From contig JAPDKB010000002.1 of the NCBI GenBank assembly GCA_029258795.1, positions 160,001 through 224,000 on the forward strand: DNA of 64,000 nucleotides, given 5' to 3'. Below the pieces are notes generated by a model. The model saw only the letters and a list, made by a program, of their open reading frames with translations, did not search any database and was not told the origin of the DNA. A program made the translations under genes and the position numbers. Numbering within the stretch: the first letter of the stretch is position 1; each line of letters opens with the position of its first letter. The stretch is from an archaeon. Lineage in GTDB: Archaea > EX4484-52 > WAPT01. This document shows positions 1 through 64,000 of the stretch, one piece after another.

Positions 1-3000
1 CATCCACACTACAACCATTTCCAGGCAAAAACACCCAGTATGCCTTTCCTTTCTCCAGGGTATCTGGATTTACCCATTTCCCATCTTCAGGTTGCCAGTA
101 ATACACAAAATTTTTAGGGATATTACATTTCTCCATGATCACTTCCACGCTTTGCCCTGTTCCCGGTATCAAATTCCAACCATTTACCAGCCCAACTCTT
201 TCAATCTCAAAATCCTTGGGGCTTCCGACAACACAATCTTTTGACGAATACACATAATAACCACGGTTTGGTTGGATCTTTTTATTGCATATGAATGCTT
301 GTCTCCTGCTATCCCACGTCCAGAAATAACACCCATCACGGCTTTTCAAATCACAGCCCGCGTTCTCAAAATCCTTTACTTCCAACTCGACTGGTGAGGA
401 AATTAGGTTCCATCCCTGTTTTATCGGTAGCTGAACCACAACCTCTTCTGGTGTGGGAATTTCCGGGGTAATTTCAGGAGGCATTGGGATTTCTGGCTCT
501 TCTACTTCCCCTTTTTCCTCCTCAGCACAGGTCACACAGTAATAATACTCATGTCCTCTGGAATCCTTACACGGCTTATCAAGCTTTACATAATTGCCTC
601 TTCCATCACACTCATATTCCCAAATTTCCACTGATCCGCACCAGTATTCATTTCCGTACTCTTGTTTGCAAGAAATAAACTCTTTGATTTCTTTTTTCTC
701 TTCAGCTCCACCTTCGGAGGACTCTTTTTCACTTTCGCCACCCGTATTATCGCTCTTACTATCCTTCTCTGAAGCTGCTGAAGACTCTAGAAGGAGTGTT
801 ACGCTGCATTTGGTGTATATTATATTGCATATTTCCGTGCCGCTGAAACTGCATGCGCCATCCACATCATAGAGCATTATCATACTATCGTACTGACGGT
901 CAGGTTGGATAGAAAGAACCTTTATTTTTATTCCGCCCACCTCTGCACTCTCCCCTTCACTCAGCTCAAGAGCAGATTTCTGGTCGTTTACTCTAACACC
1001 CATTTTTGCGAATAATCCTTCCCTTAATCCCTCGTCTTCCCACCTATGTTTTTCAGTATTTTTATATTCAGCAACGGCAACCAAAGACAGCATTATTTCC
1101 TTGCCACCAAATTCCATCTTTTTGTCTTGGTTGCATGATATTGTTAGTGTTTTTAAGTTACCGCCCTCGTTCGTATCTACACCTTTTTGAGTTTCTTGAT
1201 TTTTATTCTCTTCGGATTTTTCGGGCCCGTTTTCGCACTCTCGCTTCTCCACAACCCACTTCGTATTTGTTATCTCGTAATGGCATTTTCCTTTTTTAAT
1301 CTTCCAGATTTTACCCTTGCATTCATATTTTCTGTATTCCATCTTTCTCTCCGTAATTTTACAATTACCATCAGTTCTAACTCTTGTGTTTGAGGTAGAG
1401 TACCACTTACTCGGTGGGCAATCCTTATCCTTGCTGCACCGCATAGACTGCTTATTTTGATCTCCTTTTTCATTTTCCTTTCTTTCTTCTCCACCACTCT
1501 TCCTTTCACTTCCCTCTGAACCGCTTCCGCAACCCAAGCGCTTAACTTTTATTTCTACATACCCGTCCAAATAATCTATTTTGCATATCTCACCCTCCCC
1601 ACCTTTAGAACATACACCGTTTCCCGAATCATAGTATTCAACGTAATAATCCTCCTTAGGTTCCAAGGAAAGTACCTTGAACTCCCAGTCGCCTTCTCTG
1701 AAAACATTACCTTCTCTTACCGTATGGGTGTGTGTAGACTTTTCGTCAAAGACAAAGATATCCGTAAGCAGACCTTCTTCAGCCCAATCAATTTTCTCAG
1801 TGTCCACTTGTTTGAAGATGGACATCAATTGAATCTCGACACTTTTCCCTTCCAATTCAATTTTCTTTCTTTCAAACATCCGAATTTTAACTGTTTTCTC
1901 GCATTCGGATTTTGCTGGCTCTGATCCCACGTCAACCCAGCGCTTTCTGTATACTACCATGCAACGACCGCCATGATAATGAACATACTCCCCAACACAT
2001 CTGTATTTTTTGTAAACTTCCAGCCTTTGTTTTTTCATAACATTTCCCTTACGTACCGTTCTATACACATCCGTCGGATACCAACCGCTCTTACCACAGT
2101 CAGAGGCTCTCCAGCACCTTTTTCTAGGATAATCTGTTATGTTGACTTTTATTTTTGCTTTTGAAACATATTTTCTGCCTGCCTCTACACTTACTTCAAT
2201 TTCATTATCCTCATAAATGGCTGGCAGACTGTCTCTACATACGACTTCTTTCATCTCGTTTACCTTCAGAAATCTCGGATAATTGATAGTATCGCATGTG
2301 ACTCCGTTGAGGCGAAGAGTATATTCTGTATTGACGGACCCTGTATTTTTCAACTTTACTCTGATATCGAATTCTCTCCATAGCTCATCCCATCTAACCC
2401 TGATCTCCTTGGGCTCCACATCCATAATCTCCACTCTGTTATTACAACCATATCTTATTTCAAATTCATTTTTCATTTCATCAATAGAAGTTCCAGCTAT
2501 ATACCACCAATAGTCATAGAGAGGCCTATACTTACCTTTATACCATACCCAACTTATATGTGGTTGCAGGTAAGCAACATCTTCCTCGCCATCCATCATC
2601 ACCATTACCCAATGTTTTGGTAGTGAGCTAGTTCGCGTCGGGCACCTCAGCACATCCCATTTAGTCCCACAACTATCCGTCCAAGTTTCAACATAATCGC
2701 ACACAGTGTTTATGCAATCTTCTCTAAGTTTTCTGTCGCTATTCCATTTCGCAGAATACACACATTCCTCCGGATTTCTCTTTCTGATTTCGGGTGGTTT
2801 AACTTCTTTCTCGACCACTTCCAGTTTTATTTTAGCACTCTGATCATTTTTATTATAACATTTGGCATCCAAAAGTGTGACTTTTAAATCAAAATTATAT
2901 CCTTCAGCAACTGCGTGTCCTCCCTTATCTAGAATTGCAACATCCGAAAATTTATCAAACTTAAATCTGTACTTTCTGTTACGATTCCACCAGGAAGTAC

Positions 3001-3799
3001 ATCTCCATAAACAATCCTTTCCCAAAAACTCGATTGTGAAGGAAACTCCATTAAGAGTAACGGTTTTTCTTTCATGAACTCTTTCAAACTCAACTATGAT
3101 TTCTTTTCCTTCTAACCCATTATTGCTCGTATCTCCTGATTTGGATGGTTCTCCCGGTCCCGATGTTTCTTCTGGAGGTTCCGCGTAAGCAAATTTCACA
3201 TAATCAACTTTTATCTCAACATAATGATCATGCATATTACAATATTGCTTGCTTAAATCCTCAATTACTATCTTTAAATCTACTTCTTTTCCCGCGTACT
3301 TTGAAACATCTACCGAATACTCGCCTGATTTTTTATGGCCTTTTACTCCAGGTGTGTGGAACTTTAATACCCACTCATCATTTATTTTTATTCCAGTATA
3401 CCCTCCATACTCCTTTTCAACAACTTCCACATATGTTACCAGATACTTGGCGTTCTTAGGAACGTAGACTCTTTGTTTTAGCCCCGCTTCACCACAATAA
3501 CCTCCTTCACCATTAGTTCCCGATATAATTATTGCTTTTCCGTCCTTTATAGATATCTCTCCAGGCACATCGTTAGTTGTGCACCCAGAAGTTGGTACGT
3601 TATCACAAGAATCTATGGGTCTCTCAAATTTTTCCCAGCCTTTGCCATCGTTCAATCCATCATTGGGGTCAGAAAAATCATAGTTAACTATTCCCTCTAA
3701 CGAGGTACTTGATGAAAAACTCAGTGATGGGAACATAAGCGCTACAATAAATATTATCGATAAGTATATCGCCATCTGATTAAGGTTAGAACGGCACAT
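1..3799 (-). CDS. Large secreted/surface Cys-rich repeat protein (>1266 aa; 3' end beyond the window) with C-terminal tandem GWNLI-type repeats
   Basis: Manual translation from ATG at 3799 (GAGGGGG RBS-like upstream) stays open to base 1. N-terminal hydrophobic signal (IYLSIIFIVALMFPSLSFS), duplicated Cys modules, and GWNLISSP...RGYYVY / GWNLIPG...GKAYWVF repeats. Absent from the ORF track, probably because there is no stop codon in the window. Confidence 0.9.
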   Translation of the reverse strand, partial: MCRSNLNQMAIYLSIIFIVALMFPSLSFSSSTSLEGIVNYDFSDPNDGLNDGKGWEKFERPIDSCDNVPTSGCTTNDVPGEISIKDGKAIIISGTNGEGGYCGEAGLKQRVYVPKNAKYLVTYVEVVEKEYGGYTGIKINDEWVLKFHTPGVKGHKKSGEYSVDVSKYAGKEVDLKIVIEDLSKQYCNMHDHYVEIKVDYVKFAYAEPPEETSGPGEPSKSGDTSNNGLEGKEIIVEFERVHERKTVTLNGVSFTIEFLGKDCLWRCTSWWNRNRKYRFKFDKFSDVAILDKGGHAVAEGYNFDLKVTLLDAKCYNKNDQSAKIKLEVVEKEVKPPEIRKRNPEECVYSAKWNSDRKLREDCINTVCDYVETWTDSCGTKWDVLRCPTRTSSLPKHWVMVMMDGEEDVAYLQPHISWVWYKGKYRPLYDYWWYIAGTSIDEMKNEFEIRYGCNNRVEIMDVEPKEIRVRWDELWREFDIRVKLKNTGSVNTEYTLRLNGVTCDTINYPRFLKVNEMKEVVCRDSLPAIYEDNEIEVSVEAGRKYVSKAKIKVNITDYPRKRCWRASDCGKSGWYPTDVYRTVRKGNVMKKQRLEVYKKYRCVGEYVHYHGGRCMVVYRKRWVDVGSEPAKSECEKTVKIRMFERKKIELEGKSVEIQLMSIFKQVDTEKIDWAEEGLLTDIFVFDEKSTHTHTVREGNVFREGDWEFKVLSLEPKEDYYVEYYDSGNGVCSKGGEGEICKIDYLDGYVEIKVKRLGCGSGSEGSERKSGGEERKENEKGDQNKQSMRCSKDKDCPPSKWYSTSNTRVRTDGNCKITERKMEYRKYECKGKIWKIKKGKCHYEITNTKWVVEKRECENGPEKSEENKNQETQKGVDTNEGGNLKTLTISCNQDKKMEFGGKEIMLSLVAVAEYKNTEKHRWEDEGLREGLFAKMGVRVNDQKSALELSEGESAEVGGIKIKVLSIQPDRQYDSMIMLYDVDGACSFSGTEICNIIYTKCSVTLLLESSAASEKDSKSDNTGGESEKESSEGGAEEKKEIKEFISCKQEYGNEYWCGSVEIWEYECDGRGNYVKLDKPCKDSRGHEYYYCVTCAEEEKGEVEEPEIPMPPEITPEIPTPEEVVVQLPIKQGWNLISSPVELEVKDFENAGCDLKSRDGCYFWTWDSRRQAFICNKKIQPNRGYYVYSSKDCVVGSPKDFEIERVGLVNGWNLIPGTGQSVEVIMEKCNIPKNFVYYWQPEDGKWVNPDTLEKGKAYWVFLPGNGCSVD

Positions 3800-3898
3800 A
3801 TAAACCGCCCCCTCGTAAATAGTATTTCAATTGTATGGCTATTGCCTGATTATCCATATATTTTTTCCCTCTATATATATTTTTCTATTTTCCCTTAA

Positions 3899-4280
3899 GA
3901 GACCGTTTTAATAAGCACGTCCCCTTTAACAACATTCCACTAAAACATAACCTCTATTGCACCACAAACCAAGCAAATACAGAACACGCTTAACCAATAA
4001 TTGCCATCCAATCTCAAACTACAGGCAATTATTAAAATTAAACTTCATAGTCATAAACTTAAAAGATCTGAACACCTGCTCCACACAATTTTTCTTTCCA
4101 AAAGTTACACGTTTCATTTTAATTCCATCCTTCTACAAAACCTGCTTATAACACGCATTTAACATCTGCAGCATCATTATGAAATATCGTGTGTTGTTAA
4201 CCTTTACCCTGCTTTCATCCATAGCAATACGTGTTCTATCTTTTCTTTTCCATTTTAACTTTAAAGCTACGCGGTTCATC
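3899..4280 (-). pseudogene. Degraded IS6-family transposase fragment
   Basis: Minus strand reads RTRIAMDESRVKVNNTRYFI, then (frameshift) AADVK, then YKQVL*KDGIKMKRVTFGKKNCVEQVFRSFK...KFNFNN. This matches archaeal IS6 motifs (IAVDET.VKV, TFG.RN.VE..FR) with an internal deletion, a stop and a frameshift. Confidence 0.65.
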
Positions 4281-4375
4281 TTTAATTGAAAATTGATCGT
4301 TGTTATCTCGAAAAATAAAAATGGAAAAAAAGAAAACGTTCCTACACTTTCAAATCTACATCTCTACATCCGGAT

Positions 4376-4663
4376 TCACTTCTTAAAAGCTTCCACGAGG
4401 TTCAGCAGCGCTCCAACCACAACGAACACTGCTCCAAGCGCTGCCAGTACACCCTGCACCTGTGTTATTGTCTGGGCAGAACCCTGAGCCACTGCCGCAA
4501 ACACTCCGATAGCAGCGGCCATGAAAAACAGCATTGCTGCTACCGTAAAGTACTTCCAGTCAAGCTTCGGCAATGCGCTGTACTTCCAGAGCACACCGAG
4601 CACTGCTATTACGAGGAGTGCTCCAAGAGGTGTAGCCATTGTAAGCAAGTTTTCCACCGCCAT
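4376..4663 (-). CDS. Small membrane protein (3 predicted TM helices)
   Basis: 95 aa with three hydrophobic stretches; GGTGA RBS upstream. Confidence 0.75.
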   Translation of the reverse strand: MAVENLLTMATPLGALLVIAVLGVLWKYSALPKLDWKYFTVAAMLFFMAAAIGVFAAVAQGSAQTITQVQGVLAALGAVFVVVGALLNLVEAFKK

Positions 4664-4752
4664 TTTATCACCTGTTGTTTAGTGAGCTTTTAATTCCTTT
4701 TATATGTTTTTCACCTTTCAGGCAATTACATCGTTTATTGACGAATATAGAA

Positions 4753-6153
4753 TCACGGAGATTTCATGAAATCTGCGAGAGTTCCGGACAATTTTCCTGA
4801 TTTTTCGCTTTTTATTTTATTATTTGTATCATTTTCATTATTATCTACAGAATCTTCCGTTGATAATGAATCCGAATCATCTTCATTTGTTTCATGGTTA
4901 GATTTCTTACTATCTTTTAATTCATTATCAACTTTCATTGATTTTATAAGTCTTTCCGCTTCTTCCAGCTTACCTTCCCCTAGAATTTCAACCAATTCTA
5001 TGAATTCGATTGGAAGTTTGGAATCCCTCAACTTTTTCTCCATTATTTTTACAAATATTGACTCAACACTTTCAGAATCCTTGATGGCATCCAGGAACTT
5101 TTCTCTCTTTTGAATTTCATCTTTGGTTATGAGTTTTTTCGCTATCGTCACTATCGCCTGATTTTCAAACATTCTCACAACCTCTTCAAGCCCCATGGCT
5201 TTGATGTTCTCATTAACAACACCTGTCACCACAACCCTAATAAGCGGTGGCTTGCCAGCATCTTTAACCTCTTCAAGCTTTTTAGTTATGGCAGAGATAA
5301 CAGCTTCCTTTATTTCTTTTCCAGTTTTCCCGCTCGCATCCATCTCGATGTAAAATGCTTTTCTTACACTCTCCAGCTTTTCCTTTTCCAGTTTTCCAGT
5401 TTCTGTGTCATAAAAGTAGATGTATTTAGGAATGGCGGCCTCCGTTTTTCTGACCTGCGTGGTTGTCGTGCTTCCGGGGATCAGAAAGAGTGTGTTTCCT
5501 ATTCTGGTTTCATTCGCCCAGTGAATGTGTCCATCCACGATTAAATCGAAACCTTTTGGTAAATCCTCCAGCGTCAGCGTGGGGTTATCATCATCCATAT
5601 AAACAAAGCCCTTGACGGACTGGTGAAACATGAGTATGTTCTTCATACCTTCCAGCGGTTTTGGTCTCAGCTCGCGGAAAACCTCTCTTGCATATATCTC
5701 GGGTACGCCAGAGATGCCGTGCACAGCCACCCTCTCTCCGTTTTTTTCAACTATCGCCACATCTCCGTGAAGGCAGATGAGATATCCTGCTTCCTCCAGC
5801 AGCTCCACGGGGTTGACGCTTCCTTTAGTTCTTCTTTCATGCGTGCCGTAGATTGCTATAATGGGGAACCCCGTCATTGCAAGAGGGTTTGGCTTTCTGT
5901 CAGGGTCTCGCTTCCTCACCTCCACTATTCGCGCTTCACTCTTTCTTATCTTCATCTCTCTGAATATCTTGATGGCTCTTGCAAAAACTTCCTGCTTCGG
6001 CACTTTCATGTCAAAAATATCTCCTGCAAGAATGAGGACATCAGCTTTACTCGCTTTCTCCACGACCCCCATCGCAGCTTCAAAACTGTCCTCCTGCCTC
6101 TTTCCGTTCCAGTCGTAGCCAAAATGAAGGTCAGAAGCTATGGCTATGCGCAT
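4753..6153 (-). CDS. mre11: Mre11/SbcD-family DNA repair nuclease
   Basis: Metallophosphoesterase motifs DLHFG, AGDIFD, GTHE, FHQ, GHIH, PGS; acidic C-terminal tail. Confidence 0.9.
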   Translation of the reverse strand: MRIAIASDLHFGYDWNGKRQEDSFEAAMGVVEKASKADVLILAGDIFDMKVPKQEVFARAIKIFREMKIRKSEARIVEVRKRDPDRKPNPLAMTGFPIIAIYGTHERRTKGSVNPVELLEEAGYLICLHGDVAIVEKNGERVAVHGISGVPEIYAREVFRELRPKPLEGMKNILMFHQSVKGFVYMDDDNPTLTLEDLPKGFDLIVDGHIHWANETRIGNTLFLIPGSTTTTQVRKTEAAIPKYIYFYDTETGKLEKEKLESVRKAFYIEMDASGKTGKEIKEAVISAITKKLEEVKDAGKPPLIRVVVTGVVNENIKAMGLEEVVRMFENQAIVTIAKKLITKDEIQKREKFLDAIKDSESVESIFVKIMEKKLRDSKLPIEFIELVEILGEGKLEEAERLIKSMKVDNELKDSKKSNHETNEDDSDSLSTEDSVDNNENDTNNKIKSEKSGKLSGTLADFMKSP

Positions 6154-6188
6154 GATTATAAGAATTAAACACGAGCTTTTTAATGTGT

Positions 6189-6764
6189 TTAGTTAACACC
6201 AAAAAGCTTTCCAATCGCTCTTATAGACCTGCCCAACCAGCTGCTTTCAAACTTAAGCTTTCCGTAAGCGCTCGCGAGCTTTTCAATAGCATTCTCATCA
6301 TATTTCCCGTCCTTTTTCTTAACCGTGTCCAGTGCCAGCTGTAGCATCAGAACGTTTCTGTCGTTGGGTTTGAGGTACTGAATCACATTTTCAAGTCTTT
6401 CCGTAGCATCATGGTCATAATTCTCGAGAATGAAGGTGACCTGAAGTGGGTAGCGCAGCTCTCTTTCTTTTTTAACATCCTCTAAAATTTTGTTGTAACA
6501 CGCTTCCCTGAACTCTATCGCTTTATCTTCCATGCCAGCACGCTTTGCGATACAGTATAACGTGTCCAGAATGTGATCATCATCATACACAAATTTTCTC
6601 AAATCATTCCAGCTTTCCATATCGGCCAGAAAGCTTTGGAGGAACTCTTTTGCCTTCTCTCCCTCCGCATTCCTGTAGTTGTAAACTTCAAAGGCCCTTT
6701 CACGCACCTTTTTCATTTTCTGCAATCTTTCATTCATAGAGTTTCTTCTGTAAACTTCCTGCAT
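6189..6764 (-). CDS. Hypothetical helical protein
   Basis: Open frame in the same-strand run between the DUF4184-like gene and mre11; start uncertain (6764 or 6737). Confidence 0.65.
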   Translation of the reverse strand: MQEVYRRNSMNERLQKMKKVRERAFEVYNYRNAEGEKAKEFLQSFLADMESWNDLRKFVYDDDHILDTLYCIAKRAGMEDKAIEFREACYNKILEDVKKERELRYPLQVTFILENYDHDATERLENVIQYLKPNDRNVLMLQLALDTVKKKDGKYDENAIEKLASAYGKLKFESSWLGRSIRAIGKLFGVN

Positions 6765-6768
6765 AGAA

Positions 6769-7242
6769 TCATTTTGCTGTCTTCGAAATTTTAAAAGGAT
6801 TTTCACTTCTAAGGAGCAGCAAAACTAAACCCACTACCATAGATAGCACACAGAAGCTGTAAATTGGTAGAACTGCCCCAGCTCCGATGAAGAAAGGGTT
6901 GTTTTCAAATGGGAAAAATGGCATCATATCTTCGTATAGGAAAGAATCCAGTATAACGTGGCTCAATGTGCCGATGAATGAGCTTATGAAAATAATTTTG
7001 AAGCTCTCTTTTTTCCAAAATTTTTCGATAGCTTTAGCAAGCACGAATGCCAGAACCACAGCTCCAATAAACGTGTGCAGATAGCCATGCATCGGGTAAA
7101 ATTCAGTGGCGTTTAGCATAATAACCAGTAAGGTCTCGAGGTCTATAATCATTGAACCAAGTAAAAGCGCATGGAAATTCAGGTTTCTTTTTATTCCATA
7201 TGCAAGCACAGCTATGCCTGTATGAAAAGGTGTGAAAGGCAT
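6769..7242 (-). CDS. DUF4184/YdjM-like membrane metal-dependent hydrolase
   Basis: MPFTPFH start, GS.IID, HGYLHT and SHVILD motifs; hydrophobic helices. Confidence 0.75.
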   Translation of the reverse strand: MPFTPFHTGIAVLAYGIKRNLNFHALLLGSMIIDLETLLVIMLNATEFYPMHGYLHTFIGAVVLAFVLAKAIEKFWKKESFKIIFISSFIGTLSHVILDSFLYEDMMPFFPFENNPFFIGAGAVLPIYSFCVLSMVVGLVLLLLRSENPFKISKTAK

Positions 7243-7298
7243 GCGAAAGTGTTTAACGCCATTAGTTTTAAATATTTCCCGCGGTTTATCTAACCTTC

Positions 7299-8783
7299 AT
7301 GGCGTCTGAAAAGAAGAATGAGAAAAAAGAAGAGTTAGGGATTACGGTAAGCAAGGATGAAAACTTCTCCGAGTGGTTCAGCCAGGTTGTGTTCAAATCT
7401 GATCTTGCAGATATAAGGTACGGTTTGCAGGGCTTTATAGTTCATCGCGAGTGGGGCACACTCATCCTCCGCAAAATTTACGAGATGCTTGAAAGAGAGG
7501 TGGAGAAGGACAACCACTTACCCGTGCTTTTCCCCATAGCAATACCCAAGCACTTTTTTGAAAAGGAAAAAGAGCATGTTGAGGGCTTTGCCCCAGAAGT
7601 TTTTTGGGTTACTGAAGCTGGAGATGATAAACTTGCTGAACCGTTTGCTTTAAGGCCAACAAGCGAGACCGCTTTCTATTCCATGTATTCTTTATGGATA
7701 AGGAGCTGGAAAGACCTGCCCTTCAAGAGATACCAGAGCAGGATATGTGTTTACCGTTATGAAAGCACGACACGTCCATTCCTGAGAGGCAGGGAGTTCC
7801 TTTTTTTCGAGACGCATGACGCCTTCAGGACGCATGAAGAAGCGCTAAAACAGGTAAGAAAGGATATGGAGATTTTGAAGAATGTGGTAGAAGAAAAGTT
7901 ATTTATCCCCTTTATATTTTTCCGCAGACCCCAGTGGGACAAGTTTGCTGGAGCGGATGATACGTATGCTGCCGATACCGTCATGCCGGATGGCAAAATT
8001 AGTCAGATAGGCTCGACACATGATTTGGGTCAGAGATTCAGCAGAGCTTTTGAGGTCAAATTTAAGGATAAGGACGAGAAGGAAAAATACGTCTATTTAA
8101 CCTGTTTTGGTCCGGGAATCTGGCGCATCATGGCAGCGCTGATAGCTTTGCACGGCGATGACAAGGGGCTTGTGCTGCCGTCAAGTGTTGCACCGTATCA
8201 TGCGGTCATTGTGCCAATTTATTTCAAAGGGAAGGAAGGGGTTGTGGATGAAGCCGCAACCAAGCTTAAAGAAAAGCTGGAAGCTGCAAGATATCGTGTG
8301 ATTTTTGATGATGATAAGGACAAGACGGCTGGCTTCAAATTCTACAAATGGGAGCTTTACGGCGTGCCTGTGAGGATAGAGATAGGTCCAAGGGATGTGG
8401 AGAATGGTACGGCTGTACTTGTAAGGCGTGCTGATGGAGGGAAGGTTGTGGTTGAAGTTGAGAAAGTGGGGGATGAGCTCAAAAAGCAGCTGGAAGAGAA
8501 CGACAAGATTATTAAGAAAGGAAGTATGCGCTACCACAAAATACACGAGGCAAAAACGCTGGAGGAGGTTAAAAAGCTTGCCGATAAAGGAGGTTTCATC
8601 AAAGCTCCGTTCTGTGGGGTGGATGAAAAAGCTGAAAGCTGCGCTGACAAGCTGCAGGAGATGACAGCTCTGAAGGTCAGAGGCGTGCCTCTCGATAGTA
8701 AAGAGAATCCCGGCAAAGATGATAGGTGCATAATCTGCGGGAAGAAAGCCAAGGTTTTGGTTTATTTGGCAAAAGCTTACTGA
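7299..8783 (+). CDS. proS: Prolyl-tRNA synthetase (archaeal/eukaryotic type)
   Basis: EKEHVEGFAPE, LRPTSET, FLRGREF, C-terminal Zn Cys motifs and terminal KAY. Confidence 0.97.
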   Translation: MASEKKNEKKEELGITVSKDENFSEWFSQVVFKSDLADIRYGLQGFIVHREWGTLILRKIYEMLEREVEKDNHLPVLFPIAIPKHFFEKEKEHVEGFAPEVFWVTEAGDDKLAEPFALRPTSETAFYSMYSLWIRSWKDLPFKRYQSRICVYRYESTTRPFLRGREFLFFETHDAFRTHEEALKQVRKDMEILKNVVEEKLFIPFIFFRRPQWDKFAGADDTYAADTVMPDGKISQIGSTHDLGQRFSRAFEVKFKDKDEKEKYVYLTCFGPGIWRIMAALIALHGDDKGLVLPSSVAPYHAVIVPIYFKGKEGVVDEAATKLKEKLEAARYRVIFDDDKDKTAGFKFYKWELYGVPVRIEIGPRDVENGTAVLVRRADGGKVVVEVEKVGDELKKQLEENDKIIKKGSMRYHKIHEAKTLEEVKKLADKGGFIKAPFCGVDEKAESCADKLQEMTALKVRGVPLDSKENPGKDDRCIICGKKAKVLVYLAKAY

Positions 8784-8840
8784 GGCACAGTAAGTTTTTT
8801 ACCAAACCCTTATAAAGCTTGACGCTATTACACTTCTGTT

Positions 8841-9689
8841 ATGAGTGTGGTGAGGACAATATTTAATTACTTCAAGCTGACATTTTTGCTTGCACTTCTG
8901 GCAGGCATATTTCTTGCTGTAGGTTATTATTTTGGCGGGACAGCGGGCATGACCCTAGCTTTAATTCTCGCCATCGTGATGAACTTCATGGCATACTGGT
9001 TCTCCGATAGGATAGTGCTTGCGATGTATGGTGCCAAGCCGCTAAAAGATGAGCGCGTGGAGAGAATTGTAAGGAAGCTTGCAAAGGAAGCGGGTATAGA
9101 AATGCCGAAGCTGTATGTGGTGGAAAGTGCTCAGCCAAATGCATTTGCAACCGGCAGGAGCAAGAAGAGGTGCGCTATAGCGGTAACCACAGGGCTTCTC
9201 GAGCTGCTGGGTGATGATGAACTTGAGGGTGTGCTGAGCCATGAAGTGGCGCATATAAAAAACAGGGACATTCTGGTATCAACGATAGCCGCTACACTGG
9301 CTGCAGCGATAAGCTACATAGCCGAGATGCTCTGGTGGAGCACCATTTTCAGCAATGACGATGAAAGTCCCCCGGTCTGGGCAGTTATTCCAGTCATTTT
9401 GCTGGCACCTCTTGCCGCAACGCTGATTCAACTTGCCATCTCTCGAAGCAGGGAGTTCTCGGCTGATGAGACAGGAGCAAATCTCTGCCGCAAACCCAAA
9501 GCTCTGGCTTCAGCACTTAGAAAAATTGCAGGATATGCCGCCAGAATTCCGATGGAAAAAGGCACGGCAGCCACATCTCACATGTGGATAGTCAATCCCT
9601 TCAGTCAGAGCAGCTTACTCATAAAGCTCTTCTCCACCCACCCGCCTGTAGAGGAGCGGATAAAACGACTTGAAAGCATGAAAATTTGA
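8841..9689 (+). CDS. htpX: Zinc metalloprotease HtpX (M48)
   Basis: PNAFATG, HEVAH, SRSREFSADE, LFSTHPP..ERI. Confidence 0.95.
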   Translation: MSVVRTIFNYFKLTFLLALLAGIFLAVGYYFGGTAGMTLALILAIVMNFMAYWFSDRIVLAMYGAKPLKDERVERIVRKLAKEAGIEMPKLYVVESAQPNAFATGRSKKRCAIAVTTGLLELLGDDELEGVLSHEVAHIKNRDILVSTIAATLAAAISYIAEMLWWSTIFSNDDESPPVWAVIPVILLAPLAATLIQLAISRSREFSADETGANLCRKPKALASALRKIAGYAARIPMEKGTAATSHMWIVNPFSQSSLLIKLFSTHPPVEERIKRLESMKI

Positions 9690-9713
9690 ATTTTTGGCAT
9701 TATTCGTTCTTCC

Positions 9714-10118
9714 ATGGAATATGAAGAATACGTATTTCCTAGCCCCAAAGCAAAAGCCCGCAAGAAACTGATGGAGTTGAGGCTTAGTGACTTGTTGATT
9801 GAGGATATAGTTAAGGGGAGACCTGACGGAATGAATCTGGTTAGAATTTTAAATGCTATTACCAATTTCCCGACCGGATTAAAAATCAAAGAAATACTTT
9901 TTTATTTTGAAATAGTAGATAAAGATGCGGAACATACACCGTATGAACTGAGAGAAAAGCTTAAAACGATGAGAGATTCGGGGCTGGTTGTATACAAAAA
10001 CAAAAAATATCGACCTACAGATAAAGGAAAGGGAATTGTGAAAATTGCGCGTGAGCTTTATCCAAATCTTATCAAGGAGCTGGAGGAGGTGTACGGATGG
10101 GTGAGAAATATGGAATAG
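9714..10118 (+). CDS. Putative winged-helix DNA-binding protein
   Basis: C-terminal LKTMRDSGLV...KYRPTDKGK wing motif. Confidence 0.6.
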   Translation: MEYEEYVFPSPKAKARKKLMELRLSDLLIEDIVKGRPDGMNLVRILNAITNFPTGLKIKEILFYFEIVDKDAEHTPYELREKLKTMRDSGLVVYKNKKYRPTDKGKGIVKIARELYPNLIKELEEVYGWVRNME

Positions 10119-10453
10119 AAGAAAAAATAATTGAGGAATGCGACCTTCCCGCAGGTGCGGTGAGAGATATTCTGAAGAAAGGCAAACGAGGAGAGATGAT
10201 TAGAGATATAATCTATGCGCTCGGGTTAAGTGATGGTAACGGATTGCGTGCCTACGACATAGCTGCTCGTATTGGGTACTTCGGGAAGGGAAGAGGAGAC
10301 AAAGCCGCTAAAGAGCTTGAGAAGAAAGTAATAAGGTGGCTTCAGGGGTTGGGTGTGGTTGATCGGTACGGTAAGGACAGAAATAGTAGATATGTTCTGA
10401 CAGACACGGGTCAAAAACTCTACACGATTTTGAGAGAGAATTATCGTGAATGA
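10097..10453 (+). CDS. Putative winged-helix DNA-binding protein
   Basis: WLQGLGVV...RYVLTDTGQK wing motif; resembles the upstream ORF. Confidence 0.6.
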   Translation: MGEKYGIEEKIIEECDLPAGAVRDILKKGKRGEMIRDIIYALGLSDGNGLRAYDIAARIGYFGKGRGDKAAKELEKKVIRWLQGLGVVDRYGKDRNSRYVLTDTGQKLYTILRENYRE

Positions 10454-10487
10454 TAACTATTTATGAGTTGGTGAGTAAACTACAGAC

Positions 10488-12166
<1,679 letters not shown>

Positions 12167-12278
12167 TCCGACTTTTGAAACGGCAATCGAACCTCCTTAT
12201 CTTTTTAAATTTTATGCTTCAAATATGCCTTACCACAACTACCGTTAAAAAAACAAAGATTCTGAGGGTGATGTGATT

Positions 12279-13553
12279 ATGGCAAAAGAAAAACCTCACA
12301 TAAACCTTGTTACAATTGGGCACGTTGATCAGGGTAAATCCACCCTGATCGGAAGGTTGATGTACGACACAAACAGCATACCTGAAACAGAAATGAGAAA
12401 GATTGAGGAGAAGGCGAAGGAGCTCAAAAAGGAGAGCTTCAAGTTCGCTTTCGTGATGGATAGATTGAAGGAAGAGAGAGAGCGTGGATTGACAATAGAC
12501 ATCATGCACCAGAAGTTCGAGACGGACAAGTATGAGTTCACAATAATCGATGCGCCGGGACACAGGGACTTCGTTAAGAACATGATTACAGGAGCTAGCC
12601 AGGCAGATGCAGCGATACTGGTAGTGGGTGTGAAGGAAGGTGTGATGCCTCAAACAAAAGAGCACGTGTATCTGGTTAGAACTCTCGGTATAAATCAGAT
12701 GATTGTGACAATAAACAAGATGGACGAGGTTAACTACGATGAGGGAGCTTACAACAAGACAAAGGAGGAAGTGGAGAAGCTGTTGAAGACAGTGGGTTAC
12801 GACACAAGCAAGATACCGTTCATACCAATTTCAGCATGGTACGGAGACAACGTTGCAAAGAAGAGCGACAAGACACCTTGGTATAATGGCCCGACAGTAA
12901 TAGAAGCGCTTGATACTCTGCAGCCACCAGAGCAGCCGATAGACAAGCCACTCAGAATACCCATACAGGACGTGTACTCCATAACCGGTGTGGGTACAGT
13001 GCCTGTCGGAAGAGTGGAGACAGGTGTGCTGAAGGTTGGAGACAAAGTAGTTTTCATGCCTTCTGGCAAGACGGGAGAAGTTAAGAGTATAGAGATGCAC
13101 CACGAGCCGATTCAGGAAGCAAGACCTGGAGACAACATCGGTTTCAATGTAAGAGGTGTGGGTAAAGACGAGATAAAGAGAGGAGATGTCGCTGGTCACC
13201 CAGACAACCCACCGACAGTAGCTGAAGAGTTCACAGCACAGATCATAGTGTTGCAGCACCCGAGCGTCATAACAAAGGGCTATACTCCAGTGTTCCACAT
13301 AAACACAGCACACGTTGCAGGTCAGATAGTGGAAATATTGAAGAAGATAGATCCAAGAACCGGAGAAGTGGTGGAAGAGAATCCGGACTTCATAAAGCCA
13401 GGAGATGCGGCAGTGATAAAGGTCAAGCCACTCAAACCTGTGTGTATAGAGAAGCAGAGCGACTTCCCGAAGCTTGCGAAGTTCGCTATCAGAGACATGG
13501 GCATGACAGTGGCAGCAGGTATGTGTATCGACCTCGTGCCAGCGAAGGAGTAA
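12279..13553 (+). CDS. tuf: Translation elongation factor EF-1alpha
   Basis: [30 protein letters not shown]; followed by rpsJ. Confidence 0.98.
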
Positions 13554-13646
13554 ATTTGGCTGGCATCCTTTCTTTTACCTTTTTAAATTTTTCATACATG
13601 TTTAATATGCGTGTTTCAATTTCATGATTAGCTCAGGTGAGATATC

Positions 13647-13958
13647 ATGCAGATAGCCAGGGTCAAGCTCAGCAGTCCAGACCACCAGAAGGTGGATGAG
13701 GTATCAAGGCAAATAAAAGAGATAGCTGAAAAATTCGGAGCAGCTGTATCTGGACCAATTCCTCTACCCACCAAAAGATTGAGAATTGTGACCAGAAAAT
13801 CTCCTGTCGGGAGAGGAAGCGAAACATATGAAAGATGGGAGATGAGAATCCACAAAAGAGTTCTGGACATAACCGTTAACGATAGGGCCTTGAGGCACAT
13901 AATGCGTGTTGAGGTGCCTGATGGCGTGCATGTGGAGATAGAACTCAGGGAGAAGTGA
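13647..13958 (+). CDS. rpsJ: 30S ribosomal protein S10 (uS10)
   Basis: GPIPLPT, RKSP.G.G.ETYERWEMRIHKR. Confidence 0.97.
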   Translation: MQIARVKLSSPDHQKVDEVSRQIKEIAEKFGAAVSGPIPLPTKRLRIVTRKSPVGRGSETYERWEMRIHKRVLDITVNDRALRHIMRVEVPDGVHVEIELREK

Positions 13959-13984
13959 TCATTTTTGTTATGAGGGGTGTGGTG

Positions 13985-14725
13985 ATGGAAACCTTTACTT
14001 TGGTTCTTCTTTCAGCTGGTGTAGTTAGCCTTGTGGCGCTGGTTGGGGCTTTCACCCTTGTGCTGAGAGAAAGTGTGTTGCGCAAGCTGATTTTCGCTCT
14101 TGTCGGGCTTGCTGCCGGTACGATGCTGGGCGGAGCGATCTTTCACCTTTTTCCAGAAGGTTTTCACGAGCTGGGTTATGATGTCGCTGCAAAGCTTTTC
14201 ATAGCGGGTTTCGTGGCCTTCTTTATCTTGGAACGCGTGCTCTACTGGCATCACTGCCACGAGCGGGAGTGTGATGTGCACACCTTTTCCTATCTCATCC
14301 TGATCGGAGACGCGATCCACAACTTTATCGATGGTGTCATAATCGCTGCAAGCTATCTGACCTCTATGGCAATTGGTTTTGTCTCCACAGTTGCCATAAT
14401 AATGCACGAGATCCCGCAGGAGCTTGGAGATTTCGGTGTGCTTGTTTACGGGGGTTTCAGCAAAAGGAAAGCTCTACTCTACAACTTCATCTCGCAGCTT
14501 ACAGCTTTAGCTGGAGCGACAACCGCTTACTTTATTTTTACAAAATCACAGGCGGCAATGGGCTTTCACACATACCTTCTTCCGTTTGCAGCCGGCGGAT
14601 TCCTCTACATAGCCACAAGCGATTTAATTCCCGAGCTCCACAAGGAAAAGAATCTGAAGAAATCGCTTGTGGCCATGCTGCTTTTCCTTGCCGGGCTCGG
14701 GATGATGATGTTTCATGGGCATTGA
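13985..14725 (+). CDS. ZIP family zinc/metal transporter
   Basis: HHCHE loop, GDAIHNFIDG, HEIPQELGD, DLIPE. Confidence 0.93.
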   Translation: METFTLVLLSAGVVSLVALVGAFTLVLRESVLRKLIFALVGLAAGTMLGGAIFHLFPEGFHELGYDVAAKLFIAGFVAFFILERVLYWHHCHERECDVHTFSYLILIGDAIHNFIDGVIIAASYLTSMAIGFVSTVAIIMHEIPQELGDFGVLVYGGFSKRKALLYNFISQLTALAGATTAYFIFTKSQAAMGFHTYLLPFAAGGFLYIATSDLIPELHKEKNLKKSLVAMLLFLAGLGMMMFHGH

Positions 14726-14728
14726 GAA

Positions 14729-15844
14729 TCAGTTCACTCTATCCATAACAACGATCGTGGCATCAAGATCATCGTAGTTGACCCACAGCTTTTTCTTTAT
14801 TACGAATCCTTTCGGCTTTTTCAAAAACTTGAGATTACGTGAGGCGGTTATCATCACCACCCTTTCGCATCGCGAGCTTTCCACATTTCTCATGAACTTG
14901 GCATAGAGTTTCGGGATGTTGACCTTTCTCATCCTCACACCGTACGGCAGGTCAACGCAGATGATCCTTGAACTCAGCGGTATTTTTGTGGCATCTCCGA
15001 GGTAAAAGCGGATCTTTGCATTGGCTTCCATGCTGTTGATTCTTGCTTTCCTCACCACCTCTCTGTTCCAGTCTGAAGCCGCTATGAATGCATTAACCCG
15101 CTCCTCCTTCCAGCTTTCCTTAATCTCTTCGAGCTTCTCCTTGCTGAACCACCACAATCTCTCAAACCTGAAGCTTCTGTTTTTGTTCGGAACTTTTGCA
15201 AGGTAATGATAGGCTTCTATCGGAATCATGCCTGTTCCACACATAGGATCGTGGAAGGTTTCGCTTTCCCCGTTTTTCAGGTTGCTCAACCTGACCATGC
15301 TGTGCGCTATCGTGCTCTTTAGAGAGGTGATGTGCACAAGCTTTCTGTACCATCGTTTATGGAGGGAATCTCCTGTGGTGTCTATTCCGAGCCAGAATAA
15401 GTTGTTGTGCACCCTCGCCATGAATCTGACATCTGGGTCTTTGAGATACACCTTAAGCCTCGTGCCTTTCTCTTTCAGGTAGGAATCTATGATGGCCTGT
15501 CCAACAACCTTGCTGACATCAATGCTGGTGAAGTCGTGCTTCCCGGATCTTTTGGACACTACACCAAAGGTTTGGTTAGGGAGGACATACAGAGAGTAAT
15601 CAACATCAAGGCACTTTTGATAGATGTCATCCAGCGTGCTGAACTCACAGCTCACAACCTCTATCATGATCCGGTGGATGGTTTTGGAAGCGTAGTTCAG
15701 CAGCATCACGTCTTCATCGCCGGCATTTTTTATTTCCAGCAGGCCCTTGTCCAGCTTTGCAGCCTTATATCCCAGCTCTACAAGCTCCTCAATGCCGACC
15801 TCCTCAAGCCCGGGGTTGCAGGTGAGAAGGAGATCGTGCTTCAT
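14729..15844 (-). CDS. THUMP-domain RNA (guanine-N2) methyltransferase, Trm14/RlmL-like
   Basis: THUMP N-terminus, GIDTTGDSLHKRWYR, DPMCGTG, DLPYG. Confidence 0.88.
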   Translation of the reverse strand: MKHDLLLTCNPGLEEVGIEELVELGYKAAKLDKGLLEIKNAGDEDVMLLNYASKTIHRIMIEVVSCEFSTLDDIYQKCLDVDYSLYVLPNQTFGVVSKRSGKHDFTSIDVSKVVGQAIIDSYLKEKGTRLKVYLKDPDVRFMARVHNNLFWLGIDTTGDSLHKRWYRKLVHITSLKSTIAHSMVRLSNLKNGESETFHDPMCGTGMIPIEAYHYLAKVPNKNRSFRFERLWWFSKEKLEEIKESWKEERVNAFIAASDWNREVVRKARINSMEANAKIRFYLGDATKIPLSSRIICVDLPYGVRMRKVNIPKLYAKFMRNVESSRCERVVMITASRNLKFLKKPKGFVIKKKLWVNYDDLDATIVVMDRVN

Positions 15845-15867
15845 GCTTTAGAATTGCATGCGAATTT

Positions 15868-16089
15868 TTAAATCTCGCGCTTCTTCGCCCTAACTTTATT
15901 TGCAATGAAGGTGCCGATGAACGCGCCTATGAAAGCACCAAGAGCCCCGTAGCATGCAAAAGTTATGCTGACCGAACCTTTGGTGAGATAACTGATCATG
16001 CACATCCCGGTAAACACACCTATTCCGTACACGAAACCCATCTTAATTGGTGACTGCCTGAAACCGCACTCCGACATCTTCCTCATCAC
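15868..16089 (-). CDS. Small membrane protein (2 TM)
   Basis: Two Gly-rich hydrophobic helices with a basic C-terminus. Confidence 0.6.
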   Translation of the reverse strand: MMRKMSECGFRQSPIKMGFVYGIGVFTGMCMISYLTKGSVSITFACYGALGAFIGAFIGTFIANKVRAKKREI

Positions 16090-16096
16090 ACCACAA

Positions 16097-16516
16097 TCAC
16101 TCAGCTACGGGAACTCTGACTTCCCTCTGGTAGCACACCACCGCCTTTTGCTTTCCATCCGCTCTGACGAGAAAGACCGTGGTGTTAGCAAAGCTCCCGT
16201 TCAGGTAGCACACCACATCATTCCCTTTCAGCACGTTTTCGAAGCTGCAGATCACCTTTCCGGATGCTTCGGTCTTCACGTTGCTGAGGTTTGAGTTAGC
16301 ACTTACGATTACAGCATTTCCCTCACATCTCGCCCAGAACGGCTCGGGCTTGTAGCCGTAATTTTCATGACCTGTCACGCGCTTCATCTCTACATAAAAG
16401 CCAATAGCAGCAACCCCAATCAGAAAGACGCCGACGGCAAGCAAGAAAGCGCTGAACTTGGTGAGGTCGAGCTTTTTGCTCTGTGAAGCTCCCTTCGTTT
16501 GGTTTTTGGAGGGCAT
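16097..16516 (-). CDS. Membrane-anchored extracellular beta-rich protein (pilin-like possible)
   Basis: One N-terminal TM helix followed by a 4-Cys domain with N-x-S/T sequons. Confidence 0.65.
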   Translation of the reverse strand: MPSKNQTKGASQSKKLDLTKFSAFLLAVGVFLIGVAAIGFYVEMKRVTGHENYGYKPEPFWARCEGNAVIVSANSNLSNVKTEASGKVICSFENVLKGNDVVCYLNGSFANTTVFLVRADGKQKAVVCYQREVRVPVAE

Positions 16517-16573
16517 TTAATACACCATTCTTCAATAGCTAATACCTCGGGATAGGGACTCAAACATTTATTT

Positions 16574-16773
16574 TGGTGCCGAGGGGGGGATTTCCTGCCA
16601 CCAGAGCAGGAAGCGCGACGAAGCTTTGCTTCGGCGGCGTTCGAACCCCCGACCTCCAGATTTCTCAGCGCCGTAACACAAAATCATCGCTTGCTCATTA
16701 CTCGGCAAACTCATCACTCATAAGCCAACACGGCTTATGAGTCTGGCGCTCTAACCAGCTGAGCTACCTCGGC
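16574..16773 (-). tRNA. tRNA-Met (CAT), probably elongator, with two introns (37/38: 16662-16735; 59/60: 16591-16639); CCA encoded
   Basis: GCCGAGG/CCTCGGC acceptor stem, anticodon stem CCAGA/TCTGG, T-stem GGGGG/CCCCC; BHB (CTCA/TGAG) at 37/38 and a relaxed BHB in the T-loop. Confidence 0.93.
16662..16735 (-). ncRNA. 74-nt tRNA-Met intron carrying a putative C'/D' K-turn guide for C34
   Basis: GGCUUAUGAGU is the reverse complement of ACUCAUAAGCC. It is followed by D'-like AUGA, stem GUUUGC/GCAAGC, a 3-nt bulge and GAUU; CUGA lies near the 3' end. Confidence 0.6.
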
Positions 16774-16858
16774 ACCGAACAAAAGCGTGGCTCCGTAACA
16801 GAATTTTTATCCGGCAAAATTTTATAAAAATTCACACGGCAGCTTCACAAAAACCTTC

Positions 16859-18061
16859 TTAGCGTCTTTCAAATTTTCTGGTGGCGGCTACAAGCAGAAC
16901 AGCTGCAACCAAGCTCATCACAGCTCCATACGCAAATGTTGCTCCAGCGGATACGGAGCTCCACAACACCCCAGCCACCATGCTCGCAGGAAGAGATGCA
17001 AGTCCAACAGTCGTGTGAAATGCTCCAAGAGCTGTGGCTTTAAGTTCAGGCGGAGCTATATCAGCTATCAGGGCACGCTGATTTCCGTCAACTATGGCAT
17101 AAACCACCCCGTAGAGCAGGAAAAGAAGAATGAATGCTGGAATGCTGGAGAGGGCATAAAAACCCAAACATACAGCTGAGAACAGCAGGTAGCCAAGGGA
17201 GATGACTTCACCCCTTCCGATCCTGTCGGAGAGAACTCCAAAGGGCACAGCAAAAAAGGTGTAGGAAACGTTGAAAATAATGTAAAACACCACAGCCGTT
17301 ATGGTGGCGTTCACAACACTAACGCTGTTCATGACCTTCATTATGAAGAACATGTAGCTGAAGTTCGCAAGGGCAAAAACTGTCATCGCAACTACAACCC
17401 ACCTAAGCTCGGGAGGCAGGCTTCTTAAAGCAAGTCCCAATTTTTCCACACCTTTTCCGCTTTTCACCCTTTCCTCTCTCACGAGCAGAAGGGGTATAAG
17501 CGATGCAAAGCTGAGCAAACCTGCCACGATCAGCACACTCCTAATTTCAAAGCTCATCCTCCACAATAAAAAGAGCGCTACGATCGAGCCAACAACCGCC
17601 CCCAAGCTGTCCATGGCTCTATGAATTCCGAAACCCTCTCCTTTCCTCTTCGGCATCGATTCAGCTATTATCGCATCACGGGGAGCTGTCCTTATTCCCT
17701 TTCCAACACGCTCAGCGGAGCTGAAAAAAGCAACATGAACCCAGCTTTTGGAGAAGGGCAGGAGGAGCTTGAACACAGCCGAGATGAGATAGCCAGCGAA
17801 CACTATCGGCTTCCTTCTGTTCCATCTGTCCGCAAGATATCCAGAGAATACCTTCAGCAAGCTGGAGATGCTGTCCCTCAACCCGCCAACCACACCGAGA
17901 GCTACGCTCCCTCCACCAAGCGAGTTTATGAAAGCGGGGAGGAGTGGTGCTATCATATCGCTGCTCACATCGTTGAGAAAGCTGGTCATACCCAGTGCAT
18001 AGATGTTCCTCTTTTCCATTTGGCTGGCTGTTTTCCCGTCTTTCTTGCTCATAGTTCTCAC
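16859..18061 (-). CDS. MFS transporter
   Basis: 12-TM pattern, GYLADRWNRRK motif A, GKGIRTAPRDA, GVLSDRIGR. Confidence 0.93.
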   Translation of the reverse strand: MRTMSKKDGKTASQMEKRNIYALGMTSFLNDVSSDMIAPLLPAFINSLGGGSVALGVVGGLRDSISSLLKVFSGYLADRWNRRKPIVFAGYLISAVFKLLLPFSKSWVHVAFFSSAERVGKGIRTAPRDAIIAESMPKRKGEGFGIHRAMDSLGAVVGSIVALFLLWRMSFEIRSVLIVAGLLSFASLIPLLLVREERVKSGKGVEKLGLALRSLPPELRWVVVAMTVFALANFSYMFFIMKVMNSVSVVNATITAVVFYIIFNVSYTFFAVPFGVLSDRIGRGEVISLGYLLFSAVCLGFYALSSIPAFILLFLLYGVVYAIVDGNQRALIADIAPPELKATALGAFHTTVGLASLPASMVAGVLWSSVSAGATFAYGAVMSLVAAVLLVAATRKFERR

Positions 18062-18975
18062 TCCCCGAACACCGTTTCAAGAGGGGGCACAACCTGCTTC
18101 TTTCTCGACATCACTCCTTCAAGCCAAGCTTGGCCATTTTCAAACTTCACGTTAAAAGCTTTCTCAAATGGCTCGACATCATCCGCCACGAGCAGTGCTG
18201 TTGAGCCCTCCTTCATGATGTCCGTAACGAGCACAAGCACTGCAAAGAAACCCTCTTCCTCCTTCACTTTCTTCATCTCCTCCATGATCTCATCCTTTCT
18301 GGAAAGCACTTCCTCGCCATCAACCACTTCCAGCTGGTCTATCAACACCCTTTTACCGGCGAATTCGTACACCTTGTAGTCATTATATATCAGATCACGA
18401 GCGCTTTTCTCACTCAGAGCAGATTTCGCCTTGAACATCTCTATACCCCACGCTTCCATGTTTTCCACGCCTGCGATCTCCGCAAGCTTCCTTGCCATCT
18501 CTTTATCCTCACTGGTGGTTGTGGGCGACTTGAAGATAACAGTGTCTGAAAGGATCGCGGAAAGCAGGATTCCTGCTATGTTTTCGGGCATTTTAACTCC
18601 TTTCTGGAAGAATTTGTTTGCAATGATCGTGGCTGTGCTGCCCGCAGGAACTGTCAGGAAGTAGATGGGTCTGTCCCAGCCGAACTTGATCTTGTGGTGA
18701 TCCACCACCTCCACTATGTTCGCCTGCTCTATATCATCGGCACTCTGATCAAACTCGTTGTGATCAACAAGCACAACATCTTTGTCAGCTGCGCTTTCAA
18801 GCAAAGGTGGAGCATCCATCTCAAATTTCTCGAGCACAAGCTTCGTTTCGTTATTTATCTCGCCAAGCCGGAAAGCTTTTGCCTCTTCCCCTATCACATT
18901 CTTGAGGTACGCGTACGCTATGGCCGAGCAGATGGAGTCCGTGTCCGGGCTTTTATGGCCGAAGACATGCAGCAT
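18058..18975 (-). CDS. ppaC: Manganese-dependent inorganic pyrophosphatase (family II, DHH)
   Basis: GHKSPDTDS, LVDHNE, VDHH, SDT..FKSPTTT, SRKKQ. Confidence 0.96.
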   Translation of the reverse strand: MLHVFGHKSPDTDSICSAIAYAYLKNVIGEEAKAFRLGEINNETKLVLEKFEMDAPPLLESAADKDVVLVDHNEFDQSADDIEQANIVEVVDHHKIKFGWDRPIYFLTVPAGSTATIIANKFFQKGVKMPENIAGILLSAILSDTVIFKSPTTTSEDKEMARKLAEIAGVENMEAWGIEMFKAKSALSEKSARDLIYNDYKVYEFAGKRVLIDQLEVVDGEEVLSRKDEIMEEMKKVKEEEGFFAVLVLVTDIMKEGSTALLVADDVEPFEKAFNVKFENGQAWLEGVMSRKKQVVPPLETVFGE

Positions 18976-19075
18976 AATATCATCACCTCCTTTCACATAC
19001 GGGACTTAAAATTAAGCGTGCCTAAACTTTAAAACCGTAATCTTTATTTAGATCAAAGACCATTCTATTATCTCG

Positions 19076-19681
19076 GTGATGGAAATGGCGGAGGAGGAAA
19101 GGGCAGAGACGGAAGACCTGATTAACTTTCTTGCTCGGGATATAGGGCAGAAGATAATGCAGTTATATGGAGGCAAACCGGAAAAGATAAGGAAGAAGCT
19201 TGGAGATCATGTTCATATTCTCGAGCTTCAGAATCGCCTCACATCTATAGTGCTCTTTACCATGGGTATGAAAGCTGCTGTCATGGGAGCAGGTCAAACC
19301 GTTGGGAGTGCAATGGCATCTTACATGACGCTATGCTGTGATGTTACGTCCAAAATGAAAAAGTTCCAGCAGGCAAAAACCCTGAAAGAAGCTAAGAACT
19401 CCGAGCTCATGAAAATGCTCAAGGAGCTCTTTGAGAAGACAGGATTGGGCATTCTGGATATGGAAGAATTCGAGAAAGATGAAAGGATTGTGCTCAGCAT
19501 AGAGGAGTGTGTGGAAAGCGCAGGCCTTCCTAATGTCGGAAAGAAGGTCTGCTATTACATGTCCGGATATCTGGAGGGATTGTTCAGCGTCTTTCTCGGA
19601 AAGGAGGTGAAGTGCCGCGAGCTTAAATGTGTGGCGAAGGGCGATAAGAAATGCGTATTTGAAATCGAGATCCTGGAGTGA
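19076..19681 (+). CDS. V4R domain-containing protein
   Basis: GLGIL, ECVES.GLPNVGKKVC, E.KC...G.KKC.F. Confidence 0.88.
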   Translation: MMEMAEEERAETEDLINFLARDIGQKIMQLYGGKPEKIRKKLGDHVHILELQNRLTSIVLFTMGMKAAVMGAGQTVGSAMASYMTLCCDVTSKMKKFQQAKTLKEAKNSELMKMLKELFEKTGLGILDMEEFEKDERIVLSIEECVESAGLPNVGKKVCYYMSGYLEGLFSVFLGKEVKCRELKCVAKGDKKCVFEIEILE

Positions 19682-19741
19682 GGAGGGTTTCTTGAGATAT
19701 AGGGATATCTTTATATAGTTTTTAACCCCCCATTTTAAAAC

Positions 19742-19960
19742 ATGGCGACGGTAATAGATGTGACGGGCAAAGTCTGTCCATATCCGGTCGTGGTGGCTCT
19801 TGACAAGCTCAGAGAGATCAGCAAAAAGGGCGGAACGCTCGAGATCATAACGGACGAGCCCTTGGCAACCAGAAGCGTACCTGACGAGGCAAAAAGGCTT
19901 GGATTCAGAGCAACTGTAGAAAGAGTGGACAAGGGATGGAAGATAGTGATAAAAAAGTGA
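19742..19960 (+). CDS. TusA/SirA (YeeD-like) sulfur carrier
   Basis: IDVTGKVCPYP motif, 72 aa. Confidence 0.92.
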   Translation: MATVIDVTGKVCPYPVVVALDKLREISKKGGTLEIITDEPLATRSVPDEAKRLGFRATVERVDKGWKIVIKK

Positions 19961-19968
19961 GGTGAGGA

Positions 19969-20394
19969 TTGATGGGGCTTAAGGAGTTCTCATCCAAGGT
20001 CTGGGTTGGAGCAGTGCTCTTTTCGATCGTCAACGTCTTCATGTACTACAGCATCGGCAAGTTCTGGATCGGAGGGAGCAGCTTCCTGCCACTGATCGGC
20101 AGTCAGGTACAGAAGTTCCTGTTTCCACTGGTGGTCAATGCAGGAGTGGTGGTTGGGACATTTCTGGCAGCGTTGCTCACGAGGGAGTTCATAATAAGGA
20201 AGCCAACCTCTGACATAGTGAAGAGATCAATACTCGGTGGCTTCCTTATGGGTATAGGAGTTACATTAGCTCCAGGAACATGCTCCACACCGTTCGTCAC
20301 AGGAATGCCAATGCTGGGAGTGAACTCCTTCCTGTCAGTGATCGGTATAGTGATTGGAGCATATATAGGATACAGATGGGTGGGTAGAAAATGA
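19969..20394 (+). CDS. YeeE/YedE family sulfur-compound transporter half
   Basis: GGFLMGIG..LAPGTC motif; TM helices. Confidence 0.85.
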   Translation: MMGLKEFSSKVWVGAVLFSIVNVFMYYSIGKFWIGGSSFLPLIGSQVQKFLFPLVVNAGVVVGTFLAALLTREFIIRKPTSDIVKRSILGGFLMGIGVTLAPGTCSTPFVTGMPMLGVNSFLSVIGIVIGAYIGYRWVGRK

Positions 20395-20915
20395 CGCTGG
20401 CACAACCAACTTTGCTATTGGGATTCCTGTTCGGCGTGGTCTTTGGTTTCATAGTGCAGAGAATGAGCTTCTGCGTTTCCACTGACCTGGCTCAGGCGTT
20501 TGCAGGAAACCCCAGGAGAATTCTGACGTGGCTCACGATAATTTTCATAATCACAGGAGCGGGATTCGTTTACCTCGGACCAAAAGCGGTTGGTCAGCTC
20601 AGGGGTTACGGAATCTACAACATAATTTCTGGGATTTTCTTTGGCGTGGGCATCGTACTCAGCGGTGGCTGCGTGCTTGGAACCCTCAGAAGGATGGGAG
20701 AGGGCTTTCTGCACTCATGGGTGGTCTTCGTTTCATGGCTTCCGGGAATGGCACTGGTGGTTTACGTCCTTAACCCGATATTGCAGGGTACGTACCACAT
20801 ACCAGAAAAGATGCCGCTGCTTTCGGACGTGCTTCACATCAGCAACTGGGCAGCTTATGCGCTGGTAGCAGTTGTGCTGCTTGTGATGACCTGCTGGGCC
20901 TACAGAAAGAAGTAA
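20391..20915 (+). CDS. YeeE/YedE family sulfur-compound transporter half
   Basis: FGFIVQRMSFC and FG.GIVLSGGCVLGTL motifs. Confidence 0.88.
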   Translation: MTLAQPTLLLGFLFGVVFGFIVQRMSFCVSTDLAQAFAGNPRRILTWLTIIFIITGAGFVYLGPKAVGQLRGYGIYNIISGIFFGVGIVLSGGCVLGTLRRMGEGFLHSWVVFVSWLPGMALVVYVLNPILQGTYHIPEKMPLLSDVLHISNWAAYALVAVVLLVMTCWAYRKK

Positions 20916-20952
20916 CAGCATTGCAGAAAAACAGTCGATTGGCACTTTTCTC

Positions 20953-21873
20953 TCATTTTATTTTTATTTCCATGAAATCCTCCGCAATTTTTGTGTTCGG
21001 AAATATCTCCTGCGCCTCCTTCAGCAGCTTCTCCACCGTGTACTTTCTGTTGTTGTTATCCTGCTGGTACCTCCGGCTTATGTGGGTCAGCACAAGCATT
21101 TTCACATTCGCCTCTTTCGCAAGCATTGCCGCCTGCCTTGCTGTCATGTGGTAATACGTATGAGCTCTGTTCTCAAATTCGGAGCAGAAAGTACCATCGC
21201 ATATCAGCACATCAGCATCCTTTACAGCTTTGACAAGCGATTTTCTGTAGCCAGTATCGCCGGTGTAAGCTATTTTTTTACCCTTCACAACCTCCACAAC
21301 ATCTTCCGGCTTTATTCTCCTGCCTTTGAACAGTATCTCCTCTCCCTTTTTCAACTTGCCTATCAGCGGACCCGAAGTTAAGCCAAACTTTTTCGCTTTT
21401 TCCATGTTCGCTTTGATTTTATCCTTTTCCTGAAACACAAAGCCAAGGGAAGGAATGCCGTGGTAGGTTTTGAACGCCTCGATGTAATACCTGTCAAACT
21501 CCACTCTATCCCCTGGCTTGAGGTCTTCAGCTATAACCGCAAAACCCCTCTCAAAATAACCTATGCTCAGCAGCTTTTCAACGAACCCGACAGTACCTTC
21601 CGGGCCGTAAATATAGAGCGGCTTCTTTCTTCCCTCCATGCTCATGGTCTGTATCAATCCGGGCAGCCCAGCGAAGTGATCAGCATGCCAGTGCGTGATG
21701 AACACGGCTTTTATCCTCATGAACTTGAGGTTCTTTATCATGAGCTGTCTTTGCGTGCCTTCTCCGCAATCAAACAGAAAGCGGTCTTCGTTGTACTTTA
21801 TCAGGATGGCAGGTAAACCACGCTCTCTTGTTGGTATGCCGGCGCTCGTCCCAAGAAAATGGATGGTCATCAC
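20953..21873 (-). CDS. rnz: Ribonuclease Z
   Basis: LGT.AG.PT, DCGEGTQ, THWHADH, exosite GP motif, YTGDT, THISRRY. Confidence 0.95.
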   Translation of the reverse strand: MMTIHFLGTSAGIPTRERGLPAILIKYNEDRFLFDCGEGTQRQLMIKNLKFMRIKAVFITHWHADHFAGLPGLIQTMSMEGRKKPLYIYGPEGTVGFVEKLLSIGYFERGFAVIAEDLKPGDRVEFDRYYIEAFKTYHGIPSLGFVFQEKDKIKANMEKAKKFGLTSGPLIGKLKKGEEILFKGRRIKPEDVVEVVKGKKIAYTGDTGYRKSLVKAVKDADVLICDGTFCSEFENRAHTYYHMTARQAAMLAKEANVKMLVLTHISRRYQQDNNNRKYTVEKLLKEAQEIFPNTKIAEDFMEIKIK

Positions 21874-23147
21874 AGCTCATCCACCTTAACCAGTTTTTCC
21901 TCCCCGCTTTCCATATCACGCACTTTAACTTTGCCTTCCTTAACCTCATCCGGCCCGACTATCACCACATATCTTGCACCTATTCTGTTCGCATGCTTCA
22001 GCTGCTTTGACAGGCTTCTGTCCATCAGCTCCATCTCGACAGCGTAGCCCTTACCTCTGAGCTTCGATGCTATGCTGGCACAGACATCCATGAGCTGGGG
22101 AGTCACGAAAGCGATGAAGTAATCAGGACTGGTACTCACTTCAGGTAGCTTGCCCTCAGCTTTCAGCACCTCCATCAACCTTTCCACACCACCGGCAAGC
22201 CCCACGGCAGGCATATCCTTACCATAAATTCCAACAAGCTCATCATACCTCCCGCCGCCAAAAATCGCGCTCCCCAGAGCTTTTCTGTTGGTTGCGTAAG
22301 CTTCAAACACTATTCCAGTATAATAATCGAGCCCTCTCACAATAGAAAGGTCGACCACGCAGTTTTCCAGCACGCGGAGAGCTTCCAGCGCATCTCTCAG
22401 CTGCAAGAGTTCATCACATGCGGAATTGACATCCTTACTCTGCACTCTGCTCTTCACGGCTTCGACCACATCTTCGAACTCGCCTTTGAGGTCAAGAGCA
22501 TCCAGCAGATCTTCAGCCTTCTCTCTCATTATTCCACGTCTTTCAAACTCATCCAGCAGCTCTTCCCGTTTCATTTTCTGTAACTTATCTATGCACCGGA
22601 AAGCATCCAAAATTTTATCCCTCTCTATTCCGACAGCTTCCATCACCGCCTGCACAAGTTTCCTGCTACTCACCCTCACCTCAAAATCCACATCAAACGC
22701 TTTCAGCACATCACATCCTAGCGCTATGCATTCCGCATCCGCATAAACGCTTGCTGAGCCGAAAATTTCAGCATCCCACTGCCAGAATGCTCTGTAGCGT
22801 CCTTTTTGTGGAGCTTCATACCTGAACATGTCAGCAATGCAGAACCATCTTACGGGAGTGGGGTAAGCCGAGCCAGCAACCATTCTCGCCATCCCAACGG
22901 TCAGATCAAACCTCAATCCGAGCTTCCTGCCGGCCTTGTCCTCAAAAGCGTAAATCTCTTTTTCTATCTCCTCTCCTGATTTGGCAGCCAGCGTTTCAAA
23001 GCTCTCTATTTTGGTGGGCTCCACCTCCTTAAACGAGTATCTTTTCATGATCTCTCTTATCGTGGAGAATATCGCCTGCCTCGCGGCCATCTCTTCCGGA
23101 TAAATGTCCTTCATCCCTTTGGGTGGTTGAAACTTATCGGACGCCAT
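21870..23147 (-). CDS. hisS: Histidyl-tRNA synthetase
   Basis: LRFDLT, FRYEAPQKGRYR, VRGLDYYTG, GGGRYD. Confidence 0.97.
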   Translation of the reverse strand: MASDKFQPPKGMKDIYPEEMAARQAIFSTIREIMKRYSFKEVEPTKIESFETLAAKSGEEIEKEIYAFEDKAGRKLGLRFDLTVGMARMVAGSAYPTPVRWFCIADMFRYEAPQKGRYRAFWQWDAEIFGSASVYADAECIALGCDVLKAFDVDFEVRVSSRKLVQAVMEAVGIERDKILDAFRCIDKLQKMKREELLDEFERRGIMREKAEDLLDALDLKGEFEDVVEAVKSRVQSKDVNSACDELLQLRDALEALRVLENCVVDLSIVRGLDYYTGIVFEAYATNRKALGSAIFGGGRYDELVGIYGKDMPAVGLAGGVERLMEVLKAEGKLPEVSTSPDYFIAFVTPQLMDVCASIASKLRGKGYAVEMELMDRSLSKQLKHANRIGARYVVIVGPDEVKEGKVKVRDMESGEEKLVKVDEL

Positions 23148-23172
23148 GAAAGAGAATTAGCCATCAGAATTT

Positions 23173-23616
23173 TTAAATAAGTGATTTTGGGCCTTTTTCC
23201 TCCTTCATATTGCAGTAGATTTTGGTTTCGGGATAAATGTTCCTTATACTCGATATCAAAGATAGCGCTCTATAGGTGGCGTCGCTTCCTTCCTCATTAA
23301 TCCTGATCACCAATTCTCCATCGTTACTGTAATAATCTCCTTTTAGGGAATATCTTTCGGGCTCAACCCCCAGAGAGGCAAGATAGTCCATTGCCACTTT
23401 TTCAATTTCTTCCAAGGTTTTTTTAGGTCGAGACGCCCCACAGAAATGAATTTTTATCTCTCTACTGCCCTCAATTCTGTCAAACTCCTCATTAACAACA
23501 ACATGTTTCGGCTGACTTTTTACAATGTTCCTGTACAGTTGTTGGAAGGATGTTAGCATAACCATCCCTTCCAATTTTCTGGTGGGAATTTTTAATTTGT
23601 TGTGTTTATAGCTCAT
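23173..23616 (-). CDS. Hypothetical protein
   Basis: 147-aa ORF filling the gap between hisS and alaS. Confidence 0.6.
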   Translation of the reverse strand: MSYKHNKLKIPTRKLEGMVMLTSFQQLYRNIVKSQPKHVVVNEEFDRIEGSREIKIHFCGASRPKKTLEEIEKVAMDYLASLGVEPERYSLKGDYYSNDGELVIRINEEGSDATYRALSLISSIRNIYPETKIYCNMKEEKGPKSLI

Positions 23617-23680
23617 CCGTCAAGGAATACATAATCCCCATAACCAAAAATAAAAAGTTTCGCTCTCCAATTTTCTGAGC

Positions 23681-26383
23681 ATGGTCGTTGATGAGAAAAA
23701 GATCAAGCAGGAGTTCAAGAAGAAAGCGCAGAAGACGCCTGAGAAATACTATCCTGCAGAATTCCTGAAAAGCGAGGGCTTTGTTAGAAAGCAGTGCAAG
23801 AAGTGCGGCACATTCTTCTGGAGTGTGGATGAAAGCAGAGAGATCTGTGATGATCCCAACTGCACCGGCTTCTATTCTTTTATAGGAAATAGTCCTTCTC
23901 CCGTGAAAATGGACTTCATAAAGGTCTGGAAAGAGTTTGCGAAGCTGTTTGAAAAGCTCGGCTACACACCCATAGCGAGATATCCGGTTGTTGCAAGGTG
24001 GAGGGATGACATGGATTTTGTGATAGCCAGCATAGCTGATTTCCAGCCGCATGTTGTGAGCGGTGAGGTTGAGCCTCCTGCAAATCCCCTTGTTGTTCCG
24101 CAGTTCTGTCTGCGCTTCACGGACATAGAAAACGTTGGTATAACGGGAAGGCATTACACGGGTTTCGTGATGATAGGGCAGCATGCCTTTGTGCCAGCAG
24201 AGCAATACGATCAGGAGAAGTATCTCGCGGACATATATGAATGGCTGAGAAGGGGTCTAAAGCTTCCGAAGGAGGAGATAGTTTTTCATGAGGATGCTTG
24301 GGCAGGCGGTGGAAACATGGGCCCGAGCATGGAGTTTTTCTCCCGCTCTCTGGAGATCGGGAATCAGGTCTACATGATGTTTGACATCAGAGATGGCACG
24401 ATAAAGGAGCTGCCTATAAAAGTGCTCGACATGGGGATGGGGCAGGAAAGGTGTGCGTGGCTAACAACTGCTTCCGCCACCAGCTATGAGGCCAATATGC
24501 CGAAGGTGGTTGAGCTTCTTTACAGGCTTACCGGAGTTAAGCCGGAGCATGAAATTATCGAAAAATTCCTGCCTTATTCGGGCGTGCTGAACGTGGATGA
24601 GTTGGAGGATGTTGAGAAAGCATGGCAGAGTGTAGCGAAAAAGATGGGCGTGGATGTTCAGCAGCTTAAAAGGGCAATTCTCCCTGCTGCAGCCATATAT
24701 GCCATAGCAGACCACACAAGAAGCCTGCTCTTCGCTATAGGAGACGGTGCCCTGCCGTCCAACGTTGGTGGCGGCTACAATTTGCGTGTAATTCTGCGCA
24801 GGGTTTTTGATTTGATGGACGAATACGGCTGGAGTTTTGATCTGGCAAAGGTGCTGGAAACTCATGCCTCCTACATGAAATCCCAGTACCCCGAGCTGAT
24901 GGATGTGGTGGAGCACGTTGCCACGGTTTTTGAGGTTGAACGTAAAAAATACGATGCCACCAGAAAGATGGTGAAGAAAATAGTGGCGAAGCTGAAAGAA
25001 GAGAAGCTGGACGAAGAAAAACTCGTGGAGCTCTATGACAGCAAGGGCATCTCTCCGGAAATGCTGGTAAAAGAAGGTATCATAGAGAAGGTACCGAAGG
25101 ACTTCTACACAAAGCTGGCTGAAAGGCATGAGAGGGCAAGAAGGAAAGAGCTTGAAAAGAAGGAGAAGGAAGTAAAGCTCGAGCTTAAAGGCGTGCCGCC
25201 AACTCAGATTCTTTACTATGATGATTACAGGCTTGTGGAATTTGAGGCTAAAGTTGTCAGGGTAGATGGAAACTTTGTGGTGCTGGACAGGACCGCTTTT
25301 TACCCGACGAGCGGAGGTCAGCTTCACGATGTTGGGTGGCTTGATGGAGTGGAGGTTGTGAACGTATTCAAGGAGGGTAATCTAGTGGTGCATGAGGTTA
25401 AAGATGGAGGCAAATTCAGGGAAGGGATGAAGGTCAGGGGCAAGATAGATGTGGAGCGAAGAGTGCGGCTTGCACAGCTGCATACCGCTACACACATAAT
25501 AGGTGGCGCGTGCAGAAAGGTTGTAGGAAAGCATGTGTGGCAGGCAGGAGCGGAGAAAAGGCCGGAAAAGGCGAGGCTTGATATAACCCATTACGAATCG
25601 CTGGATGAGAAAATGATAAGAAAGATTGAGGAGGAGGCGAACAGAATCGTGATGCTCAACATTCCGGTAGAGAGCTTGATGATAGAAAGGAATGAAGCGG
25701 AAAAGAAATTCGGATTTGTGATCTATCAGGGCGGGGCCGTGCCGGGGAAGATACTCAGGATAGTCAAGATAGATGATTTCGATGTGCAGGCGTGCGGAGG
25801 AACGCACGTAAAAAGCACGGGTGAGGTTGGACCCATAAAGGTGGTGGGCACAACCAAAATTCAGGATGGTGTTGTCAGACTTGAGTTTGTAGCTGGTTTA
25901 AGTCTGCTTGACTACGTGAAGGAAATGGAATCGTATTTAAAGGAAAGTTGTTCGGTGCTTGAGGTAGCACCACAGCATCTTGCAAAAACCGTCAGAAGAT
26001 TCTTTGAAGAGTGGAAGAAGCAGAAAAAGGAGATAGAAGTGCTGAGAAGCAAGCTTGATGAGGTGCTTGTGAGCAAAGCGAAACTGGAGAGAAAGGAGTT
26101 TGATGGTGTTACATGCATGTTCTCCAAGCTGGAGGACATGGAGCTGAAGGACGTGCTCAAATATGCTAGTGAGAAGGCAAAGGATGCTGACGTTCCAATC
26201 TTGGTTGTCAGCGTGAAGGGTAAAGGTGCGCAGCTCGTAATCGCTTACAACAAGAACACATATGATAAAGCTAATGTGCTGAAAGAATGGGTGGAAAAGG
26301 AGCTACAGGTAAAGATGCGTGAGGGCAAGGATGTATTCGTGGGCGGGTGCGCTGCAGAGAAACTCAAGAGTAAGCTACTGTGA
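23681..26383 (+). CDS. alaS: Alanyl-tRNA synthetase (archaeal, full length)
   Basis: CKKCG, ASIADFQP, TGRH, DMGMGQER, editing HTATH and CGGTH. Confidence 0.97.
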   Translation: MVVDEKKIKQEFKKKAQKTPEKYYPAEFLKSEGFVRKQCKKCGTFFWSVDESREICDDPNCTGFYSFIGNSPSPVKMDFIKVWKEFAKLFEKLGYTPIARYPVVARWRDDMDFVIASIADFQPHVVSGEVEPPANPLVVPQFCLRFTDIENVGITGRHYTGFVMIGQHAFVPAEQYDQEKYLADIYEWLRRGLKLPKEEIVFHEDAWAGGGNMGPSMEFFSRSLEIGNQVYMMFDIRDGTIKELPIKVLDMGMGQERCAWLTTASATSYEANMPKVVELLYRLTGVKPEHEIIEKFLPYSGVLNVDELEDVEKAWQSVAKKMGVDVQQLKRAILPAAAIYAIADHTRSLLFAIGDGALPSNVGGGYNLRVILRRVFDLMDEYGWSFDLAKVLETHASYMKSQYPELMDVVEHVATVFEVERKKYDATRKMVKKIVAKLKEEKLDEEKLVELYDSKGISPEMLVKEGIIEKVPKDFYTKLAERHERARRKELEKKEKEVKLELKGVPPTQILYYDDYRLVEFEAKVVRVDGNFVVLDRTAFYPTSGGQLHDVGWLDGVEVVNVFKEGNLVVHEVKDGGKFREGMKVRGKIDVERRVRLAQLHTATHIIGGACRKVVGKHVWQAGAEKRPEKARLDITHYESLDEKMIRKIEEEANRIVMLNIPVESLMIERNEAEKKFGFVIYQGGAVPGKILRIVKIDDFDVQACGGTHVKSTGEVGPIKVVGTTKIQDGVVRLEFVAGLSLLDYVKEMESYLKESCSVLEVAPQHLAKTVRRFFEEWKKQKKEIEVLRSKLDEVLVSKAKLERKEFDGVTCMFSKLEDMELKDVLKYASEKAKDADVPILVVSVKGKGAQLVIAYNKNTYDKANVLKEWVEKELQVKMREGKDVFVGGCAAEKLKSKLL

Positions 26384-26446
26384 TTCCCCTTTTATCGGCA
26401 ACCCAGACACACAATCTTTATCTGCTTTTTCACCCTTACATTCTTC

Positions 26447-26995
26447 ATGATGCTCTTCTTTCGCGTTTCTGAAGTGGGAAAATGCATGAGGTTCCTCTAC
26501 TTTACCAGAGTGCTCGGGAGGCTTGAGGACATCTCCTCCAAGCCAGAAGTCGTGGAAGGCAAAACCCTACATGAGAACTTCCAGAACGAGTGGATCGAGC
26601 AGGTTGACAGCGAAGCTAAACAGGAAGAGGAAGCGATGTTCCTACATGACAAGTTCGTGGTGAGGGGTAAAGCTGACATAGTGAGCGGAGATAAGGTCAT
26701 AGAGATAAAGACCACAAATAAGCTGCCACCCAGACCATATGAGACCCATGTAAGGCAGCTTAATTTTTACCTCGGGCTTTTCAAGCTGGAGCACGGCTTA
26801 CTGATTTACCTCCTGCGGAACGGAAACGGCAGGAGAGAGTTTGAGGTGGGCTTTGACGAAGGAATGTTTCTCAACGACCTCAGACGGTTCGAGAAACTTT
26901 ACGAATGCCTCACTAGCTTCATAGTTCCGGAAAAGGAGCCATCGCCGCTCTGCAACTTCTGCGAGTACAGGTTCTTGTGTGATAGAATGAAATAA
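26447..26995 (+). CDS. Solo Cas4-like PD-(D/E)XK nuclease with Fe-S Cys motif
   Basis: N-terminal C, G..LH, GKAD, EIK, QLNFY, C-terminal CxxCx5C; no cas1/cas2 or array seen. Confidence 0.85.
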   Translation: MMLFFRVSEVGKCMRFLYFTRVLGRLEDISSKPEVVEGKTLHENFQNEWIEQVDSEAKQEEEAMFLHDKFVVRGKADIVSGDKVIEIKTTNKLPPRPYETHVRQLNFYLGLFKLEHGLLIYLLRNGNGRREFEVGFDEGMFLNDLRRFEKLYECLTSFIVPEKEPSPLCNFCEYRFLCDRMK

Positions 26996-27033
26996 TGGTT
27001 TGATTCTTAAAATTATGGAATAAACATGTTTGC

Positions 27034-27921
27034 ATGCATGAAAATTACGGATTTACATGCGCATACGACTTGTTAAGGGGAGGATATGATCCTCAAAGAA
27101 AAAATGAACTGGTAGCGGAACTGTATCGCGCTGAGAGTTCTTTTCTAAAAGATTTGGTGGATGAGTGGATCGCAGAGAAGGTTGTTGAGAGCAGGGAAAA
27201 GCTCGAAAAGGAAATCAATGAAATTTATGATGGTGTATGCACATCCTTACCGCCTGTGCTCACAACAAAAACTCACTGCAATGTTGTGCCCTACAGAATA
27301 GACATAAAACACAAGGGCGGTGTGCCTTGCCTATCACTTAGATTGGTTTCATGGTTTAAGGGGGATGAGGTGTATATTCAGCCAGCGGGGCTGTACGAGT
27401 TGGAGGTGTGTGGTGAGTTTCCACAGGAATTGGAAAATTATGAAATTGTGCTTCATTCCGAGGGTAGCATGATATCTCCATCAGCTTCGGTTTGCATTCC
27501 TCATAAAGATCTGGCGGAAAATGATAGAAAGCTTGTGGAAAATTTTGTGCAGCTTGTTCTGAGCTATTTTGGTCATGTTTATGAGGCAGAAAGAAAAATG
27601 GAAAGCTTGGAAAAGGATTTGGAGCTAATGGAGAAAGAACTTAACAAACTTTATGCTGATCCTGTGCTTTTTTATTCTCGAACGGATAACAGACCTGTGG
27701 GAATCCTCATTCCTCCCCATTTTACACACATAGTGGTTGGTGAGGATGTTCTTCCTACTTCCAACGGAAAAATTGCTGTTGAGGTTGATGGAAAGAGGCT
27801 TCAGAGAGCTTTACTGCTTTTAAGGGCGGAGGCCTTTGATAGAGCGGTGGTGCAGGAGGACTGGAGATGGGAGCCGTGGTACTGGTATGCTGAGGTGAAG
27901 GAAGGTACAGTTTTTCGCTGA
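27034..27921 (+). CDS. Hypothetical protein
   Basis: 295-aa ORF with no recognised motif. Confidence 0.7.
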   Translation: MHENYGFTCAYDLLRGGYDPQRKNELVAELYRAESSFLKDLVDEWIAEKVVESREKLEKEINEIYDGVCTSLPPVLTTKTHCNVVPYRIDIKHKGGVPCLSLRLVSWFKGDEVYIQPAGLYELEVCGEFPQELENYEIVLHSEGSMISPSASVCIPHKDLAENDRKLVENFVQLVLSYFGHVYEAERKMESLEKDLELMEKELNKLYADPVLFYSRTDNRPVGILIPPHFTHIVVGEDVLPTSNGKIAVEVDGKRLQRALLLLRAEAFDRAVVQEDWRWEPWYWYAEVKEGTVFR

Positions 27922-27977
27922 ATTAAAGAGCTGAGCAGTGGAAATAATAAATAGTAGTTTGCCAACATTACTTTTTC

Positions 27978-29381
27978 ATGAGGAAGGATGAAATGAGGAA
28001 AGTGCTTGCTCAAGCATTGAACCTTGTTAAACCGTCTGTCGAGGAAAAAAAGAAGGTGATGAAGCTTTTCGAGAAGATAAAAGAGTTTATAGAGCAGAAT
28101 TACGGGCTGGAAGCTAGGTTAATGGGTTCTGTGGCCAAGGACACGTTTTTGAGGGGAGCAAGAGACCTGGACATCTTCGTGCTATTTCCGGTTGATGTGA
28201 GCAGGGAGGAGCTGGAGAAGAAGGGGCTTGAAATTGGAAGAGCGGTTTTCGAGCATTTTGGAGGAAAGGATGTCGTTGTTGCCTATGCCGAACATCCGTA
28301 CACGAGAGGTGTGATCGATGGTTTTGAGGTTGAAATCGTGCCAGCTTACAAGATAAAGGATGCGTCTCAGCTTAAGAGCGCGGTTGACAGGACTCCATTT
28401 CACACGGATTACGTGCTCAAAAATTTAAGGAATCATGATGATGTCAGGCTGTTGAAAGCATTTTTGAAAGCGATAGGAGCGTACGGTTCTGATCTCAAGA
28501 CTGCTGGCTTTTCCGGCTACTTGTGTGAGGTGCTCATAATCCATTGCGGAGATTTTATTTCCCTGCTGGAAGCGTGTCAGAGATGGGGATGGCAGGAGAT
28601 TATAGATCCCGCAGGCCATTACAGCAGGAAGGATTACTCCAAGCTCAGAAGGATGTTCAAAGGACAGCCGCTGATAGTTGTGGATCCCGTCGATCCCAAG
28701 AGAAACGTGGCTGCTGCGCTTTCTGCTGAGAAGCTCGCTTTATTCATTTACGCTGCCAGGAAGTTCATGGAAAAGCCATCCATTAAATTCTTCCAGCCCA
28801 TCAAGATCAGAGTGAACAAGAAAGCGGAGCTGGAAAAGCTGAAAAAGGAGGGCAGGAAAGTTTACGCTCTTGTGTTGGAAAGGCCTGCCGGAGTGATGGA
28901 CGACACTCTTTACCCGCAGTTGAAAAAACTCGCTGACAACATCAAAGCTTTTCTCGAGCACAACGAGTTTGTGGTGGAGGATACATGGATTTTCGGGGAT
29001 GAGGAGGTCGGAGTTGGGTTTGAAGTGGTTGATGACAGGCTTCCATTGACGAGGATAATGAAGGGCCCGCGCATTTTCGATGATGTGAAGCATCAGGAAA
29101 GGTTTGTGAGCAAGCACAAAGTTGTGTGGATCGGAGAGGGCGGGAGATTTTATGCGAGGGAAAAAAGGAAGTACAGAAACGTGAGGGAGCTCATCTCCTA
29201 CCATCTCTCAGGCAGTTTTGAGGAGATAAGGCAGAAGGGTGTACCCAAACACATAGCGAGAAGCGTGACAGAGCATGGCTATCTCTTGTTCAAGAACGAG
29301 GAATTAAGAGAGGTGAAAAGCAGAGAGTTCTGGGAGGGGCTTGTCAAATTCAACCTGCGAAAGCTGGAAAGATTAGAGTAA
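27978..29381 (+). CDS. cca: CCA-adding enzyme (class I, archaeal)
   Basis: GSVAKDT.L...DLDIF, YAEHPY, AVDRTPFH, GFSGYLCE, DPVDPKRNVAAA. Confidence 0.96.
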   Translation: MRKDEMRKVLAQALNLVKPSVEEKKKVMKLFEKIKEFIEQNYGLEARLMGSVAKDTFLRGARDLDIFVLFPVDVSREELEKKGLEIGRAVFEHFGGKDVVVAYAEHPYTRGVIDGFEVEIVPAYKIKDASQLKSAVDRTPFHTDYVLKNLRNHDDVRLLKAFLKAIGAYGSDLKTAGFSGYLCEVLIIHCGDFISLLEACQRWGWQEIIDPAGHYSRKDYSKLRRMFKGQPLIVVDPVDPKRNVAAALSAEKLALFIYAARKFMEKPSIKFFQPIKIRVNKKAELEKLKKEGRKVYALVLERPAGVMDDTLYPQLKKLADNIKAFLEHNEFVVEDTWIFGDEEVGVGFEVVDDRLPLTRIMKGPRIFDDVKHQERFVSKHKVVWIGEGGRFYAREKRKYRNVRELISYHLSGSFEEIRQKGVPKHIARSVTEHGYLLFKNEELREVKSREFWEGLVKFNLRKLERLE

Positions 29382-30491
29382 AAGGGTGCAGGTCTCAGCC
29401 ACCATGGCAAACAGTATCACCGCCATGCACAGCGCGTAGAGAATCTTCTCCATAACTTTCAGCTTTTCAACCCTCATAAGTGTGAACAGAATGAACCCTA
29501 TGGGTATTAGCACGCCGTAACAGGCGGCTATAGCAAGCAGCTGCGTAAAGCTGAAATTTCCCAGCCCCATAAACACGCTGACGAGAAGGAGCAGAATGGC
29601 TGACTCTCTCCTGAGCTTCAGATCACTTTCCATCATATCACACGCGGCAAGCGTTACCGCAATGGCTGATGTTGCTACTGCAAAAAACGCGAAGCTCACT
29701 CCAAGCACCTGCAGAACACCGCTGCTGAAGGATGTTGGTGCAATTTCATTGACTTCAGGCATCGAAGCCACAACAGCAAGCGAGAAGAGCAGGTAAATCA
29801 GAGCGGGAATTCCGAAGCCAAGCACAATAACGCTCCTGAAGTTCCTTTCAAGGTGCTCGTGCCTCAGCAGTTTGTACGCTTCGGGAATCACCATGTGGGC
29901 ATCCATCGCAAATAGTATGACCAGAAATGAAGTGAGTAGATTTCTCATTTCATTATCCGCGCTCCAGAAAAGCGGTACCTTTTCAACATTCCCGTTGGGA
30001 AGCAAAAGAACGATGAGAAGAAGGATAACTGTGACCATCATGAACGTTATGACGGATTCCAGCCTGCCGGTGCTTTTCAATCCCGTGATTACGGGAAAAG
30101 TGCAGAGCAGAAATAACACCACAACTCCGTAGATGTTGCTCAACCCTACATGAGCAAAGAGCGAGCTGTAAGCGGTGAAATATGCCCCGAGCGTCGGCAC
30201 AAAGAAAAGAAGAAGCGAAAGCACGACCACCCTCTTGCCTGTTTTTCCAAACCCGAGCTCCACCAGCTCTCCCAGATAAACCCGATCCACATTTTTGAAA
30301 TGCTGCATCAGCCTTTTGGTGGCGAGGGATGTAAGATAATATATCCAGAACGCGATGACTGCAAGCAGAATATAAGGCACAAGTCCGCTCTCCTTCAGGC
30401 GGGAGGGCAAACCCAAGATGCCAGCACCTATTACCGCTCCCACAAGAATTGATACGCTCTCCACATATGCTTCGCGTTTCCACAGAATCAT
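29373..30491 (-). CDS. Amino acid permease (TyrP/HAAAP-like)
   Basis: VGAVIGAGILGLP motif; about 11 TM helices. Confidence 0.85.
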   Translation of the reverse strand: MILWKREAYVESVSILVGAVIGAGILGLPSRLKESGLVPYILLAVIAFWIYYLTSLATKRLMQHFKNVDRVYLGELVELGFGKTGKRVVVLSLLLFFVPTLGAYFTAYSSLFAHVGLSNIYGVVVLFLLCTFPVITGLKSTGRLESVITFMMVTVILLLIVLLLPNGNVEKVPLFWSADNEMRNLLTSFLVILFAMDAHMVIPEAYKLLRHEHLERNFRSVIVLGFGIPALIYLLFSLAVVASMPEVNEIAPTSFSSGVLQVLGVSFAFFAVATSAIAVTLAACDMMESDLKLRRESAILLLLVSVFMGLGNFSFTQLLAIAACYGVLIPIGFILFTLMRVEKLKVMEKILYALCMAVILFAMVAETCTLLL

Positions 30492-30554
30492 GATTTTATG
30501 GTTGACCCTTCAAAACTATTTTAAGATTTCGGTGGTATAATATAGCTACACCAC

Positions 30555-30681
30555 GCGGGGGTCGCCTAGCCTGGTTTGGCGTGGGACTGCAGATCCCATT
30601 TACCCGGGTTCGAATGCTGCGGAAGCAAAACTTCCTTGCATTTCCAGCTGTCCGCAGCTGAAAATCCCGGCCCCCGCTCCA
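30555..30681 (+). tRNA. tRNA-Cys (GCA) with 50-nt T-loop intron (30615-30664); CCA encoded
   Basis: GCGGGGG/CCCCCGC acceptor, U73 discriminator, TGGGA-CT-GCA-GA-TCCCA, T-stem CCGGG/CCCGG, BHB TTCG/TGAA with AAT bulges. Confidence 0.92.
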
Positions 30682-30845
30682 GAAAGATTTTTCTTTTGGC
30701 TCTAATACCCAAAAATGAAGAAAAAGAGGAGGTGTTACTTCCTCTTCTTGTGTCTCATTTTCTTCCTTCTTTTCTTCAGTTTGTGTTTCCTTATTTTTGC
30801 ACGCTTCCTTTTCTTTCCCGATGGCATTCCATGCACCCTGAAATC

Positions 30846-31598
30846 TCACTCAAGCTTTTTTAACAGCTTCCTTAAATTGAAATATTTTTTGTTTAACTTC
30901 TCGCTCTCTTTCTTGACCTCTATGAGCTTATCCTCGATTTCCCGCGCAACCTTCCCAACCTCATGTATTTCTTTCTTCTTTAGCGCTTTTGAGAGTTTTA
31001 GAATCACCTTGATTTCTTCTTCCAGTTTTTTCTTTTCTTTCTCGAACTCCTCTATCTCCTTTTCCATCCCTTCCAGAACTTCAGCTTTTTTCTTTATTAT
31101 TTCGGAAACACTCTTTTCTTCTTTTTCCACTTCCTCCTCTTCCTTCACAACATTCTTCAGCTCTTTTTCAAGTTCAGCTTTCCTTTTCCTCAACTCTTCC
31201 AGCTCCCTCTCAACCTCTCTAACCTTCTCCAAGTCCTTATCCAGAACCTTCTCAAACTTCTCCATGACCTTTTTGAATTCCTTGATCCGTCTTTCCTTCG
31301 CTTTCAGCTCTTCCTTCAGAGTTCTTGCTTGTTTATTCACCCTCTCCCCAAGCTCCTTTACCTTCTTTTCACCCAGCTCTTCGGCTTCCTCAGAAAGGTA
31401 AAGATGGCACCTTCCCCTCGCATCATAATCGAGAACCATGAACCCCTCCCTGGCAAAAACCTTAGCCCACACTTCCACCGTCTTTTCAGGCACATTGAGA
31501 ATGGAAGCAGCAGATTCTATCGTTATGCCGGGATCATTTTTTACAAGCTCGATAAGCTTGTCAGCTTCCGTTTCAAGAAGCATGTTTTTAAATTCCAT
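30846..31598 (-). CDS. N-terminal HTH-like domain plus coiled-coil protein
   Basis: LETEADKLIELVK...AASILNVPEKTVEVWAK helix-turn-helix pattern followed by E/K heptads. Confidence 0.8.
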   Translation of the reverse strand: MEFKNMLLETEADKLIELVKNDPGITIESAASILNVPEKTVEVWAKVFAREGFMVLDYDARGRCHLYLSEEAEELGEKKVKELGERVNKQARTLKEELKAKERRIKEFKKVMEKFEKVLDKDLEKVREVERELEELRKRKAELEKELKNVVKEEEEVEKEEKSVSEIIKKKAEVLEGMEKEIEEFEKEKKKLEEEIKVILKLSKALKKKEIHEVGKVAREIEDKLIEVKKESEKLNKKYFNLRKLLKKLE

Positions 31599-31644
31599 GC
31601 CGACACCTCAACCTTTATATGAAGGCATGAATTAAAATATTTTT

Positions 31645-32079
31645 ATGTCTTCCGCAAATTTCCTTCATTTTCGCAAAAAATCGCAGTCCGCCACAGAATA
31701 TCTTGTTGTGGTGAGCGTAGCGCTTGCACTCCTCTCTCCTCTTATCGTCATGGCTCAGCAAACCGTTTATGACCTCAACACCTCCATAAATCTCATAGAG
31801 GCGAACAACGCTCTGACAAAGATAAAAAACGCTGCCGACAGGGTTTATGCTCAAGGGTATCCATCAAAGCTTAGCTTTATGGTTATCGTCCCAAACAGAA
31901 TGGAGCGGATGTTCGTTGATGATCATGCGCTGATAATGGAACTTTCTTACAAGGATGCCCCATCCCATGTGGTTGAGTTCTTCGATTATGATATTGTGCT
32001 GAGTGGAACTCCGGAAAAGGGGCTTAACAGGGTTACGGTGATGGCATACCAGAACTATGTGAATATAACTCTCGAATGA
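31645..32079 (+). CDS. Class III signal peptide pilin-like protein
   Basis: RKKS/QSATEY plus hydrophobic helix (QxSxE-like motif). Confidence 0.85.
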   Translation: MSSANFLHFRKKSQSATEYLVVVSVALALLSPLIVMAQQTVYDLNTSINLIEANNALTKIKNAADRVYAQGYPSKLSFMVIVPNRMERMFVDDHALIMELSYKDAPSHVVEFFDYDIVLSGTPEKGLNRVTVMAYQNYVNITLE

Positions 32080-32501
32080 TTTTGTTGGTGGATCTCATGC
32101 ACAGGAATGGTGGTAAGAGGAGAGCGCAGGTTAGCATAGAGTTTCTGATGGTCATTGCATTCATGATAATGGCATTCAGCGTTTACTTTGCCTATCTGTC
32201 AGAAAGGAGTTTAAAGTACGCGGACATTGAAAAGAAGAGCACAGCGGAGTCCATAGCACATTATGTTGCGGAAACCCTCGATTCCGCGCTGCTTGTAGGG
32301 GATGGTTTTTCGAGAGTCGTGGAGCTACCACCAACAATTAAGGGCGAGGACTACTCTATTAACATCACGAACGGGCTGGTTATAGTAAGCTTCAATGAAT
32401 ACGTGGTGTACAGCCCCACACTCGTTAAAAGTATTGTTGGCACCATCAAACCCGGTAAAAACACGATTTCAAATGTGGGAGGGGTGATTCATGTTGAGTA
32501 G
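32076..32501 (+). CDS. Class III signal peptide pilin-like protein
   Basis: KRRA/QVSIEF plus hydrophobic helix. Confidence 0.88.
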   Translation: MILLVDLMHRNGGKRRAQVSIEFLMVIAFMIMAFSVYFAYLSERSLKYADIEKKSTAESIAHYVAETLDSALLVGDGFSRVVELPPTIKGEDYSINITNGLVIVSFNEYVVYSPTLVKSIVGTIKPGKNTISNVGGVIHVE

Positions 32502-33030
32502 TGATGCCGGGAACAGTTCAACAAGAAAGGCGCAGGTACTGCTGGAGGACTTCGTGATAAGCCTCATGGTTTTCACGATGGTGGTGGCAGCTGGGTTTAA
32601 GATGTACTACGCATCACAGGAGAGAGAATCGTGGAGCACAGAGCTTGAGCTCGAGTGGCACACCACGATGGCAGCGCTGGATTATCTGATAAAGGGTCAG
32701 GGAGTTCCCGCTGACTGGAACTACACCAATGTGGAAAGGGTGGGGCTTGCTACCAGAAGCCATGTGGTATCTGTTAACAAGTTCCTCCAGCTGATGAATT
32801 TGAGTTACGAAGATGCGAGAGCCAAGCTTGGAGTGGGAGGTTATGACTACTATCTGACATTAAAATACCTAAACGACACCGTAATGGAATGGAATGGAGA
32901 ACAGCTTTATTTTGGTATGTCTCCTCCTCCAGATGCAAGAACCCTGAATGCGGGCAGGAGGTACGTTTATGTTGTTTATCCGGATGGAAGCAAAACGATC
33001 GGTATGGTTGAGTTGGGTGTGTGGAGATGA
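32491..33030 (+). CDS. Class III signal peptide pilin-like protein
   Basis: RKA/QVLLEDF plus helix; G.P.DW motif; ends in VWR. Confidence 0.82.
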   Translation: MLSSDAGNSSTRKAQVLLEDFVISLMVFTMVVAAGFKMYYASQERESWSTELELEWHTTMAALDYLIKGQGVPADWNYTNVERVGLATRSHVVSVNKFLQLMNLSYEDARAKLGVGGYDYYLTLKYLNDTVMEWNGEQLYFGMSPPPDARTLNAGRRYVYVVYPDGSKTIGMVELGVWR

Positions 33031-34976
33031 GGAGCAAGGCGTTTTTCCTCACGATGGACGCGCTAATAGCAGCGATAATAATTGGGATAGGGGCAATACT
33101 TGTTGTGCAATCAGATGCGGGTGTGCAGAGCGTGACCTCTTATAGTTACGAGAAAGCTCACTATCTGGCTGAGGATGCCATGACGATTCTGAGTTTAACA
33201 AAGTTAAAAGACCTGAACAGTAGTGTGATCAATTATCTGCTTTCCAACACCAACCTCACTCAGGAAGATCTTGAGAAAAAAGTGCTGGAGTGCCTGACAA
33301 TTTTATGGGCTTATAACGAGAGTGAATTTGCAAGGTATCTTGCAAGTGTGGTGCTTGATCCCATCCTCCAATCTTCAGAGTACAACTACTCCCTCTATAT
33401 TCAGGACTCCTTGGGTCATAGACATCTGATTTATGGAAGCGATACACCCTCAACAGCAAAATTCGTGGTAGCGTCATCTCGCGTGCTCTCTGGATACAAA
33501 GAAAATGCTTTGCCTCGTGGCTATATGGCAAGAGCTTTTCTGAGAAATCTGGAGAGGAATGAGACGCTTGTTGTGCCGATAGAGCCGGAGGGGGGTGCCG
33601 AAGGTTTGGATTCAGCTCTCACGATCTCCAAACTCTTCAGACTCAATGCCTCAAAAGTTTACAACGCCACAGTGCATCTTGCTCTCCATATGGATGAGAT
33701 TAACTGGGGCACAAGCAGAGCATACTTTAATGGAGTTGATGTAACGTCCAGAATAAAAGAGGTCAAAAGAAGAACCGATAGCTCTGGAGTGGCGTGGTAT
33801 GGAACGATCGACATTACCGACATACTAAATCAGAGTATAGCTAATGGAGACGTATGGCATAACTTCACTTTTAAAGTTATAGGTACTGGAAAGTATAACC
33901 TTCATGTACACCCAGGTAGCAGAATAGAGGTTACATACAGATCTGCAGAGTTGAAAGAAATAAGTGAGGTGGTGGAAGAGAGAAGATATCTGGACTCTGT
34001 GATCTCAGAACCCGACAGATGGGGAAGTGGAAGTGGAGTCTGGGTTTTTGTTCCAATAAACTTACCAAAAGATGCAGAAATTATCAACGCAACTTTATAC
34101 TTGCGGGTTTACAATGTAACTGATACCGGATATTGGTGGTTTTGGTGGTGGGTTGATAGAGTTGATGTTATAGTATATTTTGACGATCAAGTTATATATC
34201 AAGATTCTTCTCCTTCCTCAAATCCATACGAATTAAGGATCGATCTCACCTCATACATAGAGTCCACTAATACTACTCACATCGTTCTGGCGGAATTTAA
34301 TTGCAGAGAAGAGTCGGATTCTTATTATGGCGACAGACCAATTAAATTATATTCAAATCCCGAACTTGATCCTTTAAACTCATCATATCTTTATCTTAAG
34401 TACCGGTACTCTCCCCTGAGCAAGTATAAATTTGGGTACGTAATGGCATCAGGCACTTTACCGCTAAAGAATCCTGTTGATGAGGAATTTGCATGGTTAA
34501 GATGGATTGATGTAAATTTCACGAACATAAATCTGTACTCGAGCTACGTCCACCCAGTGGAATTTTACAGCACAACCTTCACCGCCACCGTTGATGAAGT
34601 CGATGTCTTTGAATCTCCTACGACTAGAGCTGTGCCATCTTCTATCTATATTGATCCATCCTACTACTCTAAAACCACCACTTCACGCTTGGAGGTTCGC
34701 GAAGAAAATTCATGGAACGATTACATCCACAACAGTACAATTTTGAGCTTCGAGTTTTTCATTCCATCTCAGGTACCCTATGGAGAAGTTTTTGATACGC
34801 AGGAGGAAGCTGTTGAAGATGCGCGAAGCCGGCTACTTGATTTGCTCAGCCCTTACTGCGGAAAGTACATAAATTGCTCGCCATCCAACATAGCCAACTC
34901 AAGCCAGAATTTACCCATAGCCAACATACCATCCATGTATGGCCCGGTCATAGCAAAGCTGGAGGTGTGGAGATGA
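33027..34976 (+). CDS. Large pilin-like adhesin with class III signal peptide
   Basis: RSKA/FFLTMDAL plus helix, ~600-aa extracellular region with many sequons, ends in VWR. Confidence 0.82.
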   Translation: MRSKAFFLTMDALIAAIIIGIGAILVVQSDAGVQSVTSYSYEKAHYLAEDAMTILSLTKLKDLNSSVINYLLSNTNLTQEDLEKKVLECLTILWAYNESEFARYLASVVLDPILQSSEYNYSLYIQDSLGHRHLIYGSDTPSTAKFVVASSRVLSGYKENALPRGYMARAFLRNLERNETLVVPIEPEGGAEGLDSALTISKLFRLNASKVYNATVHLALHMDEINWGTSRAYFNGVDVTSRIKEVKRRTDSSGVAWYGTIDITDILNQSIANGDVWHNFTFKVIGTGKYNLHVHPGSRIEVTYRSAELKEISEVVEERRYLDSVISEPDRWGSGSGVWVFVPINLPKDAEIINATLYLRVYNVTDTGYWWFWWWVDRVDVIVYFDDQVIYQDSSPSSNPYELRIDLTSYIESTNTTHIVLAEFNCREESDSYYGDRPIKLYSNPELDPLNSSYLYLKYRYSPLSKYKFGYVMASGTLPLKNPVDEEFAWLRWIDVNFTNINLYSSYVHPVEFYSTTFTATVDEVDVFESPTTRAVPSSIYIDPSYYSKTTTSRLEVREENSWNDYIHNSTILSFEFFIPSQVPYGEVFDTQEEAVEDARSRLLDLLSPYCGKYINCSPSNIANSSQNLPIANIPSMYGPVIAKLEVWR

Positions 34977-36097
34977 AGAGCGGAAGGAAGGGCATCATCT
35001 ATACTCTCTTCGCTATAGTTCTTATCTCCCTTTTAATGTTCTCGATAGCATTAAAAACAAAGCCCATCACAAGAGAAACCACCATAAACGAACGTGCCAG
35101 AGTGGAGCAACTCCACTACTACGTGGAAGATGTAATGGCGGACATGGAAAGAGCAACGACAATATCGTTCAAGAGAGCGCTCGTGGCAATTATAACTCAA
35201 GAGGTCTCGACCGGAAACTTTGTGAGTAATGTAACTGAGATAATTCCCGAAGTAACAGTTAATGGAACTCTTAACGGCACGGAGCTACCATTTCTTCAGA
35301 ATGAGACGCTTTCAGCATGGCAGGAAAAGATATCGACACTTCTTTCACGTTACCATTTTGTGCTCAATTCATCATCTAGCAATTTTGTAATTGCTCTGAG
35401 TAATTACACAGAAGTAAAACTCAATATGAATTACAGCTTAAATATCCGCGACAACATCCTCCAAGCCAATTTGACGAAGCACAGCAACATGAGCACATCC
35501 ATATCCATGGAAGGTGTGGAAGACCCATTCATAACGATCAACACCTTGGCCTACGTGCTCAACACTTTCAGAATGTGTCCTGCAATTGAATCCTCAAGTT
35601 ACAGCACATCAGATTTTTATGGTAAAGCTTACGTTGACATGTCAAGCACCGATTTTAGTCATGTTGGTGGAAAGGCATCCAAAGTTCTTGTTACAGATAC
35701 GCTTGTGGGCAAATCAAATTACTCGGGTTTTGCTGGAGTGATAGTAGAAAATAACGAAATTCCGGCTGAATCAGTGGATTACGCTTCTGGCGTGAGTAAT
35801 GCCGTATCCCTCATAAGGAACGCCAGTTATGTTATTAAACACGACTCGCTAATCTACCTTACAAATCTGACGGATGAGGACTGCACAAGTAATGGAAACA
35901 GCTCATGTTATTTTCCCATGGATGGCGCGCCAACACTGCTTGACAGACTGGAAGGAAGAAATTACCACACCGCTATTTATGATCCAGCAGGAATTTTTGG
36001 CATAGGATCATACATCTGCAACTACAGGTTACCAGCAGAACTCAGAAAAAGCTCCAACCCCCTCGTACTGGATTATAAATACCTGCCTCTGTTGTGA
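34973..36097 (+). CDS. Class III signal peptide pilin-like protein
   Basis: RKG/IIYTLFA plus helix; ATGA overlap; EDP and P..LDRLEG motifs. Confidence 0.8.
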   Translation: MKSGRKGIIYTLFAIVLISLLMFSIALKTKPITRETTINERARVEQLHYYVEDVMADMERATTISFKRALVAIITQEVSTGNFVSNVTEIIPEVTVNGTLNGTELPFLQNETLSAWQEKISTLLSRYHFVLNSSSSNFVIALSNYTEVKLNMNYSLNIRDNILQANLTKHSNMSTSISMEGVEDPFITINTLAYVLNTFRMCPAIESSSYSTSDFYGKAYVDMSSTDFSHVGGKASKVLVTDTLVGKSNYSGFAGVIVENNEIPAESVDYASGVSNAVSLIRNASYVIKHDSLIYLTNLTDEDCTSNGNSSCYFPMDGAPTLLDRLEGRNYHTAIYDPAGIFGIGSYICNYRLPAELRKSSNPLVLDYKYLPLL

Positions 36098-36124
36098 AAA
36101 ACCGGTTTTAGAATTAAAAAGCAG

Positions 36125-39100
36125 TTACTCGATCACCATGGGCGACTTATCCTTTAACTCAACAAGCCTGCCGTATAGCTTTCTTAACTTCTCCAGTTCA
36201 AATTTAAGCAAAGCATTCTCCTTTTCCAGAGCCCTCAATCTGGAGGCAAGAACACTCACCGCATCTTCATCCTCTTGCTCCTCTCTCTCCACTTTCATAA
36301 CCTCGGACGCCACACTTCTGAACTTACTTTCCAGATCCCTTTCAATCTTATCCATGATGATCGCGAATCTCCTCTCAACCTCATCTTCCAGCTTATCCAA
36401 CCTATCGTTCACATAACTTTCCATCTTGTCAACTTTCAGCTCCTCCTCCTTGAAGTCCTCGAGAGCTTTTGACACCATAGCGTTTACTTCATCAATAATT
36501 TCATCTCGCATCATTTTCAGGAAGTTGATTTCGCTCTGCATTTTTTGCAGATTTGAAGCTATCTGCTCCATTCTGGAGGAAAAACTATCAATAGAGGATT
36601 TTATGAGATTGAACCTTTGCTCTACACTCTTTTCCATCATCATTTCCTTTTGTCTCAAATTTTCTATCTCACTCTGTTTTTCCTTTATCGCTGTCAGCGC
36701 ATTCTCCATATCATTTACCGCTTTAATCAATTCCTCAATCACGCTCTTTATTTTTGCATCCGTAGACCCGGCAATTTCCTTGGGGAGGTTGGACATGCGA
36801 CTTTCCAAGAACGAGATCTTATGTAAAAGCTCGGAATATTTCTTTTCCATGTTATTAATTTTAGCATCAAGTTCGGCTTCATCCTTTTTAACTCCACCTT
36901 CAGCGAGAGCTCTTTCAAGTGCTGCGAGTTTCTTGTTTATTTCTGTGAGTCCCTTCTCCGCCTCTTCTTTAAACTTCGCAGATTCGTTAACCTTCAACAC
37001 CATCTTCCTCAACTCCTCCTGAAGGCTTGCAATTCTTTTATTTAATTGAGTATGTTCATCTTTATATTCTTTAAGAGACTCAAATTCCCTTCTCAACATT
37101 TGGTTTTCAGCTTGAAGTTTCGTAACGGCATCCTGTAAAGCTTTTATGGCATCTACATTTTCATCCAGCCTATCCACACTATCTTTCAGATTGTCTAACT
37201 CCCTCACCTTAGATTTCATCTCGGAGAGCTCGTTAAGAATCGTTTCAACTTCATTCCTTACCTTCCCTATCTCCATTTCCATCAATTTCTGAGCACCACT
37301 CCCCGCATCCTCAATCTTGCTTTCCAGCATCTTTACAGCAACTCTTACCTCATCGATCTCCTCCTCAGCATCCTCTAACCTCTCCTTAAGCGATTTCAGC
37401 ACTTTTTCAACATCACCCCTCTTTTCCTTTTCCAGAGTCTCAATTTTCATGGAGATGGAGTCCACATCCCTCCTTATACCTCTGACCTCGGTGTCCAGCA
37501 GATTAACATTCTTCAACATTTCTCCGTGTTCTTTCAGCTTTTCCCTGAGTTTTTCAATTTCCTCCTTGTCCTTTTTCTTTTCGATGTTCTTTTCGACATT
37601 CTCCATCCTTGTTTTTATTTCCTCAATTTTACGAGATAACAATTCAACATCTCTTTTAATAGGGTCAATTTCATCTCCAACTTCACTTTTTATTTGCTCA
37701 AGTTCTTTCACATCCTTCTTTATGTTTTCCACAGCTTTCTCGACAACCTCGATCCGTTTCTTCATGCTTTCCATTCCAGCTGACAATTCCACAACATCAT
37801 TTTCAATTTCTTCAACAAGTGTGGAGGCTCGGGTTGATGTCTTTTCCACATCCTTGAACCTCTTTAGAACCTGTTTGTAGGATTTCACCACATGATTGGC
37901 ATCCTGCTCAAGAATCTTCAGCTCGTCAAGCGCTCTTTCTAGTTCCTCAATTTTTCTTCTGAGCACTTCAAAATCACGGTTTTCCAATTTATTAACTCTT
38001 CGAAAAACATTGTTTAATCCCGATTCAACACTTTCAACGGTTGAATGTATCTCATCAATATCTTTCTGAATTTTTGAAATTTTTTCTATGTTCTTTTTCA
38101 TTTTATTAAGATTTTTCTCAACCTTTTCTGCTTTATCTTCGAAATTTTCACCCTTTTTCTCGTATTCCTCAAGTATTTTATTGAATTGTTCAACTTTTTT
38201 GGAAGCCTCGCGAATCTCTTTCCTGAGCGTTTCATAAGCATCCCAGAAATCATTCATCTTCTTCATCGCATCATTAAATTCCTTTTCAATATGCTTCATT
38301 CTTTTTTCCATCTTCCCGATACTCGAGATATAATTCTCCAGTTCATCTATGCTGTGCTCAACTTCCTCGATACGTGATTTTAACCTCTCGTCCACCTTTT
38401 CCAGTTCCTCTTTACTTGCGTACTTTTCCTTTCTCAGCTCATCACCCAAGCCCTTGAGCGCGTCTTCAACAGCCATTAATCCAGCATCAACGCGCGTGAT
38501 CTCCCTTTCCAGTTCCTTGACTTTCCTGAAAACATCGTGTTCTTTACCGTGTACGCTTTCCTTCGATTGTTTTTCAATCTCTTCTATCCTCTTTTCAAGA
38601 ACCTCTAGTTTGGGCTTCAGAGAAGATAAAGCGGCATCAACACGTTTTTGGAGTGCTTTCAGCTCTTCTTCCCCATGCTTTTCTTCCTTTTCATGCACGC
38701 TTTGCGAGATCTTACTTATATCCTCTTTAATCTTGAGAAAGTCCTTTTCCAGACTTTCCAGCTTACTCTCGAGTTTCTTTATTGTCTCTTTCTCTTCCCA
38801 TTCTTCCTTTTTCGCCCCGGTAGGAGGTGATGTTTTTAATTTATTCAATTCCTGCTTGACATTCTCGAATTCCTTCCATATTCTCTTTTCCAGTTCCTCC
38901 AACCCTTTCGTATCTATTTGTTGTGGAGCAGCACTCCCACCTTTCAACTTACCTTCCAATAACTCTACCTTTAAAAGCAATTCCTTTTTTGTCTTCTCCA
39001 TCTCGGACCTGAGAGCTTCAAGCGATGCCGATAAGTTTGCTAATTTTTCTTGATCAACGGATTTTGTTGCAGGTTGTGGTGCTGGGGTGGTAGCGCCGCT

Positions 39101-40177
39101 TGGTGGTTGGGTGGTTTGAGGTGATTGTGGGGATGGGAGTGTTTTCCTCACCATCTCGATCTCGGATTGTAATGAAGCTATCTTGGAAGTTAGCTCAGTC
39201 ATCCTGGAACTTAGGCGAGTATACATATTTTTGAGCTCTTCAATTTGTCTTTGAGGCACCGCTGAAACTGCGGACGGTGGTTGTACAGTAGGTGTGGTGC
39301 TTGAAGCTGCTTTCGGAATCGAAGATGAAATCTTTGCAATATCACTAACCTTTCTTTCCAGCGCCTCCAGCCGTGACCTCAGCGCTGACACCTCAACCTG
39401 AAGTTTAGTATCAACAGGCGCCGCAGGGGAAGAGGGGGTAACGGGCTTACCCGGAATCACTGTACCGGGTCTCAGTTTCAGAGCATTGACCTCCCTTTCC
39501 ATGGCAGCAAGCCTTGCCTGCAGGGAGGTAAGCTGTGTTTTTATTGAGGTAATGAGAGCATCGGATGGTGCTGATGTTGGGGCAGTGGGTGATGCTGCCG
39601 ATGGAACCGCAGTTTTGTCAGCAGGTTTGGATGAGAGCTTTTGAATCTCCTGTTGAAATGCATCAATCCTTTTCTTTAGCTCTTCCAGGTCCTTAATTCG
39701 CACAGCTTCCTTTTCAACCTTTTCAAGCCTGCTTTTCAATTCTTCAACATTCTCGGTGAGTTTCTGGACTTCCTCAACATCAAGCTTTTCCAGAACATCC
39801 AGCTTTTTCAGGTTCTCCAGTGCAGAGAGTATGGCCTCAACGCTGTCCTGCATTTCCTTTATCTCATCCCGAAAAATCTCGATTTCTTCCGAGCCCTTCA
39901 ACACGTCAAGCTTGAGCACGAGTTCATTGTTTTCCACATCATCCAACCGCTTCTCAATATCATCCAGCCGCTTGAGAAGTGTCTCAACTTTACCCTTTTC
40001 GCTCTTTTGAGAAGCCTCTTTCTTTATATTCTCAAGCTCCTCATATAAGTTCTCCAGTTTCTGGTTAACATCCACACCGAGAAGCTCCATTTTGTTCTTG
40101 AGCTCTTCCAGTGAGTTTTCAACTTTTTTTATTCTTTTAGTGAGAACAGAATCATCACCCATAACCATCCCACCCAT
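36125..40177 (-). CDS. Giant coiled-coil protein (~1350 aa) with Pro/Ser/Thr-rich linkers
   Basis: Continuous heptads, no Walker motifs, no TM or signal peptide; start uncertain (40162-40177). Confidence 0.88.
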   Translation of the reverse strand: MGGMVMGDDSVLTKRIKKVENSLEELKNKMELLGVDVNQKLENLYEELENIKKEASQKSEKGKVETLLKRLDDIEKRLDDVENNELVLKLDVLKGSEEIEIFRDEIKEMQDSVEAILSALENLKKLDVLEKLDVEEVQKLTENVEELKSRLEKVEKEAVRIKDLEELKKRIDAFQQEIQKLSSKPADKTAVPSAASPTAPTSAPSDALITSIKTQLTSLQARLAAMEREVNALKLRPGTVIPGKPVTPSSPAAPVDTKLQVEVSALRSRLEALERKVSDIAKISSSIPKAASSTTPTVQPPSAVSAVPQRQIEELKNMYTRLSSRMTELTSKIASLQSEIEMVRKTLPSPQSPQTTQPPSGATTPAPQPATKSVDQEKLANLSASLEALRSEMEKTKKELLLKVELLEGKLKGGSAAPQQIDTKGLEELEKRIWKEFENVKQELNKLKTSPPTGAKKEEWEEKETIKKLESKLESLEKDFLKIKEDISKISQSVHEKEEKHGEEELKALQKRVDAALSSLKPKLEVLEKRIEEIEKQSKESVHGKEHDVFRKVKELEREITRVDAGLMAVEDALKGLGDELRKEKYASKEELEKVDERLKSRIEEVEHSIDELENYISSIGKMEKRMKHIEKEFNDAMKKMNDFWDAYETLRKEIREASKKVEQFNKILEEYEKKGENFEDKAEKVEKNLNKMKKNIEKISKIQKDIDEIHSTVESVESGLNNVFRRVNKLENRDFEVLRRKIEELERALDELKILEQDANHVVKSYKQVLKRFKDVEKTSTRASTLVEEIENDVVELSAGMESMKKRIEVVEKAVENIKKDVKELEQIKSEVGDEIDPIKRDVELLSRKIEEIKTRMENVEKNIEKKKDKEEIEKLREKLKEHGEMLKNVNLLDTEVRGIRRDVDSISMKIETLEKEKRGDVEKVLKSLKERLEDAEEEIDEVRVAVKMLESKIEDAGSGAQKLMEMEIGKVRNEVETILNELSEMKSKVRELDNLKDSVDRLDENVDAIKALQDAVTKLQAENQMLRREFESLKEYKDEHTQLNKRIASLQEELRKMVLKVNESAKFKEEAEKGLTEINKKLAALERALAEGGVKKDEAELDAKINNMEKKYSELLHKISFLESRMSNLPKEIAGSTDAKIKSVIEELIKAVNDMENALTAIKEKQSEIENLRQKEMMMEKSVEQRFNLIKSSIDSFSSRMEQIASNLQKMQSEINFLKMMRDEIIDEVNAMVSKALEDFKEEELKVDKMESYVNDRLDKLEDEVERRFAIIMDKIERDLESKFRSVASEVMKVEREEQEDEDAVSVLASRLRALEKENALLKFELEKLRKLYGRLVELKDKSPMVIE

Positions 40178-40271
40178 TAAAGCTTCAATTAAAAGTTTGA
40201 GAAAACCTGTATATAAAATTATACACATAGCGGATTAAATGGGGTGCGCCTGCTTTTTTCGCGTTTTCGTT

Positions 40272-40655
40272 TTATATAGCTTCAATTAACTTCAGCAAGC
40301 GTTCCGTCCTTTCTTTGAGATCCTCCGCAAACTTTTTCTTCAAATCATCAATATTTATTGCCTGGTAAACGTAGAATCTGCCTTTCTTGCCGCCAGTACA
40401 GCATCTCGCTTCCCTCTTAACGAATCCATCCTCATAAAGCTCAGCAAGAATTCTGCTCACCGTGGTTTTGTCCTTCCCCACAATGGATGAGAGCTCATCC
40501 ACACACATACCTTTATCTTGCTTCATGAGTTCCAGAAGGCATGTTATCTCGGTATGGTTCAGGTTGTAGAATCTTTCCAGGAACTCAGATAAAGCATCAT
40601 AATTAATACCTTTACTCTTTTTTTTCTGAGTTTTTCTTGTTGTTTTAGGTCCCAT
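40272..40655 (-). CDS. HTH transcriptional regulator (TrmB/MarR-like) with Cys pair
   Basis: VDELS..VGKDKTTVSRIL..L...GFVKR, CCTGG, GRFYVY. Confidence 0.85.
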   Translation of the reverse strand: MGPKTTRKTQKKKSKGINYDALSEFLERFYNLNHTEITCLLELMKQDKGMCVDELSSIVGKDKTTVSRILAELYEDGFVKREARCCTGGKKGRFYVYQAINIDDLKKKFAEDLKERTERLLKLIEAI

Positions 40656-40686
40656 ACTTTAGCTTCTTTTTGAACATCTATTTAAA

Positions 40687-40721
40687 GTTTTTGTATGAAA
40701 TTGTAGATATCTTACAAAAAC
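40687..40721. promoter_or_regulatory. Putative operator inverted repeat between the divergent regulator and thioredoxin
   Basis: GTTTTTGTA-N17-TACAAAAAC perfect 9-bp IR with nested TTGTA-N7-TACAA, immediately after a TTTAAA TATA-like box. Confidence 0.5.
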
Positions 40722-40735
40722 AAAGGTGAGACTAC

Positions 40736-41065
40736 ATGGCAGGAAATGTCATCGAAATAAAAAACAAGGATGAGTTTGAAAAAGAAGTTTTGAAAGGAGA
40801 TGCTCCAGTGGTGGTGGATTTTTGGGCAGAGTGGTGCATGCCATGCAGGATGATGGCTCCTGTGCTGGAGGAGCTTGCAACAGAGATGAATGATGTGCGC
40901 TTCTTCAAGGTCAACGTGGATGAGGTGAGAGATGTTGCAATGGAGTATGGTATAATGAGCATACCGACTTTCATAGTTTTCAAAGGTGGGAAGGAAGCCG
41001 GCAGGATCGTGGGAGCAATGCCGAAGGATGTGTTCAGGAAGAAGTTGGAGGAATTGCTGCAGTGA
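40736..41065 (+). CDS. trxA: Thioredoxin
   Basis: VVDFWAEWCMPC and SIPT motifs. Confidence 0.95.
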   Translation: MAGNVIEIKNKDEFEKEVLKGDAPVVVDFWAEWCMPCRMMAPVLEELATEMNDVRFFKVNVDEVRDVAMEYGIMSIPTFIVFKGGKEAGRIVGAMPKDVFRKKLEELLQ

Positions 41066-41139
41066 TATGGTTTAATTTTTAAAAGTGCACACTCACAACT
41101 AATTCTTATTCAGCAGAATAAAACGAGCAGGTGGTGAAG

Positions 41140-41718
41140 ATGGCGGAAGAGGTTGTAATACTTGCGGGCGTGCCTGGAGCAGGGAAAACAAGCGTTGCGG
41201 AACTCGCAATTAAAGAAATGGGCGAGAAAGGGAAGGAATACAAGATAGTCAATTTTGGAGATGTACTCTTCGAGCTGATGAAGAAGGATGGTGTGGTGGA
41301 GCACAAGGATGAGATAAGGGCCAAGGTTGATCAGGCGACGTATGTGAAATACCAGAAAGCTGCTGCCGAAAAGATAGCACAGGAGGAAGGAAAGGTCATA
41401 GTCACCACCCACATGTCTCTCATGACACCGTCCGGATTTTATCCTGGACTGCCCACCTACGTGCTGGAAAGGCTAAAACCGAGCAGGATAATCATAATTG
41501 AGGCTCCTCCCGAAGACATAAGAAAAAGGCAGGAGGAAGATACAACCAGAGTTAGGGGTTATGATTTTGAAAAGGACATTGAAACTTATCAGGAGTTCAA
41601 CAGAATGTATGCTGTGGCTTATTCGGCTATGAGTGGAGCACGACTCAAAATAATCCAGAACCTGCAGGGGAAGCTGAAGGAAGCTGCTGAGGAGTTCGTC
41701 AGGGCGCTTGAATTGTGA
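41140..41718 (+). CDS. adkA: Adenylate kinase (archaeal AdkA)
   Basis: GVPGAGKT, NFGD, TPSGFYPGLP. Confidence 0.93.
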   Translation: MAEEVVILAGVPGAGKTSVAELAIKEMGEKGKEYKIVNFGDVLFELMKKDGVVEHKDEIRAKVDQATYVKYQKAAAEKIAQEEGKVIVTTHMSLMTPSGFYPGLPTYVLERLKPSRIIIIEAPPEDIRKRQEEDTTRVRGYDFEKDIETYQEFNRMYAVAYSAMSGARLKIIQNLQGKLKEAAEEFVRALEL

Positions 41719-41739
41719 TGAGTGCTGGAGGTGGTTGTC

Positions 41740-42804
41740 ATGGCGGTTAAAGATTATGTGATTCAACTTTCCAACCTTCCGGGGGTTTCCGGTAGGGAGA
41801 AGGAGGTTAGAGAGTACATAAAGAAGGAGCTGGGAAAGTACTGCCAAAATGTTGAGGAGGACAGTTTGGGTAACGTTATCGCGAGAATCGGAAAGGGGGA
41901 TTTCAAAATAATGGTTGCAGCGCACATGGATGAGATAGGTATGGCTGTAAAGTACATCGATGAGAAGGGATTCATCAAGTTCACAACAATAGGCGGCATT
42001 TTTGACCAGACGCTTCTCAACCAGAGGGTTGTGGTGCACACAAGGAAGGGGAAGATCGTGGGTGTGATTGGTTGCAAACCACCCCACTTGATGAAGGATG
42101 AAGAAAGAAAGAAGGCCGTTGAAGTGGAGGACATGTTCATCGATGTTGGCGCTAAAGACAGGAAGAATGCGGAGAAGATGGGTATAGAGATTGGCAACCC
42201 GGTAACCATCATGATTGAAGCGGTGGAGATGGCGAACAACAAGCTCACGGGTAAGGCGTTCGATAACAGGGTTGGTTGTGCTGTGCTGCTGGAGCTTGCA
42301 AAGAAGCTCAGCAGGAAGAAGCCAAAAGCCACAATATATTTCGTTGCAACAACCCAGGAAGAGGTGGGGCTGAAAGGAGCAAGGGTGGCAGCGTTCCGCA
42401 TCAACCCAGATATTGCTCTCGCCATAGATACTTGTGTTGCGGGAGATCATCCTGGGGTGAAGGAGGAGGAAGCACCTGTCAAGATGGGTAAAGGTCCGGC
42501 AATAACTCTAATAGATGGTGGCGGCTACGGACTGATAGCCCCTGAAAAGCTGGTGGACGCTGTAAAAACCATAGCAGAAAAGAAAAAAATTCCGTATCAG
42601 CTGGAAGTTGCAGAAGGAGGCACCACCGATGCCACAATCATAAACCTTACCAGAGAGGGCATACCTGCCACCACCATCTCAATTCCAGCCAGATACATCC
42701 ACAGCCCTGTGGAAATGATAGACATAAGTGACGCGGAAAATGCCGTCAAGCTGCTTGAGGCAGTGGTGGAAAATGCCGAGGAGCTGAAGAGAGCACTCAG
42801 TTAA
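41740..42804 (+). CDS. M42 family aminopeptidase (TET)
   Basis: AAHMDEIG, KAFDNR, QEEVGLKGA, GGTTDA, RYIHS. Confidence 0.95.
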   Translation: MAVKDYVIQLSNLPGVSGREKEVREYIKKELGKYCQNVEEDSLGNVIARIGKGDFKIMVAAHMDEIGMAVKYIDEKGFIKFTTIGGIFDQTLLNQRVVVHTRKGKIVGVIGCKPPHLMKDEERKKAVEVEDMFIDVGAKDRKNAEKMGIEIGNPVTIMIEAVEMANNKLTGKAFDNRVGCAVLLELAKKLSRKKPKATIYFVATTQEEVGLKGARVAAFRINPDIALAIDTCVAGDHPGVKEEEAPVKMGKGPAITLIDGGGYGLIAPEKLVDAVKTIAEKKKIPYQLEVAEGGTTDATIINLTREGIPATTISIPARYIHSPVEMIDISDAENAVKLLEAVVENAEELKRALS

Positions 42805-42811
42805 GCTTTGT

Positions 42812-43447
42812 TTACCTCAACACCGCAACGACCGTAGTTTTATCGTCTCTATAGCTCCTCTCCTTTTTCTCTGCAAGTTTCACAAGCTCCCTGCAGATAT
42901 GAGAAGCTTCTCTCGCCTTGCTCACCACACTGGCGATATCTTCTGGCTTGAGAATCGAGCTTATTCCATCTGTGGCAAGCACCACAACATCTCCTTTCTC
43001 AAGCTCAACCTTTCTTTCATGCACCCTTATGTGCTCTTCTCCAATCGCCTGAAGCAGCACACCACCGCGCAAATCTTCAAGCGTGGTGAGCATTTTCGCC
43101 TTCCCATCTCGTATCAGATAAGCCATGCTGTCTCCAACCCAGCAGAGCTCCGCAGCGTTGTTTTTTATCAGCATTGCGGTTATGGTCGTGTATCCACACT
43201 CCCTCATCTTCCTCGCTCTGTTAACCAGCTGATTCACATGCAGAATGGCATCGCCTAACTTTCCGTACTTTCTGACCGCATCTGGCAGGAGCTTTCCAAC
43301 AAGTCTGGCCGCTTCTCCTCCACCCGCGGGAATGGAAACACCGTCCATGACAGCATAAAGGTTGAGAGCAGCATCAACAACATAAGTGTCTTCATTCTCC
43401 ATATGATCCTTGCCCTTGACGCTTATCGCTGCATGCTCGAGTATCAC
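42812..43447 (-). CDS. PP2C/PPM-family Ser/Thr protein phosphatase
   Basis: NED, AVMDG, TT, VGDS..Y, LATDG, DDKT. Confidence 0.88.
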   Translation of the reverse strand: MILEHAAISVKGKDHMENEDTYVVDAALNLYAVMDGVSIPAGGGEAARLVGKLLPDAVRKYGKLGDAILHVNQLVNRARKMRECGYTTITAMLIKNNAAELCWVGDSMAYLIRDGKAKMLTTLEDLRGGVLLQAIGEEHIRVHERKVELEKGDVVVLATDGISSILKPEDIASVVSKAREASHICRELVKLAEKKERSYRDDKTTVVAVLR

Positions 43448-43531
43448 AATTATTCATTCCGACTACACATCATTTAAATTTTAACTGCAAAAATGAAACA
43501 TTAATCGCAATTTTCAAAGGATGTGGTGGGT

Positions 43532-43840
43532 ATGTCAAGTAAAAAAATTAAAAGCGTGGAAGAAATGATATCCATCCTGAAAAAGCATGAGAAACATCTA
43601 AGGGAGGAATATGGAGTCAAATCCATAGGCATCTTTGGATCTGCGGTTCGAGGAGAGCTGAAAGAAGATAGTGATATAGATGTTCTCGTGGAGTTCGAAA
43701 GCCCGATCAGCCTTTTCAAATTCTTGGAGCTTGAAGAGTACTTGGAGAAAATTCTGGGAAGAAAGGTTGATCTCGTCTCCAAAAAAGCTTTGAAACCGAA
43801 CATCGGAAAACGAATCCTCAGAGAGGTAGTTTCCGTATGA
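43532..43840 (+). CDS. MNT nucleotidyltransferase antitoxin
   Basis: FGSAVRGE...DSDIDVLVEF, KVDLV. Confidence 0.92.
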   Translation: MSSKKIKSVEEMISILKKHEKHLREEYGVKSIGIFGSAVRGELKEDSDIDVLVEFESPISLFKFLELEEYLEKILGRKVDLVSKKALKPNIGKRILREVVSV

Positions 43841-44181
43841 GTGATAGAACCTATAAAGATTATGTTCTTGATATACTCAATTCAATCGAGGAGATTGAGG
43901 AATTCATTAGAGGGATGGACTTCGAGGACTTCGTTAATGATAGAAAAACAATCAATGCTGTGCTGCGAAGCTTAGAAGTCATGGGTGAAGCTGCTAAAAA
44001 GATCCCAGAAGAAGTAAAAAAGAACCATTCATCAATCCCATGGAAACAGATGGCTGGGATGAGAGATAAACTAATCCACGAATATCACGGTGTAGATTTG
44101 GAGATTGTCTGGGAGGTGATAGATAAAGAAATCCCAGCTCTAAAACCTGAATTTGAAAAAATACTTGAAGAGATCGAATAA
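43837..44181 (+). CDS. HEPN (DUF86) ribonuclease toxin
   Basis: GEAAK, IPW..MAGMRDKLIHEY (Rx4H); ATGA overlap with the MNT gene. Confidence 0.92.
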   Translation: MSDRTYKDYVLDILNSIEEIEEFIRGMDFEDFVNDRKTINAVLRSLEVMGEAAKKIPEEVKKNHSSIPWKQMAGMRDKLIHEYHGVDLEIVWEVIDKEIPALKPEFEKILEEIE

Positions 44182-44191
44182 CCAAGAAAAG

Positions 44192-44926
44192 TTAAATCAG
44201 CCCTCTTCTCCGCATATTCCTCTCGACAAAAGGATAGGGCTCCAGGTATTCAAGCTCTATGTCGTGGAGGGAGAAGCCCGAAACTTTCAGAATCTCAGCA
44301 AGTTTCTGAACATTTTCCATGCCGAAGACATCAAACATGACGGCAGGCCAAACTTTCACGTGAGATTCCTTTAGCTTCCTTAGAGCTTCGATCTGCAGGT
44401 GGAAGTACTCGCCTTTTGCTCCTGAAATTCTCTCAAAACTCTCCTCATCCCAACCCTTGACAGAGATTCTGACCATGAGATTTCTCACGCCTGATAAGAG
44501 CTCGTGGACATCATCGCTTTGCCCTATCATGATTCCATTCGTCTCCAGGATGAACCGCGCTTTCTTTCCGCAGCTGCTGGCCACGCCATCCACCACATTT
44601 ACCACATGCACCGCACTTTTAACTCCAAGCACCGGCTCGGCTCCACTAATTCTGAAAAGAGCTCTGCCGTGCTTTTCCGCAAGCGCAACCAGCTTGGATG
44701 CAACGCCCTGAGAAGAGTAAAAGGCCCCGTGCTTCTCCGGATGAAGATTGCGATAATAGTTCCAGCAGTACGCACAAAGCAGGTTGCAGCCCATGGCATC
44801 GGCTGTGGCTATCCCTCCATAATACGGAGCGAATCTGAAGCGATAGTACTTCCTCCTTCCTCTCTCATCCATCACAATGCTCTCCACTTTTCTTGCCCTT
44901 TCCACCGGGTCAAACGGAATTAGCAT
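44192..44926 (-). CDS. Radical SAM protein
   Basis: CNLLCAYC (CxxxCxxC), ISGAEP, ETNG. Confidence 0.9.
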   Translation of the reverse strand: MLIPFDPVERARKVESIVMDERGRRKYYRFRFAPYYGGIATADAMGCNLLCAYCWNYYRNLHPEKHGAFYSSQGVASKLVALAEKHGRALFRISGAEPVLGVKSAVHVVNVVDGVASSCGKKARFILETNGIMIGQSDDVHELLSGVRNLMVRISVKGWDEESFERISGAKGEYFHLQIEALRKLKESHVKVWPAVMFDVFGMENVQKLAEILKVSGFSLHDIELEYLEPYPFVERNMRRRGLI

Positions 44927-44938
44927 TTTTCCACCATC

Positions 44939-45544
44939 TCAAAACTCCGCCTTATCAAGTAACCCGCTTTTTTCCAGAAAGCAGATCACGATCTCCTTAA
45001 CCTTTTCAGCCGGGGCATGCTCCACATTGAGGACAAGGTCAAACACCTCCAGCTCTTTTCCCAGCGTGAATCCGTAGATTTTTTTGTAGAGCTCGACGTT
45101 CTCCCTGTCTCGCTTCTTAACATACTCCATAGCATCTTCCAAGCTTATGCCGTCTCTTCTGCTTATCCTCTCAGCCCTTGTTTTCTGGCTTGCCTGCAAC
45201 CATATCTTTATCCCTTTTCCCCACACCCAAGGTAGCGCCCAGGACGTTATGGTGCAGTTGCCCTTTTTAGCCCTCTCTATGAGCATCTCATCAAGTTTTT
45301 TATCAAAGTTAGGATCCTCCTTTCTTTTCCTCAGAAACTCCATACCTTCAGGAGTTTCCCACCAGTTTTCTGTTGGCTCGTAACCTTCCTGCCTCGCAAT
45401 TTCCTTCAGCATGTCCCCTCCACACACGTAATCAATGCCGTAATGATCAGCAAGAGCTTTTGCAAGTGTGGATTTACCCACACCGGCCATTCCGCTTATG
45501 ATGATGGGAGGGATAATTCTCTTTGTTTCACTCACAATGATCAC
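44939..45544 (-). CDS. cmk: Cytidylate kinase (archaeal type)
   Basis: ISGMAGVGKST, IWLQAS...RAERI..RD, Y..IYG, FDLV. Confidence 0.85.
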   Translation of the reverse strand: MIIVSETKRIIPPIIISGMAGVGKSTLAKALADHYGIDYVCGGDMLKEIARQEGYEPTENWWETPEGMEFLRKRKEDPNFDKKLDEMLIERAKKGNCTITSWALPWVWGKGIKIWLQASQKTRAERISRRDGISLEDAMEYVKKRDRENVELYKKIYGFTLGKELEVFDLVLNVEHAPAEKVKEIVICFLEKSGLLDKAEF

Positions 45545-47103
45545 CCCTCAGCAACCCTCTTTTTAACAGCTTCCTTTATCTTTTCATGCATTTCCTCTTC
45601 TGCCCTGAAGCTGTATGCAACATCATGACCTCCCGGTTCAGCAATGCCCTCAATCTCCTCTTTCAGCATGTTCCCAAGCACATCCTTCGCAAAGAATTCT
45701 GATGCCTTACCCTCATCCACCCGCACTATAACATTCTCACCCACAAAACAGAAGAGAGCCACACTCTTACCTTTCTCTTCCTTCAGCTTTTCGAAGAGCA
45801 GCCCTGTGCTTCTTCCCGCAGGAGGATACTGCCATCCCTTCCCCTTGAGCTCGGAGAACGCCACAACAATGTCCTTTCCCTCCACAACTTCCAAGGATGA
45901 TGACATCTCACCCATCCTGCTCTCGATCATGCTGCTGATGGTTGGGTAAAGAACATCCACCATTTCCTTAAACCTCTCATCCCTAAGCATTCTCTCCACA
46001 AACAAAACATCCAGCCTCGTGTTAAGAACCGTGATTACGTAATCAAGAACCCATCTCACCTTTTCCACAAATTCTTCCCCCCAGACCTCCTTAGCTTTTT
46101 CCACAATTTCCTCAGCCCTTTCTCCCTTGCTCTTATCCGCGATGACGGCTAGAGCGCAGATAAGCAAATCGTGTTCATCAGGATTATTGACCAGCTCCAG
46201 CATTTCATAGAGAATCAAGGCGGTGTTCTCATTCTTATCTCCACCCCAGAGATAGGGGTTCAGGACAGAGTTCACAACATCTTCCACATTTTCGTCAGGA
46301 GGGTGGTGGTCAACCACCACAACTTTGAAACCATCGGCACGAGCCAGTTTTAGCGCATCAACATCATCTTTAGTTGAGCCGTTGTCAAGGATGACAAGCA
46401 CGGTATTTTCTGCTTCCCCTCCCAAACTCTGCATGTCCAGCAAAGCATCCTCAATAGTATAGGATGGCTTCCTCATCCCGAAAAACCTGATTTGCGGAGA
46501 TTTCACCTTCAGTTTTTTGCTCATTATTTCGACAAGCTTTCCGAATAAGAGCGCGGAGGCAACACCGTCAAGGTCAAGATGGTACTTGACAACGAACATC
46601 TTGTTCTTTTCCACACATTCAAGCAGAACAGATATTGATTTTCTCAAAAGCTCCGCTTTTTTGCCTTCACACCCCCCTACAACGGAAGCCATAATTTCAT
46701 TCTTAACACTTTCTTTTCCTTTTTCCAGTTCCTCAAGAAATTTCTCCGCTTCCTCTTTGCTCGCTTTTTCAGCTCCGACCAGCACGAAGGAGGGAATGTT
46801 CTTTTTTTCATCCCAACCTTTCAGTATTTGAGCAACAATAACATCCCCCCTATTTATCTCCGGAAAAGCCCTGATGCCCCTGCCCTGAAAAGCCGCAGTC
46901 ATGATACTGCCTGTGTTGTCCTCAAGCCGGAAGAGTGTGGGCCCCTTCGTCTCCCTCACAGAAACAACTTTAGCCACCACTGTATAGGTCTTTCCCAGTC
47001 CTTCGTCATTTTTCAAGGTCTCGATGGTGACCTTTTCTTGAGATTTTAAACTTTCCTTCGGCACAGAATCTTCGGGTTTTGACATATTGGGTTTGTTTTC
47101 CAT
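45541..47103 (-). CDS. RecJ-like DHH phosphoesterase with N-terminal OB fold
   Basis: OB fold (GPTLF..ED), H.DLDG, LDNGS, VDHH, GGH; start moved downstream to avoid overlap with the next gene. Confidence 0.85.
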   Translation of the reverse strand: MENKPNMSKPEDSVPKESLKSQEKVTIETLKNDEGLGKTYTVVAKVVSVRETKGPTLFRLEDNTGSIMTAAFQGRGIRAFPEINRGDVIVAQILKGWDEKKNIPSFVLVGAEKASKEEAEKFLEELEKGKESVKNEIMASVVGGCEGKKAELLRKSISVLLECVEKNKMFVVKYHLDLDGVASALLFGKLVEIMSKKLKVKSPQIRFFGMRKPSYTIEDALLDMQSLGGEAENTVLVILDNGSTKDDVDALKLARADGFKVVVVDHHPPDENVEDVVNSVLNPYLWGGDKNENTALILYEMLELVNNPDEHDLLICALAVIADKSKGERAEEIVEKAKEVWGEEFVEKVRWVLDYVITVLNTRLDVLFVERMLRDERFKEMVDVLYPTISSMIESRMGEMSSSLEVVEGKDIVVAFSELKGKGWQYPPAGRSTGLLFEKLKEEKGKSVALFCFVGENVIVRVDEGKASEFFAKDVLGNMLKEEIEGIAEPGGHDVAYSFRAEEEMHEKIKEAVKKRVAEG

Positions 47104-47137
47104 ACATAGTTTGGTTAGGTGAAAAATTTTAAAGAAA

Positions 47138-47998
47138 TCAGCTCCAGTCAGCCAGCGATTTTCTATGTTGCTCATCCTTACCTTCACTTCCTTCCACTAC
47201 ATCCTTCAGCTTGATCTCTTGAAAGTCCCGTGCGGCTATCGTTTTCACCCCCGTCTCTTCGGTTATACGCTTCGCAACCTCCCACGGCATACTCCTGAGC
47301 ATCTCCATGCCGAAATGCTGCAGCACCGCAAGCTTTGGCTTCGCATGCCTGATTATCTCAAGCGCATCCTCGCTATCCATGTGCTTCGAGAATTCTACAT
47401 CCTGCCCTTTGTACGGATTCTGGTTGAAAAGGCAGTTAAGGATAAGGACGTCACACCCCTTAAACTGGCTGCCGATGTTATCAAAATAAATCGTGTCTCC
47501 AGTGTAACCAATCACATACTTATCGCTCTCTATCCTGAAACCCACCGCTTTAGGGTCTGTGTGTAGCGCTTTAGTGGCTGCAATTTTCACGTTCCCGACT
47601 TCCACTTCATCTCCAGCATTAACCACAAAATACTTCTCCAGCGCGTTCAGATGGTAGTCTGTTGTAATCCGTTCAACTCTTTTACCATTATTCTCATAAC
47701 CCTCAATGGCCGAAACGTTCCCGATGAGCACACCTCTCTTTTTGGTTATGCCGTTCGTCATAGCCTCTATCATAACGTTGGCATCATTGCAATGATCTAT
47801 GTGTGCATGCGAAACAAGCAACGCATTGAGTTTTCTCAGAGGCAGGTTATGTCTGGTGGCATGAACAAGCGCGCCGGGGCCGGGATCAATGTAGAGTCGG
47901 GTGTCATCCATCTCAATGTAAATTCCGCCTGTTGCTCTCAGCTGCGTTATCAGAACGAATCTTCCGCCACCCGTCCCCATGAACTTTATGAAGTCCAT
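47138..47998 (-). CDS. MBL-fold metallo-hydrolase
   Basis: GTGGGRF, DPGPG, SHAHIDH, YTGDT, HFG. Confidence 0.9.
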   Translation of the reverse strand: MDFIKFMGTGGGRFVLITQLRATGGIYIEMDDTRLYIDPGPGALVHATRHNLPLRKLNALLVSHAHIDHCNDANVMIEAMTNGITKKRGVLIGNVSAIEGYENNGKRVERITTDYHLNALEKYFVVNAGDEVEVGNVKIAATKALHTDPKAVGFRIESDKYVIGYTGDTIYFDNIGSQFKGCDVLILNCLFNQNPYKGQDVEFSKHMDSEDALEIIRHAKPKLAVLQHFGMEMLRSMPWEVAKRITEETGVKTIAARDFQEIKLKDVVEGSEGKDEQHRKSLADWS

Positions 47999-48029
47999 GG
48001 GAGAAGATAGTGGTCAGTGTTTTAAAAAT

Positions 48030-48824
48030 TTATTCGGTCAGGGATTGCTTCAGAAACTCTCTGATGATCCATGCAACAGTCCTGCTTGAAACGTGCGATT
48101 CCACCAGCGGGTTAAGCTCAACAACATCCATACCAGCGAGATTTTTAAAGCGCTTTATCACGGAAACAATGTCCTCAACTTTCAATCCAGCTGGAACCGG
48201 GTCAGCAACCCCCGGCATGATGGAAGGATCGAGCACATCAACATCCAAGCTGATGTAGGTCGGCATCTCAGCATCCAGCTCTTCCAGTTCCACCAGCTTC
48301 AGCTCTTCCAGCCCGTTCATTTCCTCCCTCACACCCATGACGGCAATTTTAACGTTATTCAGTTCCGCTATCCTTTTCAGCACGGTTGCATGGCTCAACT
48401 TCAGGCCCATATATTCATCGTAAGCATCGCCATGTGCGTCCATGAAAACGAGCTGCAAATTATCCAGCTTGCTGGCGAGAAATTTAACCATACCGTAAGT
48501 TATGGTGTGCTCTCCACCCAGCACGAGAAGCTTAGCATTGTTATTCTTACTCCATATCTCCTGAAGAACATCCTCCAACTTTTCCATCGTCTTCTCCACA
48601 CTTCCGTGCACTACTACAACATCTCCTGCATCGTAAAGCGTATCAGCGATTCGCTCGTTCACATCCATAGAGAGCAGGGCTTTTCTGATCTCAAGCGGTG
48701 CAAGCCTCTGTCCCGGCAGCGTGGTTTCGGTGGTATCGAAGGGCACACCAAGAACGATAACCCTTGCGTTTTCTATATCTTCTCTCTCACTCACCAGAAA
48801 GTTTCTTGTGGTGTTGAGGAGCAT
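48030..48824 (-). CDS. speB: Agmatinase/ureohydrolase family protein
   Basis: GVPFD, GGEH, DAHGD, SHAT, DVDVLDP, VELNP. Confidence 0.85.
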   Translation of the reverse strand: MLLNTTRNFLVSEREDIENARVIVLGVPFDTTETTLPGQRLAPLEIRKALLSMDVNERIADTLYDAGDVVVVHGSVEKTMEKLEDVLQEIWSKNNNAKLLVLGGEHTITYGMVKFLASKLDNLQLVFMDAHGDAYDEYMGLKLSHATVLKRIAELNNVKIAVMGVREEMNGLEELKLVELEELDAEMPTYISLDVDVLDPSIMPGVADPVPAGLKVEDIVSVIKRFKNLAGMDVVELNPLVESHVSSRTVAWIIREFLKQSLTE

Positions 48825-48914
48825 GATCTCACCTCATTCACACTTTTCATTGAAAGTATTTTAAAATATTCACCATAAAATAATAAATCGATGAGGTCGA
48901 ATCGAGCCGGGTGA

Positions 48915-49145
48915 TTGTGGTTGGCAAGGTTGGCGAGGTGCAGTTACAGGGATTGTAATGACAATGAAGGTGGCGTGTGTTTGTTTGACGGGTATTGCGG
49001 GAATCCCCAGAGATACACCGAATATTTCAGTGATGAGAGATATGTGAGAGAAATTCTTAACCGTGCCAGAGAGGAAAGAATGAAGAGAATAGAGGAAAAC
49101 CTGAAGAAAAAGTACGGGGAAGAAATCGTAGGAAGCATACTTTAA
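48915..49145 (+). CDS. Small hypothetical protein with 4 Cys
   Basis: C..DC.....GVC....YC then a charged helix; start uncertain. Confidence 0.5.
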   Translation: MWLARLARCSYRDCNDNEGGVCLFDGYCGNPQRYTEYFSDERYVREILNRAREERMKRIEENLKKKYGEEIVGSIL

Positions 49146-49171
49146 AAATTTTCCGATTCCAACCTTGATAT

Positions 49172-49873
49172 ATGGGTGGAATGGATTTCGACCAGCAGGC
49201 ATTCAACGATTTCATCTTGGAGAACGGCATAGTTGGTTTTTTTGAGGAGCCGATAACTCTCAAATCCGGGAGGCTTTCTCACTTCTATGTCAACTGGAGA
49301 AATGTGACCGAAGACGTGTTTCTCATCGATCGGCTTGCCGATTTCATCATAAGCTTCGTGAGAAGCAAAGGGCTTAAAGCGGACTGCTTTTTTGGCGTGC
49401 CTGAAGGAGCAACCAAGACCGGTATAATAGTGCAGTACAAATGGGCCAAGATGAGCGAGAACTTCGGAAAGGGAAGTCACGTTCTTCCCATGGGGCGAGG
49501 AAAGGTAAAGCAGCATGGCATGCCCAAAGACAGATTTTTTGTGGGGGCTCCGAAAGGCAGAGTGGTGGTGATAGAGGATGTCACCACGACCGGATCATCT
49601 CTGATAGAGTGGGTTAGCAAGCTGACGGAGCTTGATGCGGTGGATAGGGTAACTGCTATAGCACTCACAAACAGGATGGAAAGAAGGGATGACGGGAAGA
49701 GCGTTGCTGAAGTGCTTGCTGAGATGAACGTGCAATATCACGCGATGAGTAACGCTGTAGAGCTGCTTCCACTCGCATTTCAGAGATGGAAAAGCGAGAA
49801 AAAAGAAGAAGTGGGCAGGAAAGTGGAGGAGTACTTCAAAACTTACGGATTGGAGGAATTGAAGCTGCTGTGA
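49172..49873 (+). CDS. pyrE: Orotate phosphoribosyltransferase-like type I PRTase
   Basis: LKSGRLSHFY and VVVIEDVTTTGSS PRPP-binding loop. Confidence 0.8.
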   Translation: MGGMDFDQQAFNDFILENGIVGFFEEPITLKSGRLSHFYVNWRNVTEDVFLIDRLADFIISFVRSKGLKADCFFGVPEGATKTGIIVQYKWAKMSENFGKGSHVLPMGRGKVKQHGMPKDRFFVGAPKGRVVVIEDVTTTGSSLIEWVSKLTELDAVDRVTAIALTNRMERRDDGKSVAEVLAEMNVQYHAMSNAVELLPLAFQRWKSEKKEEVGRKVEEYFKTYGLEELKLL

Positions 49874-49926
49874 ACCTCCTGTTATTTTGAAGTAACTAAT
49901 GGAGATCTCTGAGTTTGTAGGGGTAA

Positions 49927-50328
49927 TTACTCGGACTTCTTCACCTTCACCAGCACCTTATCTCTGCCAGCCAGCACCCAGTATTCTGCTTCCGCTCCTT
50001 CCACCACATCATTCTTCAAATCTTCCGGTATGCGCAGCTCAAAAACCTCATAAGTCTCAAGGTCCATCAGCTGAGCCATATCACCCATTACCGCCACGAT
50101 CTGAGCTTTTCTCTTATCAACATTCGGGCTGGGTATTTTGGAATTTCCGGGAAGAGTAATTTCTCTCCTTCTACCATCAGCTATCCCTTCCGCTATTATC
50201 CTGCACTTAGCACTTCCGTGCTTTCCAGTGGAAGCTATCTTGAGGTCTATAACAACGCAGGGCACATTATCGATCATCACATATGTACCTTTTTTGGCCT
50301 GTTTTGCTTCTATCTGTTTCACATCCAT
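49927..50328 (-). CDS. eif5a: Translation factor aIF-5A
   Basis: STGKHGSAK hypusination loop; GAGGTGA RBS before ATG at 50328. Confidence 0.95.
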   Translation of the reverse strand: MDVKQIEAKQAKKGTYVMIDNVPCVVIDLKIASTGKHGSAKCRIIAEGIADGRRREITLPGNSKIPSPNVDKRKAQIVAVMGDMAQLMDLETYEVFELRIPEDLKNDVVEGAEAEYWVLAGRDKVLVKVKKSE

Positions 50329-50433
50329 CAATATCACCTCCTGAAACAACAGCTGAAAACATATCGAGAATTTCGATATGAGAAAGTTCACACAGGAATC
50401 TTTATAAATATTTTTGGCGCGGAAGTTTGAGTT

Positions 50434-50952
50434 ATGCCTGAAAATGAAAAAGAACAAATAGTTCATGTTCTGGATACAAGCGTGTTCATCAAGCCAGAGG
50501 GGAGAAAGTTCAGTGATAAAGTGTGCGTAACCACCTATTCCGTGATGGATGAGCTTCAAAGCCTGGAGTCCAAGGTAGTGTTTGACATGTTTCTCAAGAA
50601 GGGTATGGCACTCATGCATCCTTCGGAGGAGAAAATGAAAGAAGTGGAGCGTGGTGTTGAAAAGTTAGGAGATAGGGTGAGTAAAGCAGATGTTAGTGTT
50701 GTGGCACTTGCGCTCGAATTAAGAGAGAAAGGAAAAAATGTGGTGGTCGTTACTGATGACTACTCTGTCCAGAATCTTTGCTCTTTCTTCAAGATGGAGT
50801 TTACACCGGTAGCAACACAGGGGATAAGGGAAAGGGTGGAATGGGTGAAAAAGTGCATTTATTGCAACATTTCTGTGGAGGAAGATGAATGTCCGCGTTG
50901 CGGAATGCACGACTTTAGGTTCGTGCCCCGAAAAAAGAAGAGGTTAAAGTGA
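50434..50952 (+). CDS. nob1: Nob1-like PIN nuclease with Zn ribbon
   Basis: VLDTS, S.AD...ALA, TDDYSVQN, CxxC...CxxCG. Confidence 0.9.
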   Translation: MPENEKEQIVHVLDTSVFIKPEGRKFSDKVCVTTYSVMDELQSLESKVVFDMFLKKGMALMHPSEEKMKEVERGVEKLGDRVSKADVSVVALALELREKGKNVVVVTDDYSVQNLCSFFKMEFTPVATQGIRERVEWVKKCIYCNISVEEDECPRCGMHDFRFVPRKKKRLK

Positions 50953-51984
50953 ATGAGTACTGACCTTTCTGTTTAAGAGGTCAAATCTTTTGAATCCCAG
51001 GTAATACGAGCTGGCAACACCTATCAATGCGGGAACAAGAGTGTTTAGCATCCTATCTATCACCATCATTGCCGCAGCTATCTGGAGGGGAACGCCCATC
51101 ATTTTCAGCACGAGCATATATGCGCTTTCCACGACACCCATACCTGCTGGTGGTGAGGGAACGAGTGTTGACAGTACCACCACCACGAATAGCATAATCG
51201 CATGCTCTATTGAGAGATTTATGCCAAGAGCTAACATCACGAAATACAGGCGCAAAATTTCCAGAGCACGTATGAGGAAGGAATAGAAAAGACCTTTCCA
51301 AGTTTTATCTAGCAGTATCTTCTTGAAAGAATGGGAGTATTCCTCCACAGTATCCTCCAGCTTTGATGCCCACTCGTCTATTTTATTCATGAGAGGTTTT
51401 ATGTTTCTGAGGAAGCGGAATATGAACCTGAGGAGTTTTAGCGCCTTGTTCTTGTTTACCGAAATGTAGAGAGCAAGAATGGTGAGCATTATTATGAACA
51501 GGATTGCTATCACTATCATTATTGTTCCCAACCATCCGAAGGAGTAAGCATGCAGTAGCATGACAAGCCCCAAAATTATGACCAGGAGGTAGCTTATAAC
51601 ATCATAAACGCGTTCTGCAACGATGGATGCAAAGCACTTGGATGGGCTGAGTTTTTCCACCTTGCTCAGGACATAAGCCCTTGCTGGTTCTCCGCCAGCT
51701 TGTGCACCCGGAGTTAGAGCATTGACAAGGAAACCGAGCGATGAAACCATATAGATGTTGGAGAATCTCGTGCCTTTACCCATGGAAGATAAGAGATATT
51801 TCCATCGCAAAGGATACAGTAATGATATTGAAAGCTGAAAGAAAAGCGCTATCAAAATCATTTTATGATTTGCAGCATTTATAGCGTGAGCTATTTCTCG
51901 AGGACCTGCTAGAAGGAGAAGAATACTTATTATTGCTATTCCTACAACAGCAGTCACCAGTGTGAACTTTCGCTTTCTATCCAT
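50944..51984 (-). CDS. UPF0104/lysylphosphatidylglycerol synthase-like flippase membrane protein
   Basis: RW, TPGAQAGGEPAR, ER..D, PAGMGVVE, R motifs. Confidence 0.88.
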   Translation of the reverse strand: MDRKRKFTLVTAVVGIAIISILLLLAGPREIAHAINAANHKMILIALFFQLSISLLYPLRWKYLLSSMGKGTRFSNIYMVSSLGFLVNALTPGAQAGGEPARAYVLSKVEKLSPSKCFASIVAERVYDVISYLLVIILGLVMLLHAYSFGWLGTIMIVIAILFIIMLTILALYISVNKNKALKLLRFIFRFLRNIKPLMNKIDEWASKLEDTVEEYSHSFKKILLDKTWKGLFYSFLIRALEILRLYFVMLALGINLSIEHAIMLFVVVVLSTLVPSPPAGMGVVESAYMLVLKMMGVPLQIAAAMMVIDRMLNTLVPALIGVASSYYLGFKRFDLLNRKVSTHSL

Positions 51985-52042
51985 ATGTATCTCCTCAAGA
52001 GTAATATCTATGACCAACCTAAATAAAAGCATTACGGTTATG

Positions 52043-53080
52043 TTAGCTCTTCATATATTCTTTGACAACAGTTTCCACAATAACCAGAAGGAGGGGACCA
52101 ATTAAGAAGCCTTTTATCCCAAAAACAACGGGTCCGCCAAAGAAACCGAGGATTACGGTGAGTGGGTGCACGTTTCCTGCTTTACCACACAGCACCGGAC
52201 GTAAGAGAAGATCGGGGATGAGACTCAGAAACACAACCCCCAATATAAGCAAGATTATGGCCTGTTGTATCTCCCCCACATAAAATAAGTAAGCTGCTAT
52301 ACCTCCGTATATCATAGGAGTGTTCAGTATCGGAAGAAACGCAAAAATCCACGTTATCACAGCCATAAGTCCTGCATAGGGCACACCCACAAAATAGTAT
52401 ATGATTGCACTTAAAATCCCCACGATGGTTGAGATACCTATGTATGATACAAAAAGAACTCTGAAACTGTTGTCCAATCCCGTCACTATACTTTCTATCA
52501 CCCTTCGTTCTTCCTTTTCAAACTTTCTGCTCCACTTTAAAACAAGTTCTCTGAGCCGTTTACCATCTCTCAGGAAGTAGTACGTGGCAAAAAGGTAAAC
52601 GAAAAAATCTATTATGATGTTGGGTATGTTCTTTATCCATGATGTTAGAGAAACTTGCACCTGTTCTACGAAATCAGATACGACACTCTGAAGTGTGGAG
52701 ATAACTGATTGCGATCCGGGTATTTCAAGGTCTAAAGAGGAGACGTATGTGTTAAGCTTGAGAAGAAACGTGTTGATGTCGGCGGCAAACTGGTAGATTG
52801 TCATTATTATAGTATTCACACCACCGGCAAAACCACTTATCGCCCAGCCGATGGGTCCGAAGATCAGTATGATGACGATAAGGATGGAGAGATTGTAGGA
52901 TTTAAGATAGCGCTGTATGTAATTCACAAGCGGGTAGAAGGTGTAGGCAGTCACAGCTGCGAGCACGAGCGGAGTGGAGAACGGCCAGATTATCCAGAGT
53001 CCAGCTAGAGCTATGAGAAAAACAAGAACTTTCTCAAATTCTATGATTGAGGGCTTATCAACATCTTTTTTTCTGCTCAT
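52043..53080 (-). CDS. AI-2E family transporter
   Basis: YFLRDG, LRP...G...VHPL...GFFGG...FG..G..IGP. Confidence 0.9.
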   Translation of the reverse strand: MSRKKDVDKPSIIEFEKVLVFLIALAGLWIIWPFSTPLVLAAVTAYTFYPLVNYIQRYLKSYNLSILIVIILIFGPIGWAISGFAGGVNTIIMTIYQFAADINTFLLKLNTYVSSLDLEIPGSQSVISTLQSVVSDFVEQVQVSLTSWIKNIPNIIIDFFVYLFATYYFLRDGKRLRELVLKWSRKFEKEERRVIESIVTGLDNSFRVLFVSYIGISTIVGILSAIIYYFVGVPYAGLMAVITWIFAFLPILNTPMIYGGIAAYLFYVGEIQQAIILLILGVVFLSLIPDLLLRPVLCGKAGNVHPLTVILGFFGGPVVFGIKGFLIGPLLLVIVETVVKEYMKS

Positions 53081-53164
53081 ATTATTAGAATATCTGGCAT
53101 GGCACACTTATATAAATTATGATAATTAGAGTTGGTAGAGTTCGTGCTTGTCATTTTATATTCT

Positions 53165-54340
53165 TCAATCTTTACTCTCTGATTCAACTTCAACTCGCTC
53201 ACACCACCTTGCAAGCCGCATGAGGGCAAGCTTTTTCTCATTCTTTCCTATTTCAGCATTCTTTATTGCATCCTCCAGCAATTTTGCGGTTTTTTCCATC
53301 CTTCTCCGATTTACCTTGTACGGCACACCATCTTTCCCACCGTGGGCAAAGGAAAACTTTGCAGGGTCTTTCCAGCTGAGTTCCGTGCCGTAAACCAGCT
53401 GCGAGGTTAAAGCAAGTGCTCTTATTGTAGCTGCACCCACACCCTTCACTTCCAGAATTTCTTCAAATGAGGTGGGTTCGAGTTCCGCAAGATTTTCAAA
53501 TAGTTTTAAAGAACTCTTTTTGAGAGAGATGCTGAAGTGATCGGCAGGCATTGTCAGATGAGGCGCACCATATACCCTATCATTTGAATTAGAAGTGTAG
53601 TTCAAAAGAGAGTTTCTTGCATACATAACACTCCATTTAACGACTTTATGTTTGCCCTCATTTACGAGGTCAACACAGGCATTTCTCACCTCTCTATTTT
53701 CTCTGGATGTGAAGTCAAGGACACAATCACTTCTTTTTTCAGCACATATCGCGGTATGGGGCTCATCCACAAATCCCCTTTCTTGTGTTCTGTTATACAC
53801 CCAGTGGTACCTTCTTGCATAATGTGCTGATGTGTTCATACCCTGCTGCACAACACACCACCTGCCATTTTTATCAAAAAGCATGACATGGTGGTAGAGT
53901 TCATAACTGTCCTGCACCGCAGCACTGTCCACTTTTGCACTCATTCTGCTGGTGTAAATGAGTCTTTCTATATCGCTGTCCCCGAGACCAAGCTCTTCGC
54001 CCCAGTTCCTTATTTCTTCTGGAGCTTTTCTGGACACCTTGCCTTTACCTCCCGCTACCTTCACCCCCATTTCTTCATCGTTATTCAGCGCTTCCTTCAA
54101 AGCACCACAGACAGTGGTTGTCACGCCCGAGCTGTGCCAGTCAAAGCCAAGTACATTACCCAATGCCTGAAACCAGAAGGGATCGGAAATCCTTCTCAAA
54201 AGCTCGGATGTACCGTATTCATGCACCACAGCACGAGCAATACTTCTAGCTAGAGGCACCATCCTGCTGAACAGCCATCTCGGGCATTTCCCGGTGTGTA
54301 AAGGAAGTTCAGCGATACCTGAACGTTGCATCAATGTCAA
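53165..54340 (-). CDS. DUF763 family protein
   Basis: LPLH.G..P.WL, GFDWHSSG.TT, AKVD, QQGMN, ARRYHW, HGGKDG.P. Confidence 0.9.
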   Translation of the reverse strand: MTLMQRSGIAELPLHTGKCPRWLFSRMVPLARSIARAVVHEYGTSELLRRISDPFWFQALGNVLGFDWHSSGVTTTVCGALKEALNNDEEMGVKVAGGKGKVSRKAPEEIRNWGEELGLGDSDIERLIYTSRMSAKVDSAAVQDSYELYHHVMLFDKNGRWCVVQQGMNTSAHYARRYHWVYNRTQERGFVDEPHTAICAEKRSDCVLDFTSRENREVRNACVDLVNEGKHKVVKWSVMYARNSLLNYTSNSNDRVYGAPHLTMPADHFSISLKKSSLKLFENLAELEPTSFEEILEVKGVGAATIRALALTSQLVYGTELSWKDPAKFSFAHGGKDGVPYKVNRRRMEKTAKLLEDAIKNAEIGKNEKKLALMRLARWCERVEVESESKD

Positions 54341-54394
54341 TAATCTCGATACAAGTTTAAAAAATGTGGAACATAATCATACCGATAAAAAATT

Positions 54395-55549
54395 TTACTT
54401 ATTTGAGCTCAGAAGCTCCAGCATAGAAACTACATCTTTGAGAGCTTTCATGATCCTGGAGATTTCATCTTTTAATTCCTCATTTTCCTTTTTCAATATT
54501 TCCAGCTCTTCTTTCAACATCTCAACCTCAGGGAGCGGCTTTTTCTTGGTTTTTTCACCAGTATTTTCTACTTTTTTCAGTTTGCGCTCCATTTCCTTCA
54601 ACTTGTTTTTCAGGATGTTGACATCCTTCGTTGTGGCTTCAATTTTAACCTCAACACCTTCATCCAATGCAAGGGCTTTATTTACAGTTTTTGTTAAATC
54701 ATCCTCTTTCTTTTCAAGGTCTTTCATACGTGAAGACATTTTATTCATCAAACTTTTAAGATGAGTTAGCTCTTTCTCTAGATTCTCCAGTTGTTTGGTG
54801 TCGTTAAGACCGCCGCTTTTAATCAGTTTATTAATCCCCTTTTTATCGACAATCTGAGCATGTTTCAGCATTACCTCGCTTCTTTCAATAAGTTCATCCA
54901 TAATTTTAAGTTTGTTGTTTATATTTTCCAACAAATTATCAATTTCCTCTTTTTTAACGACCGATTTCAGATGCACTGTGTGTTTTTCCACCACCTCTTT
55001 CAAACTTTCCAGTTCCGCGCTTATTTTCTTGATTTCCCGTTTCATCTCCAGAAATTCCCTGTATTTTTTCTCAATTTCTTCCAGCACAGCAACGCTCTTC
55101 TCTGCGTTTATTTTCGTGGACGCTTCCAGTTTTTTGAGCACGCCGATATCGTCTTTCATCTCCTCATACAAACTCTTGACGACCTCGAGTCCTTTAAACT
55201 CCATCAATGTCTTCCTTATGTCTTTTATCTCGTCCACAACCCTCTTTATTATCTTTTCATTTTTCTCTATCATTTCTTTCAGAATATCCATTTTATCCTC
55301 GACTTTACTTATTCTTGTGAGAATTTTCTCGGGCTCGACCTCCTTTGCTATGGCTTCCATTCTGTCGTACACCGCTTGCATCTCCGCCAAGTTTTTTTCA
55401 TCTTCCAGCAGCATGCCACGAAGCTCCCCTATCTCTTCCCTTATCTCCGCGATCATTTCAGAAGTGGCTTTCCTCATCTCGTTCAGAGCTTCAATCTTGG
55501 CTTCCAGCTCTTCAACTTTGGCTTCCATTCCAAGTTCTTTTTCAGACAT
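54395..55549 (-). CDS. Coiled-coil protein translationally coupled to the giant ATPase fusion
   Basis: 384 aa of heptad repeats; start overlaps the upstream stop by 8 nt. Confidence 0.85.
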   Translation of the reverse strand: MSEKELGMEAKVEELEAKIEALNEMRKATSEMIAEIREEIGELRGMLLEDEKNLAEMQAVYDRMEAIAKEVEPEKILTRISKVEDKMDILKEMIEKNEKIIKRVVDEIKDIRKTLMEFKGLEVVKSLYEEMKDDIGVLKKLEASTKINAEKSVAVLEEIEKKYREFLEMKREIKKISAELESLKEVVEKHTVHLKSVVKKEEIDNLLENINNKLKIMDELIERSEVMLKHAQIVDKKGINKLIKSGGLNDTKQLENLEKELTHLKSLMNKMSSRMKDLEKKEDDLTKTVNKALALDEGVEVKIEATTKDVNILKNKLKEMERKLKKVENTGEKTKKKPLPEVEMLKEELEILKKENEELKDEISRIMKALKDVVSMLELLSSNK

Positions 55550-58500
55550 GCTCCTCTACCTTGAACAAGCCAGCTTTCAACCTCTCCATCCTCTCCTTAA
55601 TCCTCCTCAGCTCCTTAACATTCTTTTCAGCTGATGCCATCCTTATCTTCGGCTCAAGCGTTTCGAGCTCCATCTCAGCATCAAAGACATCCACGCCCTT
55701 GGCTTTCAAATCCACAACCTTGTCCTTCAGCTCTTCATACAGCTTTGAAAGGTAAATTGCTAAATCCTCAGCTGTCTCCACCCTTGCCTTTCCCACAAAG
55801 CTCTCAAGCTCCTCTTTGCTTATCTTTTCCTTTTTCAGAGCTTTTAAATCTATGCCATGAATTCTTGCTTTTTCAAAAGCGTTCTTTTCAAGAGAACTCA
55901 AATACAGCTCGACCATCTCAAATCTGCCCTGAGCCAGCTTGGAATCAGCAAGCTTTAATTCTGTCTCAAGCTCAAAAACATCTATACCCTTAGCTTTCAG
56001 AAGCTTCACGATCATCCTTATCCTCTCAAGCTTCTTGTCATAAGCCACATATTTGGCCAGCTCCTCATCGCTCAGCCTTGTAACCTGATGGAGTATCGGT
56101 CTAAACTCAACAAAGTATGGCCTCCCTCTATTGTACTCGCTGAAAACAAGCATTCCTGTTCCAACTCCAGCTTTAACAACGCTTGCCATGTATATGTCGC
56201 CATACTTCATTCTTACCCTTTCCAGATCGTTCTCATACCTTGTTCTGAACTGTATTTCCATTCCAATGTTCGCTCTTATCTCTCCAACGAAATCGCTCAG
56301 AACTTGGGAAATCAACATGAGACCTATTCCCCATTTCCTGAATTCCCTTGTTGCTTTCTCTATGGCAAGGAAACCCTTGCCGGTTCCTCCGAATTTTGGA
56401 AGCAATCTGTGCACCTCATCAAAGATAAGAGCAGCTTTCAGCTCATGACTTTCCTCCATGTTGGAGTTGAATATTGAGCTTATGAAGTTTACAACGAAGT
56501 CCTCAATTTCCTTGTGGCTGAGCTTGTTCAGCACGAAGATAGTTATCCTTCCTTTTTGAGAGAGAAGCTCCTTTACATCGACCTTTTCGTAAGCGTCTTC
56601 AACCACCTTTATTTTTCCCGCAAAACCCCTCGCATCCTCCTTCTTCATTCCGAATTCCTTGTATTTCTTGAGCATGAAATCTTCCTTGCATTTCCTTAAG
56701 AAGCCCGTCCACTGGGCCGTTGGATCAAAGACTATCACGCTCTTTCCTTTGAGCAGGAGTTCTTCAGCCATCACCATGGCTGAGATGGTTTTGCCCGAGC
56801 CGGTTGCTCCTGCTATCATAACATGCGTGGATAGATGGTTTGGATGGATGAATGCCCTTATTGCTTTGCCGGCTATGTTTCCTATGAAGAGGGAGGAGGT
56901 TGTGGGTTTTGGGAGGTGGTGAACATCTATGGGTGTGTCCATCTTTTTCTTAGCGAGTTTTCTTCTCCTCTGCCAGTAGAAGTAGGTAGCTCCAGCTATC
57001 ACGCCACTCATCTGCATGAGTATCGCGAGCTCTTTAACTTTCAGGCCGAGAGGAGTTTTCTTTTCAAGGAAAGGAACACCAACCTCTACGTACTGCATTG
57101 CCGTAGCCTGCAACGGTCTCGATGCAGAGATGTAACTTGCTGTTGCTTTAACCATGTACTTCTTTTTCTCCAAGTTTTCCGGAATCTTCAGAGTGAGTAT
57201 TTTTGTTAAGCTGGTTTCCACAGCCATCGTTTCAGTCTTTGCCGCAACAGTTTCCAGCGTGTCCGGATCCACAAGCTCTATCGTTACGTTTGCATCCACT
57301 CTTTTCGTTTTTCCTAAATTGAAGAGCTCAACCTGAACTTTCAGCGTGTCTCCGGGATCAACAGCGTCCTGCAGGAGGTTTATTTTCATGTCCATCAGTT
57401 CTTCCGGCTTCTGGAGAACTTTGATTGTTATCGGTACGGTTGTGCTCTGGTTCTCAGCGGAGATTTTCAGCACACCCGTGTAGGTGCGTGTTTCAGCATC
57501 CTCCGGTATATCGAATTCAACTATGAAGTATCCTTCTCTTTTTGCATCGACTCTAATTAACGGACTGTATAGCTTTGCCAAGGGAATAACATCACCATAT
57601 ATCGTGGCCACGAATTCCGCTTGTTTGTCCAGAAGGTTGAACACGTAAATATTCTTCATGGTTTTCTCGCCCTGATAAAGCGTGAGGTCTATGGATTGTG
57701 TCTGCACAACGAAATCCTTCTTTCCAAGTTTTTCCAGAAGCTTTTCGATCAGCTCCTCCTCATCTAGCTCGTTGACAACAGTAGTTCCACCCCCAGAACT
57801 CACAACCTTTGGCTGCGGAGCCGGACAGTCAGCGGGACAATTATACGGACTCTCACCGTATTCACAAACGCCGTTACCGCATATAGCTGAAATCTCTGAT
57901 TCGGGCTCAGCCAACACAAGCAGCGGGTCACTTTCGTTCAGATCGATCCGCACCTCTGCTCTTGCATAGTTTATGGTTGGCGTGATCATGGTGAAGTTGC
58001 TCTCGCAGATACCGCTCTCCACAGAATAATTGGTGCACTTGTACACAGCAAGATGAGATAAATCTGAGACTTGATCGAGGTATGGAAGAACGTTGAATAC
58101 TATAGTGATGTTTTTGAGAGGGATGTCTGTATTGTACATTATTGCCCTGTATCTTGCCTTCACTCCAGTTAGTGGTACGAGCTTCGGATTCAGTTCCGTT
58201 ATCTCGAGAATGCTGTCGTTTGTCAAGTTCGCATCATTCACCATTATTTCTTCATAGGGGGAGATGGCTTCAATATCGTAAAGTCCCTGCTTGACATTGA
58301 CAACCTTGGTGTTGGTAATGGTGAAATTGTAAAAGACAAAATTGGCATTACTTTTCTTCATCACTACCTGTGTCTGGTTTGGTGATATTATGGCGAGGGT
58401 TATGAGTGGTGTATCCCTCACCCAGACAGAAACACTGGCGTTGTTGCCGGTTGAGTCGAAAGCTGTGTAAGCTATCTGATAATCTCCGCTCTCATTCAAA

Positions 58501-61500
58501 TAGTAATTTCCCAGTTTCCAAACGTCTTTGGTGGAGTTGTAGGAGAGTGTGAGTTTCTCCTCTGCTCCAGAAGGATAAGTTATGGTTGCGTCGACTCCAC
58601 TGACTCCTACATTATCTTTAACTTTCACCTCCGCGCTCAGAATTCCATCTTTCACGGTTTCATTGGTTGAAGTTATGGATGGGGGGGTTATGTCCTTGTA
58701 ATGGATTGAGTTTACGGCTGTTGCTCTAACAGTAAATCCGTAAACATTATACGTGGCAACCACGGTCAAATTGTGGAATTTTCCATCCTCAACCTCTGGA
58801 AGAACACATTCCATGTTCCAGTAGCCTACGGAATAAGAAACAGTGGAAGTGCATTCCTCATTATCAACATAAACATGGAATTCAGAATCAGAGCTTATTG
58901 GATTGTTGGCAAGGGTGAATGAAACGTTCACTTTTATGATTTCGTTTGCGAGCATGTTGGTGTAGGGGTCGGTTTGTGAGGGAGAGATTACGTTTAATTC
59001 AGCCTCATAAACATCCATCACAACTTTAACTTTCATGATCTGATTGTAGTTCACTTCCTGGATGGTGATGTTTCCTTCATAATGGTTTGCAGAGGGTATT
59101 TTGTTCCATGAGAGGAGAAGGGAGTAGTTGTTCTGCTTAGCCAAGCTTGTTGATGTTTCGTTTATGGAGAGCACGTCGGTTATGTTGCCCTCGAGAGAAA
59201 AGTAGAATTTGAGCTGCACATTACCCAGATTCTTTATGAGCAGTGCTCTATTTCCACTCATGTTTGCAACGGCCGGGATGTTGAGCTGCGTTGCATTTAT
59301 CTCCCACGAACTGTCTTCTGGAATGCTTACCTCCATGGTTTTTTCGTCACACATTTCGGGTGTGCAAGCACGCAAAGCAGGTATGTACGTGCCCGGAGCA
59401 AAGCCAGCTGGAAGCTCTATCCTTACTGTCACGTTTCCTGACGCTCCAGGAGAGAGAGATGTTATAGTCGAGGGAACGAAATGCACGTATGGGCACAGGC
59501 CTGGCTGGTATGCACAAGCGAATGTTACGTTTTCCGCGTTGTCGTTGCCCTGGGATTCCACAAGGATCCATCCTAGCATGGTGGCATTGTGCCGGGCGGT
59601 CACAGACTGAGACATGCTCGTTATGTTTACTATCCTGGTTGGCGTAACATTGATTAAGACAGGGTCAGAGGAGACCTTGTCATAAAACGACGGGTTGGGG
59701 TTGAGCCATTCAACATACGGCTGGATAGCATATGTCGAGGGCGGCGTGCCATTTGTTATATATAGAGAGAGCAAGCAGTCCATGCTTTCATTTGGAGCAA
59801 TCTGAGCACGAGCACATTTCCCAACACTCCACGATGTCCCCGGTGGGGGGCTTGCTGTTACGTTGATATTGTAAGCGTTGACGTTACCCTCATTGGTAAC
59901 ATTCAGTAATACGGATATCGACCTCCCCTCGAGGAGGCTGACATTGTCAACCCTGACATTGGTTGTTGCCGGGGTTATGGAGAGCCTTGTCCTCTCAAGA
60001 GCCTCAAAAGAAAAGCTTTCAGAGCTGCATTTCGAGCCAGAATCGCACGCCACGAGCTCTCCAGTATACACCCCCCCGACATCTGGAGTATAGACACAAG
60101 AGTGGTAGCCGTCTGGAATAGAGGGCGATTGCTCGCAAACAATCTCGGTCACCGTCCCGTTCGGATGGGTAACCTTCATTTTTATCAAGGAGAGCATGTC
60201 CTGGTCGTCATCAAAACGGGCTGTTACGACCTGCTGGGTTCCTATCTCTATCATCTCCTTATAGGCGAGGTCCGAAATGTACGGGGGCATGTCCAGGTAT
60301 GTCATATAGAGAGGAGCACTCCTCTCTTGTGGCAATGCCGTGCTGTTCCGGAAGGTTATGTTGGTCGCGTAAGTGGTCGCTAGATAGCTGCCCTCCTGGA
60401 AAAAGTCAATCCTCTTCTCTTCCTGTTCTTCTAGGTAGACATGGGAAGGATTATAGACTGTGCCATTATAATACTTGTCTATGATCATTATTTTCGGATC
60501 CTGTCTTGTTGGATTGGCATAGCCTGCTATGTCCTCGTAGGTTATCGTGAAGTTGAGCGGCACGTTTCCCGTGTTCCTGATGATTATGTAGCCTGCAGAG
60601 CCGTTGGTGTTGAGAGGGAAAGTAAGGTTCAAGAACGGAGCTTGGGTGCTGTTGGGATAGAACACTTTGATGGAGTAGGTTGTGTTGACAGGAACCTGAA
60701 TGTTTACGGGCAGTATTTTTATTCTTTCATCAAACTTTCCGAGGTTTGCACTTATGTTTATCTCTCCTGTGTAGTTTCCTGGTGGAAATCCAGCAGGAAG
60801 GGTTATGGTTATGCATGTTGTTTTGCTCTCTTCCGGATAGATCACGCTGAAGTAGGAGGGAGAGATGCTCACGGTTTGGGATGGGAGTGTTTTTGCGGTG
60901 TAGTTTATCCAGACATCATAGAGTTCAGCGTTGCCGGTATTGTTTATGAGTATTACGTATGTTCTTGATGTTCCGTGTTCCATGGTGTCGTTTATGGCGG
61001 TGATGTTGGGAGTTATCTCGGGATTTCCGACAACGTGTACATTCTGCTGGTTGGAGTATACAAAGGATTCGGAATTCTCATTATTATTCCATATCAACTT
61101 GTAAACCTGCTTGTAAGTTGCTGGAGAGGTTCCCGCGGGTATGGTCATGTAAAATGTTATGTTTATTGCTGTTTCGGGTGGAACATCCGGGATGAGTGTT
61201 GTGTTTGTTACATTGAACGATCCAGAGTACCTTTCAACTCTTATATTCCTCATAGTTGCTCTGCCAGTATTGTTTATCGTCATGTTGAAACTCACAATCT
61301 TGTCTTGTGTTGTAGAGACATTGTAGACCACAATATCGTAAGCTTTCAGGGTGGCTGTTGTGGTTTTCTCGTCAAAAAAGTATTCGAACGCATCATCGTG
61401 TGGGAAGTAAAGAGCGGTCTCATTTTCAACGTGCACAACAACAGTAAGATTTCCCCCCCTCTGCTCACACCCGTAGGACGGGTCTCCAAAGGAGAACGTT

Positions 61501-64000
61501 AATGTGCAGTTTCCAAGGCCAAAGCAGTTTTTGGAAACACTCCCTATCTTCACTGTGAAGTTTCCGTGCAATGGCTGGCCATTTGTTGCGTTAATATAGT
61601 TTCCAGCCGTTATTGTGTAGATTGAGCAGTCGTCATCCGAAACAAAATCAGGAACTATGACATAGTCTTTGGTGAAATTGGCCGGCCACCTGACTTTCAA
61701 AATTGTGGAGTTTTTCCCATCAATTCCGTTGGGGTCTGTTAGATTAACCCTGACAACGTAGTCTCCTGCTTCCAGAGGAGCGTGGAACGCATACTTATAG
61801 TGACCGGAAGTATTCGTGAAGACCAAAGCTTTTTTCACTTCTGCGGACTTGAAGTTTGCCGGATCGGCAAGCTTGTAGACCCTCACATAATCAATATACA
61901 ACCTGTCTGCCCTGTTGTCCGTCCACTGTCCTTGCGAAAAGAACAGTTTTTTGGGATTGGAATGATAGTTCGGAAAGTTAACCGAAAACGAGTTTACCTC
62001 GTCATAATACGTAACTGTCGGTGCAAAATAAAGCCTTTCAGTCCTCCACTCACCCGGGACCACAGTCCATGGAGAATAGCCCATATCCACTGCATTTCCA
62101 CTATCATCCACTTCGTATATCACATGCCTATAGTCCGAAGTATCTGTGTAGAAAGATGTGAGCACGGCCAACCCACTGTACACTGCTGGATTTGCAACTA
62201 CTGGGCTCATCATGTCCGCATTTTCAACAAGAGCAAATTTAGTGTATTCGGGGGTGGAATCCAAAATTTTCCATCTGTATTCCACAATTATTCCCGTGGT
62301 GAACGTTTTTTTGCTCAATATCCTGTCGGAATCAGCAATCCCGAGCTTCCCGCCAAGCGAGAGATATCCGTTCTCCACCGTAAGGTTCAGACCGGAATAA
62401 CTGTCCCATTTGGTTGTGTTAAGGACAGAGCAATCGAACCCATCAAAAAACTCGAACACTCTCTCTGGATCGTGGTAGCCGCTCCATGTGGCAAGCGGAT
62501 CGCCATAAGCGATGTTGATACCAGTAGAGCCGCTGCTCACATTGATCCAGATCACTGCGGTTTGGTTTGAGTAGTCCCACTCTTCTATCCAGAAATAAAG
62601 CTGGTTTCCGTTCTGGTCGAAAACTCGGATGTCTTCTCCTGTGCTTTTGACCCTATTCCAGAAGTTGTTGTTCGTGGCGGATATTTCTACATCCCCCATT
62701 ACATTGTAAACGGTCCAGTTTGTTCCGTTAATGACTATCCTGTAGTTTGCACTCTCTGATAGAGCGTTGGTTAGTGAGAAACCCATTTGTTCGGGCCAGG
62801 TTTCAGTGTTAGGGTTAATGATCTGATCATCTATCCAGATGAAAGCGGGGTTGTTGGAGACAGGACTGTTATCCTCATATATTGCTCTTCCGTAAACCAA
62901 CACACTCTGGTTTGGAAGTGTAAAGGTAACGTTTTCGTAGGTGGTGATAGATATATTTCTCACACGATAAGTATAATTGGTATTTAGAACACTACCTTTT
63001 ATCCCATTGGCTGATACACCAGAAACATTAGCCAAGAAACTATAATGGCCGGTAATTGAAGGAGCAGTGCCAACAGTCTCGTTGGTTTGCCATGTTCCAT
63101 CACTGATATGCACAAGAGTGTAGTTCTTCCCGTCCACCTCTAACTGGAAGCTTCCGGATGTGACATCAAAATAATTCGTGCCGTTGAACTCTCTTATCTC
63201 CACGGTAAGGTTGTAGCCTTCTCCCGGATTAAGGATATTGTCAAACTCTCCGTGCTCGTCCAGCAAGTTGAACCGGTCAAAAGTGAGATTTCTAACATCA
63301 AAAATGATGGATTTCTTGGCATTTCTCGCGTCCCAGACCGCGGTGATGTTGTGCACGCCCAAACTTGTGGGAGCTGTGAACGTGTAGGAGTAAACCAGAG
63401 CTTCATCGGACACTGTTTTACCAATAACAACACCATCAAGCAGGATGGTCACGTTCTGGTTTGGTGCTGCTAACACGTCAGAACAAACATAATAAGAAGA
63501 CAAGGTCTGGTTGGTCAAATAACCACAATATCTCGTTTCACCAGATATCGTCAGGGAATCCCCAGGATTCACCACCAGATCAATATCATTCAGAAAACCC
63601 GATATAGTAGTAGCCACAAACACCGAACCATTATCACCATGTTCGTATCCTGTTCCTCCTTTAGCTTCTATACTCCCATCAAACAGGAACTGACTGGCAT
63701 AAATGGCTATTCTTCCTCCTGATCCTCCTCCGCCATCGTAATCAATATTTCCTCCATCGCCACCATCAGCATGTATCGTTCCATTTCCTTCCATCTTATT
63801 TACCACGATAAGAATAGAACCTCCCGATCCTCCTCCCGCTCCTTGCTTAGGAGAATCACCTTCCGTTCCACCATTCCCTCCGTTTGCAGATAAGGTTCCA
63901 TTTATGATGAAAATGTTCGTGACGTTCAGGAATATCATCCCCCCTCCATATCCTCCTTTAGCACCTTGAGCATTACCTCCTCCTGATCCAAAATCAGTTG
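55542..64000 (-). CDS. Giant (>2818 aa, 5' end beyond the window) surface protein: Gly-rich repeats, DUF2341-like domain, Ig/CARDB-like repeats, Cys module, TM helix and cytoplasmic HerA/VirB4-like (DUF87) ATPase
   Basis: Frame is open past 64000 (TDFGSGGG...). GEDIRVFD..GNQLYFWIE, repeated N.GN strands, CGNGVCEYGESPYNCPADC, TM followed by RRRK, Walker A GATGSGKT, VFDPTAQW, Walker B LIFDEVH, RKWG, ISQ. Confidence 0.92.
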   Translation of the reverse strand, partial: TDFGSGGGNAQGAKGGYGGGMIFLNVTNIFIINGTLSANGGNGGTEGDSPKQGAGGGSGGSILIVVNKMEGNGTIHADGGDGGNIDYDGGGGSGGRIAIYASQFLFDGSIEAKGGTGYEHGDNGSVFVATTISGFLNDIDLVVNPGDSLTISGETRYCGYLTNQTLSSYYVCSDVLAAPNQNVTILLDGVVIGKTVSDEALVYSYTFTAPTSLGVHNITAVWDARNAKKSIIFDVRNLTFDRFNLLDEHGEFDNILNPGEGYNLTVEIREFNGTNYFDVTSGSFQLEVDGKNYTLVHISDGTWQTNETVGTAPSITGHYSFLANVSGVSANGIKGSVLNTNYTYRVRNISITTYENVTFTLPNQSVLVYGRAIYEDNSPVSNNPAFIWIDDQIINPNTETWPEQMGFSLTNALSESANYRIVINGTNWTVYNVMGDVEISATNNNFWNRVKSTGEDIRVFDQNGNQLYFWIEEWDYSNQTAVIWINVSSGSTGINIAYGDPLATWSGYHDPERVFEFFDGFDCSVLNTTKWDSYSGLNLTVENGYLSLGGKLGIADSDRILSKKTFTTGIIVEYRWKILDSTPEYTKFALVENADMMSPVVANPAVYSGLAVLTSFYTDTSDYRHVIYEVDDSGNAVDMGYSPWTVVPGEWRTERLYFAPTVTYYDEVNSFSVNFPNYHSNPKKLFFSQGQWTDNRADRLYIDYVRVYKLADPANFKSAEVKKALVFTNTSGHYKYAFHAPLEAGDYVVRVNLTDPNGIDGKNSTILKVRWPANFTKDYVIVPDFVSDDDCSIYTITAGNYINATNGQPLHGNFTVKIGSVSKNCFGLGNCTLTFSFGDPSYGCEQRGGNLTVVVHVENETALYFPHDDAFEYFFDEKTTTATLKAYDIVVYNVSTTQDKIVSFNMTINNTGRATMRNIRVERYSGSFNVTNTTLIPDVPPETAINITFYMTIPAGTSPATYKQVYKLIWNNNENSESFVYSNQQNVHVVGNPEITPNITAINDTMEHGTSRTYVILINNTGNAELYDVWINYTAKTLPSQTVSISPSYFSVIYPEESKTTCITITLPAGFPPGNYTGEINISANLGKFDERIKILPVNIQVPVNTTYSIKVFYPNSTQAPFLNLTFPLNTNGSAGYIIIRNTGNVPLNFTITYEDIAGYANPTRQDPKIMIIDKYYNGTVYNPSHVYLEEQEEKRIDFFQEGSYLATTYATNITFRNSTALPQERSAPLYMTYLDMPPYISDLAYKEMIEIGTQQVVTARFDDDQDMLSLIKMKVTHPNGTVTEIVCEQSPSIPDGYHSCVYTPDVGGVYTGELVACDSGSKCSSESFSFEALERTRLSITPATTNVRVDNVSLLEGRSISVLLNVTNEGNVNAYNINVTASPPPGTSWSVGKCARAQIAPNESMDCLLSLYITNGTPPSTYAIQPYVEWLNPNPSFYDKVSSDPVLINVTPTRIVNITSMSQSVTARHNATMLGWILVESQGNDNAENVTFACAYQPGLCPYVHFVPSTITSLSPGASGNVTVRIELPAGFAPGTYIPALRACTPEMCDEKTMEVSIPEDSSWEINATQLNIPAVANMSGNRALLIKNLGNVQLKFYFSLEGNITDVLSINETSTSLAKQNNYSLLLSWNKIPSANHYEGNITIQEVNYNQIMKVKVVMDVYEAELNVISPSQTDPYTNMLANEIIKVNVSFTLANNPISSDSEFHVYVDNEECTSTVSYSVGYWNMECVLPEVEDGKFHNLTVVATYNVYGFTVRATAVNSIHYKDITPPSITSTNETVKDGILSAEVKVKDNVGVSGVDATITYPSGAEEKLTLSYNSTKDVWKLGNYYLNESGDYQIAYTAFDSTGNNASVSVWVRDTPLITLAIISPNQTQVVMKKSNANFVFYNFTITNTKVVNVKQGLYDIEAISPYEEIMVNDANLTNDSILEITELNPKLVPLTGVKARYRAIMYNTDIPLKNITIVFNVLPYLDQVSDLSHLAVYKCTNYSVESGICESNFTMITPTINYARAEVRIDLNESDPLLVLAEPESEISAICGNGVCEYGESPYNCPADCPAPQPKVVSSGGGTTVVNELDEEELIEKLLEKLGKKDFVVQTQSIDLTLYQGEKTMKNIYVFNLLDKQAEFVATIYGDVIPLAKLYSPLIRVDAKREGYFIVEFDIPEDAETRTYTGVLKISAENQSTTVPITIKVLQKPEELMDMKINLLQDAVDPGDTLKVQVELFNLGKTKRVDANVTIELVDPDTLETVAAKTETMAVETSLTKILTLKIPENLEKKKYMVKATASYISASRPLQATAMQYVEVGVPFLEKKTPLGLKVKELAILMQMSGVIAGATYFYWQRRRKLAKKKMDTPIDVHHLPKPTTSSLFIGNIAGKAIRAFIHPNHLSTHVMIAGATGSGKTISAMVMAEELLLKGKSVIVFDPTAQWTGFLRKCKEDFMLKKYKEFGMKKEDARGFAGKIKVVEDAYEKVDVKELLSQKGRITIFVLNKLSHKEIEDFVVNFISSIFNSNMEESHELKAALIFDEVHRLLPKFGGTGKGFLAIEKATREFRKWGIGLMLISQVLSDFVGEIRANIGMEIQFRTRYENDLERVRMKYGDIYMASVVKAGVGTGMLVFSEYNRGRPYFVEFRPILHQVTRLSDEELAKYVAYDKKLERIRMIVKLLKAKGIDVFELETELKLADSKLAQGRFEMVELYLSSLEKNAFEKARIHGIDLKALKKEKISKEELESFVGKARVETAEDLAIYLSKLYEELKDKVVDLKAKGVDVFDAEMELETLEPKIRMASAEKNVKELRRIKERMERLKAGLFKVEEHV

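Follow-up and report, generated by a model that had tools for sequence, protein, structure and literature searches.

The analyzed window, 64,000 nucleotides of an archaeal contig, encodes a tRNA-Met(CAU) gene on the minus strand (Table 1). The gene is 200 nt long, is composed of three exons separated by an intron after position 37 and another in the T-loop, and encodes its CCA; read directly, its 3' end is UCCCCC-CCUCGGC-A-CCA. The Rfam tRNA model matches the gene with 24.1 bits and a 76-nt insertion. The initial annotation was confined to 16662..16742, which does correspond to the stretch from A31 to the last base of intron 1 but leaves the second, T-loop intron outside. The tRNA-Met gene of two genomes of the same genus (G001 and G002) lacks intron 2. 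Standard tRNA and RNA-family tools overlook the gene, which is of practical consequence: ARAGORN found no tRNA in the window, its whole-genome run with the intron option also missed the tRNA-Met gene, and Rfam gave no match in the window at the gathering score. Only one other CAU tRNA was found in the genome with our own patterns and ARAGORN, and it possesses A1-U72 and GGG/CCC in the anticodon stem and is therefore the initiator; the same searches located a tRNA-Ile(UAU) gene. Judged by sequence, the gene in the window is the elongator tRNA-Met, and neither the initiator nor tRNA-Ile2.

Table 1. Features of the elongator tRNA-Met(CAU) gene and its first intron, in window coordinates.
Feature	Position	Strand	Remark
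A/T-rich TATA-like candidate element AUAAAAAU	16803..16810	-	30-37 nt upstream of tRNA 5' end; direct reading
Elongator tRNA-Met(CAU) gene	16574..16773	-	Direct reading and Rfam tRNA match
Exon 1 (positions 1-37)	16736..16773	-	C34 at 16739
Intron 1 at 37/38, 74 nt	16662..16735	-	Boundary ambiguous within run of A
Exon 2 (positions 38-59)	16640..16661	-	
Intron 2 at 59/60 in T-loop, 49 nt	16591..16639	-	
Exon 3 (positions 60-76, CCA included)	16574..16590	-	
Target strand ACUCAUAAGCC	16742..16732	-	A31-A37 and intron bases 1-4; C34 at 16739
Loop GUGUU between target and guide	16731..16727	-	
Antisense guide GGCUUAUGAGU	16726..16716	-	Perfect 11-nt complement; G at 16719 pairs with C34
Spacer base G between guide and box	16715	-	
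D'-type box AUGA	16714..16711	-	Also 3' part of C-box-like GUGAUGA (16717..16711)
K-turn C-stem 5' strand GUUUGC	16710..16705	-	Pairs with GCAAGC 16694..16689
Second guide GUUUGCCGAGUA of full C/D reading	16699..16710	-	Overlaps stem strand
Second D'-type box AUGA	16695..16698	-	Inside hairpin loop
K-turn C-stem 3' strand GCAAGC	16694..16689	-	
C'-type box	16684..16688	-	Bulge GAU 16688..16686 and GA 16685..16684, then UU
15-nt spacer UUUUGUGUUACGGCG	16669..16683	-	Its CGGC can pair with GCCG at intron 5' end
CUGAG	16664..16668	-	D-box-like CUGA overlapping UGAG (16667..16664), BHB central helix 3' strand

The initial annotation described in this intron a perfect 11-nt complement of A31-A37 and the first four intron nucleotides, followed by G, AUGA, the stem GUUUGC/GCAAGC, GAU and GAUU; our reading confirms both the complement, at 16726..16716, and this order of elements, all on the minus strand. 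Counting upstream from AUGA, the bases are G (1), U (2, pairing with A31), G (3, with C32), A (4, with U33) and G (5, with C34), so that the claim that the fifth base pairs with C34 stands and C34 is at N+5. As in a box C/D guide, the D'-type box lies one base 3' of the antisense element and a C'-type box, GAU-GA, follows the 6-bp stem, and the parts that sequence rules demand of a K-turn (a stem, a 3-nt bulge, tandem G.A, then U.U or similar) are all present. The guide-target duplex is 11 bp in this intron, against a C/D norm of about 10-12 bp and 7-10 bp in many relatives. The terminal C/D motif of a bipartite guide is absent, as no C box precedes the C34 guide, and a search by eye of exon and intron revealed no second K-turn partner for the 3' CUGA. 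The earlier remark that no canonical C box is evident therefore holds upstream of the guide, but it passed over GUGAUGA, which overlaps the D' box and, combined with CUGA on the 3' side, makes up a complete C/D reading with a second guide. Because the C' box has two D' boxes with which it could pair, the K-turn serving the C34 guide is not the sole possible fold.

The splice site of intron 1 has the form of a bulge-helix-bulge (BHB) with a 4-bp central helix, CUCA (32-35)/UGAG, and 3-nt bulges, UAA and AAA; cleavage there would leave a correct anticodon loop. Both this structure and the guide helix use C32-A35 and are consequently mutually exclusive, which bears out the competition proposed in the initial annotation: the predicted minimum free energy fold of the arm and intron is the guide hairpin, at -29.0 kcal/mol, versus -26.9 kcal/mol with the BHB enforced. 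Since the two folds exclude each other, we infer that methylation would have to precede splicing. Across 30 relatives, 83.3% of the central-helix cells of the BHB pair and C34 is unpaired in 11/30; the 3' strand occurs as UGAG, UAAG, UGGG or CGAG. The BHB of intron 2, identified by eye, consists of UUCG/AGGA, mismatched at one position, with an outer helix of 7 bp, and the minimum free energy fold of the T-arm region pairs its parts incompletely.

Conservation of the guide was assessed in 42 genomes of the phylum with a pattern that specified only the exons and left the intron content free. It returned 28 matches, namely 25 intron-bearing genes, one intronless gene and two chance matches in coding sequence; in all 24 of the 25 intron-bearing genes that were read, the guide is followed by one base and xUGA. 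Three further tRNA-Met genes found through BLAST, belonging to families f2 and f7, exhibit the same guide, spacer base and xUGA, so that guide and N+5 spacing are kept in 27/27 intron-bearing tRNA-Met genes examined in the phylum, the relatives not being independent samples. In family f2, position 31 is G and the guide ends in C rather than U, a compensatory change; among unique introns the position-31 pair is A-U in 96 and G-C in 2. The module is also present in at least 79 named archaeal MAG records, including Micrarchaeota, Woesearchaeota, Hadarchaeota and others, and the complete genome of a Micrarchaeum grown in co-culture (L076) contains it too. Scanning metagenomes from exon to exon, with no regard to what the intron contains, yielded 75 unique introns, 16 of which have a 5'-proximal guide, and 14 of these 16 place UGA at the exact N+5-compatible offset, where chance would do so once in 64 for each. 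All 98 unique introns carry xUGA (AUGA 65, CUGA 20, UUGA 12, GUGA 1), a box that the search pattern demanded for 79 of them but not for the phylum and metagenome sets.

A K-turn stem of at least 3 bp directly after the box, ending three bases before GA, occurs in 76/97 unique introns compared with 9.9% of shuffles; the 79 sequences contributed to these statistics by a pattern that required the guide and box were selected with no requirement for the stem or C' box. The 76 introns differ in their stems, which show 40 distinct sequences; their bulges are GAU 35, AAU 19, UAU 15, UGU 5 and other 2, and 75 of them fit N-R-U. K-turn position 3b faces an invariant U and is most often U itself (45 introns), otherwise C (22), A (7) or G (2). 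The fourth position, where the initial annotation saw a compensatory A-U, is paired in 27/76 introns versus 21.9 expected for independent bases, it does not covary, and this feature is not conserved in the family. The C-stem itself does covary, with compensatory variants in L033 and in G001/G002. For 30 arms RNAalifold predicts both the guide:anticodon helix and the K-turn stem, with 96.2% of cells pairing versus 83.3% in shuffles (none of 500 shuffles reached the observed value), and with a covariation score of 0.379 versus 0.132; slid controls pair at 26-42%. At the three pairs of the K-turn stem, both sides have changed in 14, 9 and 12 of the 30 sequences. In many relatives the guide helix measures just 7 bp, with 4-6 nt in the closing loop. 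A terminal C/D motif is not conserved in the family, the 3' CUGA being CUAA, CUGG or CGAG in relatives. Alignment of related introns was one of the checks originally suggested for the guide and K-turn, and both have come through it; the comparison thus supports the proposal of an intron-borne antisense element with a D'/C' K-turn that would place the tRNA's own C34 at N+5. Taking sequence, fold and comparison together, the antisense element, 11 nt long, folds back onto the anticodon loop, and AUGA and GAU-GA form a K-turn across the 6-bp stem.

The same module recurs in two other tRNA genes of this genome. tRNA-Leu(CAA) encodes CUCUUGAGU-G-AUGA and tRNA-Trp(CCA) encodes CUGGAGC-G-CUGA, each followed by a K-turn or K-loop, each with C34 at N+5 and each matching its own anticodon loop. 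When the genome was scanned for 7-nt self-complements followed by one spacer base, xUGA, at least 3 bp of stem and R-U-G-A, three sites emerged, two of which are the tRNA-Met and tRNA-Leu(CAA) genes. A relaxed scan gave 31 sites versus 10 in the reversed genome, and its tRNA matches were only Met, Leu(CAA) and Trp. The arrangement of guide and box in intron 1 exceeds chance. In the phylum, the module is present in 9/9 intron-bearing tRNA-Leu(CAA) genes and 11/11 intron-bearing tRNA-Trp genes, and is absent from tRNA-Leu(CAG) and tRNA-Leu(UAA). Narrow, strict patterns applied to five genomes of other phyla detected a single module-bearing tRNA-Trp (L321), and tRNA-Leu(CAA) was not among the matches; the remaining eight matches are non-tRNA, probably coding sequence. 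In Pyrococcus, C/D sRNAs target the wobble base of four tRNAs, and those for Met, Leu(CAA) and Trp are among them (excerpts of PMC7994747 and PMC2584109). The genome encodes fibrillarin, Nop5 and L7Ae. Fibrillarin is also encoded by 5/5 module-bearing genomes of other phyla, which is weak evidence since the protein is, to our knowledge, near-universal in archaea. A search of the genome for a separate trans guide for tRNA-Met C34 found none, the other guide-like matches lacking a box context.

From these comparisons we consider it probable that the intron is a natural single-K-turn C/D guide for Cm34, acting on the unspliced precursor in competition with the splicing helix. The K-turn would be bound by L7Ae, after which Nop5 and fibrillarin would assemble, and fibrillarin would 2'-O-methylate C34, the partner of the guide's fifth base counted upstream from the box. 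Cm34 would be formed before splicing, as the guide helix ties up C32-A35. Because the RNA has just one K-turn, a Nop5 dimer would probably be shared by two precursors. A hemi-complex with a single motif showed hardly any activity in vitro under the usual conditions, and its methylation was non-specific; specificity returned with a second C/D motif (excerpts of PMC1635284). A more elaborate version, with a self-methylating single-K-turn particle in tRNA-Met, tRNA-Leu(CAA) and tRNA-Trp of genome-reduced archaea, a two-state splice switch with a Cm34 checkpoint and, in this lineage, a box serving as D' in the precursor and as C after excision, and an intron recycled as a 23S sRNA, is conceivable but rather doubtful.

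The archaeal pre-tRNA-Trp intron guide (Haloferax volcanii, Pyrococcus sR50) directs the formation of Cm34 and Um39 and is described as possessing C/D and C'/D' sets and two guides. The tRNA-Met intron differs from it in residing in a different tRNA, in having one guide and one K-turn, and in the short loop, devoid of a C box, between target and guide. The two are alike in sitting in the 37/38 intron of their own target, in placing the antisense element upstream of a D' box with C34 at N+5, and in competing with the splicing fold; the tRNA-Trp system uses L7Ae, Nop5 and fibrillarin (excerpts of PMC7994747, PMC2584109 and PMC4033218). Guidance of Cm34 by the tRNA-Trp intron has been shown (excerpts of PMC7994747 and PMC2584109), and within the literature searched self-guided wobble methylation by an intron is established for tRNA-Trp only. 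For tRNA-Met that literature consists of separate guide genes and one unexplained Nanoarchaeum intron.

The trans guides Pyrococcus sR49 and Haloferax sR-tMet, the latter reportedly with an unusual C'/D' motif according to Joardar in 2011, share the target C34 and the need for unspliced pre-tRNA-Met; unlike the guide described here, they are encoded by separate genes. The tRNA-Met antisense RNA "is not intronic" (PMC2584109), and the earlier statement that a separate sRNA guides Cm34 of tRNA-Met in euryarchaea is correct (PMC2584109). Additional file 5 of PMC2584109 lists 18 tRNA-Met guide candidates, which may bear on novelty. Our literature search for an intronic tRNA-Met guide found Randau 2012 alone, in agreement with the mention in the initial annotation of a C/D-like tRNA-Met intron in Nanoarchaeum: the elongator tRNA-Met intron RNA of Nanoarchaeum equitans is stable and 66 nt long and was proposed as a possible C/D sRNA, its box D conforming to the consensus, its mid-intron box C being a variant, and its hairpin having 6 bp of GC (excerpts of PMC3491384). 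Compared by description only, its layout fits box, hairpin, box; the excerpts of that paper name no target, antisense element or N+5 relation (PMC3491384). Engineered half-mer or hemi C/D RNAs also consist of one guide and then one K-turn hairpin, and a half-mer RNA with bound target was crystallized in a Pyrococcus RNP (Xue 2010, via excerpts of PMC6239191). Those RNAs are synthetic, and the single-motif complex was weakly active and non-specific (excerpts of PMC1635284), whereas the present design occurs naturally, is conserved and carries its target in cis. The human SNORD97 and SCARNA97 are C/D guides for Cm34 of elongator tRNA-Met (PMC6601510), but they are eukaryotic and trans-acting, come from mRNA introns and display the full C/D architecture.

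It is possible, although unlikely, that the guide acts solely in trans, the excised and probably circular intron or a second precursor methylating other precursors, the mode that experiments in vitro favored for pre-tRNA-Trp. The tRNA-Trp intron guide was first proposed to act in cis and later shown to act in trans, intermolecularly (excerpts of PMC7994747 and PMC2584109), archaeal tRNA introns including that of tRNA-Met are circularized and can be stable (excerpts of PMC3326292, PMC12558985 and PMC3491384), and two RNAs per Nop5 dimer would provide the missing second K-turn. Against this, most relatives join target to guide by just 4-6 bases and the cis hairpin is the minimum free energy fold, so that an intermolecular duplex must first open that hairpin; sequence alone does not separate cis from trans action.

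Alternatively, the K-turn might bind L7Ae in a role other than methylation, as a folding chaperone, an anticodon mask or a means of timing splicing, with the N+5 register a C/D relic. L7Ae does bind many K-turn RNAs besides C/D sRNAs (compare the RIP-seq study PMC5539422), the near-equal energies of guide hairpin and BHB would suit a switch, and the second K-turn required in vitro for specific methylation is absent. A relic register should drift, however, and it is kept in every intron-bearing Met, Leu(CAA) and Trp gene counted above as well as in the guide-bearing metagenome introns (14/16), while the module is limited to tRNAs with guided Nm34 elsewhere and is missing from tRNA-Leu(CAG) and tRNA-Leu(UAA). 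We regard such a role as very unlikely.

A second possible reading of the intron is that of a complete C/D sRNA, in which GUGAUGA is the C box, GUUUGCCGAGUA the guide, AUGA the D' box, GAUGA the C' box and CUGA the D box, in canonical order and at near-canonical spacing. The second guide makes 11 contiguous pairs with the organism's own 23S rRNA at positions 1761-1771 (own numbering), a marginal match that 111/2000 shuffled guides equal. G001, G002 and L033 share its first 11 bases without change; GUUUGCCGAGU, the next xxUGA (UAUGA in G001/G002, GGUGA in L033) and the 3' CUGA are kept there, while the partner strand and spacers change. Pyrococcus sR11 (Rfam RF01150) resembles this reading in its box order and in the GUUUGCC with which its D' guide starts, and its model matches 16721..16664 with 23.9 bits and E = 0.03, below the gathering score of 39; sR11 is not intronic, and its target was not found in PMC4644070. 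No convincing target, whether rRNA or genomic, emerged for the D-side spacer. At G000:C2:16110, in apparent coding sequence, the second guide has a perfect 12/12 match, which was rejected as chance, about 0.14 such matches being expected for this genome size as a rough figure. GUGAUGA and CUGA form a terminal pair in this genus alone, and the C34 antisense element is then outside the guide position. The second guide and its D' box have grown in the hairpin loop of the K-turn in this genus and in the closest of its named relatives, and the full C/D form could act on 23S rRNA after excision. That the intron merely hosts such an ordinary sRNA for 23S rRNA, with the anticodon complement a structural hairpin or leftover, is the least probable explanation despite the boxes, the sR11 match, the rRNA pairing and the conserved segment, since positions 3-4 of GUGAUGA vary across the family (AA, UA, GC, UU, GU, AC, GG), destroying the C box with the D' box intact, the second guide is missing in most relatives and CUGA in many, the 23S and sR11 matches are weak as noted, the D-side spacer lacks an rRNA target, and the matching guides in tRNA-Leu and tRNA-Trp would go unexplained.

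If the intron is a single-K-turn guide for Cm34 of its own tRNA, it would be the smallest natural C/D-type guide and would challenge the in vitro need of two box motifs for specificity. Were the more elaborate version true, the dual-use box might show how free guides such as sR49 and sR-tMet originated from introns, or the reverse. The tRNA-Met gene would provide a simple system in which to test whether modification or splicing comes first, and the guide would give a functional reason for the persistence of tRNA-Met and tRNA-Leu(CAA) introns in very small archaeal genomes.

The tRNA-Met gene is a minus-strand unit of 200 nt with three exons and two introns, read directly from the sequence. ARAGORN gave no tRNA in the window and missed the gene with introns allowed as well, and Rfam at its gathering score had no match there; relaxed Rfam searching returned two matches, tRNA (24.1 bits, with a 76-nt insertion) and sR11, a Pyrococcus C/D sRNA family (23.9 bits, E = 0.03). 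The genome of the window, G000, is an archaeal assembly of 1.17 Mb (96% complete) in which one other CAU tRNA was found, the initiator as judged by its A1-U72 pair and GGG/CCC in the anticodon stem. Since there is also a tRNA-Ile(UAU) gene, which has an intron of roughly 50 nt, the window gene is assigned as the elongator tRNA-Met. A third CAU tRNA (Ile2) was not found in G000, and AUA codons may be read there by the UAU anticodon.

Features of the tRNA-Met gene and related loci; positions are those of the window unless a contig of G000 (C number) is given
Feature	Position	Strand	Remark
tRNA-Met gene	16773..16574	minus	200 nt
Exon 1	16773..16736	minus	GCCGAGG-UA-GCUC-AGCUGGUUA-GAGC-G-CCAGA-CUCAUA
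Intron 1	16735..16662	minus	74 nt
Exon 2	16661..16640	minus	A-UCUGG-AGGUC-GGGGG-UUCGAA
Intron 2	16639..16591	minus	49 nt, at 59/60 in the T-loop, BHB-like motif
Exon 3	16590..16574	minus	U-CCCCC-CCUCGGC-A-CCA
Target strand	16742..16732	minus	ACUCAUAAGCC
Guide	16726..16716	minus	GGCUUAUGAGU, perfect complement; GUGUU between target and guide
D'-type box AUGA	16714..16711	minus	preceded by G
Stem GUUUGC / GCAAGC	16710..16705 / 16694..16689	minus	
GAU-GA	16688..16684	minus	followed by UU
CUGAG near intron 3' end	16668..16664	minus	UGAG part can pair with C32-A35
Rfam sR11 match	16721..16664		
tRNA-Leu(CAA), L285	C3:113040-113229		outside window; target ACUCAAG, guide CUCUUGAGU-G-AUGA, then GCC..GGC-AAU-GA
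tRNA-Trp(CCA), L286	C2:24474-24647		outside window; target GCUCCAG, guide CUGGAGC-G-CUGA, then CGCAAG-GAUGA
tRNA-Ile(UAU)	C2:124019-124140		outside window
Fibrillarin and Nop5 genes	C1:308167-309446		adjacent
L7Ae gene	C1:48294-48572		
Leu(CAG) / Leu(CAA) identity	C5:31266-31400 / C3:113136-113229		94-nt 3' part

The bulge-helix-bulge (BHB) splice motif of intron 1 is CUCA/UGAG with bulges UAA and AAA. For intron 2 the motif was drawn by eye from the sequence as UUCG/AGGA, including one mismatch, plus an outer helix of 7 bp, and the minimum free energy (MFE) fold pairs these strands only in part. Intron 2 is missing from both same-genus genomes (G001 and G002) and has thus been gained or lost recently; L008, L016, L017 and L033, from other families of the phylum, have comparable introns in the T-loop. 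Elsewhere in G000, four tRNA genes without introns (Thr, Gly, Tyr, Thr) lie within 330 bases (C11:165-495), unlike the intron-rich tRNA genes of the rest of the genome, and contigs C10, C12 and C17 have 28-31% G+C against 40-50% in the other 20 and may represent foreign or mobile DNA binned with this genome.

The initial annotation proposed that intron 1 encodes a guide directed at the wobble base, C34, of its own tRNA, and every element that it listed is present on the minus strand: a guide antisense to the anticodon loop, one base, a D'-type box (xUGA) and a K-turn with a C'-type box. The fifth base upstream of AUGA, whose partner is the N+5 nucleotide, is a G that pairs with C34.

This module is conserved in related tRNA-Met introns. 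Whole-precursor BLAST against 40 relatives recovered homologous genes whose shorter introns (about 50-55 nt) follow one common plan: the anticodon-loop target, a 4-6-nt loop, (U)AUGAGU, one base, CUGA, AUGA or UUGA, a hairpin with a stem that varies by lineage (CUCAG/CUGGG, CUCUGC/GCAGGG, UUCC/GGAA, CCAUC/GAUGG) and a 3-nt bulge xAU followed by GA. An exon-only pattern applied to the 42 genomes of the phylum gave 28 matches, comprising 25 intron-bearing genes, one intronless gene and two chance matches in coding sequence. Guide and xUGA stand at the same spacing in all 24 intron-bearing genes read (24 of the 25, G030:C90 being left out) and in three further genes that BLAST recovered from families f2 and f7. 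Family f2 has G at position 31 and a guide that ends in C instead of U, a compensatory change in exactly the pair that competes with the anticodon-stem 31-39 pair.

A pattern scan of named genomes, one per species, with the guide-box spacing forced, gave at least 119 stretches. Among the 80 listed as loci, 79 are archaeal tRNA-Met genes, titled Micrarchaeota-type (29), unnamed archaeal (13), "uncultured Methanosarcinales" (12), Woesearchaeota (8), Hadesarchaea/Hadarchaeota (8), Nanoarchaeota (3), Aenigmatarchaeota (2), Marsarchaeota (2), Nanohaloarchaea (1) and Methanobacteriota (1); one bacterial locus is a chance match. The closest named intron among the matches listed is L033, titled Aenigmatarchaeota. 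In some introns of named Woesearchaeota/Nanoarchaeota-type records (L067, L037, L073, L102) the 3' half holds a same-sense copy of the anticodon loop (e.g., GACUCAUAUGCG, AAUCUCAAGAG) that can pair with the guide and may be an internal decoy freeing the anticodon for the splice fold.

Because that pattern had forced the spacing, metagenomes were scanned with an intron-blind pattern in which the two exon ends alone were fixed, and the 80 stretches listed of 120 yielded 75 unique introns. Among these, 16 have a 5'-proximal guide, with UGA at the exact N+5 offset in 14 and GGA there in the other two, 56 have no guide and belong to other intron families, and three more motif matches are spurious. 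It follows that the module is a family confined to some lineages and not universal in tRNA-Met introns, and its box spacing is fixed wherever the guide exists. Among the guide-less families of these metagenome loci (L165-L244), one has introns that start with GGGUUU and end with CUGAGAC or CUGGGAC, and CACUCAAGAC is found in another.

The K-turn lies 3' of the D'-type box, in sequence that both search patterns left unspecified. In 76 of 97 unique introns (78%) versus 9.9% of shuffles, the box is followed directly by a stem of 3 bp or more that ends exactly 3 bases before GA; with a minimum of 4 bp the figures are 38 of 97 (39%) and 3.6%. The 76 stems comprise 40 distinct sequences, and the bulge is GAU in 35, AAU in 19, UAU in 15, UGU in five and other in two; N-R-U is the bulge pattern of C and C' boxes. 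In Hadarchaeota and in family f2 a short K-loop replaces the stem. For an alignment of 30 anticodon arms, picked for diversity from about 100 (15 from the phylum, 15 from the named-genome scan), RNAalifold predicted the guide:anticodon helix and the stem but not the splice helix. Paired cells amount to 96.2%, a level that none of 500 shuffles reaches (83.3%), covariation scores 0.379 versus 0.132, and slid controls pair at 26-42%. Both sides have changed at three stem pairs in 14, 9 and 12 of the 30 sequences. The guide helix is largely invariant, given that the exon is under constraint and that the guide was a selection criterion for most sequences, and so the weight of its conservation comes from the unbiased phylum census and intron-blind metagenome scan; its length of only 7 bp in many relatives is a point against the guide reading. 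The compensatory A-U annotated at the fourth K-turn position exists in the window but does not extend to the family, where the position is paired in 27 of 76 against an expected 21.9.

The strongest argument for C34 as the target of the module comes from other tRNAs: the guide differs with each anticodon loop, and the box keeps its register. A whole-genome scan of G000 for a self-complement, one base, xUGA and a K-turn gave three sites, two of them tRNA genes; a relaxed scan, with 31 sites versus 10 in the reversed genome and a remainder of non-tRNA sequence, adds tRNA-Trp. In both tRNA-Leu(CAA) and tRNA-Trp of G000, C34 is at N+5 and a T-loop intron is present. Across the phylum the module occurs in all nine intron-bearing Leu(CAA) genes (eight by pattern, one with a long loop by eye), three further Leu(CAA) genes being intronless, and in 11 of 11 Trp genes; no such intron was found in tRNA-Leu(UAA) of relatives or tRNA-Leu(CAG) of G000. 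In Pyrococcus, according to a review (PMC7994747), C/D sRNAs target the wobble position of four tRNAs, among them Met, Leu(CAA) and Trp. The review adds that the tRNA-Trp intron has been shown to guide Cm34 and Um39 (also PMC2584109, PMC4033218). The 3' parts of tRNA-Leu(CAG) and tRNA-Leu(CAA) of G000 are 100% identical, T-loop intron included, suggesting that a tRNA half and its intron were recently duplicated or gene-converted.

The guide and BHB folds both use C32-A35 and cannot coexist. For anticodon arm and intron together, the MFE fold (-29.0 kcal/mol) is the guide hairpin, including the GUUUGC/GCAAGC stem, and enforcing the BHB gives -26.9 kcal/mol, a cost of 2.1 kcal/mol; this mutual exclusion supports the earlier proposal that methylation would precede splicing. 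The splice structure is kept in the 30 relatives, with pairing in 92.6% of all cells and in 83.3% of central-helix cells. C34 is unpaired in 11 of the 30, where it faces A (UAAG instead of UGAG; alignment column 8 with 96), so that the wobble base is the one unpaired position of the BHB helix. G000 encodes fibrillarin, Nop5 and L7Ae, and fibrillarin is present in five of five module-bearing genomes of other phyla, although to our knowledge it is near-universal in archaea and its presence is therefore weak evidence.

A second, full C/D reading exists in G000, G001, G002 and L033. Here the last guide bases, together with the base that precedes the D' box, form GUGAUGA, the sequence of a canonical C box. 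Elsewhere, positions 3-4 differ (AA, UA, GC, UU, GU, AC, GG); such variation is tolerable for a D' box but not for a C box. The same four sequences have an enlarged K-turn hairpin loop with GAGU-NN-UGA, a second copy of guide end plus box. On this alternative reading of intron 1, GUGAUGA is the C box and is followed by a guide of 12 nt (GUUUGCCGAGUA), AUGA as D' box, 6 nt of K-loop, GAUGA as C' box, a spacer of 15 nt and CUGA as D box. Eleven bases, GUUUGCCGAGU, are identical in all four, and the partner strand of the stem varies (GCAAGC, GGCGGC, GGCAGGC) yet still pairs. The second guide forms 11 contiguous pairs with 23S rRNA 1761-1771 (12 for the G001/G002 variant), with C1764 as predicted target (own numbering), a match that is marginal by itself, equalled by 111 of 2000 shuffled guides. 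Whether intron 1 has a real second function is, in our estimate, evenly balanced. Because the precursor K-turn and the full C/D reading share the C' box, they would have to act in succession, and we speculate that the K-turn would serve at the precursor stage and the excised intron later as a full C/D sRNA.

In the literature searched, intron-borne guidance is described only for tRNA-Trp, with the sole exception of the tRNA-Met intron of N. equitans, a stable RNA of 66 nt with a box D, variant box C and GC hairpin, which the accessible part of PMC3491384 proposes as a possible C/D sRNA, naming no target. Canonical C/D sRNAs are bipartite, in contrast to the tRNA-Met intron family, from which a second box motif is missing, and this is a point against the guide reading: a single-motif complex is reported to be barely active under usual conditions and to methylate without site specificity, which is restored when a second motif is added (PMC1635284). 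A half-mer RNA has nevertheless been crystallized with its target in a Pyrococcus particle (as described in PMC6239191), which makes it plausible that two precursors could share one Nop5 dimer and so overcome this limitation. The tRNA-Met module is a candidate guide that, from its sequence, is predicted to work in the same way as the tRNA-Trp intron.

Follow-up and report, generated by a model that had tools for sequence, protein, structure and literature searches.

The tRNA-Cys(GCA) gene in the window, by which we mean the whole 64-kb stretch of DNA analyzed here, is interrupted in its T-loop by a 50-nt intron at tRNA position 59/60, and a paralogous intron of 49 nt occupies the same site in a tRNA-Met(CAT) gene on the opposite strand. 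The genes and elements considered are listed below, where fold A denotes the splicing fold of the intron and fold B denotes a second, alternative pairing of the same nucleotides.

30555..30681, plus strand: interrupted tRNA-Cys(GCA) gene, with its 5' exon at 30555-30614, intron at 30615-30664 and 3' exon, with encoded CCA, at 30665-30681
30615..30664, plus strand: 50-nt BHB-type intron in the T-loop, tRNA-Cys position 59/60, placed by sequence and by covariance model R1
30609..30612, plus strand: T-loop nucleotides 54-57, the 5' strand of the 4-bp central BHB helix, pairing with 30659-30662
30616..30622, plus strand: 5' strand of H3, the intron-side BHB helix of fold A, pairing with 30652-30658
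30652..30658, plus strand: 3' strand of H3; fold B shares the final two bases
30621..30635, plus strand: hairpin 1, intron positions 7-21, with a 5-bp stem and 5-nt loop; present in the circular minimum-free-energy fold
30638..30648, plus strand: 11-mer in the intron interior (positions 24-34) that can pair with the joined ends of the intron; central element of fold B
30657..30664, plus strand: 3' tail of the intron, its last 8 nt; T-loop pairing and 3' bulge in fold A, pairing with 30641-30648 in fold B
16574..16773, minus strand: tRNA-Met(CAT) gene with two introns, one in the anticodon loop (16662-16735) and one in the T-loop (16591-16639)
16591..16639, minus strand: tRNA-Met T-loop intron of 49 nt, paralogous to that of tRNA-Cys and likewise inserted at position 59/60, placed by sequence and by R1

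Neither ARAGORN nor Rfam at its gathering threshold called any tRNA on the raw 64-kb window; a sub-threshold Rfam tRNA match covered 16627-16773, within the tRNA-Met gene. Once 30615-30664 was taken out in silico, ARAGORN called a 77-nt tRNA-Cys(gca) including the CCA, and excision of 16591-16639 from the minus strand likewise yielded a tRNA-Met(CAT) call, still carrying its 74-nt anticodon-loop intron. A C/D-like element sits in this anticodon-loop intron, outside both T-loop introns. The covariance model R1, which describes the T-stem plus the BHB and was built from ten copies in the same genome, scored the Cys intron at 72.3 bits and the Met T-loop intron at 58.7 bits, both of which are among its own seeds.

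The Cys intron presents a strict hBHBh' motif, in which the T-stem forms the outer helix, nucleotides 54-57 pair with intron positions 45-48 in the central helix, and intron positions 2-8 pair with 38-44 to form H3, with two 3-nt bulges on opposite strands and a splice site in each. In the Met intron, the motif is slightly relaxed by a G57-A45 mismatch in the central helix, as the earlier sequence-only reading of this DNA had noted. Judged by its sequence, 30615-30664 is an archaeal protein-spliced (BHB) tRNA intron at position 59/60. The genome encodes the corresponding machinery: one EndA catalytic-domain ORF of 197 aa (PF01974 at 90.6 bits) as the splicing endonuclease, and one RtcB ligase (PF01139 at 582 bits). 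No Rfam family was detected at 30500-30750, where the only signal was a miRNA model on the opposite strand (18.6 bits, E = 0.31), and the Rfam search found no embedded cargo such as a C/D-box guide in the Cys intron. A C/D-box or k-turn reading of the 3' tail of the Cys intron was rejected, as the tail has no C box and no Rfam support.

The intron family and its recent spread

Genome-wide ARAGORN returned only 27 tRNAs, some of them spurious, and blastn-short with the Cys and Met introns returned partial family matches only; the family was located by pattern scans and R1. Across the 1.17-Mb, 96.3%-complete genome, R1 gave 26 matches, 23 of them at E <= 0.00103, with the ten seeds among the matches by construction. 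At least ten introns of one sequence family lie at the same site, in the tRNA genes for Cys, Met, Pro (two), Gly, Glu, Val and Gln and in two unassigned tRNA genes, and the alignment of the ten genes (A1) had a mean column identity of 70%.

Among 41 genomes of the order, this one included, 25 had an R1 match at E <= 0.01; the order and the class are sampled by the same 42 genomes. In that 41-genome search, the two other genomes of the same genus had 5 and 6 matches, compared with 20 in the present genome. In the Cys and Met orthologues of both relatives, the exon matches abut and the T-loop intron is absent. The Met orthologues of these two genomes retain the anticodon-loop intron. Because the T-loop introns are missing from the orthologues in both sister genomes, the Cys and Met introns look like recent gains, and parallel losses in the sister genomes were judged less likely. 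The Cys intron is thus a member of a sequence family that appears to have colonized many tRNA T-loops of this genome only recently. When metagenomes were scanned with an 18-base pattern from the 5' side, 67 loci came up; just 3 of them matched R1, weakly (21 bits) and in our judgment by chance, and no homologues were gained from the scan.

Two exclusive pairings within one intron

The sequence-only reading had proposed that the T-loop introns are bistable, with covariation in favor of both a splicing fold and a rod-like fold. Its splicing helix, columns 2-7 with 39-44, was recovered as a perfect 6-bp helix in Cys (7 bp with 8/38) and as 6 bp including one G-U in Met. In A3, a MAFFT alignment covering 20 members of the family in 6 genomes, 96.6% of 320 BHB cells were paired, compared with 38-56% in slid controls, and none of 500 column shuffles reached this value. 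The central helix was paired in 97.5% of cells and H3 in 93.6%, with six of the seven H3 pairs changed on both sides; across the 20 sequences, the covariation in the BHB was located in the T-stem and H3. In the 11-member subset described below, H3 remained 91.9% paired, again with two-sided change at 6 of 7 pairs. Fold A, on this comparative evidence, is the functional splicing fold and is clearly supported by covariation.

The rod-like fold could likewise be traced in both introns of the window. Cys and Met both have every pair of 1-3/24-26 and 7-11/17-21, and helix 28-34/43-49 (hairpin 2) forms 6 of 7 pairs in Cys, interrupted by a C30-A47 mismatch, and all 7 in Met. The compensatory changes that the sequence-only reading had listed at 4/42, 1/26 and 32/45, together with the triple change at 7/21/39, were all found in the sequence. 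An additional pair beyond that reading joins columns 27 and 50 in Cys, so that 10 of the 11 bases in the internal 11-mer (30638-30648) can pair with the joined ends, namely the last 8 and the first 3 intron nucleotides; the Met intron also scores 10/11. Among 2000 shuffles of the interior, a complement of this quality had p = 0.0035 for Cys and p = 0.0030 for Met. Thus, the existence of two mutually exclusive pairings in the Cys and Met introns is supported. Hairpin 2 of Cys consists mostly of two copies of one palindromic hexamer; that of Met contains no palindromic repeat and still forms its 7/7 pairs.

An internal complement to the joined ends was also sought beyond the window by an alignment-free junction test. 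The 100 model matches comprised 88 unique sequences, and the test covered the 66 introns among these that reach 36 nt; the other 22 of the 88, shorter than 36 nt, include the 33-nt tRNA-Met T-loop introns of genus g3. Sixteen of the 66 introns had p < 0.05 and seven had p < 0.01, where chance would give about 3.3 and 0.7. When the introns were clustered at 80% identity, 8 of 37 clusters had a median p < 0.05 (binomial 4e-4); with single linkage at 70% and 60%, the numbers were 1 of 25 and 0 of 8, and the enrichment was gone, the linkage lumping nearly all introns together. Within the close family, the complement is absent from 9 of 20 members (GlyTCC, GluTTC, Val, L015, L018, Leu, L023, L060, and L061; p 0.48-0.995), which indicates that fold B is unnecessary for splicing or for the retention of an intron at 59/60.

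In the unselected 20-member alignment, 70.2% of 215 fold B cells were paired (slid controls, 23-51%), a value reached in 15 of 500 column shuffles. The covariation score of fold B in this alignment, 0.203 against 0.161, was reached in 5 of 500 shuffles, and the number of pairs with two-sided change in 55 of 500. An alignment restricted to the fold-B-capable introns (A4), 11 sequences from 6 genomes in 4 genera (g1, g4, g11, and g13) that were selected post hoc with the motif already seen, had 88.2% of 119 fold B cells paired, compared with 25-52% in slid controls. Five of its 11 pairs were changed on both sides, in 9 cells, a number reached by 1 of 500 shuffles, a comparison in which kinship can let sequences outdo every shuffle even where no structure exists. 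The compensatory change at 1/26 occurs in Met and, independently, in L047, and the complement to the junction is kept with different letters across the four genera. G-U pairs account for 9 of the 119 cells, which fits pairing on the sense strand. Stem variants of hairpin 1 are visible in relatives in this alignment; no formal count of them was made. By 2x2 reasoning on the A4 counts, none of the fold B pairs is individually significant, and the covariation of fold B in these aligned introns is suggestive, not proven.

Extension to more homologues therefore bore out the earlier proposal in part. Two exclusive pairings do exist, with the one of fold B present in 11 introns of 6 genomes, and its pairing is high in that post hoc set; it falls to the lower figure in the unselected 20, of which nine lack fold B.

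Predicted folds of precursor, linear intron and circle

The energies given here are predictions of the ViennaRNA nearest-neighbor model, in which the two folds are close: context and temperature move their difference between -4.2 and +6.3 kcal/mol. With the Cys intron linear, the model at 37°C puts fold A at -17.2 and fold B at -15.1 kcal/mol. For the circular intron at the same temperature, the values are -16.3 for fold B vs -12.1 kcal/mol for fold A in Cys, and -19.1 vs -15.0 kcal/mol in Met, putting fold B ahead by 4.2 and 4.1 kcal/mol, respectively. In the T-arm context, the energy of fold B minus that of fold A is +3.1 to +6.3 kcal/mol in Cys; in Met, the same difference is -1.2 to +0.2 kcal/mol. 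When the whole pre-tRNA-Cys was folded, fold B pairs had a probability of at least 0.93 at 37°C, and H3 was dominant at 60°C and above, with a probability of 0.55-0.80.

In the circular Cys intron, the fold B pairs had a predicted probability of at least 0.9 from 37 to 60°C, and the two folds were about equal at 75°C. None of 400 interior shuffles of this circle gave an H3 probability as low as that of the real sequence. For the circular Met intron, 2.25% of 400 shuffles at 37°C and 7.25% at 60°C gave up H3 as the real sequence does, and in the linear Met intron H3 was abandoned in 11.5-19% of interior shuffles. As circles at 60°C, only Cys, Met and L039 were predicted to leave H3 (probability of H3, 0.08, 0.04, and 0.11); ProTGG (0.47), L037 (0.62), L047 (0.70), and L036 (0.73) were intermediate, and most members held H3 at a probability of about 0.9-1.0, including the motif-bearing GlyCCC (0.90), L038 (0.96), L063 (0.89), and ProCGG (1.0).

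The sequence-only reading had expected the circularized intron to close into a rod with its ligation junction buried in a helix and had proposed circular folding at high temperature. This rod was indeed predicted for Cys and Met at 37°C, but neither fold was predicted to be stable at 75°C, where the circular fold energies lay near or above zero (Cys, +1.86; Met, -0.85). The GC content of the tRNA, 67.5% compared with about 45% for the genome, is compatible with a thermophilic host, and for that reason the stability of a bare 50-nt rod is doubtful; if the host is a thermophile, the model suggests that such a rod may not exist. A viroid-like rod RNA was also considered and rejected: the intron is 50 nt long and gene-encoded, with no match to a ribozyme family, and the likeness is in shape only.

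Readings of the second fold

With moderate confidence, resting on the comparative and modeled evidence together, we regard fold B as a real, conserved feature of one subfamily, not of all T-loop introns, which would most likely serve as the resting state of the excised intron. In the precursor, the splicing fold would prevail, as sequence and covariation support: the T-stem forms the outer helix, nucleotides 54-57 are paired with the 3' tail of the intron, and H3 closes the intron. The 11-mer would be single-stranded in this fold, beside hairpin 1. Upon cutting by the endonuclease, the 3' tail would quit the T-loop and H3 would give way, and the freed 11-mer could then pair with the last 8 and first 3 nucleotides, bringing the ends side by side in one helix. 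Ligation by RtcB would finally yield a small rod-shaped circle with its junction inside that helix. The benefit of fold B may lie with the cell, through release of the T-loop or clean joining of the ends, or with the intron, through its persistence.

Metazoan tricRNAs are circular excised tRNA introns. Excision by EndA and joining by RtcB would be expected to circularize the present intron in the same way, and some known circles are stable. Circular excised archaeal tRNA introns have been documented from the tRNA-Trp genes of Sulfolobus and Haloferax, mostly as unstable products (Danan et al. 2012, PMC3326292). Whereas the known stable circles persist through cargo such as C/D-box RNA, the putative stabilizer of the present intron would be a helix across the ligation junction.

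The most serious competitor, which we nevertheless consider unlikely, is that fold B is a by-product of ancestry without selection, the 11-mer being a relic that has had too little time to decay in the new copies. Such a relic may be an inverted or bulge-less copy of the T-loop and 5'-splice-site region, and the 11-mer does seem to resemble T-loop nucleotides 54-57 joined directly to intron bases 2-3; alternatively, it may be an outcome of the palindromic hexamer repeat that makes up most of Cys hairpin 2. The apparent recency of the Cys and Met introns, the good BHB of the nine members without a complement, the weak whole-family support in column shuffles (15/500 for the percentage paired), and the loss of enrichment under looser clustering all fit this explanation. 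What speaks against it is that the complement has been retained with different letters in otherwise strongly diverged introns of four genera, that 5 of 11 pairs show two-sided changes, among them the one at 1/26 that arose twice, that no part of the intron interior is better conserved than the motif in the 11-member alignment, and that Met hairpin 2 pairs fully without any palindromic repeat. Pure coincidence, short GC-rich RNAs often having alternative folds and covariation in two sequences being fortuitous, is very improbable. The frequency with which shuffled Met introns also give up its weaker H3 and the insignificance of the fold B pairs taken one by one are what a chance origin would predict, but the p values of about 0.003 in each of Cys and Met, the failure of all 400 shuffles to equal Cys, and the return of the same register in 16 of 66 introns argue otherwise.

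Two further explanations place the function of fold B elsewhere than in the resting state of the excised intron. Fold B may work in the precursor, where early hairpins would hold the intron ends and free nucleotides 54-59, giving a native-like L-shape for end processing or modification, until a later switch to the BHB permits or gates splicing. We rate this as improbable, and below the ancestral relic. The near-equality of the two Met folds in the T-arm context and the dominance of fold B pairs in the whole pre-tRNA-Cys at 37°C are in its favor, the closed T-stem is compatible with the fold B helices, and the order of elements in the gene suggests that the local hairpins of fold B would already have been transcribed while the 3' strand of H3 is still unfinished. 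On the other side, the BHB of Cys is favored by 3.1-6.3 kcal/mol in the T-arm context, H3 dominates the precursor ensemble from 60°C up, and many T-loop introns of the same genome do without such a device; the change at 1/26 fits pairing with the intron's own 5' end and fails to separate precursor from product. We think it very unlikely that the rod circle is a mobility intermediate that re-enters tRNA T-loops by a reversed endonuclease and ligase reaction and is then fixed in DNA. Such an intermediate would explain the burst at 59/60, with one family at the same site in at least ten different tRNA genes and 20 matches against 5-6 in the sister genomes, and the circle is predicted to favor the rod in both of the introns that appear newly gained. 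How archaeal tRNA introns transpose is described as unknown in the portion of the review consulted (PMC4090602), which, however, supposes a DNA-level process. A search of the 96.3%-complete genome for an RVT_1 reverse transcriptase domain came back empty, which weakens an RNA-to-DNA route, and retro-mobility was dropped after being weighed; IS200/IS605-like single-stranded DNA transposition, with guide pairing to the ends, was ruled out, as no Y1 transposase was found in this genome or its two same-genus relatives. In addition, the GlyTCC, GluTTC, Val and two Leu introns have spread without fold B, and the folding model gives an unstable rod at 75°C. The boldest version, that the T-loop introns are selfish RNAs whose internal splint closes the excised intron into a nuclease-resistant rod circle, a vehicle for invading other T-loops via the reversed action of endonuclease and ligase, is scarcely more credible; if true, it would offer the first mechanistic handle on archaeal tRNA-intron transposition.

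The preferred reading, a resting state of the excised intron, concerns an intron whose class is familiar. A non-canonical BHB intron at 59/60 is known in pre-tRNA-Cys(GCA) of Candidatus Micrarchaeum acidiphilum ARMAN-2 and, as far as the excerpted description goes, shares with ours the tRNA species, the insertion point in the T-loop, and the protein-spliced BHB class (Fujishima et al. 2011, PMC3239211). In the same excerpt, the ARMAN-2 intron is 13 nt long with a relaxed hBH motif, whereas the present one has 50 nt, a strict hBHBh' motif, and an interior that allows a second fold; the description, in that part, mentions no alternative fold. Transposed tRNA-intron families have been described in Thermoproteales (Fujishima, Sugahara, Tomita, Kanai 2010, as described in PMC4090602 and bioRxiv 10.64898/2026.10.13.758758). 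According to these partial accounts, they resemble the present family in having near-identical introns in tRNAs of different identity, recent gain relative to close relatives, and ends constrained by the BHB. The present family, in contrast, belongs to a different lineage, a small-genome archaeal order, and is concentrated at the single site 59/60, and an end-pairing internal segment is not part of the Thermoproteales families as the citing texts describe them. The intron also has a likeness to bistable RNAs and switches, with exclusive helices that share a strand, are nearly isoenergetic in models, and each show some covariation, but the only trigger proposed here is cleavage and ligation, and support for the second state comes from a subfamily and from computation.

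In a limited full-text search of open-access papers, none was found that ascribes an alternative, end-pairing or rod-like fold to an archaeal tRNA intron. Introns at 59/60, shared intron families, and circular excised introns are already known, and conserved pairing of one internal segment with the two ends of the intron is unreported in the literature searched. On these findings, the intron is a typical representative of a known class, with a second fold that is moderately supported and, in that literature, unreported. Should the 11-mer be only a relic of ancestry, the finding would shrink to another documented case of recent intron spread. If the end-pairing segment is real, the interior of the intron would not be free filler but would encode the structure of the product state, and the 11-nt element would provide a concrete, mutable handle on the bearing of the excised intron's fate, its circularization and persistence, on tRNA maturation or intron spread, on the return to the tRNA of a T-loop that has to unfold for splicing, and on the timing of splicing.

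Introns of tRNA-Met within and beyond the genus

Window 16662-16735, (-): 74-nt anticodon-loop intron of tRNA-Met(CAT)
L040, L041, L043, L044, L045, L049, L052: 33-nt introns at T-loop site 59/60 of tRNA-Met, genus g3

The anticodon-loop intron of the window tRNA-Met was retained in the orthologues of both same-genus sister genomes (G001 and G002), and a diverged form was present in tRNA-Met genes of genus g3, which belongs to a different family. C/D-box-like motifs were observed within this intron, and its Rfam match to sR11, an archaeal C/D sRNA family, was sub-threshold, scoring 23.9 bits where the gathering score is 39. Seven g3 genomes carried a 33-nt intron at 59/60 of tRNA-Met, with compensatory changes in the intron-side helix (H3) that distinguished the copies; thus, a distant family has this tRNA-Met site filled, whereas the sister species of the window genome lack an intron there.

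Splicing endonuclease

L120:1216-1809 (contig C6): splicing-endonuclease catalytic-domain ORF, 197 aa

This was the single ORF for such a domain detected across the window's own genome (G000), which is intron-rich.

T-loop introns of other tRNA genes

L021:1501-1564 (C3) and L022:1501-1564 (C5): T-loop introns, two G000 tRNA-Leu genes
L016:1501-1562 (C5) and L015:1501-1562 (C3): T-loop introns, G000 tRNA-Val(GAC) and sibling
L023:1501-1559 (G000) and L036:1501-1565 (G002): T-loop introns, tRNA-Glu(CTC)

Two different tRNA-Leu genes shared an identical 47-nt T-loop intron, and one of them had an additional anticodon-loop intron with C/D-box-like motifs. The tRNA-Val(GAC) intron and its sibling each appeared to comprise a tandem pair of ~22-nt units, with unit starts resembling the intron 5′ end and unit finishes the 3′ end, an arrangement like that expected from head-to-tail duplication of a short intron. 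At the shared 59/60 site of tRNA-Glu(CTC), the intron sequences of G000 and G002 were unrelated, suggesting intron replacement or independent gain.
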